Part shown: positions 1 through 64,000 of the stretch, in pieces | Layout: each line of letters begins with the position of its first letter | Position numbering within the stretch: position 1 is the first letter of the stretch | Assembly (NCBI GenBank): GCA_963811105.1 | Contig: CAWEPZ010000002.1 | Location: 384,001-448,000, forward strand | Origin: Candidatus Bathyarchaeota archaeon | GTDB lineage: Archaea; Thermoproteota; Bathyarchaeia; Bathyarchaeales; Bathycorpusculaceae | Direction of reading: 5' to 3' | DNA length: 64,000 nucleotides | The notes under the pieces: generated by a model | What the model was told of the DNA's origin: nothing | What the model saw: the letters and a program-made list of their open reading frames with translations, nothing else | Databases searched by the model: none | Program-made: the position numbers and the translations under genes

Positions 1-791
1 AAATTGAATCCGCTTTCTCAGCCAAACAAAAATCGTTTTTAGCCAGCCAAATGCTATTTAATTAATTGCTAATTTAGCCAATTTCGGTCAAGTGGGAGCT
101 TTAGAATCTGTCGTATGTTACCAAAGGTCCCGAACATCAAATTTTATGCCGTATGGCTAAATAACAAAACGGTTAAGGGTTCATTCATTCCATCCTCCTC
201 AATCTATTAAATGAAAATTAAGAAACCCTTAATCATGACTCGCCTATAATTGGATGAGCCATCACTCTTCTATTTTTGTCTTTAGGACTGTTTTGGTCAT
301 GCAAGCAAAGAATGACACAACACCAGAATAAACGATGATTAGCGCAGAACCTTAGCCGAAAACGAATAACCGTTTCTATGAAATACTCAGGAAAGTAGTG
401 AATTTGGCTCGAAAAAGCCCTTTCTAACGTTATTTTTGGGTATTTTGAGTTGTTGGACTAAGTTTTAATCTTTTTCTCTCTACCTCTAACTTCTTACTAC
501 TCTTATCAACCCTGACCAGATTATTGTATTAGCTAGCGAGCTCAAAGCTCTGCGAAAAGAATAAGAATAAGCGGAAGCACACGCAGCTACCAAAGAATTT
601 GAAACGGCCTTCCCAATAATCGCGAGCCATTTTGGTAGCCAACAACTATTAGAAAATCAATTATCTGAGTTCCCGTGCACTCCTCTATCATCACATCATC
701 CATTGTAAGTTTGCAAGTGGAAGGTTCTATGAATTCTCTGGCGAATTTAGAGTTTATATAAAAATTTCGGGCCGGATATTAAACTTCTCTG

Positions 792-1007
792 TTATAGCAC
801 TTTGACAGTTTCATCAGGAGCCTTTTCACGTTTTAGATATGCATTTACGGTAAGTACGTTGTTAATGTTTCTAGACATAACTATGGTTATCAATTCCCAC
901 CTATCTAAACCATATTTATTTAACAATTCTTCTGAATTAAGAGTTTCATCTTCGTGAATTAAATCTATTATTTTATATTCCCATTGTTTGTTGGGCAAAT
1001 AAATCAC
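792..1007 (-). CDS. DUF4177-like small protein
   Basis: WEYKII...LNKYGxDRWEL...YLKR pattern typical of DUF4177. Confidence 0.7.
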   Translation of the reverse strand: MIYLPNKQWEYKIIDLIHEDETLNSEELLNKYGLDRWELITIVMSRNINNVLTVNAYLKREKAPDETVKVL

Positions 1008-1116
1008 CGTATAGTTTAGACAGTTTGTTTTAGATTTAAGATTTTTGGATATAAAATTAAGATGGATCTAAAAACGACCGCTTGACTTCTGATATTATAA
1101 TCGAGGTGCGAAAAAT

Positions 1117-1372
1117 ATGGCTGGATTTCACAAAGATAAAAATGGTTACCCAAAATGGAATGACAGTAATAGGCTATTGCATCGAGATGTAGCGAGGAAC
1201 TTGTTTGGGCGTCATATTCCTTTCAATAGACCTGTGCACCACATAGATGGAAACAAGAGTAATTTCCGAAGAAACAATTTGCGCGTTATGAGTAAGAAGT
1301 GAACACGCATCGCTACACGCGAGAAAAAAGCCTATTAGTAAAATAAAGAATAAAAATGCTTCCTCTACTTAA
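1117..1372 (+). pseudogene. Small HNH endonuclease, frameshifted near 1294 (possibly a sequencing indel)
   Basis: LLHRDVA...VHHIDGNKSNFRRNNL; removing one A after ATG AGT gives ...MSRSEHASLH, completing the HNH motif. Confidence 0.65.
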
Positions 1373-1539
1373 TCCAAGATAAAAAAAAGAAAATGTTTGC
1401 GGTTCCTTAAGTTTTATGCTCGATTTCTCTTTAAGCGTTAACATGTTTTTAGGTTTTGCACCAAGTAATAACTTTCTTTTCTGTTTCTACCTTGTTTTTT
1501 AAGGCTTTCGTTAAAGCCATTTCGACAAAAGTAAATTTA

Positions 1540-2151
1540 CTACCATTCATCTCTTTTGCTCATTGATTCTTTCTTAAGGTCTTCATCTATTTCGTTATAA
1601 ATGCTTTTTGCGTTCGATGAAACAACTGTTAACCCAGCACCAGCAACACTCTTGACTATGGGAACCTTAACTAGCCTTGATTCCCTGGTTTGAGGAACAT
1701 ATTGAACGGCAATTTCTTTAGCAGTGAAGTTTAGCTTTTCACCAGAAGACCATGGCTCATACAGTTCGACCCTAATCAAGTACTCTCCTGCAACCATCCC
1801 TTTCATGTCTAAAATTAGTGGATACTCAAAACTGTCGTTTAATAATTGACTTTGAGGGATAATTAGTAATATAGATTTGAGCAGCTGCTCTTGAAAATAC
1901 AGATCAAGTTTTATTTTTGAAAACGACACCTTCGAAGGTTTTAAGCTAAATTCAACTTTGAGGGTTAATTCGTCTTCTTTGATTATTTCGGTGATACGGT
2001 TAATTATTATTTCTTTTGTTGGCTTGATTGGCTCTTTTGCCTTTTTGATGTTGAATTGAAAAGAGAGGTCTTCTAGTGTTGACTGTTTTTTCTGCTTAAC
2101 GTCTACCTTCATTATCTCTCTTTTCTGCTGATTCTTAGTAAAGTTGCTCAT
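1540..2151 (-). CDS. Hypothetical protein, beta-rich (possibly Ig-like) core
   Basis: 203-aa ORF with coding-like composition; no recognised catalytic motif. Confidence 0.65.
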   Translation of the reverse strand: MSNFTKNQQKREIMKVDVKQKKQSTLEDLSFQFNIKKAKEPIKPTKEIIINRITEIIKEDELTLKVEFSLKPSKVSFSKIKLDLYFQEQLLKSILLIIPQSQLLNDSFEYPLILDMKGMVAGEYLIRVELYEPWSSGEKLNFTAKEIAVQYVPQTRESRLVKVPIVKSVAGAGLTVVSSNAKSIYNEIDEDLKKESMSKRDEW

Positions 2152-2378
2152 CGTTATTCAATTAGTCAGTTTTAACTTAATAGTATTTTATGCAACGTTT
2201 AACATAATCCCCTGTCCAATTTTTGCAAAGCAAAGTAAACTATCACAGGCTACAAATGTATAACCAGTTTCAATCAATTCTGTCAAATTTTGTTCGCCCT
2301 CACCAAGAGTCCCCGCTGACGATGAAAAACGGATAAATCTAAAGAAAATAAAGAGGGTTTTTTTGTTTTTTCTGCAGA

Positions 2379-2540
2379 TCAGATTTTCTGCTTGCTGATT
2401 ACTGTCCTGAAGGTTTTGCCACAGCACTCGCTCAGGCCGATAGTAAGTTCCATTCTCTTTCCTGCTTTGTCAGGCCTGCCAGCCATTTTCCAAGTTTTTT
2501 TAGGAGCTACTTCTTTTCCACATTTGGGACATTTTGCCAT
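2379..2540 (-). CDS. cren7: Chromatin protein Cren7-like with Cys ligands (53 aa, not in ORF track)
   Basis: MAKCPKCGKEVAPKKTWKMAGRPDKAGKRMELTIGLSECCGKTFRTVISKQKI; PxKTWxM...IGL...GKxFR Cren7 signature; GGAGG RBS upstream. Confidence 0.85.
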   Translation of the reverse strand: MAKCPKCGKEVAPKKTWKMAGRPDKAGKRMELTIGLSECCGKTFRTVISKQKI

Positions 2541-2782
2541 AAATTCGCCTCCTTGAATGTGACTATAGAATTGTTGACTCTAGCAACGGATAAGACTTTG
2601 CTAAAGAAGCGTTTAGAAAAATGAAACAAACTGGAACTTGAAATCTATCTTAATCAATTCTAAAGGACTAACAGCTAATTCAAATATTGGTAAAACAACC
2701 GAATGCAAGCAAGTTCCAAGTTCTTTATTGCTAACAAATGTCTGTTATCTCACTGTCTGCTTGGAAATAGGATGCTATCGCT

Positions 2783-2845
2783 TTGAAGCCTGAAGAGGAA
2801 GCTCGTAAAAAGATAGCTGAGTTTCTTGAGAAGGCTGGTTGGCAA
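2783..2845 (+). pseudogene. N-terminal relic resembling type I restriction subunit HsdR
   Basis: MKPEEEARKKIAEFLEKAGW matches the HsdR N-terminal pattern; downstream sequence loses similarity. Confidence 0.4.
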
Positions 2846-3045
2846 AAAAACGATAGAGCAGCCTTTGGTGGGGTTCAAATGGACTTCTATCGAAAAACCA
2901 AAACGGTTCGGTGGGTTGACAAAACCATAGACGATAAAGAAAAAACCAACGACGATAGGTCTTTATCTTCTAGGCCTGGAGAAATCTCTCGCAAAATCTT
3001 TTTTTGCTTAAAATTAGAAGAAAGATATAGGTACACTCAAATAAA

Positions 3046-3282
3046 TCATTCTTCTGCTCCCGAGTAGCAATTTCGGAGGTGTGTTATGTGAGAGTGGACA
3101 AATTCTTGTTCTGCAAGTGTTTTTTGTATAAGGTCTTGGATGGCAGAGTTCATATTTCCCTTAAAGTATGGTTTCACAATTCTCTCGTTAAACTCGTTGA
3201 ACAAAGAGGCTGGAACGTTATGAAATGTTAAGTCCACGAGGACCCCGTTTTCCATCATCGAGCTTGCTGTTCTTTTTTTCAT
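3046..3282 (-). CDS. Small conserved hypothetical protein; paralog of 37861-38094
   Basis: LVDLTFHxVPAS..EF.E.IV.P..KGN.N.AIQDLI shared with 37861-38094. Confidence 0.75.
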   Translation of the reverse strand: MKKRTASSMMENGVLVDLTFHNVPASLFNEFNERIVKPYFKGNMNSAIQDLIQKTLAEQEFVHSHITHLRNCYSGAEE

Positions 3283-4213
3283 ATGTGACCAATTATTTCT
3301 ATAACAGTGAGATCTTAAATAGTTTATTAAGTATTACGATTTATTAAAGATATTGAGTGAAACAAACTGCGGAACTTGATGTTCCAACTAAAGGTAGAAG
3401 ATCCATTAGGATGCGATTACTTCGAAGCTTGCAGAGGAAGCGCCTCCATTGCGAGCACTTAAAGGAGTAACTCAGATTATTTTCACAGTTCTTCTTTTTT
3501 TCAAAACCAATCTAAAACATTACCAATCAGGTTTTCTCTCTTCGAAATGTTAAATGTACATTGCCCCAACAATAAGAACCAGCCTTGTATTGACAACCTT
3601 TACAAGCCATACCGATGAATTTAGGTATAGACTCTTATTTTGATTGGACCGAACAAAAATCTTTTTCGGTTCACTTTGATTGACAGCACACAATCTTTTT
3701 GCTACTTCTACCGAATGGCATTTTTCATAAATTGAAGGTTGAAAAATGGACTGAGGACAAGGTTGATTTCCTCATTCACGAATACTTAATTCAAATTCGC
3801 CCAGTATAGTCTCAACTTTAGTGTATTCACAAAATAGCACTTTTCCGCCTTTTTTCTCATTGTCGGTTATGGCCATGCCGTTTACGTTCTCCTTTGAATA
3901 AATGTTTTTTACATCCGCTAACCTGTGTTAGGTAAGACGGACTAATGAAATAGTCAGAGATTGTATTTCATTCATAGCGGTTAGTTAGGATATTTCTTTT
4001 TCTGAGGCAATTTTCGCATCAATGTGCGGCGTATTATCAAATCGTTCTTTGCGAAAAATACGCTGAGTTATTAGAAATTCAAATACTGAATTATCCGAAA
4101 GAGATGCTTATGGCAACCCTGCCGAGTAATTCAAATCAATGTTGCAGGCATTTACGGCTTTATGCCACTACTCGTTGGATTGTCTAAGTCAACGACTCTG
4201 ACACATTCCCAGA

Positions 4214-4633
4214 TTACATTGATTTTTGACTAACTATCAAAGACTGGTTTTCTTTTTGATGTGTTGTTCTCGTCGAGATTAGCGAAGATGTTTGCATTTG
4301 GATTTTGTTGTCGTTTGTTATATTTTTGCAGATGAGGTTAAGTGAGCTTTCGGTAAAGTTTAAGACATTTTTTCCTGCGTTTGTGAGCTTGTACATTTTT
4401 CGCGGCCTTTCTGAATCCATGTTCCAGGTGCTTTCTGCGTAACCTTTTTTCTCCAGCAGCCCTAGTAATGGGTATATGGTGCTGGCTCCGAAGTTGACGC
4501 CGAAGCCTTTTCGGATTTTGATGATTAACTGGTATCCATGCATAGATTCATGGTCTAGATATTGAAGAATAATCATGTCTAAGAGGCCTTTGGTGAGTTT
4601 CTTGTGGGCTTCTTTTTGGCTGGTATTGTTCAC
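4214..4633 (-). CDS. PadR-family transcriptional regulator
   Basis: KGLLDMIIL...MHGYQL...TIYPLL..LEKKG...RPRKMYKLTNAG. Confidence 0.9.
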   Translation of the reverse strand: MNNTSQKEAHKKLTKGLLDMIILQYLDHESMHGYQLIIKIRKGFGVNFGASTIYPLLGLLEKKGYAESTWNMDSERPRKMYKLTNAGKNVLNFTESSLNLICKNITNDNKIQMQTSSLISTRTTHQKENQSLIVSQKSM

Positions 4634-4658
4634 TTTAAGTTTTTCTCCTGTTGTTGTG

Positions 4659-4695
4659 TTGTACGGATGTACAATGTGTCTGTTTAAGACACATT
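4659..4695. promoter_or_regulatory. Two abutting palindromes upstream of the PadR gene (candidate auto-operator)
   Basis: TTGTAC-GGAT-GTACAA (4659-4674) and AATGTGTCT-GTTTA-AGACACATT (4673-4695). Confidence 0.45.
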
Positions 4696-5010
4696 TATTA
4701 TGTCTTCATAATACAAAAACCGCCACATAAACCCTCGTACATAACGCAAGCATATCAAAATGACCAAGAGCCCCTAATTGTCGAACACAAATACATGTCA
4801 ATACATTAAATATGCCTTAAAAATCATTACATTTCGTTTAAAGAGAACTGTACAGCAGGTACACACAAAACTCGCAGACTACATCAAACTTTAGAAAACA
4901 CTGAATCATTTTGCACGGTGTACTTCTGCAGGGAGACCCGATAGATCATATGACAAACGGAAGATATGGACTCTTGATTTTTCGAAGCCAATATCTACGT
5001 TAAAGTTGTT

Positions 5011-5244
5011 TTATTTTTTTCCTTTAATGGGAGTTCGGTTCATTCTCAAAACAGATAGCATTAGTGATATGAAAACTGCAGCCATTATGGCGCCTGCAAT
5101 GCTTCTTTCCAGGGAACTTTGGGCTTTGTAAAACCAAAGTGCAAAGAGAATTTCAGCCACCAAAAGCATTACCGCAAGCAGCGAGTATGGACCAGATATT
5201 TTGGCTGGATCAATTTCCTTTGTTTTGAATATGATTTTTGCCAA
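5011..5244 (-). CDS. Small two-TM membrane protein
   Basis: Two hydrophobic segments and a basic C-terminus. Confidence 0.6.
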   Translation of the reverse strand: MAKIIFKTKEIDPAKISGPYSLLAVMLLVAEILFALWFYKAQSSLERSIAGAIMAAVFISLMLSVLRMNRTPIKGKK

Positions 5245-5959
5245 ATTGATTTCGCCTTAAAAGAAACAGCGGCAAGGGTTGCTTATTACGTTAATTGAGG
5301 GTGGGAATGCGGTTTTGTCTGAGGCAAAATTCTTCGGCATGCAGAAATTCCAAGGGTAAAATTTTCTCGGAGACCCTATTTATGCAAAATTCGAGTTTTC
5401 ATGGATTGGGAGGTGTGTCTGATTGGTTTTGTGCTGTGTTTTTGGCAGGGTGATTCGTCGTGCCGAAACACTTCATCGGATACATTTCCCTCGTTTCCCT
5501 TTGAAAAATTGAGAGTTGAGTTTATTGCGGCGGGCGATTTCTCACTCAGATGAGTCTAAATGCCAAAGAAACAAAGATTGATATCCTTCAGATTGTGACA
5601 TATTTAGACTTCCATCCCTTTTTTGTAACGTATATAGACAGGGTCTTATCTCGGAAGGGTTGTAACAAATTGTTGTATTCTCTTGGGAAAACGAGCGTAA
5701 TCAGATCGTACTCTTAGATTTTTTTCCGTCCTTGTACCCTCTTTATGACTTATCATACGAAGCTTCACAATGCAAATTCTCCAATGTCGCAGCAGGCTCT
5801 ATTGTTTTTGCTCTCTGAATGCTTCGCAGATTAATTCAGTGTTGTAGCCTTCGAAGCTGAGCAAGTTTGACGCAGAAAAGTAAAGTAGCGTAGTTCTAAT
5901 TAGGTGTTATCTCACAATCACATACCCTTAAAGAGCAGAAACTCTTCCTCATTCTACTG

Positions 5960-6298
5960 GTGAAAATTTTGAAGTTTTTGGTTATTGGTAAAGGAATTGA
6001 TTATGGTGGTCCAATCAACCCAGCAGATTTTGCAATGTTCTCTGAATATGTCATATTGCCAAGTATTGCAATGGTGAAGGATTGGGAGGACAAAGGAAAG
6101 GTTGTTGGCGGACTCTTTGCAGGTCAAAGGGCAGGTGTAATAATAGTTGAAGCAACCTCGGGCGAAGAATTAAGCAGCATGCTGCAATTTTTGCCGTTTT
6201 GGGGACAAAACACTTGGGAAATAATTCCACTGCAATCTTTCCAATCAGGAATCGAGAATGTGAAAATGCAAATCACCAATGCAAAGAAAATGGCTTGA
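5960..6298 (+). CDS. Muconolactone isomerase-like / dimeric alpha+beta barrel protein
   Basis: GKVVGGLFAGQRAGVIIVEA.S.EEL..ML..LPFW....WEIIPL pattern. Confidence 0.6.
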   Translation: MKILKFLVIGKGIDYGGPINPADFAMFSEYVILPSIAMVKDWEDKGKVVGGLFAGQRAGVIIVEATSGEELSSMLQFLPFWGQNTWEIIPLQSFQSGIENVKMQITNAKKMA

Positions 6299-6639
6299 TT
6301 TTACCTTAACTTTTTCAGCTTCGCCATTAATTATTTGACAAGAGTTGGCAGTAACTTTGCCAGCGCCTACGCGATCTTGCATTCTTCCTTTTTGAGTTTA
6401 CCTTTAACTTTATCTTTGCTCATGAAATTTCACTATAACTATAATGCCTCTGAGATTTTATTAAGTATGTGAGACTGCTATTAGGACCTAACAAACAACG
6501 TGCCATTGCTTTAAAGAGACCCTACTTTTTTTGTGGGTTGGTTTGGATTAAGATACAGAACAGCTGATGTTAATCTTTTTCTGGATTTTACAAAAAGAAA
6601 AAAAGAAAGATTGTATTTTGTTTTCTACTTATGTCATCT

Positions 6640-9252
6640 TTACTTTCGTCGCAATAGGATTAGTACGCCTACTATGAGCACTACAATGATTATTGCGATG
6701 CCCATGCCTACGATTGTCATTGTGTAATCTATTGGTTGCGCAGCTTGTGTGGGGGTTGCTGTTGGTGTTGGTGCTGATCCCACTGAGAGTCCGGTTTCTG
6801 CCCACGAACTGCCGTATGAGTCACTGCCTGCGAACGTAGCTGTGATCTTGTATAGTCCTTCAGCTGCTGGTTTCCATTCAATTTGGTAGCTACCACTTGT
6901 GTCGCTTGTTGCGGTTCCGATGTTGATCGGGTTGCCGTTCGAGTCGATGGCATAGAGTGCTACTGGAACACCAGTTACTGTAATGTTGTGGTAGTATCCG
7001 TCGGCTGGCATTTGCATGTGTTTGTAGTCCATCCATGTATCCATTGCATTATCTGCGATACATGGGGTTCCTGGTTGAGCAGGAGACATGTCCATAACAG
7101 TTCCTTGTATGATGACTTTGCTGTCTTTTGCCACTTCGGTCTGCGGTGCCATCACTGTTGTTTGGCTTGGGCCTTTGCCCATGACGTACATGAATCCGTC
7201 ATAGCCGCTGGATGATACCATGTAACCGTCTGCTGCTGGTCCTGGATCCATTAATGTGCCGCTTATTTTCCACATGAATTCGCCTGTCGTCACGTTGAGG
7301 CAGATTAGTCCCCAGCCTCGGGTCGCTGGTGAGGATGGTGAATGTTCAGAGTTGGATATGTAGGCTTTTCCATCGGCAATTCTGATGCTCTGGACCGAAT
7401 AGCTATCTATAGTTCCGTTGGCGGAGTTGTACGGGGATTCGAATGGAACTGCTGGGTCAACGTAGTGCCATACTATTGCGCCGTTGGTTTCATTAAGTGC
7501 CCAAATGCCAGTGTAGCCAGTGCCAATGACCATGTCTTTGTATGCTGCTTCATCGTACATCCAGAATTCGCCCCATGGAGCGTCGTTCATTTGAGTTTCC
7601 CATAGTATGTTACCGGTATATTCGTCGCGGGCTTGCCAGTATCCACGTTCCATTTCAGCAACGTAGATTCCGTGTCTGCACCAGCCGTTGGTTGGTCTGT
7701 AAGCTGATTCCATCAAGGTTGCAGGGCTGGATACGTTCCATAAAGATTTCCCAGTTACTAAGCTAACAGCTTCATAACTTGACCCGTAAAAGCCTCCGTA
7801 TATGAACCTGTTTTGATTAATAGTGATGCCTGTGTCAGGGTCGTATGCGCCCATAGCGCCGTAGGATCCGATTTCATAAAGCGTTCTGTAGCTGTTCGGT
7901 ATGGTAACGGTTAAGTTGCTTACAATCCTTGTAGTGAAGTTGGTTGAGACGCCTTGTGTTGTCCAGTTTACCAGAAAACCTGTTGTAGACTTGGTGAGTG
8001 TAATGTTACCGTTTGTGACTTGATTGTTCTGGAATGACAGGTAGCTTAAGTAATAACCATCTCTGTAGAGAAATTCAGCCGTGCCTATGTTTGGAATTGA
8101 AATGTTAGTTGTTATAGCGCCGGTGTATGGATTGATTTTGTATAATCTCATGGTGTTTCCACTGCCGCTCACAGTTAAAAGTTCTGCTGTGACACCTGAT
8201 GCTTCTCCTGTGCCTTTCCAGTAAGCAATGTGATTGGGCGTGATGCCGCCATCATTAGTGGGTATATCGTAGTATATTTCTCCTGTGCGTAAGTCATAGC
8301 ATTCTGCTACTGATGCTGGTATTTGGCGGTAGGATCCGTTGATTAATTGACTTGTCATTTTAGTTACGGTCTGGTAGCATCTTCCCATGAAGATTACGCT
8401 TGGTGTTCCTGCGCTGCCTGATATTGAGTATTGCCCTGCTTCGCCTCCAATTATGCCTGCTAAGGCTCCTTGTCTCTTCCATAGTATGTGTGGGGTGTTT
8501 GGCGCTGTGATGAAGGGACCATAATATTCGTCGCTCCATGCTTCTGCACCGCCTATGAATTCGCTAAATGGATAGTTTCCCGAGATCGTTGCCCATTCTC
8601 TGTTATTTGGCTCAATTGGACGACTCCAATAGTCAGTTGGAAGCGGTGATTGCCAAGATGCAACCAAGTCACTTTGTACAGTTACGACTACGGTGTTGGA
8701 AGTGGCGGGTGTGCAATAATCAGAAGGGTTAAAAATCGCGCCTGAAAAAGCCCCAGTGCGAGTGGTAGAGTATTGTCCGTTACTATAGTATCCTGCTGGG
8801 AACCACTCGCCTGCGAAGTTGAATACGAAACTCCATTGGCCAATTGTGTCAGGCGTGTAGGTGAACCAGCTTGTTCCGTCTGCAACATAAGAATGGAGAT
8901 TAATGTCTTCCGTGGTGCCATCAGGGTGTGTTATTGTCACTTTGTATCCTGTCATATATTTGCCCTCACCTGACGGGAAGGTAATCCACATGTTAACCAA
9001 CAGTTCTTGACGAAGTCCGATTTTGCCGGGTGAAACACTCAGGAAAGCCAAGTCACTAATTGTGTAGTCAGCAGTCTGACCGGCGGGCACAGTGGTTGGT
9101 CCTTCATACCCATTTACGTCGCCACCGTGCGCAGGTCCTTCTTGAGCTTTGGCTAGCTGGATTGGAATTGCTAATACCGCAAGAGATGCCATCAATAGAA
9201 TCAAAATGATTGTCGATGTTGATTTTAAATTTGTCGAGTATTTAATTTTCAT
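6640..9252 (-). CDS. Secreted PQQ-like beta-propeller protein with C-terminal Ig-like domain, PT linker and TM anchor
   Basis: Signal peptide; repeated ..TG..LW motifs; PTPTATPT linker; hydrophobic tail ending RRK. Confidence 0.85.
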   Translation of the reverse strand: MKIKYSTNLKSTSTIILILLMASLAVLAIPIQLAKAQEGPAHGGDVNGYEGPTTVPAGQTADYTISDLAFLSVSPGKIGLRQELLVNMWITFPSGEGKYMTGYKVTITHPDGTTEDINLHSYVADGTSWFTYTPDTIGQWSFVFNFAGEWFPAGYYSNGQYSTTRTGAFSGAIFNPSDYCTPATSNTVVVTVQSDLVASWQSPLPTDYWSRPIEPNNREWATISGNYPFSEFIGGAEAWSDEYYGPFITAPNTPHILWKRQGALAGIIGGEAGQYSISGSAGTPSVIFMGRCYQTVTKMTSQLINGSYRQIPASVAECYDLRTGEIYYDIPTNDGGITPNHIAYWKGTGEASGVTAELLTVSGSGNTMRLYKINPYTGAITTNISIPNIGTAEFLYRDGYYLSYLSFQNNQVTNGNITLTKSTTGFLVNWTTQGVSTNFTTRIVSNLTVTIPNSYRTLYEIGSYGAMGAYDPDTGITINQNRFIYGGFYGSSYEAVSLVTGKSLWNVSSPATLMESAYRPTNGWCRHGIYVAEMERGYWQARDEYTGNILWETQMNDAPWGEFWMYDEAAYKDMVIGTGYTGIWALNETNGAIVWHYVDPAVPFESPYNSANGTIDSYSVQSIRIADGKAYISNSEHSPSSPATRGWGLICLNVTTGEFMWKISGTLMDPGPAADGYMVSSSGYDGFMYVMGKGPSQTTVMAPQTEVAKDSKVIIQGTVMDMSPAQPGTPCIADNAMDTWMDYKHMQMPADGYYHNITVTGVPVALYAIDSNGNPINIGTATSDTSGSYQIEWKPAAEGLYKITATFAGSDSYGSSWAETGLSVGSAPTPTATPTQAAQPIDYTMTIVGMGIAIIIVVLIVGVLILLRRK

Positions 9253-9579
9253 TTTTCTTTTCCTTCAATTTTTTTTGAAAAAAATGCTCGTCTAAAAACA
9301 TCTTTTTCTCTTAGAGAGTTATGTTGCGATTTGCTAATAAATTGAATTGGAAAGTGGCCACTGAGAACACCAATGCAGGATTATTGGTTACTTAGAAAAA
9401 AGCTGAAACTATGTAAAGTATGGCTACTGTCGGAGAATTTAGACATGCACTTCACGCTCTTGTTATCCTGAGCCTGGAAACTAGGAGGTCAAGCAGTGGC
9501 ATTTAGACCGTGACAGTGGAAAGTTTTGCGGAGGGTCTCCCGAAGGCTATCTGACTTTTGACGACTTCTTTGGGCCTTC

Positions 9580-9795
9580 TTCCCCGGAGATGACTCATAC
9601 AGCAGTTCATATGTAGCAACCTCAGACTCAGTATCACTAGCGCCTTCCGCTGCGCCAACAGCAACAACAGCAACAGCCGTACCAAGCGAAATTACGATGC
9701 CCATCCTGTCTTATGTAGTAGCAGCAATAATCGTTATCGTCATAGCAATCGCAATAGTTGGCGCACTTATTCTGAGAAGCCTAAGAAAAAGATAA
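9580..9795 (+). pseudogene. 3' remnant of a paralogous beta-propeller surface protein
   Basis: FPGDDSYSSSYVATS..APTATT..IVIAIAIVGALILRSLRKR* parallels FAGSDSYGSSWAET..TM-RRK of 6640-9252; no N-terminus. Confidence 0.75.
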
Positions 9796-10322
9796 ACACA
9801 ACTTAATTCCAAACCAACTTTCTCCTTTTTTTAGGTAAATACAAATTAAACATGGAAGAATCTCTTCCGCACAGAATGTGCACCAATCGTTTTAGAATGG
9901 ATCCCGTATATTAGCGCGATTTGATCTAGTCTTTCATAAAAGTCATTGTTTCTCGTGCAAGGGACCTATTAATAAAGACAGGTGCTATTGTTTTGAAACT
10001 CAAAACTTTAACATATTCGGCTAAATCGTTAGCCGTGTGGTCTAATTGAAACTTGTTGATTTACCCTTATCGATAAAGCTATAACAATCGCATTTCAGTT
10101 TAAATTGTTCATGCCGACGAAAACTAATAAGCTTCTAAAATGCGTCTTCATTGAAAAAACAGTCATAGAAGGTTGAGCGAAAAATTATGAAACTATAATC
10201 GTTTATTTAAGCAAGCTTCATAATCGGCAAGGAGCAGCTTGAATGGCTCTCTATTTGTTCTGCGATATGGCGGGAGTAAAACCCAACGACTGCTAATTAA
10301 TATCGAGGCAAGACAGTGCGCT

Positions 10323-10472
10323 TTAGAACAGATAGGGTCTTTGGTGACTTGCTTTATTTCCTGTTTCTTCGACTATGGGGAGCACTGTTTTGAGTTCTAT
10401 GAACTTCTTGAGCATTGTAACGCCGCGTTGCGTGATCGCGTATATTTTTCTTTCTCTAATAATGATTTTCAT
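10323..10472 (-). pseudogene. C-terminal duplicate of the wHTH gene at 13229-13534
   Basis: About 150 nt directly alignable with 13229-13379; encodes ERKIYAITQRG..LPIVEETGN..PYLF*. Confidence 0.8.
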
Positions 10473-10797
10473 TCCCTACAATATCCACGTTTCCGCATTA
10501 AATAACAATAATAATACCTTTGCAGCAAAAAAGACCCGCTGTTTTCCAACCGGTTATAACTCTTATTCTTTTGTAAGGGTTTTTTATGCAGCGTTTAGGG
10601 ACTTTAGCATGCAAATCGACTCAAGTTTTAGTTCTACGAGTGCATCTGAAGACTTTTTAACTTGTAGCTGTAGGGTCCCACAGACATGAACATAAAAGGA
10701 TGACCGCGAATATAGCTATCCATAAAGAAATTGAATTGAGACTCCTAAAGCCAACTTTCACTAATAAAAATTAGCGAAGAAAACGATACTTAGTTTC

Positions 10798-11163
10798 TTG
10801 ATTCCGATAAGTAACTCAACATCGAAAAAGGGGGATTTAAATTTGAGAAGAAACAAACTGGAAACATGTTTAGTCATTCTTGAGACATTGGCTAGTTATG
10901 GTCCTTTAAAGATAACTCACGTAATTCAAAAGGCCAATGTTAACTGCAATGTACTGAAGAACTATTTTGATTTTCTGATTAAACAAGGTGCAGTTGAAGA
11001 GAGGTCTGTTGGGAGGAATAGAATTGTCTACGCGATTACGGAGCGTGGCTTATTCTTGATCAAGTGCTTTAGAGGACTAAACCGCATGATTCCCACGTGG
11101 AGAATTAGAAATGAAATTCCTTCAACCAAAGCAAAGAACGAACTTATCTTACAATTAGCATAA
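10798..11163 (+). CDS. Winged-helix (HTH_45/ArsR-like) regulator; start probably TTG 10843
   Basis: RRNKLE...GPLKITHVIQKANVN...YAITERG; paralog of 13229-13534. Confidence 0.8.
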   Translation: MIPISNSTSKKGDLNLRRNKLETCLVILETLASYGPLKITHVIQKANVNCNVLKNYFDFLIKQGAVEERSVGRNRIVYAITERGLFLIKCFRGLNRMIPTWRIRNEIPSTKAKNELILQLA

Positions 11164-11170
11164 AGAATAC

Positions 11171-11784
11171 TAGACCTTAATCGTTAATACTTTCGGTAAT
11201 CTCTCTATTGCTGATTCTTGTATCTTTTCCCAGTTTTTAAGATAGTTAATTTACTCAGAATCCGAAAGTTTACCAGTCCACACACGATATCTGTCATAGT
11301 GTCATAATGTATAAGGCGGTTCCTAAACTCATCAGCCCACACGTGAAACTTCTTAACCCTAGAATTCATATGTTCCACAACCACTCATCTATGTTTTGAA
11401 TATCTTAGCCTGTTGGTTTGGCCAAAGTTAATTAGGTAGCCAAGCAGCGTCGAGGATGGATAGAGATGTCAGTATATTAAGAGCTTGAGCTTTAGCAATC
11501 GGTCTGTTAGAGAGAGCTTGAAAGGTTGTCCTGCGCCGATATCTCTTTTTTCTGTCTTTTCATCCAAGCCGGTTCTGCTCGTAGGCATTGTATTTCTCTT
11601 CTATTTTCGTGGTTAAAGTGTCAAATTCAGGTATTTCAAAACCTGTAAAATTCTTGAAAATTGCAGGTTTTTTGGATAACACGCCGAATTTAGCATGTAA
11701 GCAGCCCAAATGGCTAATTATTGTGCCATATTCTAATAAATTCTTCGTTTTAAAGTTCAAAAACCTAATTACAGCTAAGGTCTA
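11171..11784 (-). mobile_element. Internally deleted IS5-family (ISL2-like) element
   Basis: Terminal inverted repeats TAGACCTTA at both ends; transposase fragments FKNFTGF..PEFD, RKRDIGAGQPFKL, VEHMNSRVKKF...GLVNFR with stops and frameshifts. Confidence 0.8.
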
Positions 11785-12052
11785 TTATTAATTCTCGCCA
11801 GATCAGCGATAAATTTTTGGAGAAACAAACTTGTTTCTTAAAACCCAAATGAAGTATATACCTTCTTCGACGATTTGTTGTTAGCGAACTTTATAAGAAG
11901 TTGGATTTGTTAGCATAGAAGACTTAACCTTTTTTTTTATTTAAATTCTGTTTTGAAGGTTACTCTGAAAGAATCTGACCTATCTAAACAGAGGGGCGGA
12001 TACTTAAAAGCTGCTTCTACTGAAAAACCTGAAGAAACATAGAAAAATGAAA

Positions 12053-13028
12053 CTAAAAACAAACTTTTTGCTCGGATATTTCAAGGTTTAACTGATTCTT
12101 TAGTGCTTTGTATCTGTTTCTTACTGTGACTTCTGTGACTCCGGCTGCGTCTGCGAGGTCTCTTTGTGTTATTTTTTCGTTGTTCTGTAGACAAGCTATG
12201 TAGAGTGCGGCTGCTGCCATGCCCATTGGGTCTTTTCCTGCTCCAACTCGTCTTCGTTTAGCCTCTCTTAGTATTGCGATTGCAGCGCCCTGTGTTTTGC
12301 CCGAAGTCTCTGTTTTTTCTGCAATTTTTGAAACATACGTTAGCGGGTCAGAGATTGGCATTTGAAAATTGAGTTCTTGCAGCAGCATTCTGATAGCATC
12401 TTGCAACGTCTTTTTTATCTACTAGGCTTGCGTTGGCGATTTCGCGAAGGCTTCTGGGTGATCCGCTTTTGCGGCAAGCAGCGTATAGTGCTGCGGCGGC
12501 GATGGAGTTGATTGATCTTCCGCGGACTAGGGCTTTGTCTAATGCTTTGCGGTATATTACTGCGGCTTTTTCTTTTATTGGTGGGGAAATGTTTACTTTG
12601 CTTGATAAGCGTTCAAGTTCTGCCATGGCTTGTGCGAGGTTTCGGTCGCTGGATGAGTGTACGCGGCTTCGTATTTGCCATTTTCTTAGGCGCCACATTT
12701 GTAGTCTTGTGGATAGGGGTAGTTTTCTTCCGAAGGCGTCTCTGTCGACTTGGCTGATGGTTGTGGATAATCCTTTGTCGTGAATTGAGTAGGATGTTGG
12801 CATGCCGACGCGGCTTTTTGATGTGTGCTCTTCTTGGGTGAAAGCGCGCCATTCCGGGCCTTTGTCTAACATTTGCTCGTACAAGACAAGGCCGCAGTCG
12901 CCGCAGATGGATTCGCCTGTGTCGTAGTCGTGAACGAGATTATTGCTTGAACATTCAGGACACTTGTCAACTAAGCGATTATGAGTTTTTGCTGATTCTT
13001 TGGTTATACCTATTTGGGTTATGCTCAT
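12053..13028 (-). CDS. tfb: Transcription initiation factor IIB (TFB), split by a 1-nt insertion near 12392
   Basis: CPEC..CGDCG Zn ribbon, GPEWRAF B-reader, two cyclin repeats; ARCY|RMLL junction restored by deleting one base. Confidence 0.92.
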
Positions 13029-13042
13029 TTTTCCAACTCAAT

Positions 13043-13189
13043 TTACTTGCCTATAATCGTCGCTATTAACTTTGGAATCTCCCGCAATGAAGGGTCGTCC
13101 TCAACGTGTAAAACCCGCAGTGCTAGTTCTCTAGCCAATTCTACGGCGCAGGAAAACCCGTGGCTGATAATATCCATCGATGAATCCAT
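13043..13189 (-). pseudogene. Short ORF carrying only the start of a receiver domain
   Basis: LRVLHVEDDPSLREIPK resembles IHVLHVDDDPSSLEISK of the 59235-63383 REC domain. Confidence 0.55.
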
Positions 13190-13228
13190 TTTCTTTCTTG
13201 TTTTCAAGAAGGTCCATCTTCGCGCGCT

Positions 13229-13534
13229 TTAGAACAGATAGGGTTTTCGGTATCTTGCTTCGTTTCCTGTTTCTTCGACTATGGGAAGTACTTCTCTGAG
13301 TTCTCTGAATTGCTTGAGAACTGTAATGCCGCGTTGGGTGATCGCGTATATTTTTCTTTCTCTATTAATGATTTTCATCTCAACTAATCCCTGCTTAATC
13401 AATAGGCCAAGGTACTCCTCCAGCACGCTGCAGTTAAGGTTAGCTTTGTACATGACGTGTGTTAGCTTCAAGGGACCCCAGTGAACCAGGACCTTCAGAA
13501 TATCTATATACGTTTCCAGTTTAGATCTTCTCAT
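13229..13534 (-). CDS. Winged-helix (HTH_45/ArsR-like) regulator upstream of tfb
   Basis: MRRSKLE.YIDIL...LKLTHVMYKANLN...YAITQRG. Confidence 0.88.
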   Translation of the reverse strand: MRRSKLETYIDILKVLVHWGPLKLTHVMYKANLNCSVLEEYLGLLIKQGLVEMKIINRERKIYAITQRGITVLKQFRELREVLPIVEETGNEARYRKPYLF

Positions 13535-13902
13535 ACATTGTCTTTTTTTTTGAAGCGCACTTCTATTAACAACGCCCTAATATTTCTGGCGTTAGTACGG
13601 TTCTTCTCCATGCATCATATTAGTGATGTGGGCTTATAGGCATGATGAATTAACTCATGGAATATTATAGAATAATATGCATTATTTGATAATAATATTT
13701 AATAATAAATATTTCAAATGCAAAGCTTGGCTGTTGTAAAACGACTTTCTTGTCCCTCGTTAACAATATGACTATACTTAGTTTTGCACTATTAAGTGAT
13801 TGGTTTTGGGGCACCAGGTTTATTGATAGCTAAGAACATGAATTTCAAATTCATAGTAAAATTCATAGCATTAATAAGTAAATTAAGCTAATCTTTAAGG
13901 AG

Positions 13903-15531
13903 TTGAGTTTGGCAAAGTTGAAACATATTGATCTCGCGCCTAGTAAGGAATGTAAATCTGTCGTGGAAAAGACTTTCAAAAAAGAAAGTATTGACATAGA
14001 CTCTGAGTGGTTAGGAGGGAAATGGGCAGAAGGGTTTGGCAAATCCCATTCACAATTTCACACATTGTTTTCTAAAATGCTGAACGCCATAGCATACTAC
14101 AAGATTATAACGGATGAGAACGGAAAACCGGCCTATTACATTTGTCTTGAAGCAAATGATGCCTTTGAAAGAATAACTGGACTCAAAAGAGAAACATACT
14201 TAGGCAAAAGGGCAACTGACTTGTGGCTGACAAATGGAAGTAATCTTCATAAAGTGATCGACACTTACGGACGTGTAGCTCTTGCCGTAGAGTCGCTTCA
14301 ATTTGAATACCAGATGGATCCGTTGAAAAAATGGTACAACATTTCTGCCTTCAGCGTTGAAAAAGGCTATTTTGTAACAATATTCGAAGACATCACAGAA
14401 CGCAAACTAATGGAAGAGAAACTCCGGCAGGGAGTAAAATACAATCGGGGTCTAATTGAGGCCAACCTTGACCCTCTTGTGATCATAGGGCAGGATGGAA
14501 AAATAACTGACGTGAATCGTGCAACAGAAAAAATAACCGGCCGACCGTACGTCGAACTTATTGGTACAGATTTCGCTGACTATTTCACCCAGCCAGAAAA
14601 GGCACGTTTATGCTATGAGATAGCCCTTCAAAAGGGCTCTATTCGTGACTACGAGCTGGAAATAAAAAGTAACGACGAAATCGAGAAACCAGTTTTATAT
14701 AACGCCTCGGTCTATCTCAACGACAACGGTGAAAACATCGGCGTGTTCGCCACTATACACGATATAACAGAACTCAAACATTTACAGGAAGATTTAATCA
14801 AATCAGCAAAATTCAACGTCATAGGTCAGTTGGCTTCTACTGTGGGACATGAACTTAGAAATCCATTAGGTGTAATTAAGAACTCTGTCTACTTTCTCAA
14901 TATGATTCTCAAAGATGATGCAGACAAAAGAATAGTTAAGCACCTGAAAATTTTGGACAAAAAAGTCGTCTCTGCAAACAATATCATAAATGATCTGCTT
15001 GATGTAACAAGAAAAAAAGTACCTACTCTTCAGTTAAACGACTTAAATAAAATGGTGACAAATGTACTCTCCCACCTCATGGTACCCGAGAACATAGTAC
15101 TAGACATTAAGCTAGCTAAAATTCCTAAATCGATCCTTGACGAAGAGCAAATCCAAAGAGTAATCCAAAACCTGATTATGAACTCAATTCAAGCCATGAC
15201 TGAAGGCGGAAAACTTACAATTCAAACAATAAAACAAGAAGAAACCTTGAAACTAATTGTAAAAGACACGGGAGTAGGTATCCCAAAGAAGAATATAGCC
15301 AATCTCTTTACACCTCTTTTCACAACTAAGGCTAAGGGAATCGGCTTAGGCTTAGTCATTTGCAAGCAGTTAGTAGAAGGTCACAATGGAACCATTACTG
15401 TTAAAAGTGAAGTTGGTGAAGGATCAGAATTCATTGTTGAATTACCTATTAAAGCGAAGAAGAAAATCACTGAACAATCAGTTCTCAATGCTTCTACGGT
15501 TTTCAAAGACGGTGTCTTGATTGAAGAATAA
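13903..15531 (+). CDS. PAS-PAS sensor histidine kinase
   Basis: Two PAS domains ending DITE; H-box GHELRNPL; N, G1 (DTGVG), F and G2 (GIGLGL) boxes. Confidence 0.93.
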   Translation: MSLAKLKHIDLAPSKECKSVVEKTFKKESIDIDSEWLGGKWAEGFGKSHSQFHTLFSKMLNAIAYYKIITDENGKPAYYICLEANDAFERITGLKRETYLGKRATDLWLTNGSNLHKVIDTYGRVALAVESLQFEYQMDPLKKWYNISAFSVEKGYFVTIFEDITERKLMEEKLRQGVKYNRGLIEANLDPLVIIGQDGKITDVNRATEKITGRPYVELIGTDFADYFTQPEKARLCYEIALQKGSIRDYELEIKSNDEIEKPVLYNASVYLNDNGENIGVFATIHDITELKHLQEDLIKSAKFNVIGQLASTVGHELRNPLGVIKNSVYFLNMILKDDADKRIVKHLKILDKKVVSANNIINDLLDVTRKKVPTLQLNDLNKMVTNVLSHLMVPENIVLDIKLAKIPKSILDEEQIQRVIQNLIMNSIQAMTEGGKLTIQTIKQEETLKLIVKDTGVGIPKKNIANLFTPLFTTKAKGIGLGLVICKQLVEGHNGTITVKSEVGEGSEFIVELPIKAKKKITEQSVLNASTVFKDGVLIEE

Positions 15532-16288
15532 AATTAATGTCTTGGTAGTTGACGACGACGTAGACATGACAGAAACCTTGTCAGACATTCTATCAACCAT
15601 AGGGATTCAAGTTGAAGTCGCCCACGACGGACTCCAAGCCCTCGAAAAAATCAAGATTAAAATGTTTGATATTGTTCTGATGGACATAAAAATGCCAAAA
15701 ATGAATGGAGTTGACTGCTTCAAAGAAATCAAAAAAATTCGACCCCAAACTATAGTGATGATGATGACTGCCTACGCCGCAGAAGATCTTATAGCAGAAG
15801 CCCTAAGGGAAGGAGTCTATGGAATTTGGTGTAAACCTGTAGAAATCCAAAGAGTTGTCGAACTCGTTGAAAATACCCCAAAAAAAAGCGCTTTACTTTT
15901 GATCATTGATGACGACCTTTCTACATGTGAAACCTTGGTTGACATTCTCCAAAATAAGGGCTACAGAGTGATCCAGGTAAGTAGCGGCGAAGAAGCAAAG
16001 AGAAAAATCAAAGAAAGAGACTTTGATTTAGTGTTCGTTGATGTTAAAATGCCAGTAATGAACGGTCTCGAAACTTATCTTGAATTGCGGAAAATCAGAC
16101 CGCATATTAAAACAATTATGATTACAGCTTACCGTCAAGAGGTACAGAGCCTAGTAGAAGAAGCCATTAGAAACAACCTCTACACATGCTTGTACAAGCC
16201 CTTGGACTTGGACAAACTGTTGAAGATTGTAGAAGAGATATTGGCTGTTAAGAAAAAAGTTGGAATTCAACGGATTGAGGCGAATTGA
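15521..16288 (+). CDS. Tandem receiver (REC-REC) response regulator
   Basis: Two REC domains, each with DD, D.KMP.MNG, TAY and KP. Confidence 0.92.
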   Translation: MKNKINVLVVDDDVDMTETLSDILSTIGIQVEVAHDGLQALEKIKIKMFDIVLMDIKMPKMNGVDCFKEIKKIRPQTIVMMMTAYAAEDLIAEALREGVYGIWCKPVEIQRVVELVENTPKKSALLLIIDDDLSTCETLVDILQNKGYRVIQVSSGEEAKRKIKERDFDLVFVDVKMPVMNGLETYLELRKIRPHIKTIMITAYRQEVQSLVEEAIRNNLYTCLYKPLDLDKLLKIVEEILAVKKKVGIQRIEAN

Positions 16289-16290
16289 AA

Positions 16291-16437
16291 ATGCCAATGG
16301 AAGACTTGATAGATCAAATCATATATGAGAATGTTTACTCATGTATTTACATTCCTTTTGATGCCAAAAAAGTTCTACAACTGCTGGAACAGGTAATGTT
16401 GGGAAATACAAAAGAGCCGATTCAGGAGAGGAATTGA
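16291..16437 (+). pseudogene. C-terminal receiver-domain fragment
   Basis: EDLIDQIIYENVYSCIYIPFDAKKVLQLLEQV parallels SLVEEAIRNNLYTCLYKPLDLDKLLKIVEEI. Confidence 0.55.
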
Positions 16438-16441
16438 TAGC

Positions 16442-16999
16442 ATGCCAGAAAAAGTGAGCATCCTGATGGTTGATGATGAAGAGGAAACGCTTGAAACCTT
16501 AAGTGACATCCTTCAGAAGAAAGGATTCTATGTGGAAACCGCCAAAACTGGGAAAGAAGCTCTCGCAAAAGCGGAAGAACGGTTCTTTAACGTTGTTCTC
16601 TTAGACATAAAACTGCCAGACATAACAGGCATAGAAGTGCTTCAGGCTCTCACTGAAAAGCGCCGTTCCACCATGACCATAATGATGACCGGGCACGCAA
16701 CAGTGCAAAACGCGGTAGATGCCAATAACTTCGGAGCCAACGCCTACCTCATGAAGCCAATAGATCCGGAAACGCTCTTCCAAGCAATAACAGAGTGCCT
16801 TAAGAAACAAGAGATATTCAACCTTCGAATTAGTCAGGGTATGCGAAAAATCCCCGTCAGCATATCTCTCTCAAACCGCATAATACAACAAATAGACCAA
16901 GAAGCTACACGGCAGAGAAGGACAAGAAGCGAATATATAGAGCTTCACTTTGAAACTTTATTTTTTCAAAAAAACTCCACCGAAAAAAAAAGCCGATAA
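16442..16999 (+). CDS. Response regulator: REC fused to a C-terminal ribbon-helix-helix domain
   Basis: REC (VDD, LDIKLPD, MTG, KP) plus KIPVSISLSNRIIQQIDQEA..RRTRSEYIE. Confidence 0.85.
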   Translation: MPEKVSILMVDDEEETLETLSDILQKKGFYVETAKTGKEALAKAEERFFNVVLLDIKLPDITGIEVLQALTEKRRSTMTIMMTGHATVQNAVDANNFGANAYLMKPIDPETLFQAITECLKKQEIFNLRISQGMRKIPVSISLSNRIIQQIDQEATRQRRTRSEYIELHFETLFFQKNSTEKKSR

Positions 17000-17521
17000 T
17001 ATAACTCTATACTCCATTTTAAGATAAAAAGAAAATACGAATGAATTTATTTCCAACTAACCAAGCACCTCAGTCCGTTGCTAAACTATTTGGATTGACA
17101 TTTTCTTGCTCAAGCAATTTATCTTTGATTGACTAAGCACTCTATTAAGGAAAAGAATAAAGGTTCTCGCCCCATTTTTCGCAGGTTGAACTTCGAGGAA
17201 GCAGAAAACGTCGTATCAGAGATCTACCATCACGAAGGGTGCTAACAGGCCTCCTAGAAACTCGATTGAAATTTTCAAAGCGCTGATAATCAAAAAAGCT
17301 GAGCAAATCCCAAGCAACAAAAACTATATCGACGATTGTAGGATGATCCAGATTTTAGGGAAGCCAGCGATATTGAAGCTGAACAAAAAACCATTATCCT
17401 TCACAGTTGACAGATTATTTCTTTCCATCGTCAAAAAACAATTTAATAAAATTTGAGCTCATTTTCGATTGCTAAAGAAGATGTGAATATTTCGAGGATT
17501 CTTTGAAATGGTTTATTTCAT

Positions 17522-18603
17522 TTAGAGTTTTTCGTAAACCATTATTTCTCGTGTTAATGTTCTGTGAACATAAACCAAGTGAGACTCAACGCGCTTATAT
17601 CCGAGATCTGCCACAAAACCCTCTATTTCCATCGATACTCGTGTCAACTCGGTTTTGTTTCAATCTGTTCACCATTATCGGCAACGCTACACAAATCCGT
17701 TGTCCCACTCCCAACAAACCATAAGTCGAAGCCAAAACATCCTTCACCAACTGCTTAGTCGTAGACTTAAGCGTGCTTGATGAGCGCCCATAAGGTGGAT
17801 CGGTAATCACGCAATCAACTTTGAATAAAGGGAGTCTTCGTGCGTCAGCCAAAATTAGGCCTTCTGACGCTATATTGAAGAAACGCAGGTTTTTTCTCGT
17901 ACCTATAATCATTCGCTTCTGAGCATCAACACCCACAGCCTTGCAGCCAATATAGGTAGCTTCAATAAGCGATGTGCCCGTGCCACAAAAAGGATCCAGC
18001 ACCAACCGTTCTGCTTTGCCATGAGCCAAATTAACCATGCAACGAGCCATCTTTGACGGCATTGCAGATGGGTGAAAGAAGGGTTTTTTGCGTGGCCTAC
18101 GCTCAGAGAAGGTTTTGGAGGTAATATCGGTGAGTTTTAAACCTAGCACCAGTTTTTCATTGGTTATTATTCCTAAAAAGATTTTGTCCGGGTTCTTCAG
18201 ACTCACTTTTGTGCCTTCAGTGCCGTTTAGAATTAGCTTACCCAGTTTCCCTTCAAGCACCATAGTATTCAATGCTTTATCAGCATAGTTTTTTATCCTG
18301 TTAATTCTCACAACGAAGCTTTCGCCAGGCTGCAAGACGGCTTTGAAGTTTGTTTGGGCAGCCACCTTAGCAATTTCAGTTAGGTTTGCGTTTGATACAA
18401 AAAGCTCCAAAGCACAAACTCGCGTATAAGCTGAGCGAATTTGAACCGCTTGCACACTGCACAACTCCGATTCCAATCGTAACACCTGATCGAGCATCCT
18501 GGGTACTTGAATATGAGTAACCTTCAGCTTCCAGAATTGCTTTAACTTCAGCAGCAGGAAGCGACTCATTCTCGCCTGAAAGAAGAAAAAATAGTTTTGC
18601 CAC
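17522..18603 (-). CDS. trm11: tRNA (guanine-10-N2) methyltransferase (THUMP + MTase), two 1-nt insertions near 18498 and 17635
   Basis: LSGENESLP.AE N-terminus; RPxKKPFFHP; LDPFCGTG; TDPPYG; true C-terminus VHRTLTREI lies in another frame. Confidence 0.88.
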
Positions 18604-19490
18604 TATTTTTGCGCCCTAAGTTCTTGGCTTAGCAATGGCGCTAAAGAAACCTTGCTTACACCGCCTGGTACACTGTCGGTTCCAACGATTTCTTCCACAC
18701 CTGCGTCAAGAATACGTTTTTGTGCGTCTCCAATAAGTAAGCCGTGTACGCACGCGCAAAAGATGTTTTTGGCACCTTGTTCGCGGAGGATTTTTGCTGC
18801 TCCAACAATAGTGCCACCTGTGCTGATTATGTCGTCAAAAATGATTACGGTTTTGTCTTTAACGTTCAAACCTTGTGCAGTTTGCTTTGTTTGTCCAGTG
18901 TAGCGGTCACGTTGTTTATCAAGGTGCCCTGCCTCGCCGCTTAAAATCTGCTGTGCTTGCTTGGCAATGTACATTGCGCCCTTATCAGGTGACAGCGCGA
19001 ACGCGCCTTTGAAGCCTTTATCAACGAAATATTTTGCAAGGAGCGGAATGGCGCTCACTGTTTTGGCTGGAAACGGAAACTGTCTCAGTGCAAGTTCCGA
19101 GTGAATGTTAACAGTCAATAACTCATCGATTCCTGCTGCCATGAGCATCCGCATGATAGTTTCAACGCTTATGCCCTCGCCTTCTAGAAAAGTCTTGTCT
19201 TGACGTGCATATGCTAAGTAAGGAACAACAGCCGTGACTTTATTGGCTCCAGCTCGTTTTGACGCATCTGCCATAAAAGCTAATTGAAGAAGCCTTCCAT
19301 CCTGAGCTGGGGGGCAGGTAGTCTGCACTATAGCTACGTTTTCGCCTTTGACGTCGCCTTCCAAACGAACATATGATTCGCCATCAGGAAAAATTTTTGA
19401 TGCGACAGAAATATTTTGGTAACCCGTCTGTGCTGAAACCGCTTCAGCGAGCTCCTTAGACGCTGGACCACAGATAAGCTTCAATTTCAT
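18603..19490 (-). CDS. prs: Ribose-phosphate pyrophosphokinase
   Basis: FPDGE, PYLAYARQD, SPDKGA, DDIISTGGT. Confidence 0.96.
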   Translation of the reverse strand: MKLKLICGPASKELAEAVSAQTGYQNISVASKIFPDGESYVRLEGDVKGENVAIVQTTCPPAQDGRLLQLAFMADASKRAGANKVTAVVPYLAYARQDKTFLEGEGISVETIMRMLMAAGIDELLTVNIHSELALRQFPFPAKTVSAIPLLAKYFVDKGFKGAFALSPDKGAMYIAKQAQQILSGEAGHLDKQRDRYTGQTKQTAQGLNVKDKTVIIFDDIISTGGTIVGAAKILREQGAKNIFCACVHGLLIGDAQKRILDAGVEEIVGTDSVPGGVSKVSLAPLLSQELRAQK

Positions 19491-19729
19491 TGCCTCTTTC
19501 TTTAAGAATGCAAGTTGTAGTTTTAAGGCTTTATCTGCACTTTTTCTTTATCGCAATAAGTTTACTATAGAAAGCTTGTTTGGGAAAGTATCGGTCTGAC
19601 CCAATTTTGTTAGAAAAATTCAACCATGGAAACGAAAACCTATTCACTGATTAGATGAGAAGATACTTTATCTTTTGCAAACAGTTTTAAGCATAATTCA
19701 ATTTTCCATTAGAAACGGATTGAAACTGA

Positions 19730-20515
19730 ATGGATACTTGGCGTTTACTACCATTAGAAATAAACAACGCCTTCATGAACATGGCAATAGATGAAGCAAT
19801 ACTCACCGAGCGAATCGTTGGACAAGTTCCGAATACGCTGCGTTTTTATCGTTGGCAACCCTCCGCAGTAAGCATCGGCAAAAATCAGAACCCGGAAAAA
19901 GAAGTTTACCTTGAAGCTTGCAAACAGTTGGGCGTGGATGTTGTTAGGCGCATCAGCGGAGGCGGCACAGTCTATCATGACTTTGAAGGTGAAATTACCT
20001 ACTGTGTTATCGCCAAAACAACAGATTTGGGAACCGCCGACATCACAACAGTTTACTTCAAAATTTACGAGGCAATAACCGATGCCCTTCGGCTTTTGGG
20101 TATACCCGCAGACTTCAGCGGAGGAGATACCAAAAACTGCCCCAACCTAACGGTTAATGGCAAAAAGATCTCCGGTAGCAGCCAAACCATAAGCCGCGGT
20201 ATCGTTCTGCAGCACGGTACGTTGCTACGAAGTGTTGATTTGCCAAAAATGTTCCAACTGTTAAAACTAAAAGGCGCTAGTTGCACTCAAGCTGCAGACA
20301 TTGCAAGTCGCAAAATTACAAGTATCCAAAACGAACTGCGACACAAAGTGATGCTTGACACAATTGTCAACGCGCTATCACAAGGATTCAAAGCCATTTT
20401 AAAGATTCAGCTTGAACCCGGAGAGCTATCGCAAGCTGAGCTGGATCTTGCCCAGAAACTTTTCACGTACAAATACTCTACAAAAGCATGGAATCTTAAC
20501 GGTGAAACCGCCTAA
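19730..20515 (+). CDS. lplA: Lipoate-protein ligase A family protein
   Basis: NMAIDEA, VVRRISGGGTVYHD, GKKISGS, LQHGT. Confidence 0.92.
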   Translation: MDTWRLLPLEINNAFMNMAIDEAILTERIVGQVPNTLRFYRWQPSAVSIGKNQNPEKEVYLEACKQLGVDVVRRISGGGTVYHDFEGEITYCVIAKTTDLGTADITTVYFKIYEAITDALRLLGIPADFSGGDTKNCPNLTVNGKKISGSSQTISRGIVLQHGTLLRSVDLPKMFQLLKLKGASCTQAADIASRKITSIQNELRHKVMLDTIVNALSQGFKAILKIQLEPGELSQAELDLAQKLFTYKYSTKAWNLNGETA

Positions 20516-21941
20516 GCTTTTTCCTTATGCCAACGCACACCCTGCGCCGTGTCCTCAAGCACAATGCCCATGCTTTTGAGCTGAGTTCTTATGGCGTCTG
20601 CTTCTACTCCAATTCTTGGTTTTGCGGGCTTCTTTACGCTTCTGTATTAATGCATCAATTTCAGCAGGAAAAGCTTCTTCCACTTCCACTTTGCCAACCA
20701 ACGCCTAAAACCTCATCTATCTGCATCATTAATGCGCCAACCTGAGCTGCCTCTGCTTTACTAACTTTGTTTTCATCAAGTAAGTTGTTGATTTCCCTTA
20801 CAAAATCAAACAGCGACGCCAACGCTGTCCCAATGTCCAAATCATCATCCATTGAACCGCCAAAACAGGCTTCCAATTTTTCTACAAAAACAGCTACGGT
20901 TCCTTTGCTATCCTTGCCCTGGTCAACATCATGCAGGCGCCTCACAAAATTACGGAGCCTGTCTACTGCCTTCTTCGCAGATTCCAAACCTTCAAAAGTA
21001 AAATTGAATTGCTGTCGATAATGCGTAGACATGAGCAGGTAACGAATTGAAATTGGGTCATAATTCTTCGCCAGTAAGTCACGCAGAGTATAGAAGTTGC
21101 CAAGGCGTTTAGCCATCTTTTTGCCTTCGACTAGCAAATGCTCATTATGCAGCCAATAATTGACAAATTTCTTGCCTGTTGCCGATTCGCTTTGTGCAAT
21201 CTCGTTCTCATGGTGGGGAAACATGTTGTCTACTCCACCGCAGTGTATATCGAAGGTTTCGCCAAGATACTTCATGCTCATGGCGCTACATTCGATGTGC
21301 CAGCCAGGCCTTCCTTTACCCAACTCCGTTTCCCAAAACACCTCGCCATCTTCTGGCGTCCAAGCTTTCCAAAGCGCAAAATCCTGAGCCTCCTCCTTGG
21401 CATACTCGTCATGTTTGACCCGGGCGCCTGCTTTGAGCTCGTTAGTTTTGATTTTTGAGAGTTTACCATAATCAGGGAACTTGTTGATTGCGTAGTAGAT
21501 TGAGCCGTCTTCGCCACGGTAAGCGTAGCCCTTATCCATCAGGGTTTTGATTAAAGTAACCATTTCCGCAATGTGATCTGTGGCTCGGGGATAAACGTCC
21601 GCTGGTTCAATGTTTAGGGCTTTTATGTCTTCAAAAAATGCTTGCACGTAAAAGTCGGTGAATTGCCCAAGCGGTATCTGCTGTTTTTGACTGCCCTTAA
21701 TGGTTTTGTCGTCAATGTCAGTCAGATTCATAACGTGCGCAACTTTGAAGCCTCGGTGTATTAGCCAACGCTTAAGCAAATCCTCAAACAAAAAGGCCCT
21801 AAAATTACCAATATGCGCATAATCATAAACCGTGGGGCCGCATGTGTAAATCTTGACTTTGCCGGAATCTAACGGCTTAAAAATTTCCTTTTTACGCGTT
21901 AATGTATTAAAAAAGTATATGCTTGATTGAGGATTTGTCAT
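20512..21941 (-). CDS. cysS: Cysteine--tRNA ligase; C-terminus broken by two 1-nt insertions near 20698 and 20608
   Basis: [23 protein letters not shown]; restored tail R.EARK.KNW..AD.IR..L...GI.LEDT..G.RW. Confidence 0.95.
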
Positions 21942-22003
21942 TTTTCAGCCCGAAGAAAATACAATGGCCGAAATTATTTAAGTATTCCATTATAAGCCTT
22001 TAC

Positions 22004-23285
22004 CTAGATAATTGCTCCCTTAAGATAGGTAGACGAAGCTTCAGTAACCTTAACATTCAAAGTTTTGCCCATAAGGTTATTTGTGCTTCTTACGACTATG
22101 GGCTTGTAAGCTAAGTTGCGTCCTACCCAAGATCCTTCAACCTTCCCTTTCTCATCAACCAGCACCTCGCCAACCCAGCCGACCCAACGCTTATTGCACT
22201 CTAGGGAAATCTGCTTAACTAACCCTGCAGCAATGGTGCTTCTCCGCTTAGTCTCATCTCGCTCAACCAGACCAACATTTATTTGCGCTGCAGTCGTTTT
22301 GGGTCTTGCAAAAAACTTAGAAACATTGACGACGTCAGGCTTCACCTCCTCTAAGAACTTAAGTGTATTCTCAAAAGCTTCTACAGTTTCGCCTGGAAAA
22401 CCAACAATGATGTCAGTCGCAAGGGTCAACAGGGGAAACTCATTCCTAAAAGCTGAAACAATACTCTTGAAATCCTCTGAACCGTAAAATCTATGCATTC
22501 GCTTTAGTATTTCGTCATCACCACTTTGTACTGGCAAATGCAGAAACTTGAAAACCTTTTTGCTCCTGAAAGCGTCAATCAACTTAACTTGCATATCGGT
22601 TACCATATTGGGCGTCATCATGCCTACTCTAATCCTAAAGTCCCCAACTAAACCAACAAGCATCATCAAGGAGCTCTGCAAGGTTACTACGGATGTCTCT
22701 TCCGTAACAAGCGGTGTCTTGAGAAGTAATCCAAAACTCCTTTGCTCCAGCGGCAAGATCGCTCTCTACTCGGTCTGCAATTTCTTTGATGTTGTAGCTT
22801 CTCAGGTGACCACGAGCAAAAACTACACAGCAGTAGGCGCAGGAGCCCAAACAACCGTAATTGATCGGAACCACACTGATGACTGGGTTAGATTTGATTC
22901 TGGGTAAGTCCAGCTTAGGTTTTGCATTCGCTACCAATTCAATAACTTTTTCGCCTCTCCAAACGCGAGAAACGACATCAACTATTTCTTTTCCAACTGA
23001 AGGGCCCACTGCCCCATCGAAATGTACTTCGTTTACCAACCGCTCAAAACTAATCATCGGTAAACAACCCGCGACAATGAGCTTTTTTCCTTTTGGCGTA
23101 TGCTTTAGGGCGTTAATTATGCGGTTTTCTGTTGGACCTTTAACGGCGCAGGTATTGTAGATTATTACGTCGGCCGTAGCTTCTGAAGTTGTCAGCTGGA
23201 ACCCACCTTGGGCAAGGCAGCCTGATAAGACTTCGCTATCAGCGCTATTAGCCGAACAGCCAAAGCTACGAACGAAAACCTTCAA
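22004..23285 (-). CDS. Archaeal tRNA methylthiotransferase (MiaB/MtaB-like radical SAM + TRAM), 1-nt insertion near 22667
   Basis: GCxxN, NTCAV, GCL; CLGSCAYC; HLPVQSG; IIVGFPGET; TRAM tail. Confidence 0.92.
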
Positions 23286-23384
23286 AGAGCATGTATCACC
23301 AGCCCGTAAGAAGCTTCAACAAGAAATAAAAACATAAGGGTTCCTGAACGGGAATTGACAAAAACTTGCAACATCATCATTTAA

Positions 23385-23421
23385 ATGCTTATAAGGACTG
23401 GCATGAACATGTTATAAGCAT
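23385..23421. promoter_or_regulatory. Perfect inverted repeat upstream of the cdrS-like gene
   Basis: ATGCTTATAA-N17-TTATAAGCAT. Confidence 0.5.
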
Positions 23422-23499
23422 ATTTAAGGCATGATATATAGAGGTATATCACAGAAGAACTCGTTTGTTTATTCACCCACTAATAGGAGCCATAACTAA

Positions 23500-23655
23500 A
23501 TGAAACTAATTACTCTTTATTTGCCTGAAACGTATATAAAAGCTTTGGACCAGCTGGTTGACGAGCGGTTCTATCCAAACCGCGCCGAAGCCATCAGAGT
23601 CGCAATTCGAGACCTTATCAGCGCTGAAGTCTGGAGGAGAAAAGGTGTTGACTAA
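23500..23655 (+). CDS. cdrS: CdrS-like ribbon-helix-helix cell-division regulator (51 aa, not in ORF track)
   Basis: MKLITLYLPETYIKALDQLVDERFYPNRAEAIRVAIRDLISAEVW; YPNRxEAIRxAIRDL signature. Confidence 0.82.
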   Translation: MKLITLYLPETYIKALDQLVDERFYPNRAEAIRVAIRDLISAEVWRRKGVD

Positions 23656-23938
23656 GAATTTACATGACGACGGCCTAAAATCGCCATTAGAAATCGAAGA
23701 TACGAAGGTTGCGAGGGTTCCAAAAACCATTGATCACTCCATGATAATTGGTGAATCCAGTGTTATTCGGAAACCTAAAACTAAAATGAATAACAGGATG
23801 GTTAAATCTAAAATGCCGGTTAAAAAAATATGCAGACTGGAAAAAGCAACACAGCACCTCTATGACCTTGAAGATGCGCATGGCCCAGAAAAACCATTAA
23901 ACATAGACTTCGGTCTCTACCAAATGGAAGACTATTAA
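23648..23938 (+). CDS. Hypothetical protein coupled to cdrS; C-terminus resembles an FtsZ tail
   Basis: TTG start overlaps the cdrS stop, with GGAGG RBS; ends LYDLEDAHGPEKPLNIDFGLYQMEDY, followed by a T-tract. Confidence 0.6.
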   Translation: MTKNLHDDGLKSPLEIEDTKVARVPKTIDHSMIIGESSVIRKPKTKMNNRMVKSKMPVKKICRLEKATQHLYDLEDAHGPEKPLNIDFGLYQMEDY

Positions 23939-24017
23939 CATTCTTTTTTCTTTTTAACTAACTTTTGTGATTTCCCCTCCAGAAAAGCTATTATTCTCAA
24001 AAAATCCTTTAAGATCT

Positions 24018-24728
24018 ATGAGCGTTATACTTACCCAATTAAGAGAAGAACTCAAAACTAATACAGACCCGCAAACGCAAAAAAGTTTTCAGCGCTTTTT
24101 CAAAGAACAAGTAAAGTATTATGGCGTTAAAACTGACGTTGTAGGTAAAATAGCTAAAAAATATTGGAAAGAAGTAAAAAACTTGGATAAAGAAGCAATT
24201 TTCACGCTTTGTGAAGAGCTTTACCGTTCCGATTATACAGAGGAAGCCTTTGTAGTGGCGTTTTGGCTGCCAAACTATATTGACAACCTTCAACTAAACG
24301 ATTTGTCAATGTTCAAAACCTGGATTGAACGGTACATTAACAATTGGGCAAAATGCGACGGCTTGTGCAATCACACTATTGGCGACTTAATCCAGAAATA
24401 CCCAAAAGCCTTAGGCGAATTGAAAAGCTGGGCTAAAAGCAAAAACCGTTGGCTTAAACGGGCTGCGGCTGTTTCGCTTATTGTTCCAGCAAAAAAAGGC
24501 TGTTTTCTGCAAGATGCTTTCGAAATAAGCGACACATTGCTAATGGACGAGGATGATATGGTTCAGAAAGGTTATGGTTGGCTGCTTAAAGAGGAGAGCC
24601 GGCTGCATCAGAGGGAAGTTTTCGACTACGTTTTTAGAAACCGCAATGTTATGCCTCGAACTGCTCTTCGGTATGCTATTGAGTTGATGCCTAAAGAACT
24701 TAAATCTCAGGCGATGAAGAAAGCTTAG
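24018..24728 (+). CDS. DNA alkylation repair protein (AlkD-like)
   Basis: NNWAKCD, W.KS.NRWLKRAA, EDDMVQKGYGWLLKE, RTALRYAIE. Confidence 0.88.
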   Translation: MSVILTQLREELKTNTDPQTQKSFQRFFKEQVKYYGVKTDVVGKIAKKYWKEVKNLDKEAIFTLCEELYRSDYTEEAFVVAFWLPNYIDNLQLNDLSMFKTWIERYINNWAKCDGLCNHTIGDLIQKYPKALGELKSWAKSKNRWLKRAAAVSLIVPAKKGCFLQDAFEISDTLLMDEDDMVQKGYGWLLKEESRLHQREVFDYVFRNRNVMPRTALRYAIELMPKELKSQAMKKA

Positions 24729-24750
24729 GTTGTAATATTTTTTTTCGGCT

Positions 24751-25860
24751 TTACGTTTTCCAGTCAGGTCCAGTCTTTTTGCGGAATGCTATCACTTGGA
24801 TGTGGCCGACAATTATTAGAATCATCCAAATTGTTGAGTAGAAAAAGTAGTAGACGAACAATTCATGTAATTTCATCTCCTTGAACCCGAGTTTTCTTGA
24901 GAGACCATAGAAAACGCCAGCAGTCATGGCAAAACCCGATATAGAAATGATTACGATCTTTAGTAAATCTGCTGTACCCAGTGAAATCAAAAAGACTGGT
25001 AGCATAATGTTAAATTTTAATGAAAGAAACAATGAGAAAAACAGCAGAGAATTGTACATCCACAGACTCGGCACTAAAGCGCTTAGAAAAAAAATGGCGA
25101 CTGACGGGTAAAGAAAGAATAGTCCGGGCAGAAAAACTTGAGGTTTTTTGAAAAATTTCTTGGCTAACTCACGATACCAGGTTACTAACCACAAGGCTTG
25201 ACCGATTGCCCATCTTCGGCGTTGCTTAAACCATTTTCCCCATTCTGAGTAAACGACGTTTTTAACTTCTAGATCGTTGCTATAGGCGAAACTGCTGTCA
25301 TCCAAGAATGCTCGTGTGGCGATGTCTATGTCTTCAGCAACGACTTTGTGAAAGCCGCCGACTTTTTCAAATGTTTCTCGTTTAATGGCAAAAGCTGCTC
25401 CGTTCACTGCGGGGCATTTATGCAGGTATTTTGACGACAGCCATGCGCTGACATTATAGGTGAAGTATTCGTAGTATGCCATTTTAGATAAGAAGGATTT
25501 TCCTTTTACAACTTTCTTTTTTATGTCCAGCAGATCAGTGTTCTTTATTTCCATGATTATTTTTCTGAGAAAATCAGGGTCATTTGTTACTTGTACATCA
25601 GAGTCCAAGAATAGCAGCACTTTACCTGAAGACAATTTAAAGGTGCTGTTTAATGCGTTTGCTTTTCCAACTCTTTGCTTGTTAATTATGAATGTGACGT
25701 TTTCTCTTTCTAAGAATTTGATTTTCTGTATAAAATCGTCTGTAGGTGTATCTACTGTTACAAAAATTTCCTTAGTTACGTTCTGTGAACTTAGCTCATT
25801 TAGTAGGGATTCTAACTGATTTGATTCTTTGTAAATAGGGATGAAGATGCTGATGTCCAC
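24751..25860 (-). CDS. GT2-family glycosyltransferase with C-terminal TM helices
   Basis: GKANALN, FLDSD, AEDID, QRRRW. Confidence 0.9.
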   Translation of the reverse strand: MDISIFIPIYKESNQLESLLNELSSQNVTKEIFVTVDTPTDDFIQKIKFLERENVTFIINKQRVGKANALNSTFKLSSGKVLLFLDSDVQVTNDPDFLRKIIMEIKNTDLLDIKKKVVKGKSFLSKMAYYEYFTYNVSAWLSSKYLHKCPAVNGAAFAIKRETFEKVGGFHKVVAEDIDIATRAFLDDSSFAYSNDLEVKNVVYSEWGKWFKQRRRWAIGQALWLVTWYRELAKKFFKKPQVFLPGLFFLYPSVAIFFLSALVPSLWMYNSLLFFSLFLSLKFNIMLPVFLISLGTADLLKIVIISISGFAMTAGVFYGLSRKLGFKEMKLHELFVYYFFYSTIWMILIIVGHIQVIAFRKKTGPDWKT

Positions 25861-26050
25861 TGCGAATCCTCAAATAGTCAACGTAAGTGCACTTGGTTAT
25901 TTTCAAATGACTTTTTAAATTATTCTATAAAAAAAGGGATTAGATACGTGACGTATGGTAAAAAAATGCTTTTGTTAAGGATTATTCAGGTTTTTCTTTC
26001 GTGTTTTACAGGTAAATTATTATTTACCTCAGAAGATTGCTATTGGCGTT

Positions 26051-27052
26051 ATGACTCGGGTTAAGGCTTTAAGTTTACTTTCTGGCGGTTTGGACAGCAT
26101 ACTTGCTACCGAGCTTGTTCTCAGGCAAGGGATTGAAGTGGTAGCCTTTAACATTAAAACTCCTTTTGGTATTCCAAAGAAAGATGGCGCCAGTGAAGCC
26201 TCTCAAGCTGCGGAACAATTAAAGGTTCCCCTGAAAGTTGTGGAAGTCGAAAATGATTACCTGAAAATGCTTCGCAATCCAAAGTATGGTTACGGCAGAA
26301 ACATGAACCCTTGCATTGACTGCAAAATCTTTATGATAAAGAAAGCCAAAAAATACGCCAGAGAAATTGGCGCAGATTTCCTTTTCACAGGCGAAGTTCT
26401 TGGCGAAAGACCAAAGTCCCAGCATTCTCCTGCCCTGAGGATAATCGAGAAAGACTCTGGCTTGAAAGGTAGACTTTTGAGGCCTCTGTCTGCAAAGTTG
26501 TTACCTGAAACGGCGGCTGAAAAAAAGGGCTTAATTGACCGAACTAAACTGCTTGCAATTCAGGGTAGGTCAAGAAAGCCTCAGTTCCAACTTGCACGCG
26601 AATTTGGAATCACAAGTTATCCAACTCCAGCGGGCGGATGCCTCCTAACATGCGAAGAATATGCAAAGAAGCTCAGAGATCTTTTCGACAACAAAAAACG
26701 AATCTCCATGGCAGATATATCATTGCTCCGTGTTGGAAGGCATTTCAGATTAGGCAAAAACAAAATAGTTGTCGGGAGGAATGAGGCAGAGAACAAGTTT
26801 CTAATCTTACAAAAGTCGCAAAGTGAATATTACTTTGAACTGCCCGATGTTGTTGGTCCAATTACTATTTTGCAGGGACCCAAAACAAAAGTTGCCATTG
26901 AAACTGCAGCGAAGTTAACCGCGTTTTATTCTGACGCAAAGACGAATGAGATTAAAGTCAACTTTGGCAGAGAAACCCTCGACAAATCTACTTTAGTGAA
27001 GGTTCCTGAAAAGACTGAAGTAGAAAAACTGAGAGTTGGCAGAGTGAAGTAG
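26051..27052 (+). CDS. ThiI-like PP-loop tRNA sulfur-modification protein (DUF814-type C-terminus)
   Basis: SGGLDS, NPCIDC, TGEVLGERP, PAGGCLLT, GRHFR, VGRNEAEN. Confidence 0.8.
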   Translation: MTRVKALSLLSGGLDSILATELVLRQGIEVVAFNIKTPFGIPKKDGASEASQAAEQLKVPLKVVEVENDYLKMLRNPKYGYGRNMNPCIDCKIFMIKKAKKYAREIGADFLFTGEVLGERPKSQHSPALRIIEKDSGLKGRLLRPLSAKLLPETAAEKKGLIDRTKLLAIQGRSRKPQFQLAREFGITSYPTPAGGCLLTCEEYAKKLRDLFDNKKRISMADISLLRVGRHFRLGKNKIVVGRNEAENKFLILQKSQSEYYFELPDVVGPITILQGPKTKVAIETAAKLTAFYSDAKTNEIKVNFGRETLDKSTLVKVPEKTEVEKLRVGRVK

Positions 27053-27139
27053 TCGTTTAAGAGAGTCTTTGACTTCTATCTGGGGAGCAGCGATAGGTAA
27101 ATTATATTTGTTAGTGTTTTCATTAAAGTGCCCGCAGAG

Positions 27140-27217
27140 GGGTCCGTGGCGCAGTACGGATAGCGCGTCAGCCTTCTAAGCTGAAAGTCATGGGTTCAAA
27201 TCCCATCGGACCCGCCA
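27140..27217 (+). tRNA. tRNA-Arg (anticodon TCT), intronless, encoded CCA
   Basis: GGGTCCG/CGGACCC acceptor; GCGC D-stem; TCAGC-CTTCTAA-GCTGA anticodon arm; ATGGG-TTCAAAT-CCCAT T-arm; GCCA end. Confidence 0.97.
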
Positions 27218-27304
27218 ACTCTAGCGCGAAAGATATACTGCTTTTTTCTTTTTTTAAGAGTTTTTTAAGTGTTTTAGCTGCGTCTATGCAGGAGGCTTCT
27301 CTAG

Positions 27305-27547
27305 TTGCCTAGAGACTCTAAGCTTTTAGCTCAGTTGATGGAGGATCCAGTTTTTGAGTGTGTTGAGACGTTTTGCTGCCAAAGGCGCCGCGACGTAACA
27401 CTTGATTTATCTGTATCCAGGAGGCCTTTGGGCAGTATTGTTTCTGGGGTTCCGGTGTCCTGCAGTTGTGAGGCGAGTTGCAGCAAAGGCATTTTTTGTT
27501 TGCTGAAGGTTAACCGGATTACTATGGGCAGGAGAACGAATCGGTGA
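27305..27547 (+). CDS. Small Cys-rich hypothetical protein
   Basis: GGAGG RBS; CC, CSC and C clusters; stop overlaps the next start. Confidence 0.55.
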   Translation: MPRDSKLLAQLMEDPVFECVETFCCQRRRDVTLDLSVSRRPLGSIVSGVPVSCSCEASCSKGIFCLLKVNRITMGRRTNR

Positions 27548-27768
27548 AGCAAATCTGTCTCTATGTCCCGAGGGTCTGCATTAACCTTCTAGATGAGTTA
27601 GTTGATTTGGGTTTTTACCCTAAAAGAGCTGAAGCGATCAGGCTTGCCATTCGTACTTTGCTTTCTAAGCACGGCAAGTTTATGGTGCAAACTGACTATA
27701 AACCGCCTGAAAAAAACGTGTTATCGGCCGTTGAAAAGCGCCTGGAGGCTTCTATTAATGACGATTGA
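27544..27768 (+). CDS. Second CdrS-like RHH protein (element-borne)
   Basis: MKQICLYVP..LDELVDLGFYPKRAEAIRLAIRTLL aligns without gaps to 23500-23655. Confidence 0.8.
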   Translation: MKQICLYVPRVCINLLDELVDLGFYPKRAEAIRLAIRTLLSKHGKFMVQTDYKPPEKNVLSAVEKRLEASINDD

Positions 27769-28120
27769 ACCTCAGAATCGGGGGTTTAGTCTTCCCAAGT
27801 ACGGCAGCCTGGAATCCTTGAGGTTGAAATCCAAGAAGGCCTACGACCTAGTTAATTCAGTCAGCATAAAGTTTGGCAGTTCTATTCGTTGGGCGGAGCG
27901 CTATGTAATCTCTGAAATGATTACTGAAAATAGCTGTCTTGATAATCGGATTTTCCGCAAGGTTCTGAGTGATCCGCCTATTTACTTTAAGTTTCACGGC
28001 AACAAATTTAGTCACTCGTTAGAGTTTTACTGCAAAGACATACCGGTTCTTGAAACTGTCAAGCAGGCTTTTCCCAATGATTTTCCGTATGATGTGCAGA
28101 TTAAGGAGGGCCTTGTTTGA
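27758..28120 (+). CDS. Hypothetical protein
   Basis: ATG 27758 after GGAGG; overlaps both neighbours. Confidence 0.6.
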   Translation: MTIEPQNRGFSLPKYGSLESLRLKSKKAYDLVNSVSIKFGSSIRWAERYVISEMITENSCLDNRIFRKVLSDPPIYFKFHGNKFSHSLEFYCKDIPVLETVKQAFPNDFPYDVQIKEGLV

Positions 28121-28383
28121 CTAAGTGGGTGCCTCTTTGGAATGTATACTATAAAGAGATTGACGTCGGAAAATCTGATAGCTGTGGTATTCGTCCTGAG
28201 GAATCTTTGCCTTTAAACGCTTGTGAGTTTGCAGGTGCACTGCTCGAGTATACTCTGGGCGCTCGCAGCTGTTCCGGTGCCGATGGAACCTTCTGTCCCA
28301 AATCCAGTTTTGGAAATCCTTCCGTTTATTGTTCATGTCCTACCCGGCTTGAGAAACTGAAAAACAGAAAAGATTTGCCTTAA
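28117..28383 (+). CDS. Cys-rich hypothetical protein
   Basis: GGAGG RBS; several Cys; operon-like overlap. Confidence 0.55.
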   Translation: MTKWVPLWNVYYKEIDVGKSDSCGIRPEESLPLNACEFAGALLEYTLGARSCSGADGTFCPKSSFGNPSVYCSCPTRLEKLKNRKDLP

Positions 28384-28513
28384 CGAGGAGAGCTGTTCTG
28401 CAGAAAAAACTGATGATACAAGTCAAAAAGTTTTAGATTCAAAGTCTAGAGTAAAATTTGACTCTAGGTGTGGTGACATTCAATTTGATCGTGACACTTT
28501 TCGCAAATGGGTT

Positions 28514-29356
28514 TTGCCTCTCCTTAGGCGAATTGATGCTGGTGATTACCCTACTCAGGCAGGTCATATCCTTGGTTTGAAAAAGCAGCATACGTGGTAT
28601 TACATCAAAAAGCTGGAGAAATGCCAATTTATTCATCGGGAAAAACGCAGCAACGTCTTGTTCTATTTGCTCACTGAGGAAAGTCAAAAACTTCTCAGGT
28701 CATGTGAGGGCACTGTGTTTCCCGCCGAACTTTATCGCTTTGATAAGTGTCAGGTTTCTTATGAGATTCTTTCTGAGGGTCGATATCCCAAGGGTTCGTT
28801 TAGGCCAGTGGAGATGGTAAACTGGACCGCGCTGCTGGGCACTGAACTAGGGGTTAAGGTTAAGCATACGCCTAGGAGCTGGATTGTTCATGTAGAGGTT
28901 ATCCAGGGCAGGAACGCTATAGAAGTTACAAATTTAGCGATGAACTTGGCCAACCGTGTGAGTAATGCTCTCTGCAGCAAATACGGCTGTGTTCTAGGCG
29001 AAGGGAAGGTTATCGCTGGAGAGATCGCGCACGTGGACCCGATTGCCTCTTTGTTCGGTCAATATTTCACTGTGCGAGCTAACAACCGCAAGATTGACCA
29101 TAGCTGGGGTCCAGGCGAATTAGAACACACTCAGCGAGATGCAGTGGTTGATTATCTGCAGATGCCCGAGGGAGTCAAGAAAATTGAAGTTGAAGTTTTA
29201 GCTGTCCGAGGTGAAGTTGCGAGGCTGAGGGTAGAGATTGCAGGTCTTCGGAGTGATCTTGGTTTATTGACTTCAACTTTGAAAGAGGTCTTTGGGTTAG
29301 ATGGTAACGGATCCGCGAAGACACCTGATACAGGAGCTAAGGAATATGTCACATAA
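28514..29356 (+). CDS. wHTH + uncharacterised domain + coiled-coil protein of the integrated element
   Basis: N-terminal HTH (YPTQAGHILG..WYYIKKLE); core ..IDHSWG.GELE..YL.MP; heptad tail. Confidence 0.75.
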   Translation: MPLLRRIDAGDYPTQAGHILGLKKQHTWYYIKKLEKCQFIHREKRSNVLFYLLTEESQKLLRSCEGTVFPAELYRFDKCQVSYEILSEGRYPKGSFRPVEMVNWTALLGTELGVKVKHTPRSWIVHVEVIQGRNAIEVTNLAMNLANRVSNALCSKYGCVLGEGKVIAGEIAHVDPIASLFGQYFTVRANNRKIDHSWGPGELEHTQRDAVVDYLQMPEGVKKIEVEVLAVRGEVARLRVEIAGLRSDLGLLTSTLKEVFGLDGNGSAKTPDTGAKEYVT

Positions 29357-29703
29357 AAGACAGTATCTAGGTCGCGTTAATTATCATGAGCGACGCACTG
29401 GAGAACAAGTCGCCGATATTTGGATAAGCTTGTGGTTTCTGAGGGCACCCAAGACGTAGCTAAAGGTTCAGTAGATGGAGGAAATAGCTATGTGTCTTAG
29501 GATGGTTCCAGAAAATCCCGAACTTAAAATCGCAATAAAAGCAGTAAAAACCTGTTCAAAAGCCTTTTCAGCATACAGCCTTAGGCATGGTAAAAGTCCA
29601 TGCTTTTCACAAGTCGCTTTTCTGCAATTAGTTAGTCCTGATTATCCACTGCTAATTCTGCCTTGTGTTGATGGAGCAAAAAACTTGGAGTGTGCATTCT
29701 GAT

Positions 29704-30156
29704 ATGGAAACAAGTGAAAAACCTGTTCAAACCCCCAAAAAGAAGCGTAGCCTAAGCGATAAAATTGGTCGTTTAAAGCATAATCAGCAGCTACTCAAAC
29801 AGACCTTAGCAGAGGTAGAGGAAGTTAAGCTCATGCTACGCACAATCTTTGCAGGCTTAAAAGATACTTTCAATTTTGATAAATCACTAATCGAGCGTGT
29901 GGCTTGCAAAGATGAGATTGATCGCGAGATTTTGCAATTACTGTTTGAAGCTGGATCGCTCGGTTTGTTGCCAAAAGATTTAGCCGTTAAACTTGAAAGA
30001 TTTAAGATTACCAGACATCAGGTCAGCAGAAGAATTCAAAAAATGAATAAGCGCCTTGAGAAGGAGTTCGGCGAGCAAATTGCAGAACAAAGAGGCTGGC
30101 ACTGGGCGCTCACAAGCTTAGCCAGAGATAGCTGGGGCAAAACAGAAGAAGAGTAA
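29704..30156 (+). CDS. Coiled-coil + winged-helix protein
   Basis: DEIDREILQLL..GLLPKDLA..RHQVSRRI..WALT. Confidence 0.7.
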   Translation: METSEKPVQTPKKKRSLSDKIGRLKHNQQLLKQTLAEVEEVKLMLRTIFAGLKDTFNFDKSLIERVACKDEIDREILQLLFEAGSLGLLPKDLAVKLERFKITRHQVSRRIQKMNKRLEKEFGEQIAEQRGWHWALTSLARDSWGKTEEE

Positions 30157-30288
30157 GTCAGAAACTTAAGGTAATGACCACTAGGTCCACGTGAAACAAT
30201 GAGGCTTGTAAATAACAAGTTATAAATAACAGTAAACACTTAAATATTTACGGCGATAAAAGAACCCGCAATAATTGAGGTTAAGTAC

Positions 30289-30501
30289 ATGGATGAAGGA
30301 AAAAAAGTTATCATTAGTTTTCTTAGAGTCACTGGAATCCTGTTAATTGGTTTTCCGATTTTTGTTTACTTCGGTAATCAAAAGGAATTGTCTCCAATTT
30401 TGCCTTTTGTAGCCATAAGTATGCTTATCGGAGCAATTTTTCTTGCTGTTTCAACTATAATTTGGTGGAAAAATAGGGAAAATTTAGGTGAACAAAAGTG
30501 A
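30289..30501 (+). CDS. Small two-TM protein
   Basis: GAGG RBS; two hydrophobic helices. Confidence 0.65.
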   Translation: MDEGKKVIISFLRVTGILLIGFPIFVYFGNQKELSPILPFVAISMLIGAIFLAVSTIIWWKNRENLGEQK

Positions 30502-30980
30502 AGCCTACATGTTCAATAACCTTGCCTTTAAGTTCTAATCAAATGGCTGTTTGGTCACTATTAACAAAAGGGTTCTCAGTTTCTACGATAGCTGATAAAC
30601 TTAACACTACCAGACAATACGTTAACCAAACCAGATTAACGGCGGAAGCCAAGCTATCTACAACACTTCTGGAAGTTGCAAGAACGAATGATCTGCAAGT
30701 AACAAGATTATACCCCAAACAAGCTATACTCCTTGGTTATCATCCAGCATTAAAACGCAAAGCAATTGTCACCTACACAACTAGCCACGGACTAAAGGTT
30801 TGGTATTGGCACGACAGCCCTGAAGAAGTAACAGACACAGCCTTCCTAAACCAAACAAGGCAGTATTTGATGGACATCGCCAAAGAAAGAAGTATAGACG
30901 TCCCTGATGCAGAAAAAATTCATCCAGCCAAGTTGGCGCACTTAGTTTTTTGTAAGCTTATCCCGGAGTTGAGCGCATGA
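30498..30980 (+). CDS. HTH (sigma70 region 4 / LuxR-like) DNA-binding protein
   Basis: LSSNQMAVW..KGFSVSTIADKLNTTRQYV. Confidence 0.75.
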   Translation: MKPTCSITLPLSSNQMAVWSLLTKGFSVSTIADKLNTTRQYVNQTRLTAEAKLSTTLLEVARTNDLQVTRLYPKQAILLGYHPALKRKAIVTYTTSHGLKVWYWHDSPEEVTDTAFLNQTRQYLMDIAKERSIDVPDAEKIHPAKLAHLVFCKLIPELSA

Positions 30981-31582
30981 ATATTAAGGAAATTTTTGAA
31001 AAACGAATCAGAGGATGGTTCCCCACAGAGCCTTACTCGGTTAGCACAGGAGTTAAGAAAGATTCTAAAAGTAAAACCCAACCCATAGCGATTCCATACG
31101 GATATGATTTAAGTGCAACTCTGGTTGCTGGATTGACAACAGTTTTCTATGCAGTCCTCGGTTCGCTTCTCATAATTTCTTTTTTCAGCCTTGAAAGAAG
31201 CATTAGCTTAACATTCATAGTCGCTTGGATAATTGCGGGATTAACAATAGGTGCTATTTCAGGTGCAATAGAGACAAAAAATCAACTTAAACGGCTCTCA
31301 AAAGGCCACCAGCTTAAAACAAGTAAAGAAGACCTTATCATACTCATCATGCCTCTGTTTTTGCTCTTCATTTTTGGCCAATACCTAAGCATTAATTATA
31401 TTGGATTACGAACTTCGGCTCTACTCGGCGACTTAAGCGCGGTTTTTGCTTTTGCGGTTATCGCTCAAGCAATCAGGTATGGGTCATTCTGGGCATATGA
31501 AAAGAGGGGAAACATGTGTTTAATGCAAAGTTCGTTTAGAGGACGAGTCATTGCCATCCCCAAAAGCACAGACCAGGAATGA
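30977..31582 (+). CDS. Four-TM membrane protein with N-terminal RIRGWxP motif
   Basis: ATGA overlap with the HTH gene; IRGWFP then 4 TM segments. Confidence 0.7.
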   Translation: MNIKEIFEKRIRGWFPTEPYSVSTGVKKDSKSKTQPIAIPYGYDLSATLVAGLTTVFYAVLGSLLIISFFSLERSISLTFIVAWIIAGLTIGAISGAIETKNQLKRLSKGHQLKTSKEDLIILIMPLFLLFIFGQYLSINYIGLRTSALLGDLSAVFAFAVIAQAIRYGSFWAYEKRGNMCLMQSSFRGRVIAIPKSTDQE

Positions 31583-32517
31583 AAATCAAGCTAATCATGC
31601 TAATAGGAGGTGAAAGTAATATGAAAATCGAGACAATAAATAATGGCTCTCCAGATAAACAGACATCAAATCATTCAGGTTTAAGGCTCGGGAAGAAGAT
31701 CATTTTAATAGCGGCTGTAGTTGCTGTCGCAGTTATTGTTAGCGCTCTTTTGATTCCGCAGGGAGCCGCCTCAATACCACTTAACGTCAACTATACCGTT
31801 GGAGAAAAGATGGTTTACGATGCCACAATGACAAGTTCTTTTCAATATGGTAATTCGTCTTTGTCAACAGGGATAACTTTTCAATTGCCAAATAATACAA
31901 GTATAAACATGCAGCAAACAATCGAAGTAACTGGTTTCGACGGTGAATACTATACATTAAACCACACAATGACTTTGAGCACGAACAGCAAACCGTTAAG
32001 CATCTCATTAACTGAGAAGATGAATAAGACAGGGTACTCGGCGTATCTGCTTAACCTTGGAAGTACACAACAAGAGATACCTAACAATGGCGTTACAAGT
32101 ACCTCTTATCTTGCACAACTATTAAGCAAGCCAGAGGTCAAAGTTGGAGACTCAGTTGAGGTTCCCTTTCCCAGTGGCAATTCAAGCATTGGGATAACCG
32201 GAGACTTAACGATGACTTTCAAAGGCATACAAGACCTTACGGTTCCCGCAGGAACATTCAAGGTATTTAGAATCGATATAACTAGTAACAGTCTAAAGAT
32301 GAACTACAACTTGCCAATGGGCAGTTTAAGCAACTTTATACCAGCCAATATCACAATGAGCTTAGATATGAACTCTCAAATGTACATTGAATATGGAACA
32401 ATGCGGCAGATAAAATCAAGTATGCAAGAAACGGTTTCGATGCAATCGGCAACACTGAACTACGGAATGAGTACGAATATGGACATGACGCTCGTAGAAC
32501 ATATTGCACCTTCTTAG
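31579..32517 (+). CDS. Membrane-anchored beta-rich extracellular protein (start probably ATG 31621)
   Basis: N-terminal TM; LTVPAGTF motif; Ser/Thr/Asn-rich. Confidence 0.75.
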   Translation: MKIKLIMLIGGESNMKIETINNGSPDKQTSNHSGLRLGKKIILIAAVVAVAVIVSALLIPQGAASIPLNVNYTVGEKMVYDATMTSSFQYGNSSLSTGITFQLPNNTSINMQQTIEVTGFDGEYYTLNHTMTLSTNSKPLSISLTEKMNKTGYSAYLLNLGSTQQEIPNNGVTSTSYLAQLLSKPEVKVGDSVEVPFPSGNSSIGITGDLTMTFKGIQDLTVPAGTFKVFRIDITSNSLKMNYNLPMGSLSNFIPANITMSLDMNSQMYIEYGTMRQIKSSMQETVSMQSATLNYGMSTNMDMTLVEHIAPS

Positions 32518-33001
32518 GAGATGGATTACAATGGCGATAAGACTGTTTGATGCAACTCTAATCGGCTTAATCCTAATTTCCCTACTCTTTTTAGGGATGG
32601 CATTTCTGCTCATTGATATTCCGATATTTAATGCTATTAACCCATTTTTAATACAAATGTCTGTTTTGGGCATGTTTTTAGGCTTGATATTTGGATTGAT
32701 TGTTGGATATTGGTATACTAAACAACAACTAGGAATATTGGCAGAAAAGATTGAATTCAAAGGGCTTGGATTAAGAAAAATGTACTATGCATTGTTTTTG
32801 GGTTTTGCAATATTTCTGGTTTACTCTTTTTTTGTGTTCTATTATCATTCAGTTGTTTTAGGTGATAGTTTAATTACCTTTGTTATTTCAGCTATTTTTA
32901 CAGCTTATGTAATAAGATTAATTCTTGTGTCTTCATGGGAAAAGAGAGCAAAAAAAACTATAATTATGGCTCCAAACAAGTTATACACTGTTCCCAAATA
33001 A
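32504..33001 (+). CDS. Four-TM membrane protein, distant paralog of 30977-31582
   Basis: Similar TM layout and ..(W/Y)EKR.. C-terminal segment. Confidence 0.7.
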   Translation: MHLLRRWITMAIRLFDATLIGLILISLLFLGMAFLLIDIPIFNAINPFLIQMSVLGMFLGLIFGLIVGYWYTKQQLGILAEKIEFKGLGLRKMYYALFLGFAIFLVYSFFVFYYHSVVLGDSLITFVISAIFTAYVIRLILVSSWEKRAKKTIIMAPNKLYTVPK

Positions 33002-33016
33002 TCCTTGGATCTATTT

Positions 33017-33104
33017 GTGTGTGGGGAATTAGGCACTACATACGAGAGGAGCAGGAACCTTAGGCTGCTTAGTCAGGAACCCCGGGGCTTGCCCCGGGGA
33101 GTTC
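33017..33104 (+). mobile_element. Solo IS200/IS605 right-end remnant
   Basis: TGTGGGGA...GAGCAGGAACC...GGAACCCCGGGGCTTGCCCCGGGGAGTTC with hairpin CCCCGGGGC/GCCCCGGGG. Confidence 0.65.
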
Positions 33105-34158
33105 TATTTTCTATGGATCAATTGCGGTCTTCTTCGTTGATTATCTATAATTATTGATAATTTAATTTCCTCCACTTAGTTCAATCGGATTCAATGTGTT
33201 AAAGAAAAATGCTCTCAAAATGAAGTTCAATCGCCTTTAATATGGCTAAATTATATTTTTGCTGCATTATATTGTATGCTGCCGATGTTTTACCTGAGAC
33301 ATTTAAGGTAAAAACTTCTTTTTAAGCCAAATACCCGAAACAATCAGGTCATTTGTCAATGAAGTTGGTCCTAATCCTGATAGGGCTTGGATGTTTGAAT
33401 ATACTGGCGATCTAAAAACGGAATCACCGAAGGTTTAACCAAGTTGTACCAGAAAAATCCTGCAGTTCCTCTTGGAGTATTTAGGTGAATTTGACTTAAC
33501 ATGAGCTGCAGATTTTAAGGTTGAAGGTTGACGGACTTTCCGATTAAAAGATTGCTCGCAAGCTAAAGATGAAAACGCCCAAAATAACCCGTTATAAAAA
33601 GAATGCTCTAAAGAAGCCTTGAGCGGGCTATGGCTGATTTAGAATTTATCAATGGGCTCAAATTTCGGAGGTCGCCTCAATCTGCGATGAACAATCTTTC
33701 AAGGCTTTGTCTGTCAAATAAACATAAGAATTTGGCATTTAACAAGACATTATGAGTTTAACTCGAATTTTTGATGAGGGCTAAGGATAGAAGATATAGC
33801 CAACTTGGGAACATTCACAGATTGCACAGTAGTTAAGCCACAAAATCGCTGGTGGATGTTTGCCAGCGGATTTGACCAGACACATCTAAAAACACGCGTG
33901 TTTCTTGTAGTTTACCCATCCTGTTTGAACCATTGGTATATCTTAAACAACACCAACAACGCCAAATTACCAAATCCTACGCCTATAATTACGAATAACC
34001 CTGACCAGACAAAGTAATCGTACCCAGGCTTCCCAACAATTATAATAAAAATTCCAACAAACGCCAATGACGGAAGCAATAAGCATCATTACTTTTGGAT
34101 TCGCTTTTGACGTCTTACCTTTAGAGTAAATAATAAATGGCTACTTCTTTTTTATCGG

Positions 34159-34563
34159 TTATTCTTTTTCATTTATTGCCATTATTGAGAATTTTATTTG
34201 TTTAACTGGTTTGTTGGCTTTAAGCGCATCAATTAAGCGTCGGAGGCGCTCAGAAGAACCCTTGACCACCATGACTTCTAAGCAGCTTGTTTCAGACAGG
34301 TGAGAATGTAGGTATGCCGTTATCATGTCTTCAAACTCATGCTGTAATCGGAATAGTTCCTTATTCTCTTCAGCTTTTTCATATAGAACCGTTATTGTTG
34401 CAATAACGTTTCCCTTGATTTTGCCTAGTTTAATGTATTGTGTGAGGTACATACGTACTGCTTGCCGGACTACTTCTGATCGGTTGACGCCTCGATCTTC
34501 TCCGAGAATGGTATCTAGTTGTTCCAGTAATTCTTTAGGTAATGAAAGACTAATTATGCTCAC
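34159..34563 (-). CDS. NikR-like metal-responsive RHH regulator
   Basis: IISLSLP RHH; LQHEF and LHSHL..SCLEV metal ligands. Confidence 0.88.
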   Translation of the reverse strand: MSIISLSLPKELLEQLDTILGEDRGVNRSEVVRQAVRMYLTQYIKLGKIKGNVIATITVLYEKAEENKELFRLQHEFEDMITAYLHSHLSETSCLEVMVVKGSSERLRRLIDALKANKPVKQIKFSIMAINEKE

Positions 34564-34694
34564 TAAACTTCACCTTAACTTTAGCTAATTTGTTTTGTTA
34601 GATGCTTGACTTAAATATTGTCTTCATTTCGCCTTAAAATCAAGAATTTGTCTACATAGTTTTGTGACTGTTTTGCAGGTAGCAAAATGCTTCA

Positions 34695-34724
34695 GTTATT
34701 AAAAAAAGTGCAAAATTTAATAAC
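34695..34724. promoter_or_regulatory. NikR-type operator upstream of the ABC operon
   Basis: GTTATTA-N16-TAATAAC perfect palindrome, immediately before a TATA-like TTAATAAATA. Confidence 0.65.
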
Positions 34725-34767
34725 ACTTAATAAATAGTGCTGCTATTTTAATAAAACTGAGATTTAG

Positions 34768-35706
34768 ATGCGAAAAATTACCTATTTAGCTATTGTGGCA
34801 TTAGTAATAGTACTTATTGCTGGAATAGTCATAGGTATATATCTGTTAAATCGTCCGGGAAATAGCTCAAGTTCTCAGTTAAAGATCCTTGCAACATTTT
34901 ATCCCCTTTATGATTTTGCCCAAAATGTGGGGGGCGATAAAGTAAATGTTTCAATACTTGTACCTGAAACAGTAGATGTACACGCTTTTGAACCAACGCC
35001 ATCTTCCATTGCAGAAGTATCAAGCGCAAACGTAATCATTTATAATGGAGCGGGATTAGAACCATGGATTCAAGACGTAATTGGTGCAGCTGAAAACACG
35101 AAACTTGTGCAAGTAGACTCAAGCCAAGGAATCAATCTCGTTCCAGTACCATCACAATTTCAAAGGGGTAACCAAACAATTGACCCTCACATCTGGCTTG
35201 ATCCCCTAAATGCAAAACAACAGGTCAACAATATCCTTCAAGGATTAATCAAAGCTGACCCAGCTGATAGCCAATATTTTACCCAAAATGCCCAAACCTA
35301 TGACGCTAAACTCGACAACTTGAACACTTTAGCCATCAATGCAACTACGAACACAGCGACGAAATACTTTGTAACCTTCCATGAAGCCTTCGCCTACTTC
35401 GCAAAGCAATATAACGTTACTCAACTTGCGATTTCAGGTCCATTCGAGGAAGAACCAACGCCCACTGATATCCAGAACGTAATTAGTGCAATTAACCAAT
35501 ATCACCTCAAATATGTCGGCTTTGAATCGCTTGAAAACCAAGCAATATCCCAGTCCATAGGTAGCCAAACAAACGCGACTCTCATCAACATGAACCCCAT
35601 CGAAGGACTAACAACAGAAGAAAAAGCTGCAGGAGACAACTACGTCACTCTTATGCAACAGGACATAAATAACATTCATTTGGCGTTGACAAATGTCGGA
35701 ACCTAA
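34768..35706 (+). CDS. znuA: Zn/Mn ABC transporter substrate-binding protein
   Basis: DVHAFEPTP, YNGAGLEPW, DPHIWLDP, FHEAFAYF. Confidence 0.92.
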   Translation: MRKITYLAIVALVIVLIAGIVIGIYLLNRPGNSSSSQLKILATFYPLYDFAQNVGGDKVNVSILVPETVDVHAFEPTPSSIAEVSSANVIIYNGAGLEPWIQDVIGAAENTKLVQVDSSQGINLVPVPSQFQRGNQTIDPHIWLDPLNAKQQVNNILQGLIKADPADSQYFTQNAQTYDAKLDNLNTLAINATTNTATKYFVTFHEAFAYFAKQYNVTQLAISGPFEEEPTPTDIQNVISAINQYHLKYVGFESLENQAISQSIGSQTNATLINMNPIEGLTTEEKAAGDNYVTLMQQDINNIHLALTNVGT

Positions 35707-36454
35707 ACCAATCGTCGAAATACGCGATCTCAGCGTTAAGTATCCAAACGGAGTCATGGCTCTCGAAGGCATCAACTTGGACGTAAAACCAAAAGATCTC
35801 ATTGCGCTGATAGGACCCAATGGCGCTGGAAAATCAACGCTCCTAAAAGTTATTCTCGGCTTGACAAAAGCAACAAGCGGCACAATCAAGCTTTTTGGGA
35901 ACTCGGACTTGGGTAAAAATCTCAAGTATGTCGGTTATGTGCCTCAAAGTGCTCAAGCAAGGGATCCAAACTTGCCCTTTAGCGTATATGAGACAGTCAT
36001 GCTTGGAAGAACTCCAGTCGCCGGGCTATTTCACGGGATGAAGGATGAGGACAGGCAGAAGGTTGAGGAAACGCTCAAACTCTTTGGTATTTATGAGCTC
36101 AAAGATAGAAAAATAGGTCAACTCTCCGGTGGGCAGTCTCAACGTGTTTTTTTGGCTAAAGCCATGGTTGCCGAACCTAAGCTGCTCTTGCTTGATGAGC
36201 CGACAAGCGGAGTGGATACTACTTCAAAAAAGGAGTTCTATAACGTTCTTGACCGATTAAACAAGGAGCGGGGAATAACTGTAATTTTATCCTCGCATGA
36301 TATAGGCGTTATAACAAAGATAGCCAATAGAGTTCTTTGCGTAAACAGGTCACAGTTCTTCTGCGGCGAAAATGAAGATTTTGCAGCCGACATTGAGATT
36401 CATAAAGTGTATGATCACCCAGTGGAGCTTATGGAACATGATGATCATCCTTGA
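35693..36454 (+). CDS. znuC: Zn/Mn ABC transporter ATPase
   Basis: GPNGAGKST, LSGGQ, LLDEP, SHD. Confidence 0.93.
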   Translation: MSEPKPIVEIRDLSVKYPNGVMALEGINLDVKPKDLIALIGPNGAGKSTLLKVILGLTKATSGTIKLFGNSDLGKNLKYVGYVPQSAQARDPNLPFSVYETVMLGRTPVAGLFHGMKDEDRQKVEETLKLFGIYELKDRKIGQLSGGQSQRVFLAKAMVAEPKLLLLDEPTSGVDTTSKKEFYNVLDRLNKERGITVILSSHDIGVITKIANRVLCVNRSQFFCGENEDFAADIEIHKVYDHPVELMEHDDHP

Positions 36455-37274
36455 TGTTCTTTCTTTGCTTCAAGCGCCTTTTATTCAACGTGCGTTCATC
36501 ATAAGTATAATTATCGCTGTTCTCAGCTCTATTCTCAGCATTTTTATTGTTTTAAAGAAAATTTCGCTCATAGGCGATGGATTATCTCATACGGCATTTG
36601 GAGGCTTAGCTCTCGGCTACTACCTTAGTGTTTTTCCTTTATGGATAGCTGGAATTACCGTTGTTTTAGGTTCGATAGGAATTAACAAAGCGCTGCGTTC
36701 AACCAAGATTTCTGGTGACGCAGCTGTGGCAGTTTTTCTTCAGTTGGGTCTTGCAGGAGGCATAACTTTGTTGAGCCTTTCAAGGGGTTTTGGTGTTAAT
36801 CTTGAGAGCTTGCTTTTCGGAAGTATTCTGATAGTAAACATGGACCAAATTATAACAGCTGCGGTTGTTGCAGCAATAGCCCTGAGCATAATTTTCATAT
36901 TCTTCAAGGAAATGGTTTACATAACTTTTGATGAAACACAAGCCCGAGCTTCGGGAATCAAAACATGGGTTTTTGACTATCTCTTAAGCATTCTAGCTGG
37001 AGTTGTCGTAATTATTGCCATACCTATAGTTGGTGTACTCTTAATTTCAGCACTCCTTGTTTTGCCCGCATTAATAAGCACTCAAGTTACAAAATCATTT
37101 AGACAAACTGTGATACTATCGCCAATAATTGGCCTAATCACTGTAATATTCGGTATACTGGCATCAGTCATTTTGGACGCAGCGCCTGGAGGAACAATTG
37201 TTCTAGTTGGTTTAGCGATTCTTGCAATAGTTTTTGCGGGAAAAAGAATCCAAGGCCTTGTAACAAAATACTAG
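36438..37274 (+). CDS. znuB: Zn/Mn ABC transporter permease
   Basis: GDGLSHTAFGG, LLFGSIL, TFDE..A..SG, VGVLLISALLVLP. Confidence 0.92.
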   Translation: MMIILDVLSLLQAPFIQRAFIISIIIAVLSSILSIFIVLKKISLIGDGLSHTAFGGLALGYYLSVFPLWIAGITVVLGSIGINKALRSTKISGDAAVAVFLQLGLAGGITLLSLSRGFGVNLESLLFGSILIVNMDQIITAAVVAAIALSIIFIFFKEMVYITFDETQARASGIKTWVFDYLLSILAGVVVIIAIPIVGVLLISALLVLPALISTQVTKSFRQTVILSPIIGLITVIFGILASVILDAAPGGTIVLVGLAILAIVFAGKRIQGLVTKY

Positions 37275-37860
37275 AGGAAGATAAGTTAATTTTAAATCTA
37301 AAAGCGAAGGCAAAAAAAAAACAAACACAAAATTTTAGAGCCCAAATTAGCGCACTAATAGATCTTTTTTTGAGGTTGATTCTAAAGTAATGCTTCCTTT
37401 GATTGATTGGCTTGTTTTTAGTTGTGTTTATTGATTTACTTATTATTCATTGTTTTTTTGGGTAAAGTAGCTTCTTGACGCCTGTTTTCAGATTGTAAGC
37501 CGTACTTAGTCTCTTGGTTGGAAGTTGAAGCATTGAAAACTGTTAGTTTAGAGGGGCTGTTAGAAAAATTTTCTAAGCGTGTTTCTAAGTTGCCAAGCAT
37601 GTTTCAAGAGGTTTTTTTGAAGATTTGGAAACGGCAATTCAGCATCGCTTGATTCTCGATACAGTCTTTTGGGAAAACACGAATTTAGAATCTAGCGAAC
37701 TGAGAAGCAATTTAGCTTGTTTTCTAGAGGAAAAGAGCTCTATTTTTACGCGTTACAAATTAAATCAAGTTTCATTTTCACTCATCCCTCTACTGCCACG
37801 CACTGCAGTATCTTCACTCACTTTTTAAGCGTTTAAGAAATATGAATGAGCCTCAAGTGA

Positions 37861-38094
37861 TTGCATTTGAAAAATAAAACCGCAGGACTACCCGAAGAGG
37901 AAGATCTCTTAGTAGATTTAACGTTTCATGAAGTTCCAGCCTCGATTTTAACCGAGTTTGTGGAAAAAATCGTTAGACCCTGCTATAAAGGCAACTTGAA
38001 TGTTGCTATCCAAGATCTAATTTATAGAGCCATAACCGAACGAGATTTCGTCCTATCCCATGTTACTTATGTTCAGAATTCTGTGAAGGCTTAG
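37861..38094 (+). CDS. Small conserved hypothetical protein; paralog of 3046-3282
   Basis: Direct protein similarity to 3046-3282. Confidence 0.75.
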   Translation: MHLKNKTAGLPEEEDLLVDLTFHEVPASILTEFVEKIVRPCYKGNLNVAIQDLIYRAITERDFVLSHVTYVQNSVKA

Positions 38095-38099
38095 TTGAG

Positions 38100-38410
38100 T
38101 TGGGTAAGACTGTTCCTTCGTATCGTATGGCTTTGGAGTTTGAGATTCATATAGGTGGAAAGGCTTTAGAAATGCTTTGCCAAGCGAGGAAGCACGAGTT
38201 GCCTTTGATGAGTTGATGGATATGTGTAGGTATAATGGGACGGCAAGTGGGGCAGCGTGTAACCTGATAATCTTTGAGCCTATGGTGATGTCGATTCTGT
38301 TAGGTCAGCAAAAGATGTTGCGGGAACTCGAGTACAAGCTAAACGATGTAATTTGGCAAAAAATATGTGCTCAACCTCAAACGGAGACTTCACAGAACCC
38401 GTTCGATTAA
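38100..38410 (+). pseudogene. PolB2-associated small helical protein (arCOG07300-like), 2-nt insertion near 38151
   Basis: Restored MGKTVPSYRMALE.EI.RWKGFRNAL...AFDELM..CR...IFEPM.MSILL. Confidence 0.65.
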
Positions 38411-38533
38411 ATAGGTTTGTGCCTTTTTTTTGACAGTTTTTTGTTGGTGTATTAGGGCTAGTATCGTTAATGCAATATTAAGACATAAAAGCAATTAGTA
38501 TACTACACGATTGGTGTACTGGGTTGACTGCTT

Positions 38534-39001
38534 TTGAGTAAGCAAGATTTTAAGCTTTTGGAGGATGTTAAGCCAGGTGATCTCATTTCTGTTGATTGGT
38601 GTGATGCATCTACTGGGAAAAGTAGTATTAACGGTGGTGCTGTTGATGTTCCGGTGCAGAGCTGGGGTATTTTTCTTGGAGTAATAGCAGGCTGTGTTCA
38701 ACACATCATTTTGGCCCTGAATAGTTTCTCTTTCACTGATACCGTCTTTGACCTAGATTACACCTCTATCCCAGTAGGGTGGACAGTAGGAGTAAAAGTT
38801 CTAGTTCCCGCAAACGTAAACAGAGAAATTGTAGACTGCATGATTCACAGCTCCGCCAAAAGCAATTCAGGACAGTCTCGCTCAAGCATAATCTTATCCA
38901 ATCTCTTAAGCCCACGCTCACCACGGATATTCATGTATCATCGAATGCAGAGAGTGAGGATGAGGATGCCTTGGCAGAAAATCTTATTAAGCGTGCCCTG
39001 A
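38534..39001 (+). CDS. Hypothetical protein of integrated-element type (SH3/Sm-like)
   Basis: PGDLISVDWCDAS...SWGIFLG...DYTSIP. Confidence 0.6.
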   Translation: MSKQDFKLLEDVKPGDLISVDWCDASTGKSSINGGAVDVPVQSWGIFLGVIAGCVQHIILALNSFSFTDTVFDLDYTSIPVGWTVGVKVLVPANVNREIVDCMIHSSAKSNSGQSRSSIILSNLLSPRSPRIFMYHRMQRVRMRMPWQKILLSVP

Positions 39002-39220
39002 CTCGACGCCTACAAATCGGTGGCCGCGCAACACCTGAAGTTGAATTGCCATGAACGCCTAGTTCTGGGCGTGGAATTTGCGATTGCAAAGACCGTTTGC
39101 CTCTCGTTTCTGGAGGTTGCTCGTATGGCTTTTTTGGGCAGTTGGAATAGTAAAGTTTTCGCAGCTATCTCAGGCCTAAATGGAATTATTATCGGGCTAT
39201 TTGTGGAGAAAAAAAATTGA
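38971..39220 (+). pseudogene. Frameshifted small two-TM element protein
   Basis: LAENLIKRALTRR.. continues in another frame as ERLVLGVEFAI..WNSKVFAAISGL. Confidence 0.5.
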
Positions 39221-39245
39221 TGTTTACCGGGTGGAATCAAGCTTA

Positions 39246-39697
39246 ATGGCGAGGGGCAAACCTTGGAGTGTTGAAGATGAAAGGCAACTTCGACAGCTCT
39301 TAACAGAAAAAAGTCTATGCGTTCAATTGCAAAGGTCCTGGGCAAAAGCCTTACCTCTGTATAAATGAAAACATCTCGCTTAGGCTTAGTAGTTGTTGAT
39401 GAGAGTGAAAAAAACACGCCATCAACAACTACCTTTGATAAGTTAGTTTTGCCAGCTGAGTTGCCTTCAATTGAGGAAGGACTCAAGACTTTAGCTGGAG
39501 CCTTGAAAGTGCTTGAAACGCAGAATTTGGATAAGACGGATGTTTTGCGTTTACACAACATCATCCAGAGCGTGAAGGTGTACCAGGAGCTCATAGCGCA
39601 ATACGTCGATTATAGGGGCCTTGAGGCTGAATTGTTAGAATGGAGGGAGAAGTATGCGGATCTCACAAAAGAATCCGCGAACCCTCCGGCCAAATAA
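39246..39697 (+). pseudogene. Disrupted Myb/HTH-like + helical element protein
   Basis: MARGKPWSVEDERQLRQLL, then a frameshift and stop, then RLGL..LPAELPSIEE.LK.L..AL. Confidence 0.6.
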
Positions 39698-40030
39698 ATT
39701 CATTGATACCCGAGACTTAACTCGCCAGGATATTGCCTCTTTACAGACGGATAGAACGCTGATTCACTATTTGACACTATAGCAGTATCCCTAGCAGTAT
39801 TATAATGATGCCGATGACAACAACGATGAGCCCTATCTTCAAGATGGCCTTAATGATTTTTATGCCAACGAAGATTCCTACAACTAGCAACAGAAATCCA
39901 AGCAAAAGCAATAACAAATTCATTCATATCGCCTAAAAAAATTAATCTGTGATCACATTTAAGTGTATATGCTGTGTCTGAATTGATAAGCATCCATGGA
40001 TTCTTATCCAAAGTATTTGGGTTCGTGCTG

Positions 40031-40061
40031 TGAAGCTGAGGATGGGAATTGAACCCATAAC
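40031..40061 (-). other. Isolated tRNA 3' fragment (att-like)
   Basis: Minus strand GTT-ATGGG-TTCAATT-CCCAT-CCTCAGC-T: T-arm, 7-nt acceptor strand and discriminator; no D or anticodon arm upstream. Confidence 0.6.
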
Positions 40062-40261
40062 ACGCTGGCGACATCGCCAATTCTTAATATTCTACGCAGT
40101 CTTTTTCTCTTTTTTGAAACTCTTCTGGATAATGGCAGATCCCAGCTAAGTTGTTCTATAGCTTTAGGTGGCAATCGGTGGCTGACTTGGGACTTTTCTG
40201 TATTCCCTTTTTTACAAAAATTTTTAAGAAACGCCCGCGGCATAAAAGGTGTGGAGTTCGA

Positions 40262-40678
40262 ATGGTTGAGTATTACCAATTACCTTTGCCATCCAGAATT
40301 CCAAAATCGATAATTATATTAGTGGTTTTACTGGTCATCGCAGCAGTAGTGGCTATTCTGCTTTCTCCTTTTCTATCACATGGTCCTGCTGGAAGCCTAT
40401 TTATAACTTTAACTTTGGGGATTTTAACCCTAATTTCCTATATCATCGTCCGCAGCACAGGCCTCAAAGACCAACGCTCTCCAAGACAAAAACGGGTAAC
40501 TACTCTTCTATGCTCTGGTTTTGCGAGCTTTTTTAGCTATGCCGCTTTATCTGTTGTCTTGATGGGTCACCCTATGCATTTTCCGTCTAATCTGCCGCTA
40601 TTGTTAGCCGTAGTCTTAGGTGCTGCCTTAACTGCGTTGATTGCAGACAGTGCTTCAAAGAAGATTGGCTTGTACTAA
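40262..40678 (+). CDS. Four-TM membrane protein
   Basis: ATG 40262 after GGAG; four hydrophobic helices. Confidence 0.65.
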   Translation: MVEYYQLPLPSRIPKSIIILVVLLVIAAVVAILLSPFLSHGPAGSLFITLTLGILTLISYIIVRSTGLKDQRSPRQKRVTTLLCSGFASFFSYAALSVVLMGHPMHFPSNLPLLLAVVLGAALTALIADSASKKIGLY

Positions 40679-41050
40679 CTGACGCATAGTCAAGCCTAAA
40701 TGTAACAATAACAAACCAAAGCATACGATAATGGAGCCTCATTATAGGGGTGATTAAAACCGCTTATCTTCTTTTCTCTGCGTTTGAGCAGCCCTATGAT
40801 TGTCGCCCTGTAATGCCCTTTTATGCTAATTTTCATTTTTTAGTTGTCGTTTGGTGATCACAGGAACCAAGTGTTGCGTTGGCTTACCGTTGTCAGCGAC
40901 TGGAATCATTATAACGGGGTTTAAGCTAGATTTGTATATTATCAGCAATATACAGTAATGGCGCTAACTATTTATCAAGAATACCGAGATTTGAAAATCA
41001 TGAGCTCCACCAAGGGGATTTACTCTTTCTCCATTTAAGAAAATATGTAA

Positions 41051-41420
41051 GGAATAACGAGTGACTAAAATGCTGTTCTGTTTCACCCCCTTCAACCAAA
41101 AGTTGGGAGTGCGGTTTTCAAAGTTGACACATAAAAGCGGTAGAAACGAGGTGCTAAATCAGAAGAGATTCGCAGCCAATGGGCAGGCCCAACTTTTGGC
41201 GATATAGCCACAGGTTGGGGATGTATCCAAAAGAGCTGGGATGGGCTTTTGAGTTGAAGTACGATTCCCTACCCCGTTTAGACTTCAAGGAAGTGTTTTT
41301 CATGGCAATTACCGATCCTCCAGTAGCTTGACTGGCTTATAAAATTGAGCATCACCCGCCACCTTGGGATTGGATTCGAACCCTCTGAGTAGGGAGATGT
41401 CACTCGCATTCCCCATTTTT
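41051..41420 (+). ncRNA. Candidate large structured ncRNA, copy 1
   Basis: Ends pair (CGAGTGAC 41058-65 / GTCACTCG 41399-406); several internal hairpins; TTTAAG at 41034; 3' T-tract; homologous blocks at 42.3-42.6 and 44.55-45.18 kb. Confidence 0.55.
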
Positions 41421-41596
41421 TCCATTTTTCAGTTCGAATTTTGTGCATAGAGGTAAGACTGGGTTGAGAGATGAGTTTAAATTGTGGCGGTTTGATAGCG
41501 AGTCAAGCGAGGTCATTTTCTTGTTACTGCAATGCGACACCAACATTATCTTATTACGTTTAGATACGACTAAACAGGCAAGAGGAGAGAAGTTGT

Positions 41597-42274
41597 TTGC
41601 GAAGTCAAGTTGATTTGTATACAAACATCCACAAGGGTCAGCGTGTTAGGTTCTTCATGATTAGCAAATTAGCTGGAAGCCTGAATGCAAATGATCAAAA
41701 TGCCCTTATTGCACTCGAAAATGAACTCGTATCATTCCAAGAACATATGTATCTCCACGCAGGACACGAAGAGAAGGTAGTTCATCCTTTGCTTTCCCAA
41801 AGAGTCCCAGGAGGGGCAAACAGATTAAATGAGGATCACCGCATTATGCGCAGACAATTCGAAGAACTTGTAGCGTGCTTTGCAGAAATAAAGGAAAAGC
41901 CAACAGATTTTGAAAAACGTGAAGAGCAATGCCTGGAGTTCTACCTCGCTTGGAACAGGTTCCTATCTTTCTACTTCGATCATATAAACTATGAAGAAGA
42001 ATACGTTATGCCAACACTATGGAAACTCTGCACTTCCGATGAGTTGGCCGACACGTTCAGGAAAGTCCTGGCGGATCAAACACCAAAAGAGCTTATAGAT
42101 AGCTACGGGATGATGCTTCCAGCCACCAGTCCAGCAGAGAGAGTTATGATTCTCAAACGGGGTCAAGCGACAATGCCTCCAGAAGTTTTCCAGGGAACTC
42201 TAAAAGTTGCAGAACATGTCCTGACTCCCGATGAATGGGTTTCAGTAAAGAAGATACTAAAACTCGAAGCCTAA
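41597..42274 (+). CDS. Hemerythrin-domain protein
   Basis: IHKGQR, HAGHEE, EDH, HINYEE. Confidence 0.85.
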   Translation: MRSQVDLYTNIHKGQRVRFFMISKLAGSLNANDQNALIALENELVSFQEHMYLHAGHEEKVVHPLLSQRVPGGANRLNEDHRIMRRQFEELVACFAEIKEKPTDFEKREEQCLEFYLAWNRFLSFYFDHINYEEEYVMPTLWKLCTSDELADTFRKVLADQTPKELIDSYGMMLPATSPAERVMILKRGQATMPPEVFQGTLKVAEHVLTPDEWVSVKKILKLEA

Positions 42275-42319
42275 AGTCAGAAACTTTCTAGCGCAAATTC
42301 CCCTAAACTTGAAAAAGCT

Positions 42320-42605
42320 TTCATAATGAAACAGGCTTCTCAGGGTTAAATTTTCACCACCTGGCGAATTGGGCAGCCGTGGCATCCGAACCCTCTATGC
42401 ATGGAGATGTCACCCGCAAATCTCCCCTTTTGTTTTCTTACGAAAAAGTAAAAACTTCTTTTCAGTTCTGGGAGATGGCTTCTGATTTGAAGTATGATCC
42501 CCTACCCGCTTAGGCTTCAAGGGATTGGTCTCCACACTACTTCTCAGGCCAACCTTTTGCTATTTGGCAGTGGCGTATTTCGGCTTCATCGGTGTTTTTT
42601 CAGGT
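42320..42605 (+). repeat. Two partial copies of the structured element (3' module, then internal module)
   Basis: GAACCCTCT..GGAGATGTCACCCGCA + T-tract (42381-42432); TTGAAGTATGATCCCCTACCCGCTTAGGCTTCAAGG (42487-42522). Confidence 0.7.
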
Positions 42606-42637
42606 TTCCCGTGTTGCTGTCTGGGGTTTAGTAGATA

Positions 42638-43537
42638 TTATATTAGTTTTGGAAGGCCAAAGTTCTTTGACCAGAACATTGCAGTATCTCTTTTCATTTC
42701 ATATATTCTCGATAGCTCGCCATAGCAGCACATATCACATTTCGAGCAATCATCTTTCTCTATATGCCTTATCATGCAGTCATTTCTCTGTTTACCGTTA
42801 GCCATTACAGAAACAAGAAGCCACGGGTAACAATTCTTATTTTTTCCTACAGTCTGAAGATAGGACAATGAACTTAGTACTTTGGGGTATTTCTTTTTCA
42901 AACCAATAATATTCTCTGCAACCGCCCTCCTTTGTTCGGCATCTAATGCAACATCCTGAATGTCGCCATATTGGTATTCAAAATTGAACATCAAACCAAA
43001 CACAGGATTTGAATCGGAAAAGTATTTGCACATTGCTTCTACATCATTTGAGTTTGTTTTCGATATGGTGGAAAGGACGATTATTTTCTTATCGGAGTTC
43101 TCCATTATGGTTTTTGTCGCCTTTTCAAAGTGCCCCTGTCCCCTTATCGTATTATCTGATTTTTCCATCCCATCTATAGAAATCCAAAAGACATCCGGAT
43201 TTATTCCCGAAATATTTTGAGTTCCGTTTGTTATGTAAATAGCGAACATGTTTTTTGATTTTATGTATTCCACTATCTCTTTTATGCCACTATACAAGGT
43301 TGGCTCGCCGCCTTCAATTACTATGGCAACTGCACCTTTTTCATACAGATCGTCAATGATGTCTGTCCATTCTTCTAATGGCAGATCTTTGGTTATCTTA
43401 TTGGTCCAAGTGCAGTGTTTGCAGTGCAGATTGCATCTTTGTGTTATTTTTATTGCTGCGGCAATGGGTGACCTGTCCCTTAGTAGTCTCCATTTCAATT
43501 GCCGTTGGTAGTAATACAATTTACTCTTTCGGTTCAT
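42638..43537 (-). CDS. Radical SAM protein with C-terminal Cys cluster
   Basis: CNLHCKHC, GGEP, TNG, SIDG; tail C..C..CSKCDMCC. Confidence 0.9.
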   Translation of the reverse strand: MNRKSKLYYYQRQLKWRLLRDRSPIAAAIKITQRCNLHCKHCTWTNKITKDLPLEEWTDIIDDLYEKGAVAIVIEGGEPTLYSGIKEIVEYIKSKNMFAIYITNGTQNISGINPDVFWISIDGMEKSDNTIRGQGHFEKATKTIMENSDKKIIVLSTISKTNSNDVEAMCKYFSDSNPVFGLMFNFEYQYGDIQDVALDAEQRRAVAENIIGLKKKYPKVLSSLSYLQTVGKNKNCYPWLLVSVMANGKQRNDCMIRHIEKDDCSKCDMCCYGELSRIYEMKRDTAMFWSKNFGLPKLI

Positions 43538-44534
43538 CTTTAATTCTCGATTTTCCTGTCTTTAATTTTATCAGAAAGTTGAAAATAGGATCGTTATGAT
43601 AAGGAAGCCCCCAATAGTCACGATACACCATCAGGCATGTTTCAGAATCACGGTCCCTTAATGCGTGCATTAACGGAACTTGGCTACAGCCGCAATGTTT
43701 GCATTCTGCTTCTGCACCATAGGCACAGTGATATTTGTATTTGCCGTCCGCCGCATAGAACTTGAATACTTTCTTGGTTATGCACTTTTCAAGGGAATTC
43801 CAGCATCCGATACCGCCATCACTTTTCATGTAGTGCCCGACACGTTCCGTAAAAAATATCTTGTTGCCAAACTCTTTGCGAAAATTGACAATTTCATCAA
43901 TTACTCCATTCCTTTCTTCCAAAGTAATCTTTTCCATGTTGCCATCCTGTTTCACGCTTGGACAAAAGAAACAAAAGTATATTCCCCTGACATTCTTGCG
44001 GTGAATGAAGTTTTCAACTATTTCTCTCAAATGGTCTTTGTTTGACTTGCAAACGGTAACATGAACCATTACCTTTGTTGATTGTTTGTCCAGTATTTCA
44101 GTTACCTTCCCGAATGTTCCTTTTCCACGTATGCTGTCATGAATACTCTCCGGTCCATCGATGGAGAGTGCATACATTGCGTTGTTTACGGGGGGGTATC
44201 CCAACGTACCATTTGTAAAAATCAATGTAAAATCAAAAATCTTGCCGGCTTCTGCACATATTTTTGGCCTTAGGAGCGGCTCTCCACCCAAAAGGTAAAT
44301 TATCTTCAATCCATCTCGGCGAAGACCTTTCATAAGATCTATCATTTGTTCATCGTTCAGGTCTGGATTTTTTTCTTGACGTCCCCAATAGCAATGTGTG
44401 CAGTGGAGATTGCATTTGTTGGTTATATCCAAACCACCACCAAAAAATTTTTCGTCATCAAGATAGTTAAAAAAATTCCAAGCGGTCTTTAATCGCCCAA
44501 CTGTTTGCATAACCATAACATAATAGATTTCCAC
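43521..44534 (-). CDS. Radical SAM protein with C-terminal Cys cluster
   Basis: CNLHCTHC, GGEP, TNG, SIDG; tail C..C..CKHCGC; overlaps its partner gene. Confidence 0.9.
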   Translation of the reverse strand: MEIYYVMVMQTVGRLKTAWNFFNYLDDEKFFGGGLDITNKCNLHCTHCYWGRQEKNPDLNDEQMIDLMKGLRRDGLKIIYLLGGEPLLRPKICAEAGKIFDFTLIFTNGTLGYPPVNNAMYALSIDGPESIHDSIRGKGTFGKVTEILDKQSTKVMVHVTVCKSNKDHLREIVENFIHRKNVRGIYFCFFCPSVKQDGNMEKITLEERNGVIDEIVNFRKEFGNKIFFTERVGHYMKSDGGIGCWNSLEKCITKKVFKFYAADGKYKYHCAYGAEAECKHCGCSQVPLMHALRDRDSETCLMVYRDYWGLPYHNDPIFNFLIKLKTGKSRIKDEPKE

Positions 44535-44553
44535 TTAAACACTTTATCTGTTT

Positions 44554-45182
44554 TGCGACTTATTGGGTTGGTCTCGAAGGATGTCTGTTCTGTAGCACAT
44601 GCTGAGCGAGATACTTTAGATAGCGAATTTTACTTATGCTGTGGCTACTGAATTTCAATGCTTGCGCTATTCGCTTTTTGGGGAAAAGCTTTCTTTGGAT
44701 TTTTGAATGAGTTCCTTAAAGGATTCTCATAAGCTTTTAGATCCACACCTAAAGCGGTCTAGTCACTACCAGGTTGACCCCGACAAAGGTACGTGTTTTT
44801 ATTGCTAACGGTTCTGTAAAGAAAAGCTGGGACCTGCTTAACTGCAATGTGGTTTTGCATCTTGGTTTATTTAGTTGATTTTATGACTCCGTTTTGAAAA
44901 TTTGAGGAAGAAATCCACTTTTGTCACTAAAAATTTTTGTCTCGATTTCAAATATATTGACTAATAAACCATCATTTCGCATATTTAATCAAAATAACCT
45001 TAATTACAACTTTAAAAAATGGGGCCGGAGGGGATCCTAGCCCCAATTTATCAGTAAAAAGACCTGTTGATCCTCCAGTATCATAACAGGCTTGTAAGAA
45101 TGAGCATCCGCATGATAGACGTTGAGGGGCTTGGATTTGAACCTTTAACCCGTTGAGACATCACTCGCATATCCTCTTTTTC
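44554..45182 (+). ncRNA. Candidate large structured ncRNA, copy 3 (longer, with insertions)
   Basis: Motifs shared with copy 1 in the same order; 5' TGCGACTTAT..GTCTCGAAGG pairs with 3' CCGTTGAGAC-ATCACTCGCA; 3' T-tract. Confidence 0.5.
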
Positions 45183-45270
45183 TGGTTTATCATTATTTCC
45201 CCAGGGTAACAGGGAGTAATTAATGCTTATTTAATTACTTCGAGAATCAGTTATTGGAGATTTTGTCTTT

Positions 45271-45624
45271 ATGCAATCAATAAGTCTAGCTCTTCCCATT
45301 TTGGCAGGCAAAACCGAAGCGGCAAAAGCAGTGTTCAAGACTATAAAAGATGAAAAATGGAAAGACTACCAAAGAGTTCAGAAGAATGCGGGAGTGGAGA
45401 AAGAACGCGACTTCTTGCAAATAACACCCATGGGCGATATGCTGTTGCTCTACATAGAATCAAAAGACATTCAAAAAACTTTCATGACGTTTTCAGCATC
45501 TAAAGACCCATTCGACCTATGGTTCGTAGAAGAAATGAAGAAAAATACAGGTGTAGATTTCAGTCAGCCGATGTCAGGTCCTCTGCCAGAACTATTAATT
45601 TCATATGACAAATCTATTCTGTAA
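45271..45624 (+). CDS. Conserved hypothetical protein (alpha+beta barrel-like)
   Basis: LPILAGK..E..FLQ.TPMGD...DPFD.WF..TGVD; GGAG RBS. Confidence 0.75.
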   Translation: MQSISLALPILAGKTEAAKAVFKTIKDEKWKDYQRVQKNAGVEKERDFLQITPMGDMLLLYIESKDIQKTFMTFSASKDPFDLWFVEEMKKNTGVDFSQPMSGPLPELLISYDKSIL

Positions 45625-45674
45625 CTGTAACAATAATTTTCTTTAGAAAAGAATCGTAAAGGAGGACAGATTTT

Positions 45675-46076
45675 ATGTCGAAAAAAATGCAAACTCAAGA
45701 CTCACATCATGAAGAACTTGTTAAGGGACTTCATGACCAACTGAAGCAGATCTTTGATTCATCGGAACAAGCAATTTACCTCTATTTAGACGACAGCCAC
45801 AAAGTATGTAACGAGAAGTTTGCCGAGATGCAAGGTTATAATTCACCCGAAGAATGGGCAAAAGTTGAAAATCCCTTAGAAGTTGGCGTTGACAAAACGA
45901 GTCAGGATGCTGTGGTTTCTGCCTATCGAGATGCTATGGAGAAACTGGTAGGTTCAAAGATAGATGTTAAACTAAAGAAGAAGGCTGGCGGCACTTTAGA
46001 CGCTTCTATCATAATGGTGCCAGTTGCGTATCAAGAACACTTGTTTGCTCTCCACTTCATCTCAGAGAAGAAATAA
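45675..46076 (+). CDS. Stand-alone PAS-like protein
   Basis: IFDSSEQAIYLY..CNEKFAEMQGY.SPEEW; GGAGG RBS. Confidence 0.75.
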   Translation: MSKKMQTQDSHHEELVKGLHDQLKQIFDSSEQAIYLYLDDSHKVCNEKFAEMQGYNSPEEWAKVENPLEVGVDKTSQDAVVSAYRDAMEKLVGSKIDVKLKKKAGGTLDASIIMVPVAYQEHLFALHFISEKK

Positions 46077-46168
46077 TACAGAATTATGTTGGCAATTCCC
46101 TTGATAATTATGCCACAAGTACTAACCAAAGAGTAATACCGAAACCGGCAATCAAAAGCCGTTTAGCA

Positions 46169-46573
46169 CTAGCGGGACTTGGAAGCGTTCAGTTTCACAG
46201 CGGCATGAATGAGAGCTTTAAAGGCTTCCTCGTCAATCTTCTCGCCTTCATGGATGTCGATGGCGCGCCTGACGGTCCCAGGCTGGTTGAATATGTGAGA
46301 GGGGTCATCTAGCGAAGCACCCTTGAAGAAAGTGAGCTTGACCACGTTCTTGTAGGTCTCGCCTGTGCAGATGCCGCCGTTGTGGGACCAGACTGGAGTT
46401 CCGGGATTTGTTGGCTTCACCCACTTCCACCCTTCAACTATTTCTGGGTCCGCCTCCTTGATGAGCCGGCGCACTTTGGCTAACGTTTCTCCGCGCCAAT
46501 CGCTCAGTTCCTGAATTCTAGCGTCGATAAGCTGTGAAGGAGACTTATCTTTCTTCGCACTACTTTGTGCCAT
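46169..46573 (-). CDS. DUF1801 (YdhG-like) protein
   Basis: DWRGETL...KW..P.W.H.G.ICTGE.YK..VKLTF.KGA.L.DP. Confidence 0.88.
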   Translation of the reverse strand: MAQSSAKKDKSPSQLIDARIQELSDWRGETLAKVRRLIKEADPEIVEGWKWVKPTNPGTPVWSHNGGICTGETYKNVVKLTFFKGASLDDPSHIFNQPGTVRRAIDIHEGEKIDEEAFKALIHAAVKLNASKSR

Positions 46574-46704
46574 GTTCTTCCCTTGTCACTATTTCCTAAT
46601 TAAGTACTTAGTTACCTATCCTTATTTGCTCTGCATATTATTTATACCCGTACTTATTAGGGGAAGTCTACTTAATTTCTCAAACCCACGCGCTATTTGG
46701 CAAA

Positions 46705-47154
46705 ATGCAACCGACATACTATTATTTGTTGAGAAAGTATACAATAAAGAGATCGGAAGAGGCGTTGGTCTTGGAAGTAGAAAACGTATTCAAAATAGCA
46801 ATGACCTACTCCAGAGTTCGCGAGTTCCTGACAAGCAAGGGTTGGGAATTCCAAGGAAAGAATGTGGAAATGGAGATGGACTCGTTCAAAAACAAGAAGA
46901 CGGGGAAGAAGGTGTTCGTCGAGGACATTTCGGAGGACTTTCCAGTGACCTTTCTTATGGGCGAGCTTAGCGTGCCGGAGTTCAGTATCATTGCCAGTGA
47001 ATTGACGCCAGAAATCCAGTTACTGGAAGTTGACAGTAGTTGGGAAGGTAAACCGACGACCATCGTGGTTGCGATGACAGAAGAGCAAGTTAGGAACATG
47101 TTCGGCAGAAGAACGAAGATGAGAAAACTTGCGGTTCACAAAAAGCTCGTCTGA
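46705..47154 (+). CDS. Hypothetical protein (start possibly downstream)
   Basis: Long ORF with coding-like composition. Confidence 0.55.
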   Translation: MQPTYYYLLRKYTIKRSEEALVLEVENVFKIAMTYSRVREFLTSKGWEFQGKNVEMEMDSFKNKKTGKKVFVEDISEDFPVTFLMGELSVPEFSIIASELTPEIQLLEVDSSWEGKPTTIVVAMTEEQVRNMFGRRTKMRKLAVHKKLV

Positions 47155-47301
47155 GTGATCTCTTTCAGAGAATTATTCCTCAGCCTCATCACCCAGCAGG
47201 AAGCCTACTTTTTTAGCTAACTTAGTTGAGAAACCATAACACAAAACGAACGCTAAATCTTATTAAAGCTACCAGCCTATGGACTACTAAAGAGGCTTCC
47301 A

Positions 47302-47751
47302 ATGAATCAAGAAAACAAAATATGCCTATTCTCTCTATCCAAGAAAGACCCTACATTTAGAAGCGCTGTATCAATTAGTCGACCAATTGAATGGTTAAAC
47401 GGTAAGAAAAACCCACCGCACAGATATTATTTCCGAACCATTGCACCCGTTTCTTTACCAAAAGGTTCGAAATTACTTTTTTCATTTGAAAACTTGATTT
47501 TTGGGGAAGCCATTATAAAAGAGGGAATTCAGATTTTACAGAAATCAGATATGAAAATACCAGAGACCTTTTCTGGGTATTATAAAAAATTTTGCGTTTT
47601 TAACCCTGATAGCATCCGCATTTATCGATTTTACCCTACAAAAAGTGAATTGCTGGAAAACGAAAAATTCGCTGACTATCAATTTTCACAGTTATTCAGC
47701 TACCTAAACTTAGAACAGTATACTGAGATCTTAAAAATAGCCGAGCGTTAA
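47302..47751 (+). CDS. Hypothetical protein, PUA/EVE-like fold suspected
   Basis: YYFR..LPKGSKLLF..IFGEAII..F.PDSIRIY; GAGG RBS. Confidence 0.6.
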   Translation: MNQENKICLFSLSKKDPTFRSAVSISRPIEWLNGKKNPPHRYYFRTIAPVSLPKGSKLLFSFENLIFGEAIIKEGIQILQKSDMKIPETFSGYYKKFCVFNPDSIRIYRFYPTKSELLENEKFADYQFSQLFSYLNLEQYTEILKIAER

Positions 47752-48215
47752 TCATCAAGCAAAGGAATCATACCGTTTGGGGGTAAGTCCGGGTCCGACT
47801 CAGCCCACAACTACTCGATTGTTTAACTCAACGGTTTTGAACCCATTTGGGCCCAGCGGTCCCCACTATAACTTAACGCGCAAACTCTATTCTTGCAACA
47901 AAAAGTGTGAACAGTCAACTATCGCGCATGGGAATTGGCGATGATCGATAGGGAAAAGCTTGTACACACTAACTCAATTGTTAAATTCTTAGAAAAGTGA
48001 CTTAACTGAGTGTTTGCGTTTTTTCATCGTTGTGTGTTCAAAGCTTATTTTTCAATTGACTCATGCATGAGTACATGTTCGGCTTTATCGTAGGCATTCC
48101 AATGAATTAGCTCTTAGAAAAAAGCTTGAGGAATCCCGTGTCGACACTTCAAAAACAAGAATCGTTGACAGAGCGAAATTCCTGACGAAATGCGCATGAA
48201 AATGAACAGTTTATT

Positions 48216-50738
48216 TTAGATGGCTTGAGCTGCTTTATTTTGGATTGTTATGTTTCTGAAGTAAGCACGGTCGTTGAATGAACCACCATTATCTAAATCA
48301 AATTCAGGCACAGAGACCACTTGATCTTTTGCAACATTGACAGTAACTGTTTTTTGCATATTGTCGTCGTCAGGGTTAAGAGTACCTGTCAATTTAACGT
48401 CAACTGACAAATCACTCGTTCTTATTTTTACATCTATTTCCAGTCTTCCCACAACATCTCCAACGGAAGCTTCATCACGCGCAACATCTTCAAGTCTCGT
48501 ATTATTTGCGTCAGACATGTCGCATATCCACACGCCATTTTTCTGGTCGAAAACTGGCACCCCGCTTTGAACAAAAAGAGTTTTGTTTGGATATTCATCT
48601 GCGTGATCAGCCCCAGTTAAGTAAACGTCATCTACGCGAATCCAACCTTTGACAATAACGTTTCTCATACACTCAGGGGGATCAAGCAACGTTATTACTT
48701 GGTAAGTATTGGTGTTTGGCTGAATTGTACTAGTTGTTATTTCGCCATAGCATATCTTTCCATTGTTTGGGTTTTCCCATCTGGCGACAACTTTGTATTG
48801 ACCACCAGACTTAACTTGTAATGCAAAGCTTGGAACATAGTGATTAGAATTGAGAACGATTCGACTTATTGTGTTATAGCAACTTGCGTTGACGTAGGCC
48901 CCTTCCACAACTGTCCCTTGATATTTAACGTCTCCAGAAATAATGGCTGTGCCCGTGCTTTTGACGAGAACGCATTTTGGTCTTCGGAATACACCTACGC
49001 AGAGCGCAACGGGTCTATTGAAACCGTATAATCCCCAATTTCCATCTGTGCTGGCTATAACTGGTGGATCCCAGAACATGTGAATGTTATCAGGACTAAC
49101 TGCACGACCAACACCCGGCGCATCCGCCCAGTTACTGGAATCTACTTGAATAGTGTTTCCTTTGGCGTCTACGCAATGCGTATCCCCAGGAAACCCTCGG
49201 CAACAGTCGAAAGCGAAAGCATTGCACATCTGGTTAGCAATATCATCAGGCATATCATAGAGCCATTCAATAAGATCTGCAAGAGTAATTGCGCCCAAAG
49301 CACCTCCCAAAATAGGATTAAGCAAAGCTCCAAGAGCCGCAGTACCCGCAGCGGCAGCCAAAATAAAAGCGGTCCTACCAACAATATCGAGAGCAGATTG
49401 AACTACTCCAGGCATCCCCGCCTTAACACTGTCATAAACTTGTTGTGAGATGTTATCGCTAAGCCATTTGGCCGCTTTCTTTCTTGATTCAGCATCGTAA
49501 AAATATAGTCCATCTATAGTGTAAGGGTCAGTAACATCTCCTAAGTAGTCAGGCGCTATTGTTCTAACGCAGTTTCCATGTGCATCGCCAAGTGCTTCCT
49601 GAGGCGATTCAACAGTATCAAGATGAATTTTGTTCCACCCTAATTTCGAACCTTTTTCATTAACCATACGAACTGCTTGCCAAACAAACGAGGAGCAAAC
49701 GGCCGGCATCGTGGGCACTTTGATCCAATTCAGTTTGGAAGGATCTGACCAATCAATCCACTTGCCTGGATTAATAGTGTCGGATTCAGGTTGGGCATTA
49801 AGCATTTGCTGTATTGGACCTTGGTAGTCTAGTACTTCGCCTACTACCGCATTTGTATAGCAATAGAATCGATAATGTGTGTACATCTGCATTGCCATGT
49901 CAGCAACATGTTCAAGGGCTGACTTAACGTAGTCGTTTTCAAGAATTGGACAAGGCTTTACGACTAACGCAGGAAACCAAGTTTGACCATCGTCAGAGAC
50001 GGGGTCAAATGAAAGTGCATCTATAGTATATGCATTTTTGGGGTTGCTCGAACTTTCCATATCAGGCAAATCTGCCCCTTTATAACTGTCTGTTAAATTT
50101 GGCAAGTGTTTTCCGGAGCCATACCTGTCAGCCATGAAAGCTTGTTCAATTGACTGAGTTATGCTTCCCGGCCAGCCGTATCTCACATGGTCATCGTTGA
50201 GACCGTCGGTGGGTGCTGGTTTGCCAAGTATGTCTCCAGTATAGTACTCTTTGGCGTTGAGTCTACTTTGGGATCCTGGGCAGTGTCTAATCAAATTTAA
50301 GTCTCTCACCATAATGCCCATATGTGAGTAATGCTGCGGTGGGTTGAGCTCATGCAGAAGACCTCCAATTATGCCGCCTGCACCACCTGGTGTAAGAATT
50401 AGGTGACCCTTGTATGCATTTGCGATGTATACATCCTTGACGTTTATTTCGTCTCCAGAATATGAGCAAGTAAGTGTGGGGTCTGTTGGGCAATCATCAC
50501 AATTGCAAGGCAATGGTTGCGGTTGATTGACAGGTTTGCGACGGTAGCTTGGCTCGCAAATTTTTATTGGCTCACAATTCTTCGGAACTCTGTTTTTTGA
50601 CTTATTCAACTTTTTTTTTGTTGATGGGTTTACTTTGGTATTTGAAGATTTTTTTGCCTGCGAAAAATTAACCTTCGGTTCTTCTTCTATATTAATACGT
50701 TTCAAAAATAACCCCAAATGAAATGTAACGAGAAACAA
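48216..50738 (-). CDS. Large permuted papain-like (NlpC/P60, YiiX/LRAT-type) protein with hydrophobic insert and beta-sandwich C-terminus
   Basis: GHLIL..HYSHMGI (His) ... YRFYCY ... VCSSFVW (Cys) ... VSPDNI. Confidence 0.7.
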   Translation of the reverse strand: MFLVTFHLGLFLKRINIEEEPKVNFSQAKKSSNTKVNPSTKKKLNKSKNRVPKNCEPIKICEPSYRRKPVNQPQPLPCNCDDCPTDPTLTCSYSGDEINVKDVYIANAYKGHLILTPGGAGGIIGGLLHELNPPQHYSHMGIMVRDLNLIRHCPGSQSRLNAKEYYTGDILGKPAPTDGLNDDHVRYGWPGSITQSIEQAFMADRYGSGKHLPNLTDSYKGADLPDMESSSNPKNAYTIDALSFDPVSDDGQTWFPALVVKPCPILENDYVKSALEHVADMAMQMYTHYRFYCYTNAVVGEVLDYQGPIQQMLNAQPESDTINPGKWIDWSDPSKLNWIKVPTMPAVCSSFVWQAVRMVNEKGSKLGWNKIHLDTVESPQEALGDAHGNCVRTIAPDYLGDVTDPYTIDGLYFYDAESRKKAAKWLSDNISQQVYDSVKAGMPGVVQSALDIVGRTAFILAAAAGTAALGALLNPILGGALGAITLADLIEWLYDMPDDIANQMCNAFAFDCCRGFPGDTHCVDAKGNTIQVDSSNWADAPGVGRAVSPDNIHMFWDPPVIASTDGNWGLYGFNRPVALCVGVFRRPKCVLVKSTGTAIISGDVKYQGTVVEGAYVNASCYNTISRIVLNSNHYVPSFALQVKSGGQYKVVARWENPNNGKICYGEITTSTIQPNTNTYQVITLLDPPECMRNVIVKGWIRVDDVYLTGADHADEYPNKTLFVQSGVPVFDQKNGVWICDMSDANNTRLEDVARDEASVGDVVGRLEIDVKIRTSDLSVDVKLTGTLNPDDDNMQKTVTVNVAKDQVVSVPEFDLDNGGSFNDRAYFRNITIQNKAAQAI

Positions 50739-51004
50739 TTTAAAGATTCCTTAATACATCCTACTCACTAATCTGTTCTCCCTTTCCTCTATATTTTTCC
50801 TCGAAGATCTTTCAATACATTTCGCGATATTTTCGAATTACCCAGAAAGTTTTATGAAAAATATGCAAAGTTTTTTCAATCGTCTGGTTCCAAAATTATT
50901 TAGATTTAAATCAAAAACGGTTTAACTTTCTGTGGGATTTGAACCTGAATTATGGTGCGATTATGTTGCGGTCGCCGAGTTGCAAATCTAAACAGATTCA
51001 AGAT

Positions 51005-51817
51005 TCATAATCTCTTTTTAGCTTTGAAAAATTCCGTTAACACTGGAGCAATGGCTTCTGAGGTTATTGCATGCGTTTGATTCTCTATTGTTCGAAACTT
51101 TGCGTTAGGGATTGCTCTGCTAAGGGTTAGTGTTGTTTGTTTAATGAAAGGTAAACCAGCACCACCATGCATGACTAGTGTTGAAGCTGTTATACGTGAT
51201 ACACGTTCAGTGGGTACTGAACGGTCCGCACCCATCGCGGCAGCGTCATACATTAGGGTGGGCGCTACAGCCTCAAACATTGACCACATGGGGGATTTGC
51301 GCATGCCCTCAATTTGATCCGCAGGTGTACCGACAAACGTCATAAAGAGTGCCACCGCATCACCTCTGCTACCAGCAGCCAAGAACTGCGTAAGATGTTT
51401 ATTGTATTCCCTCCATTCTTCAGAGGCTGTTTCGCCGGACTTATATGGTGCCTCATAAACTGCTAGCTTCTTGACCTTAGCGCTGAGCTTGATTGCCGCC
51501 TCAATCGCCAAACATCCACCTGAGGAGACGCCATACAGATATGCCAACCCACTAATGCTATCTATCAGCGCTTCAATATCCTCGATTTCACGTTCAAGTG
51601 AATATGGTTTGTTATCACCGCTGTCGCCTCGCCCTCGTCGGTCGTACGTGATCACAGTGAAATGTGGTGAAAGTAGCTTAGCCAATTCGGGCATAGGTCC
51701 GAACGATCGAAAACCCAATGCTCCATCGATGAGTATGACCGTTGGTCCCTGACCTTGCTTGTCGTACGCGATTTCTGTACCGTCTTTTGAAAATAATTTG
51801 TTCATGTTATTTTCCAC
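51005..51817 (-). CDS. Alpha/beta hydrolase
   Basis: YDRRGRGDS, GVSSGG nucleophile elbow, C-terminal His (QTH). Confidence 0.9.
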   Translation of the reverse strand: MENNMNKLFSKDGTEIAYDKQGQGPTVILIDGALGFRSFGPMPELAKLLSPHFTVITYDRRGRGDSGDNKPYSLEREIEDIEALIDSISGLAYLYGVSSGGCLAIEAAIKLSAKVKKLAVYEAPYKSGETASEEWREYNKHLTQFLAAGSRGDAVALFMTFVGTPADQIEGMRKSPMWSMFEAVAPTLMYDAAAMGADRSVPTERVSRITASTLVMHGGAGLPFIKQTTLTLSRAIPNAKFRTIENQTHAITSEAIAPVLTEFFKAKKRL

Positions 51818-51866
51818 ACATTTTTTTCCTTTAGACAGTTAGGCGCTATCGGTCGGATAAAATCCT

Positions 51867-52310
51867 TTAAGAGAAGGCTCCGGTTGCGTTCGGTGCGTTC
51901 TGAGGAACCATTTGAGTGATATCCCAATATTCCACAATTTTGTCTCCACTGAAACGGAAAAGATGAACTTGCCTTAAGCCTCCTGCACTTGGATTAGAAC
52001 CTGAGATTTGAGTATGCACTGCAACCAGATCATCATCAGCAAGAACCTGCCTGATAATAAGCTTAAAATCAGCCGTCGACCCCTGTATTATTCCTTGTGC
52101 GCCTTGTTTTTGCACGGCAATCATTGCATCAATTAATTCCTTCATGCCACCCACGGTATATGGATTGTGAGTCTTACATTCAGGCGCAAAAAACGGTAGT
52201 CCATCCTTTGGTCTTCCCGAACCAACTAAATTAAAAAACTCAATTGCGATATCTTTACGGACTTTATTAACGTCGTTTTTAGGTACCTCAAAAAGTGTTT
52301 TGCTATTCAT
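51867..52310 (-). CDS. SnoaL/NTF2-like protein
   Basis: HNP, DDLVAVH, FRF..DKIVEYWD. Confidence 0.85.
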   Translation of the reverse strand: MNSKTLFEVPKNDVNKVRKDIAIEFFNLVGSGRPKDGLPFFAPECKTHNPYTVGGMKELIDAMIAVQKQGAQGIIQGSTADFKLIIRQVLADDDLVAVHTQISGSNPSAGGLRQVHLFRFSGDKIVEYWDITQMVPQNAPNATGAFS

Positions 52311-52353
52311 TTTTACACCTAAAAAAGGTTAGAAATTAAGAATATTTAAGCGT

Positions 52354-52602
52354 TTATGGCTTAGCTAAAACACCGACTACTTTGATCCTTTCCAGGACAT
52401 CTTCGGCGTGAGGGGCAATGTCCATCTGCTCCGTTAAATCTTCGCCCGCTCCATGACCTAAGTGATCCCCTCCTATCCACTGGGAGGAGTCGGTCACATC
52501 GTAGACCTTACCTTTGTAAGCAACATATGCAGACTTGTCCTCTTTTCCATTAAACGTACTTAATTCTTGAATAGTGAATTCGTGTTCTTTTTCTCGGTCC
52601 AT
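52354..52602 (-). CDS. Cytochrome b5-like heme/steroid-binding protein
   Basis: FT..EL..FNG..YVAYKGKVYDVT..W.GG.H..H.AG.DLT..APH. Confidence 0.9.
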   Translation of the reverse strand: MDREKEHEFTIQELSTFNGKEDKSAYVAYKGKVYDVTDSSQWIGGDHLGHGAGEDLTEQMDIAPHAEDVLERIKVVGVLAKP

Positions 52603-52785
52603 GTGCTTTCATCTCGTATGTTTGGTTAATATTCAACATTATATTAACTTTGGAAGCAATAACTCTCTGTTGTTGCTAATTAGCAATCACACAAAACAAA
52701 ATCAATCTGTTAACTACTTCTCACATAATTTATGGTTCTAATTTATCTTCTTTTGCTATAACGATTACAGACAAATTCTGAACTC

Positions 52786-53010
52786 TTAACAAAATTTCTT
52801 ATTCAACGCGTCAGCTTTTGAACCACCATGTAAAGCTATAAGATCAGCTATCTCAGCTCTCTGCATTTCTTCTTCTGTTTTTGGATCAATTCCACCTTGA
52901 ACGTTTAGTTCGCTTGGATCGACAGTCTCTTCTTTCTTGGAAATGAAGATACAGTTGTAACAGTTGGTTCCAATAACTTTTTGTTGTCCCATAAAAAAAA
53001 TCCATATCAA
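52786..53010 (-). CDS. Small CxxC protein, possibly truncated
   Basis: GTNCYNC motif; lies in the co-oriented cluster. Confidence 0.45.
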   Translation of the reverse strand: MIWIFFMGQQKVIGTNCYNCIFISKKEETVDPSELNVQGGIDPKTEEEMQRAEIADLIALHGGSKADALNKKFC

Positions 53011-53060
53011 ATTACCTCAGTGTCCAATTTAAGGAATGCGTCAAATCGCTCTACATTGTT

Positions 53061-53828
53061 TTAAGCTATAATTTTGGTAAGAAACAATACTAAAAAAAAT
53101 CCAATTAGGAAGAAACTGATCGTAACGATTGGGCGATTCATTCTATAGGCATCAGGTAGGAGCGTTCCCCCACCTATGTAAAAGAAGCTACCGACTAGAA
53201 AGGATAAAGAAAAAACTAAAAAATATTCCTGAATTGCACCAAAAAGAGTGGCGGCAGCACCTATAACTGGAGCTATGGCGTCCACAAATAGCAGTCTAAT
53301 GGAAGATTTTAATGAATTGCCAGAATTTAGCATAAGAGCTAATGTACTTATGCCATCGCAAAAATCATGCGAAACCACTGCTATCGCCACAACTATTCCT
53401 AAGCCCAATTGAAGTTGAAAGCTTAAACCTATCGCAAGACCTTCAAGAAATCCATGCGAACAAAACTCCAATGTAGCGAGCAATCCAATTCTCGGCTGAA
53501 GACTACTTTTTGTCATTGTGTGCTTCTTAATGTGAAACATAGAGAAAACACGTTCAAGGGCAAAGAGAAAAACAAATCCGAAAGTACCTGTTAGCAGAAG
53601 TTTGTCTAAAGAGATTTGCGCTTTGGGTGCAAGTGTTAATATTTCGGGCAAAAGGTCGAATGATGCAAGTGCAATAAAGAAGCCCGCTGATAATGCACAA
53701 ACAATTCCAATGTTGGTCTTAAATTTTTTTATGAATATGCCTGCAGATAACGTTGCCACAAATGCTATACTAGCGGACAGTAGTATTGGCAGAGTATTCA
53801 TTTGGTTGATATCCTTAATTTGAGTCAA
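53061..53828 (-). CDS. ZIP-family divalent metal transporter
   Basis: DLLPE, HGFLEGLAIG, HDFCDG. Confidence 0.88.
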   Translation of the reverse strand: MTQIKDINQMNTLPILLSASIAFVATLSAGIFIKKFKTNIGIVCALSAGFFIALASFDLLPEILTLAPKAQISLDKLLLTGTFGFVFLFALERVFSMFHIKKHTMTKSSLQPRIGLLATLEFCSHGFLEGLAIGLSFQLQLGLGIVVAIAVVSHDFCDGISTLALMLNSGNSLKSSIRLLFVDAIAPVIGAAATLFGAIQEYFLVFSLSFLVGSFFYIGGGTLLPDAYRMNRPIVTISFFLIGFFLVLFLTKIIA

Positions 53829-53832
53829 AAAT

Positions 53833-54384
53833 TTAGAAGTATTCTATGCTGCAGGCAAATGGTCGCGTTTCTGGGGTTCTGACTTCTTTGCTCTCAAGTA
53901 GGTCATCTAAAGCGTTTCGTAAATCACTTTTTGTTACTTTGGAAGGGTCACGAGAATCATCCACTCGTCCTCTATATCGCAGTTTCCTATGATTATCAAG
54001 AACAAACGCATGCAAGGTAACAAGGGCGCCGTAGCTTTTTGCAACTGATTGATCTTCATCTTTTATGTAAGGAAAATTAAGATGTCTGTCCTCTGCCATG
54101 TCAATCATTTGCGATAATGCTTCAGTTGAAAAAAAGTATTGGTTGTCCGAGTTTACGCCGATAAGCTGTACGCTTTTTGGTCCATATTCATTTTGGATTG
54201 CCTCTAGCCTATCGGTGTATACCCTTGCTGTTGGGCATCGATTAGCCATGAAGAGTAGAATTATTATTTGTTTGTCATCGAAGTTAGATAGTGAATATTT
54301 TTTGCCGTCAACCGCTGGCAAGTTTGTGAAGGATGGTGCTTTTTGCCCAATTTCGAATGGGTAAGTTATAGAAAAAAGGGCCAA
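53833..54384 (-). CDS. Thioredoxin/AhpC-TSA family protein
   Basis: IGQKAP.F.L, ANRCP, LRYRGRVDD, ACSI. Confidence 0.85.
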   Translation of the reverse strand: MALFSITYPFEIGQKAPSFTNLPAVDGKKYSLSNFDDKQIIILLFMANRCPTARVYTDRLEAIQNEYGPKSVQLIGVNSDNQYFFSTEALSQMIDMAEDRHLNFPYIKDEDQSVAKSYGALVTLHAFVLDNHRKLRYRGRVDDSRDPSKVTKSDLRNALDDLLESKEVRTPETRPFACSIEYF

Positions 54385-54405
54385 AACTGTAGTCTCACTG
54401 CTTTT

Positions 54406-54942
54406 TTAGAACTTGTTTGGGAATTGTTTGATTACGCCTTCGGAGAGAGTGTCTGCTATGAGCATGCCTTCTGTGAAGTACTCATCGAGTTTTTTGATGT
54501 CTTCTGAGTAGTTTTTGGATAGTCTTGCTGTCGCAAATTCTTTTATCAATTGCAAATGTAGATGCAGAAGATCTGCAGCATCTTTCTTTGGCCAATTTGG
54601 ATTAGCGGAAGCCAAAAAAGCCGCAATATCATCTGCGTTGGCAATCCATTTTTTGTCGCTTTCGGCGAATTTCTTTTGGTCACCAGACTTTGCTGCTGCC
54701 ACAACTTCTGTGGCAATTATTATGTGCTGTTTAAGAAGGTCGGTTAGTTTGTTTCCTGCTTCCTTTCCGTAGTATGGGACTATGGCGTTTCCAATGTCTT
54801 CTTGGTTTCTAAGTAATCTACCTGCAACGGTTTGGGCGTCTGGGATATCGGCGAAGGCTGAGGTGATGTATAGTCGTGTATATACAGTATGGTCCATCCA
54901 AAGTCTACGCATCGCTTGTTTGAGAGATTGACTTGCTGACAT
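54406..54942 (-). CDS. His-rich four-helix-bundle protein
   Basis: LWMDH, RLLRNQEDIG, LLKQHI, LHLHL. Confidence 0.75.
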   Translation of the reverse strand: MSASQSLKQAMRRLWMDHTVYTRLYITSAFADIPDAQTVAGRLLRNQEDIGNAIVPYYGKEAGNKLTDLLKQHIIIATEVVAAAKSGDQKKFAESDKKWIANADDIAAFLASANPNWPKKDAADLLHLHLQLIKEFATARLSKNYSEDIKKLDEYFTEGMLIADTLSEGVIKQFPNKF

Positions 54943-55025
54943 AAAATCACACGTGTGCAGAGGAAGAAAGGGCTATTTAAGCGGTTGTGGCTGTACGTAA
55001 ACAACAACAAAAGCGATTTTTTTGT

Positions 55026-55193
55026 TTATTTGTCCAAAATGCTTTTGGCATCTAACATGTATTTTTCAGGGTCTTCATCAAACTCTAACTTGCACATAGG
55101 TCCGCAGAAATAGTAAGTTTTGTCTTTGTACTCTGATTTCCATTTTGAAGTTTTCTCATCGACATTCATTCCACAAACAACATCTGTTTCCAA
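55026..55193 (-). CDS. YHS/TRASH metal-binding protein (55 aa, not in ORF track)
   Basis: DVVCGMNVD..YKDKTYYFCGPMCKLEFDEDPEKY. Confidence 0.88.
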   Translation of the reverse strand: METDVVCGMNVDEKTSKWKSEYKDKTYYFCGPMCKLEFDEDPEKYMLDAKSILDK

Positions 55194-55422
55194 AAGTTTC
55201 CCTTGTCTTATATGAAAAGAAAGCGTTATTTCTTTTTCTATTCACAGGACCCTTGTTATCAATTCTCTGATGAATTAACGAAAGCATCTTCGAAGAATAG
55301 TTCTATTTAATGACCTCTTGACTTTTTGTATTTTGCTGCTTCTTGGTTTTTTTTGTTTGTAGTAGGTGGTTTGATAAGCCTACTCTTACTTGGCGTTTAC
55401 GCATTAAAAATAGTAAGTTGGG

Positions 55423-56532
55423 CATGACTTACTCCAAATGGGCAGGACGACCCACCTCAATCTGCGAAATAAATGGTATAACTGCTTAAGCGGTTTTAAT
55501 TTCCCATTTCAAACAAACTTTTTCGTGCCGTTACTTTGTAGGCTAGAATTATAGGCTTACTCTCAGCCTCTGTTGTGCTGTAAAAGCCAAACAGCATACG
55601 CGGAGGTGAAAGTAAGCCTGGAATACAATAATACAGCTTTCAATTTAGACTTAGCTGGGATCATCCAAGAAATCAACACCCAGTCAAAGCTGCAACTTAC
55701 ACAGCAAATCGAGAAATACCAACAACAAATAATAGCTTATCTCTGTGGTCCAAAGTACTCACGTAATCATACATTCAAGAGAGCAGGCACTTACACAAAA
55801 GAGTTAACGACCTCACTTGGAACCACTCGCTTCAAAGCGCAAAAAATCAGAAGAAGAACCGACAACACCCTCACTTGCCCCATCATTGAATGTTTAGATG
55901 TTAAACGACGTAGACGCCAACCATCTTCAACTTTGCATTCTACACGCAATTAAGTACTTGCTATTCACTCTGTGGGGCGAAGGCATGAGCAAAGATGACA
56001 GAGCAAAAGTCAAAGTCGCAGTAAAAGAAGCACTCTTCACTCTGGTAAACTCAACCAAGAAGCATCTGGAAGACAAAGACTACGATAGTCTGCAAGAGAG
56101 AATCGACAAAACTCTAAAGACGCTAAACGAAATGGCCAGACAACTACAAGACGACGGCTACAATAGGGCCGCAGAATTTCTAAAAAAGAACAGCCGGTTC
56201 GTCTTAACCTTTGCTCAGCTTGCGCTTTTGGGCATAAGGATACCCTACACTACTAACAAAATTGAACGGCTCATGGGAGAAGTCTCCAAACGCTGCAAAC
56301 ATAAGTGGATGCACTGGTCCACAGTAGGCCTCAAAGACATCCTTACAATCGTACTCGTAAGATACACAAACAAACCACTCTACGAAGACTTCAAAAAAGC
56401 ATATATCCACAACACAATCATTCACTAGAACAGCATACAGCACAACTCTAACCTACAACTGCACAGCACCAACTTTTTTGTTTTTGTTCATCAACCAACA
56501 AGGCTTCACCGTATTTTTCCAAGTAAGTCAGG
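55423..56532 (+). mobile_element. Internally deleted ISH6/IS256-like element
   Basis: Transposase N-fragment (RAGT..KEL.TSLG) fused out of frame to C-fragment (QLCILH..TTNKIERLMGE..KR); imperfect TIR core TGACTTACT 55425-33 / AGTAAGTCA 56522-30. Confidence 0.7.
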
Positions 56533-57031
56533 TGTGCTCAGGTGGTTTAGTGATTGAGGATCGCCGATTTTTTTGGCATATATGCTTCACCCAGGCACTA
56601 AAGGCGCGTTCCTTATCAAGCGTGCAGCACACTGCTTGAAGCAGGGTCTCAAGCAGATATACACTATGATTTGGAATATGCGATAAAGTCTTGAAGGTCT
56701 AATAAACATTCAAATTTAGAGGCGATTTTTCTGGCGGTATCCAAACTGCTTTGCTTTTAACTGCCTCTCGCTTGGAAGTCAAAGGACAGGGTAAACCTAA
56801 AGCTTTAAGCAAGCTTTTCGCGGTTTTTCCAGTCTCTTCCATGCCGTCCCTGATTAGACCCACCCTTTACTTGCTTTTTGAAATAAGAGTGACTTTGTTG
56901 TCGTCTTGTCACAGTCACATATACTTAAGAAAGCTTGAACCCGCTTATAGATTGTTAAGGTGTAAATTATGCGCAAAAAAGAAACTCAGCAGCCTCACAC
57001 GTCGGGAGCGCCGTCATCTCAAGAGATACCA

Positions 57032-57151
57032 ATGAGTGGAATAGAACCAAGCCAGATTCCTTGTCCAGACTGCGGAAAAACCTTCAAGACCCACTCGGAA
57101 ATGGAGAGACACAGAGATACAACACACCATGAAACAAAAGGACACGAGTAA
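57032..57151 (+). CDS. C2H2 zinc-finger micro-protein
   Basis: CPDCGKTFKTHSEMERHRDTTH. Confidence 0.75.
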   Translation: MSGIEPSQIPCPDCGKTFKTHSEMERHRDTTHHETKGHE

Positions 57152-57342
57152 TAACCACTAAGTTAAAACTCAACAAAATCTGCAAATTCAAACGAACTTT
57201 TGGTCTTGACTAACGTTCGCCAAGGTCTCTTGACTAATTAGCAATTATTAATTATTTCAATGACTGGCTTAAGCGGATCCTCCGAAGGCAGACTTTCTGT
57301 GATTTGTAAGAGAATGATTCTATTTTTCAAGAATAGTCAAAA

Positions 57343-59085
57343 CTACGTTTTGCAGGCTAAGGGCAATCTAACTGTGAAAGTTGAACCTTTGCCCTTTTCA
57401 GACTCCACAGCAATGGTTCCGTTGTGTACTTGCACAAATTTTTGGCAAATCGCAAGTCCAATGCCCATACCCTTAATCTTTGTGGTATAGAATGGTTTGA
57501 ATAATTGTGCCCTGATTTCGTTTGGAATGCCTTTTCCTGTGTCTTTGAAAGCAACTTCAACAAAACCATTAAATTCTCCGGTGGTAATCGTAAGTATCCC
57601 GTTTTGGGACATGGCGTCCACCGCGTTTTCAATGAGGTTTTGGAACACACGATTTAATTGATTAGCATCTACTCTTAACAACGGCACTTGTTTAAATTGC
57701 CGCTGGACAGCTACCCCGTCGGGTATTTTCATGTTTCGCAGGCTTTCATCGATCAAAATGTTCATGTCTGCTTGACTACGCAAGGGTTCCCTGTCGGTTG
57801 TATAATCTTTTAATTCAAGAACGATGTTGTCAGCATATGCAAGACTCTCTTCTATGATGGTGAGCATTTTCTGAGCTTTGGCCATATCTGGAACAAAAGA
57901 TGAAGGCTTTGCATGCTGTATAACGCTTTTAGCAAGGTAAGTTGCGTTCCGTATATATTGCAAGGGATTGGCCAAATCATGCCCCACCATTGTTGCAGCC
58001 TCACCAACAGAGGCTAAGCGCTCTGCTTTGATTAGTTTTTCTTGCATTTGCTTTTGCGTAGTTATGTCATGAACTACACAAGTAAAGCCTAGATTTTGGC
58101 TTTGTTTACCTTCAACGGCAGAACCTGCGAATTCAACCATTCGAATCTCACCCGATTTTACCCTAAAAGCTACCTCAAAATCTTCAAGTTTTTTATCCTT
58201 TTTCAATGCCGCCAACGCAAACATTCCTTGATGCTCATCACTAAAAAAGTTGAATAATGATTTTCCATTCAATTCTTCAGGGGAAAAACTCGTCAATTCT
58301 ACAAACGAATTGTTAACTCGAAAAATAATGCCTTGGTTGTCGGTGAGGATAAGTGAATCTGGCATGATTTCAATGAGGTTTTCTGCGGCTAAAGCAGGGT
58401 TCAAACTAAACAGGTAATACTTCCATATTGCATAGCCCACAAAAATGCTCACAAACATCGTTGAAATATTGCCTAAGGGTAGATCGTTAATATTGAAATA
58501 TGGAGGAATTACTGTTGTGGCTATGTTTACGATAAAGGGGATTGCAAAACCTACTGTCACGAGTTTTATCGGGTCTTGGTTAAATTTTTCCTTTGTGCGA
58601 TAATAGTATTTTATGCATACAAAGAGGGATAGAACACCAAGTATCACACCCCAAATGTTTCCAATCACATAGAAGTAGGGATTTGATGGAACGCTATACG
58701 TGAAGCCGAAAAATTCAGAAATAATAGGTCCAGATATTAAACCAGTTGTTAAATCAAGAATGGATAGGAAAACTGCTGGAGCATAAATCACCGCGTAGCT
58801 TGCTTTATGGTTGAGTAACCTATTTTTAGTAAAAACTAAGCTGAAGTGAAACAGAAGTGCTAAGCTGAAAGGCCAAAGGAAACTTGTTTTGTTCCAGATG
58901 TGTGCTTCATTTGTGTTGACCGAGTTACGCATCAAGAAATCAGTAAGTGCCCAATAAGACGCGAAAAGAAAAGTAAGCGTAAAAAGCTTGTTTAATCTTT
59001 CTTTTCTGTTCAGTTGATAAACAAGGATCCCTATGACTAGGCATACTACACTTGAAAGCAGTAAGAGCCCCGTGTATATATTCAT
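57343..59085 (-). CDS. 7TM (HisKA_7TM) - PAS sensor histidine kinase
   Basis: Seven TM segments, PAS, GHDLANPL, NA.DAM, DTGKG, GMGIGL. Confidence 0.92.
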   Translation of the reverse strand: MNIYTGLLLLSSVVCLVIGILVYQLNRKERLNKLFTLTFLFASYWALTDFLMRNSVNTNEAHIWNKTSFLWPFSLALLFHFSLVFTKNRLLNHKASYAVIYAPAVFLSILDLTTGLISGPIISEFFGFTYSVPSNPYFYVIGNIWGVILGVLSLFVCIKYYYRTKEKFNQDPIKLVTVGFAIPFIVNIATTVIPPYFNINDLPLGNISTMFVSIFVGYAIWKYYLFSLNPALAAENLIEIMPDSLILTDNQGIIFRVNNSFVELTSFSPEELNGKSLFNFFSDEHQGMFALAALKKDKKLEDFEVAFRVKSGEIRMVEFAGSAVEGKQSQNLGFTCVVHDITTQKQMQEKLIKAERLASVGEAATMVGHDLANPLQYIRNATYLAKSVIQHAKPSSFVPDMAKAQKMLTIIEESLAYADNIVLELKDYTTDREPLRSQADMNILIDESLRNMKIPDGVAVQRQFKQVPLLRVDANQLNRVFQNLIENAVDAMSQNGILTITTGEFNGFVEVAFKDTGKGIPNEIRAQLFKPFYTTKIKGMGIGLAICQKFVQVHNGTIAVESEKGKGSTFTVRLPLACKT

Positions 59086-59234
59086 CTATTCATTTCCCAA
59101 CTGTTTACTTTCGGATTTTTTATGTGGCTGAGGCATGCGCCAAACCAAATTAATTTCCTGTTTTTCTCTTTAAGTGTTAAGAGATTGATTCGAGTCGAAA
59201 CATACACTAGTCTTTGCAGACTTGATATCCCCGT

Positions 59235-62200
59235 TTATGCGGTTTGATAGTTTTCTTTTCCACTCTTGTTTAGTTTAGGAATGGTTATAGTGAATTTGGC
59301 TCCTTTGCTTGGTTCTCCGTTCTCTTCAATTCCCCAACCATAAACATCTATCATTTTTTTGGTTAGGAATAGCCCGAAGCCTGTGCTGCCGCCTGTGCTG
59401 AAGCCCTCCGAGAAGAGTTTAGGTTTATTCTCAGTTGAAATTCCTACACCGTCATCTTCATAAACCAATTTTAGGCTGTCTTGACTAGTTTTTTCGCAGT
59501 GCACTTTTATGGTTGTGGTTTTTTGTCCGTATTTACTTGTGTTGTCAATGAAATTGTAGAATAGTTGCCTTAGAAATGAATCTGCCAAAACTGTTAAGCC
59601 GTGGCATTCGTTTATTATTTTTGCAAGTGAGCCGGAGAAAAGGGTGGTTGCTTCGTTTAGTTTGGCCTCAACGTCGATGTACGTTAATTCTTCTGCGCCT
59701 AGTTGTTCATACATTTTGGCGAACTCAAAAATTCTAACCGTTTCCTTAACGGCCTGCTCCATCTTGCTGAGACCCTCCATAATGTCTGCTTGATCCGCGT
59801 GTTTTTTCTTAAGCAAATACGCATATCCAGTTACTGCAGAAAGCTTATTGCGGACATCATGTCTAGTTAAACTGCCCACCACACGCAACTTCTCATTCAT
59901 CAGCTCAATTCGTTGGTTGCTTTCTTCTAGTTTCTTCTCATTTTTTTTGCGTTCAGTAATGTCCACGAAGAATGCAACTGTCGAAACGAACTTCCCGTCC
60001 TTGAATATAGGGCAGGCGTTGCCACTTACGACAATCTCCTTCCCATCTTTAGTAACGAAAACAGTCTCAACGTCACGAATACATGTTCCATTCATGACTT
60101 GCTTAAAGACATTCATGCAATATTGAAGGTGATCTTTTTGAATCGTATTCATTATAGTGATCCCTTCAAGGTCCATGTCAGTGTAACCTAACGTTTTTTT
60201 CCATTCTTCATTAACAAAGACGTACTTGCCCTGAGCATCAACGGATTGAACAAGTACATTAGCCGCAGTAAGTAAAGTTCTGTGTTTTTCTTCAGCCTGC
60301 TTAAGATCCGCCTCAGCTTGTTTGCGTTCAATGGTTTTTCCTAATCGTTCTGCGACGACATTTATTAAATTTCTTTCTTCGATCATAAATGGGCCTTCAC
60401 CAACAACAGGCCTTTCTTCAAGGTAGCTGATCTCGACAAAACCGGTTCTTTTTCCATTTACATTAATGTCAGATTGCAGTATCCATTGCGTTTCATTGAA
60501 GTTTTTCGTTGAAAATGTTTGATTTTCAACAACTATTTTCGCGCAGGCAATATCAGGATACTGCATTGCAAGAGGAAGCAGTTTAACTGTTTCTATCAAA
60601 GCATTTTTTAATAAAACGTCTGATTTCTCAAAAATCTTTGAAATACCGTAAATGCAGTTGAGCTCTTTAACCCGCTCACCCATGTCATGAAGAAGCCTGC
60701 TTTGTTCGTCCTGAGCTTTCTTGAGTTCAGTGACGTCTCTAACTGTAGCTTGCAAAACATCTCGGTTATTTAAATGCAATCTAGTTAGAAGCACATCCGC
60801 TGGAAAAGTTGTTCCATCTGTTCGTTTATGAATCCAAAAGAAACTATCCTTGCCTGTCGACAGGGCTTTTTTGATGTGGTTATTTGCTAATTCAAGAGAA
60901 GATGAACCATCGGGCTGCAAAGTAGGTGACAAATCTGCCGGGTGGTTCTTCGTGAACTCTTCTACCGACGTATAGCCAAACAGTGACAGAGTGGCAGTGT
61001 TACAGTCAAAAAACCCTTTTTCGTCAAGCAGCATTAATGCATCCATTGATGACTCAAAAGTGGTTTCGTATTTCTCTTGACTTTCCCGTAGTTTCTCTTC
61101 CGCAGCTTTGCGCTCGGAGATATCTCTAGCTTCGCTTAAGACCAAATTTTGGTCGTCGAATTCGATGACTTGTGCATGTATTTCAACAGGTATTACTGTT
61201 TTGTCTTTGCACAAGTTCGCGGCTTCAAATGTAGCCTCGCCATTGTCGAGTAACTCTTTCATTTGAGATCCAAAAAATTCTGATTTGCTTGGTACCTCTA
61301 AGTCTTGAATGCTTAGCGCTTGGAATTCTTCTTTTGTATAGCCTCTTGTCTTGTGAGCTGCCTCGTTGAAATAGAAAAGTTTTCCATCTAAATCATGCAC
61401 CATTATCGAGTCTGAAGCTGCATCAAATAGATTTGCTGAAATATGCATCTCCATTTCCGCTAGCTTAAGTGTAGTTATGTCTTTGGCAATGTGAATAACC
61501 TGAGCGATTTCACCTCGGTCATCTAGAATAGGCGATGTAGTTACCAATAGTGGTATGCCTAAGTTTGGGTCGTTGACTTCTTCGGTGACTATTTGCTTTG
61601 TTTCAAAAGTTTTTGTAGCGGGACAATTACACCAAGGCGCCTTCGTGCCGTGTACGATTTCGTAACAATGCTTGCCAATTAATTCCTCAGGCTCTTTCTT
61701 AAAGGCATCACAGGTGGCTTTGTTAACTTTGGTGATAACCCGGTTCTTATCCATGACAAACAACAGGTCGCCAATACCATCAAAAATCCCGCGGATTTCA
61801 TTGGATTTGGCTTTCTCCTCTATTTCGCATTGTTTGCGTTCTGAGGTATCTCTGAAAAAACCTACCAAACATTCTTGGTTCCAAATACGTGACACTTTGC
61901 TAGTAACATCACAATAAACCACTTTTCCATCTTTTCTCAAAACTGGAATGTCGCTCGCAAGAATCACTTTTCCCTTAGTTTGGTTTGCAAACTCGCCAAC
62001 TGCATTAGACAAATCTTCTCTAGGATGAATATCATCCACCCCCAACAAGAGCAGTTCCTTCAACGAGTAACCTGTCAATTCACACATCGCGAAATTAGCA
62101 AAAACAAAACTCTTAGTCTTAACATCAGCAACTAGAATACCCTCAGACGCGCCTTCAAAGATTGTTCTAAAGCGCTCTTCCGACTCTCGCAACGCCTCTC

Positions 62201-63383
62201 TCTCCCTTTTCATTTCGCCCTCAGCTTTTTTGCGCTCTGCAATATTCCGGCTCACTCCCAGGAAGGCTTTGGGTTTTCCATCTCTGTTTCGAAGCACAGT
62301 GAAATTAACTTCGGTCCAAACTGTTGAGCCATCCTTACAATACTGTTCTAATTCATAATAGTTTGAAGGAACCGCTCCTGTTTCCCAAAAACGTTGCAAG
62401 TCTTCAAGAACTATTCGCGCAGAGTCTGGAGTTAAGGCTTCCACCATTGATTGACGTAATACATCGTCTGGGGCGTAGCCTCTTAGCTGTAAGACAGATG
62501 GGCTCACATATGTGAAACGGCCCTCTAAATCCATCGTCCAAATCACATCATGCACATTATCTGCTAGTAGACGATAGTGTGACTCGCTTTGAGTTATTGC
62601 CTCTTCAGCTTTCTTGGATTCGGTTATGTCTGTTAAGTTGCTTACGATTTGCTTTAATTTGCTGTTTTCCCATAACTGGGAAAAGGTGTGGTTAACCCAT
62701 TTTGTTTCGCCTTGTTTGGTTAAAATTCTGTATTCTAAGGTTTCACTTAACTTGGTTGTTAATGCCGATTGAAAGACTTTCTGCACTCTTTCAAGGTCAT
62801 CTGCGTGAATAATCCAAGGGATTTTCCCTACCAATTCGTTGGGTTCATAGCCTAAGACGTTTTTGCAAGATGGGCTTAAGAAAAGAACTACTCCGTCCGC
62901 TTGAGTGAGCATTATGACGTCTTTGCTGTTAGTTACCAAGTTCTTGAAGCGTTCTTCACTTTGCCTAAGCATCTCTTGCGCAATTCTTTTTTCAAAACTA
63001 TTTAAAATAACGTGTTTAAGTTCACCATAGACTGTCTCGGGGGTGCCTTGCTTGTTGATGTATCCGTCTGCGCCTAGGTTTAATGCTTCTACGGCTACTT
63101 CCTCTCTTCCTTTACCAGTAAAAAGTATAAAGGGAATTTCGTTTTTTGATTTACGCAACTCCATTAGGAATTGGAGCCCATCTTTTTTAGGCATCTCATA
63201 ATCAGAAACTACAACATCAAAATTTCCAGCTGCCAGTTTCTTGAAGGCATCCTCCACACAACACGCGTTGTCAATTTCAAAGTTGCCCATATCCATTAGA
63301 ATCTGCTTAGAAATCTCCAGCGAAGACGGGTCATCATCAACATGCAAAACATGAATAGCGCTATTTTTGTTTGACGGCGCCAA
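59235..63383 (-). CDS. Hybrid REC - multi-PAS - GAF-like - histidine kinase
   Basis: N-terminal REC (VDDD, SDYEMP, FTGKG); about seven PAS repeats; RHDVRNKL; DDGVG; GFGL. Confidence 0.92.
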   Translation of the reverse strand: MAPSNKNSAIHVLHVDDDPSSLEISKQILMDMGNFEIDNACCVEDAFKKLAAGNFDVVVSDYEMPKKDGLQFLMELRKSKNEIPFILFTGKGREEVAVEALNLGADGYINKQGTPETVYGELKHVILNSFEKRIAQEMLRQSEERFKNLVTNSKDVIMLTQADGVVLFLSPSCKNVLGYEPNELVGKIPWIIHADDLERVQKVFQSALTTKLSETLEYRILTKQGETKWVNHTFSQLWENSKLKQIVSNLTDITESKKAEEAITQSESHYRLLADNVHDVIWTMDLEGRFTYVSPSVLQLRGYAPDDVLRQSMVEALTPDSARIVLEDLQRFWETGAVPSNYYELEQYCKDGSTVWTEVNFTVLRNRDGKPKAFLGVSRNIAERKKAEGEMKREREALRESEERFRTIFEGASEGILVADVKTKSFVFANFAMCELTGYSLKELLLLGVDDIHPREDLSNAVGEFANQTKGKVILASDIPVLRKDGKVVYCDVTSKVSRIWNQECLVGFFRDTSERKQCEIEEKAKSNEIRGIFDGIGDLLFVMDKNRVITKVNKATCDAFKKEPEELIGKHCYEIVHGTKAPWCNCPATKTFETKQIVTEEVNDPNLGIPLLVTTSPILDDRGEIAQVIHIAKDITTLKLAEMEMHISANLFDAASDSIMVHDLDGKLFYFNEAAHKTRGYTKEEFQALSIQDLEVPSKSEFFGSQMKELLDNGEATFEAANLCKDKTVIPVEIHAQVIEFDDQNLVLSEARDISERKAAEEKLRESQEKYETTFESSMDALMLLDEKGFFDCNTATLSLFGYTSVEEFTKNHPADLSPTLQPDGSSSLELANNHIKKALSTGKDSFFWIHKRTDGTTFPADVLLTRLHLNNRDVLQATVRDVTELKKAQDEQSRLLHDMGERVKELNCIYGISKIFEKSDVLLKNALIETVKLLPLAMQYPDIACAKIVVENQTFSTKNFNETQWILQSDINVNGKRTGFVEISYLEERPVVGEGPFMIEERNLINVVAERLGKTIERKQAEADLKQAEEKHRTLLTAANVLVQSVDAQGKYVFVNEEWKKTLGYTDMDLEGITIMNTIQKDHLQYCMNVFKQVMNGTCIRDVETVFVTKDGKEIVVSGNACPIFKDGKFVSTVAFFVDITERKKNEKKLEESNQRIELMNEKLRVVGSLTRHDVRNKLSAVTGYAYLLKKKHADQADIMEGLSKMEQAVKETVRIFEFAKMYEQLGAEELTYIDVEAKLNEATTLFSGSLAKIINECHGLTVLADSFLRQLFYNFIDNTSKYGQKTTTIKVHCEKTSQDSLKLVYEDDGVGISTENKPKLFSEGFSTGGSTGFGLFLTKKMIDVYGWGIEENGEPSKGAKFTITIPKLNKSGKENYQTA

Positions 63384-63659
63384 ATCAGCTACTTCTACAC
63401 CTATTCCGTTCTGATCGAGGTGTTGTATTATCCTTACCCCAACTTAACTAGTTAATGAATTTGTAATAAGTCAGTTATGAATTTAGAATACTCAAACGCA
63501 GACTACTTCAATTAGAGACAGAATTGAAAAAGCATGCGTTTGCACGCTTATCGTGAAGGTTCTTAAAGAAAAAACTATAGTTTTTCGTTTCTTGCCTTAA
63601 CTTTCACTTTTTTTTAACATTGCTCATGGTCGCTGCATTTAACCGGTTTTGAGGAATTG

Positions 63660-63825
63660 AATTTTGATGAACGGACAATTTTTATTGCGCACTAAGCAGC
63701 CTGTGCAGTGTGATACTTCGCCCCTTTCTTGTAAGGCACTCCTGTAAATAGGACAGATAGGCTTTGCAGATTCCACAGTTCATGCCACACGGCGCAATAA
63801 ACCCAAAAGTAAACACTTTAGCCAT
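63660..63825 (-). pseudogene. Degenerate DUF3795-like Cys-rich gene
   Basis: APCGMNCGICKAY, then across frameshifts SHCTGCLVRNKNCPFIK. Confidence 0.55.
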
Positions 63826-64000
63826 GTCTCTCTAATGATTGGAAAAATTAATTAGAATTACACAATTAAAGAGGATTTGCAAAAAGAGAACCCCGGTTTA
63901 GGATCACGAAAATATGATTAAATATAGAAAACGCAGTAGATAGAATTGTGGTGCACTTTGTTACTGTTGTTGACTGTTTGCAAATCTTCTTTCAAATACG

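Follow-up and report, generated by a model that had tools for sequence, protein, structure and literature searches.

The window, a 64,000-nucleotide stretch of a contig from a Candidatus Bathyarchaeota archaeon genome, carries on its forward strand cdrS (23500-23655), encoding a ribbon-helix-helix (RHH) regulator of 51 residues, followed by a gene for a protein of 96 residues (ORF2, 23648-23938, forward strand). On the basis of the list of open reading frames, family matches and hhalign comparison with cdrS-linked FtsZ we refer to the latter as the FtsZ stub. Its TTG start codon (23648-23650) gives an overlap of 8 nt with the end of cdrS, whose TAA stop codon is at 23653-23655; the stub stop codon is at 23936-23938. 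A GGAGG Shine-Dalgarno-like site on the forward strand, located by script at 23633-23637, lies within the 3' end of cdrS and 10 nt 5' of the TTG. The same GAGG...TTG geometry is found at other loci of the genus and ahead of full-length ftsZ in sister genera. Two T-runs (23944-23949 and 23951-23955) make up a T-rich tract 3' of the stub stop codon (23944-23955, forward strand), the position and composition of which suggest a likely archaeal terminator; a scan of the region for bacterial-type sigma-70 and hairpin signals, which is not suited to archaea, returned no hairpin. An earlier note on this DNA had described cdrS and a coupled 96-residue frame with this TTG, GGAGG and T-tract, and all its sequence-level statements are exact, the quoted C-terminal string included.

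Divergent from cdrS, on the reverse strand, is a gene for a MiaB-like radical-SAM methylthiotransferase (22004-23285; Pfam UPF0004, Radical_SAM and TRAM). Here it is split over two overlapping frames, 22635-23285 and 22004-22756. At three loci of relatives (L025, L026 and L027) it is a single frame of 440-477 residues adjoining either cdrS-ftsZ or cdrS-stub.

The cdrS product matches RHH_1 (PF01402) with E 1.5e-7 and a score of 31.6 bits (cut-off 20.5), which places it in the RHH fold. Its top NCBIfam match is CdrS (NF058555, E 4.1e-11), at 42.7 bits against a cut-off of 100 for a model that is based on Halobacteria. The protein is identical or nearly so across 20 loci of the genus (L005-L024), and near-identical proteins are encoded directly upstream of full-length ftsZ in the 14 loci of relatives that were read. 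The available text of Darnell et al. (2020, PMC7439475) describes the cdrS-ftsZ2 operon as a small RHH regulator upstream of, and co-transcribed with, ftsZ and reports the locus to be conserved across archaea, Bathyarchaeota being among those checked. A part of Pende et al. (2021, PMC8178401) similarly places 'ftsZ2 frequently with parD'. The assertion in the earlier note that archaeal cdrS is typically found directly upstream of ftsZ2 agrees both with PMC7439475, so far as the available text goes, and with the loci of the relatives.

The translation of the stub is devoid of the G-box GGGTG(S/T)G and falls in no Pfam or NCBIfam family. The sole Pfam line, SIN1 RBD, has E 0.062, fails the cut-off and was ignored. 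Current annotation labels such proteins hypothetical. The stub family comprises 342 proteins (90 % identity clusters) of 52-168 residues at E<=0.01, and its profile matches 130 representatives at 50 % identity. Within the genus the stub is present in all 24 of the other genomes searched, two of which (G003 and G014) are single-contig assemblies. The middle of the protein (residues 24-63) is basic with a pI of 10.8, the tail (residues 64-96) acidic with a pI of 4.3. The tail carries two LY(D/Q)(L/M)E motifs, one either side of PEKxLNID. An alignment of 24 stub sequences has 16 invariant columns, 13 of them within residues 64-96 and the others at residues 10, 11 and 20. Folded alone, the product is predicted to be largely disordered (pLDDT 61.7, pTM 0.18, values used only as a hint of disorder).

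What is the origin of this protein? The earlier note had suggested a resemblance of the tail to the C-termini of Bathyarchaeia FtsZ, and this is borne out. In two genomes from another family of the order (G028 and G038) stub residues 68/69-96 match the ends of frames of 373-374 residues with 55-61 % identity; both are cdrS-linked FtsZ, that of G028 scoring 401 bits against TIGR00065, and their ends read ...LYDLDQYGEPEKPLNIDLGLYQLENF. The motifs L(Y/F)(D/N)(L/M)(E/D) and E(K/R)xLx(I/V)(D/E)LxL(Y/D)Q(L/M/I)E are common to the stub and most of 13 cdrS-linked FtsZ sequences. With hhalign, stub residues 24-96 align to residues 296-369 of cdrS-linked FtsZ (Prob 98.3 %, E 2.5e-14), and a broader stub alignment extends this to residues 12-96 against 281-369 (Prob 98.9 %, E 2.6e-17, 84 columns). 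Residues 12-96 thus correspond to the last 89 or so residues of FtsZ, and the stub is FtsZ minus approximately residues 12-280. In whole-genome searches, the source of the link between tail and FtsZ, full-length FtsZ is hit by the stub profile where the C-terminal ends of the two coincide, and in the search of representatives the long proteins are matched at or near their C-termini. A search for longer proteins bearing the stub tail gave 41 candidates, none at E<=10, because a match of 30 residues is too short to stand out among 5.8 billion sequences.

Gene order leads to the same result. In relatives the divergent MiaB-like gene is followed by cdrS and full-length ftsZ, and the order here is the same with the stub in the last position, so that sister genera and sister families carry at the stub position an ftsZ for a protein of 366-372 residues. 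In six sister genera the full-length ftsZ likewise starts from a TTG that gives an 8-nt overlap with cdrS, and in both stub and full-length FtsZ a similar [DE]xxLK-like pattern follows the start. By homology and orthologous position, the stub is therefore best described as an FtsZ derivative that lies outside the functional FtsZ family.

Remnants beyond the tail can still be recognized in the sequence: the first 11 or so residues and, from the C-terminal domain of FtsZ, degenerate forms of helix H10 and of strands S9-S10. Residues 1-11 (M-T-K...L-K; 23648-23680, forward strand) are assigned to the FtsZ N-terminal extension from the start overlap and the [DE]xxLK-like pattern, a likeness judged by eye and unscored in a segment whose first three codons are also bound by the cdrS frame. 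Residues 12-63 (23681-23836, forward strand), a basic segment in this genus, contain, from hhalign, the degenerate H10 and S9-S10 and then a linker; this is all that aligns of the FtsZ_C/T7-loop domain, which is incomplete. Stubs from genera g21, g22 and g28 are still FtsZ-like in this region, with stretches such as GKLKVTLV. The segment SMIIGES (SMVIGGS in relatives) was considered as strand S1 beside the G-box. That assignment was rejected: the profile alignment, a conserved distance from the tail and the g21, g22 and g28 stubs, which are clearer, all put the segment at S9 of the C-terminal domain. Residues 64-96 (23837-23935, forward strand) form the conserved acidic C-terminal tail, the presumed SepF-binding peptide, as judged from conservation, dN/dS, tblastn and a model of the complex. 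With respect to subfamily, comparisons with the PDB and NCBIfam label both FtsZ paralogues of the relatives simply 'FtsZ' (401 bits for the cdrS-linked protein, 311 bits for the other), the best PDB match being M. jannaschii FtsZ1. The ancestral gene may have been an FtsZ2 orthologue, on the basis of the synteny reported in the literature.

We now consider the division genes of this genome, the content of which (ftsZ, sepF and cdv) the earlier note had proposed to check. The assembly, in 15 contigs and 96.65 % complete, holds no canonical FtsZ that we could find. There is no match to PF12327, PF00091 gives only 26 bits within a Tubulin_2 protein of 867 residues, and tblastn with both FtsZ paralogues finds the stub tail alone. 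The 867-residue protein (PF13809, E 4.3e-10) is the only tubulin-superfamily gene product of the genome. It was considered as a general replacement for FtsZ and rejected, since no more than 13 of 151 genomes have it (7 of 13 in this genus, the present genome included). CdvA, the ESCRT-III protein Snf7 and PRC-domain genes are present. SepF is encoded at a separate locus (L002 on G000 C11, 1228-1773) as a frame of 181 residues that matches PF04472 with 43.1 bits (cut-off 27). Its core spans residues 82-166, and its N-terminus, MKFALFRKPKK, is probably a membrane-targeting helix.

Thirty of the genomes sampled carry a short stub. SepF is found in 28 of these and a tubulin-domain match of at least 78 bits in six; SepF was not found in G133 (94 % complete) or G168 (95 %). 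The SepF core is equally conserved in FtsZ-less and FtsZ-bearing genomes. In genus g11 SepF was not found in either of two genomes. The idea that the tail decays where SepF is missing was set aside, as g11 gave no clean signal: the tail in G034 is without the terminal motif, while G166 keeps it. The FtsZ of G166 thus retains a tail motif in a genus sample where SepF was not found, which means that tail and SepF do not strictly go together.

The earlier note had suggested modelling a complex with SepF. Two copies of SepF residues 80-170 with stub residues 55-96 gave an ipSAE of 0.82 (0.82, 0.83 and 0.82 in separate runs) compared to 0.57 for the best control. This value passes a mark that 116 of 157 solved complexes and 2 of 215 mismatched pairs reach, with the caveat that the calibration was made with other alignments and chain set-ups than this 2+1 model. 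At least 85 % of contacts are shared between the runs, and the partner has a pLDDT of 62 or more. The modelled tail touches both SepF protomers, its two motifs placed in two grooves, and the contacts fall on stretches that we assign to η1, α2 and β3 by reference to the published SepF topology, the groove of the M. smithii SepF-FtsZ CTD complex. Many of the SepF residues in contact (88, 89, 112, 127, 130, 144-150 and 161-163) show no variation among the 17 sequences compared. The model suggests that the stub tail binds SepF. As a similar complex has been solved (PDB code 7AL2), the pass may reflect that likeness, and we treat it as weak evidence.

In the M. smithii complex, according to the portion of Pende et al. 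(PMC8178401) available, a short acidic and hydrophobic peptide lies in a groove of α2, β3 and the archaeal η1, and our model of the SepF and stub tail employs corresponding residues. The NID of the stub tail is a putative counterpart of the near-invariant GID given in that text. Two differences are apparent. A single tail is modelled across both SepF protomers rather than the one peptide per monomer described there, and, in contrast to the M. smithii FtsZ peptide, the stub tail is unattached to a polymer.

In our judgement the stub, an internally deleted FtsZ, has probably been kept as a non-polymerizing ligand of SepF, co-expressed with CdrS. An in-frame loss of approximately residues 12-280 has taken the GTPase domain entirely, and the C-terminal domain for the most part, from a cdrS-linked ftsZ. 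It has left a start codon that overlaps the stop of cdrS, some 11 residues of the N-terminus, an eroded H10-S9-S10, a linker and the tail. With those residues lost, GTP binding, GTPase activity and a filament are impossible. The stub would be produced along with CdrS, the division regulator, and its tail may serve as a ligand of SepF, the usual membrane anchor of FtsZ, the two LY(D/Q)(L/M)E motifs filling both of the grooves that a SepF dimer has for FtsZ tails. It would then be a SepF adaptor or regulator that forms no filament, in a cell that probably divides by Cdv/ESCRT-III. The analysis shows descent from FtsZ, how far the deletion extends, purifying selection, and an assembly with SepF, CdvA and ESCRT-III in which canonical FtsZ is lacking; binding to SepF is inferred from the model, and the role of the SepF-stub pair is likewise an inference. 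Selection acts on the N-terminal and middle parts of the stub too, where dN/dS is about 0.25-0.35, and a role purely as a 'SepF peptide' leaves this unexplained.

Could the functional partner of the tail be something other than SepF? The products of translationally coupled genes frequently interact, and CdrS is encoded next to the stub. A PRC-barrel protein (CdpB-like), CdvA/ESCRT-III or the Tubulin_2 protein might equally be proposed, with SepF kept for other reasons; the genome has CdvA, Snf7 and PRC-domain genes, purifying selection covers the whole stub and not just the tail, and the motif is kept in G166 where SepF was not found. We consider such a partner unlikely. The tail is homologous to FtsZ tails, for which SepF is the sole archaeal partner documented in the available part of PMC8178401, SepF accompanies the stub in nearly all the sampled genomes noted above, and the model sets the tail in the canonical groove with controls passed. 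The Tubulin_2 protein, given its occurrence in 13 of 151 genomes, cannot be a general partner.

Is the stub simply decaying? A non-functional leftover might persist owing to the overlap with cdrS or to regulatory or terminator signals of the cdrS 3' end. The predicted disorder and low pTM of the stub alone and the poor conservation of its middle part between genera are compatible with this, and the restriction of the cdrS overlap to the first three codons has also been counted in its favour. However, all 24 sequences of the genus keep an open frame at a pooled pS of 0.69, at which synonymous sites are saturated, as do the stub loci read from five further genera of family f1. The dN/dS is well below 1 throughout: 0.16-0.26 over residues 4-96, 0.26-0.35 for residues 12-63 and, for the tail, 0.09 (all pairs) to 0.16 (21 close pairs), even though the tail lies 190-290 nt from cdrS. 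The check on selection proposed in the earlier note accordingly points to purifying selection on the tail. The existence of a family with so many representatives at 50 % identity argues against decay, as does independent retention of the tail in differently built stubs and in full-length copies with a dead GTPase. Decay, already disfavoured, is in our opinion very improbable. The earlier note had left a choice between a retained adaptor or decoy and a relic. The stub is a relic of FtsZ in its origin and it has been retained, whilst the suggestion of decay does not hold; purifying selection makes 'retained adaptor/decoy' the better fit.

That a normal ftsZ has been collapsed by mis-assembly or binning of a metagenome-derived genome, the concern raised in the earlier note, is extremely improbable: the assembly is in 15 contigs and no single contig from external runs spans the whole 801-nt stretch, but the short gene occurs in every further genome of the genus searched, the single-contig assemblies included, hundreds of independent metagenome proteins show the stub, and contigs that a different study obtained from DNA overlap along 23544-24100, showing 0-2 differences and none at the cdrS/ORF2 junction. 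Independent genomes and reads therefore carry the same short gene. Portions that the external runs X10 and X19 leave uncovered were given no weight. A 414-nt contig from an RNA-Seq library covers 23597-24009, that is the 3' end of cdrS and the entire stub, and provides a hint of cdrS-stub expression, in a library that may hold DNA and from a related strain (22 differences), with strand and transcript ends not given.

We found no description of such an FtsZ stub in the literature. Relatives in the order resemble the cdrS-ftsZ2 operon of Halobacteria in encoding a full-length FtsZ, whereas at this locus the gene is reduced as described. Truncated FtsZ paralogues are known from Hyphomicrobiales, for example Agrobacterium FtsZ1 and FtsZ3, and the text of PMC13732431 available presents them as maintained and thought to tune division rather than to build the ring. 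Those appear from it to be duplicates that have a GTPase domain and occur beside an essential full-length FtsZ. The stub is of opposite polarity, the GTPase gone and the tail kept in a genome where no full-length FtsZ was found. The non-canonical FtsZ-like proteins of TACK archaea and FtsZL1/Tubulin_2, mentioned in the available part of PMC9723716, are an instance of tubulin-family genes of Bathyarchaeia and relatives diversifying away from ring formation, and the 867-residue protein of this genome belongs with them. They keep a GTPase-like domain, but the stub is without one and no tubulin model detects it.

FtsZ and SepF are thought to trace to the last universal common ancestor. The accessible text of PMC8178401 states that SepF is absent from genomes lacking FtsZ; this genome and many relatives, with SepF but no FtsZ, are exceptions to that statement. 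The stub offers a testable reason, namely that the part of FtsZ which touches SepF was never lost. It is also a natural dissection of FtsZ, raising the question of what the tail-SepF contact does without a filament, and the locus offers insight into how an archaeal lineage with both FtsZ and Cdv dismantles one of them. Surveys based on domains score these genomes 'FtsZ absent' and the stub is annotated as hypothetical, so tables of the presence and absence of division systems in TACK archaea miss it.

Other lineages of the order have shorter, differently built stubs that are coupled to cdrS and keep the tail, of 63-80 residues in family f7 and 65 residues in f9. Family f6 has full-length cdrS-linked copies in which the G-box is destroyed and the tail is kept. 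A broader reading, which we advance tentatively as possible though rather less probable than the account of this one locus, is that cdrS-linked FtsZ has repeatedly given up its cytoskeletal role in the order while the tail, the coupling to CdrS and SepF were kept. One family would have lost it through point erosion of the G-box, and at least two or three others through internal deletions that differ from one another. The SepF-tail contact might then be a module independent of the polymer, with SepF as a membrane effector and the tail, timed by CdrS, as a switch or adaptor beside or within Cdv/ESCRT division, and the stub a natural 'minimal FtsZ'. Genus g16 was a candidate for SepF with neither FtsZ nor stub, the stub profile matching 0 of 19. 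It was rejected when a cdrS-coupled, tail-bearing stub of 63 residues, which the profile had missed, was read in G050, G125 and G040 (G109 and G066 lay outside this reading).

Two overlapping genes occupy the forward strand at 23500-23938 of the window. The first, cdrS (23500-23655), encodes a ribbon-helix-helix protein of 51 residues (PF01402, E 1.5e-7). Of the curated models, the one for the division regulator CdrS (NF058555) matches best, at 42.7 bits, short of the cut-off of 100 for this Halobacteria-specific model. The second gene, the stub (23648-23938), starts at a TTG within cdrS, sharing eight bases with that gene up to the end of its stop codon, with GGAGG 10 bases upstream of the TTG and two T-runs 3′ of its own stop. 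Neither Pfam nor NCBIfam has a family that matches the 96-residue product, which lacks the tubulin G-box; the middle is basic (pI 10.8) and the tail acidic (pI 4.3). The earlier note described this arrangement correctly in all details. Adjoining cdrS on the reverse strand is a MiaB-like radical-SAM methylthiotransferase (22004-23285), read as two overlapping ORFs (216 and 250 residues) as opposed to the single ORF of 440-477 residues in relatives, the split reflecting either a genuine frameshift, and hence a pseudogene, or an error of sequencing.

In seven further genera of the family (g17, g19, g20 and g24-g27), and in seven other families of the same taxonomic order, the gene order is divergent MiaB-like radical-SAM gene, cdrS, full-length ftsZ, the last encoding 366-372 residues from the likely start and placed where the window has the stub. 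In six of these genera ftsZ begins, as the stub does, at a TTG that makes it overlap the end of cdrS by 8 nt. The cdrS-linked FtsZ of one relative, G028 (TIGR00065, 401 bits), ends ...LYDLDQYGEPEKPLNIDLGLYQLENF and the stub ends ...LYDLEDAHGPEKPLNIDFGLYQMEDY, so the likeness to Bathyarchaeia FtsZ C-termini that the earlier note proposed is borne out. Profile-profile comparison of the genus alignment with 13 cdrS-linked FtsZ sequences places stub residues 24-96 on FtsZ 296-369 (Prob 98.3 %, E 2.5e-14); with the stubs of four more genera added, residues 12-96 fall on 281-369 (Prob 98.9 %, E 2.6e-17). The aligned FtsZ region runs from helix H10 through strands S9 and S10 and the linker to the tail, and in this stretch the stubs of genera g21, g22 and g28 are FtsZ-like, e.g. 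...GKLKVTLV... and ...LDEANKVVESTVELV... Both ends of the stub appear to derive from FtsZ. The extent of homology indicates an FtsZ from which approximately residues 12-280 were removed in frame, a loss that took away the GTPase domain and the T7 loop and left little of the C-terminal domain. That the gene is a remnant of FtsZ is well supported and, in our judgement, close to certain.

A full ftsZ was not found elsewhere in the genome, an assembly of 15 contigs that is 96.65 % complete. FtsZ_C has no match, the sole tubulin-domain match (26 bits) lies in an 867-residue Tubulin_2 (PF13809) protein, and tblastn queries with the two FtsZ paralogues found in relatives recovered the stub tail only. 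The membrane anchor SepF is present (43 bits, 181 residues), with an amphipathic-looking N-terminal MKFALFRKPKK, a long Pro/Glu/Gln-rich linker and the core, as are ESCRT-III and CdvA (two matches, one beside the ESCRT-III gene). Division by the Cdv system is reported for Bathyarchaeia in a published survey (PMC9723716), and this cell plausibly divides in that way. At C13:87034-87892 and C1:13144-13467 of the genome we note a CdvA-like gene directly beside the ESCRT-III (Snf7) gene and a second CdvA-like domain in an open frame of 632 residues. The latter may be one of the glutamate-rich CdvA-like fusions reported for Bathyarchaea (PMC11188069). The Tubulin_2 gene, outside the window at C2:630102-632705, is the only tubulin-superfamily gene of the genome and is preceded by a gene for a 368-residue ORF (328 from ATG). 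Its product has PF13809 at the N-terminus, contains GGGTGSG and extends into a long C-terminal part. Of 151 sampled genomes of the order just 13 have it, in two families, with 70-91 % identity, which suggests transfer or strong constraint.

Among those 151 genomes the profile detects a short stub in 30, not counting G150, where masked bases break the frame. SepF accompanies it in 28 of the 30. Tubulin-domain matches of at least 78 bits occur in only six, and these are a second paralogue that is not linked to cdrS. Stub genomes are exceptions to the pattern, stated in PMC8178401, that SepF is absent where FtsZ is absent. The SepF core is equally conserved in the FtsZ-less genus and in FtsZ-bearing relatives (30 invariant columns, 17 sequences). 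The linker between the membrane-targeting stretch and the core spans about 35-90 residues, rich in Pro/Glu/Gln, in the window genus compared with about 10-25 in other genera, and in the order as a whole most SepF sequences have a conserved P-T-A-A at their C-terminus. The second FtsZ paralogue (TIGR00065, 311 bits) has a C-terminus without the LYxLE tail. Its distribution is patchy: g18, g20, g24, some of family f7 and only three of 12 sampled genomes of the window genus, the present one lacking it.

A complex of two copies of SepF 80-170 with stub 55-96, predicted with alignments for both, gives a median ipSAE of 0.82 (runs 0.82, 0.83, 0.82) compared to 0.57 for the best control. This passes a threshold attained by 116 solved complexes out of 157 and by two of 215 mismatched pairs, although calibrated on inputs of another kind. 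At least 85 % of contacts are shared between runs, and partner pLDDT is at least 62. Stub residues 88-93 contact 144-148, 130, 134, 152-153 and 161 of one SepF protomer, residues 72-73 contact 145 of the other, and the similar LYDLE and LYQME motifs would therefore each occupy one SepF groove. From published SepF topology the groove is assigned to α2, β3 and the η1 turn, apparently the site seen in the crystal structure of M. smithii SepF with the FtsZ CTD (PMC8178401). Since that structure exists, the pass represents likeness and not proof. Tail homology, a SepF that is both kept and conserved, and the complex model together favour a role as SepF ligand, the best-supported mechanism and a probable one. 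Such a pair might regulate assembly of SepF on the membrane or, alternatively, connect SepF with a further binding partner of the stub's N-terminal or middle region. The main rival, that the tail has a different partner, we consider rather unlikely.

Another possibility is a functionless relic. The earlier note proposed an FtsZ reduced to its partner-binding tail, either a retained adaptor or decoy or a relic of FtsZ loss. The FtsZ origin stands, and selection, seen in dN/dS and open frames, speaks for retention. All 24 genus sequences are open, and Nei-Gojobori dN/dS, with the three codons overlapping cdrS left out and synonymous sites saturated (pooled pS 0.69), is 0.09 for the tail (residues 64-96) over all pairs and 0.16 over the 21 closest. 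The middle (24-63) gives 0.26 and 0.35; for the N-terminal part (4-23) the closest pairs give 0.26, the all-pairs value not being computable. Thirteen of 16 invariant columns lie in residues 64-96, the others being 10, 11 and 20. A model of the stub by itself predicts mostly disorder (pLDDT 61.7, pTM 0.18), which would fit a carrier of short linear motifs. Maintenance by selection is well supported and highly probable, and a functionless relic very improbable.

That the stub is an artefact is extremely improbable, since the short gene recurs in other genomes, in protein clusters and in DNA contigs from a run of another study (23544-23672 with no differences, 23674-24100 with two), and it is not an assembly deletion within a normal ftsZ. 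It is present in 24 of 24 other genus genomes searched and overlaps a near-invariant cdrS in all 20 genus loci read. Homologues number 342 protein clusters of 52-168 residues (E ≤ 0.01), nearly all 95-105, unnamed or annotated ‘hypothetical’, one labelled Bathyarchaeia. A profile of 24 genus sequences against 1.84 billion proteins returned 130 representatives of 50 % identity clusters, almost all of 47-153 residues. An RNA-Seq metatranscriptome contig of 414 nt, with 22 differences and from a related strain, covers 23597-24009: it includes the 3′ part of cdrS and the entire stub and runs past the stub's stop. A second contig covers cdrS. Such libraries can contain DNA and the contigs show neither strand nor ends, so this is only a hint of co-transcription.

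Reduction has recurred in the order. Family f9 has, in genome G032, a cdrS-coupled stub of 65 residues; stubs of f7 have 63 (three genomes of genus g16), 80 (G143) and about 62 residues (G101). These differ in build from stubs of the window family, without the H10-S9-S10 remnant, and each terminates in a tail resembling the one on the local FtsZ. The window family and f7 each also hold genera with canonical cdrS-linked FtsZ and, if the families are natural groups, deletions would have arisen at least twice. The window-genus profile detected the g16 form in none of 19 genomes, hence profile-based counts are lower bounds. In family f6 the cdrS-linked FtsZ is full length, with open frames of 331-385 residues, but in each of the four copies read unrelated residues stand in place of the G-box; Tubulin model scores are weak or absent and the tail motif is intact. 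All four genomes have SepF, and none has a further tubulin-domain match. These copies look like GTPase-dead pseudo-FtsZ. All short and G-box-less forms keep the tail, which is the constrained element, the GTPase being dispensable in these lineages.

In the open full-text literature, supplements aside (e.g. Supplementary Data 1 of Pende et al., listing FtsZ and SepF presence), we came across neither a tail-only FtsZ nor SepF retention in the absence of FtsZ for Bathyarchaeia. Closest are the truncated FtsZ paralogues of Hyphomicrobiales, the converse of the stub in that they appear to keep the GTPase domain (PMC13732431).

The window contains a second CdrS-like ribbon-helix-helix gene (27544-27768, 74 residues; best NCBIfam match CdrS, 36 bits, under the cut-off). 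A tRNA-Arg(TCT) lies just upstream (27140-27217) and several small ORFs of unknown family follow; the region 27140-27768 may be an integrated element with its own CdrS-like regulator.
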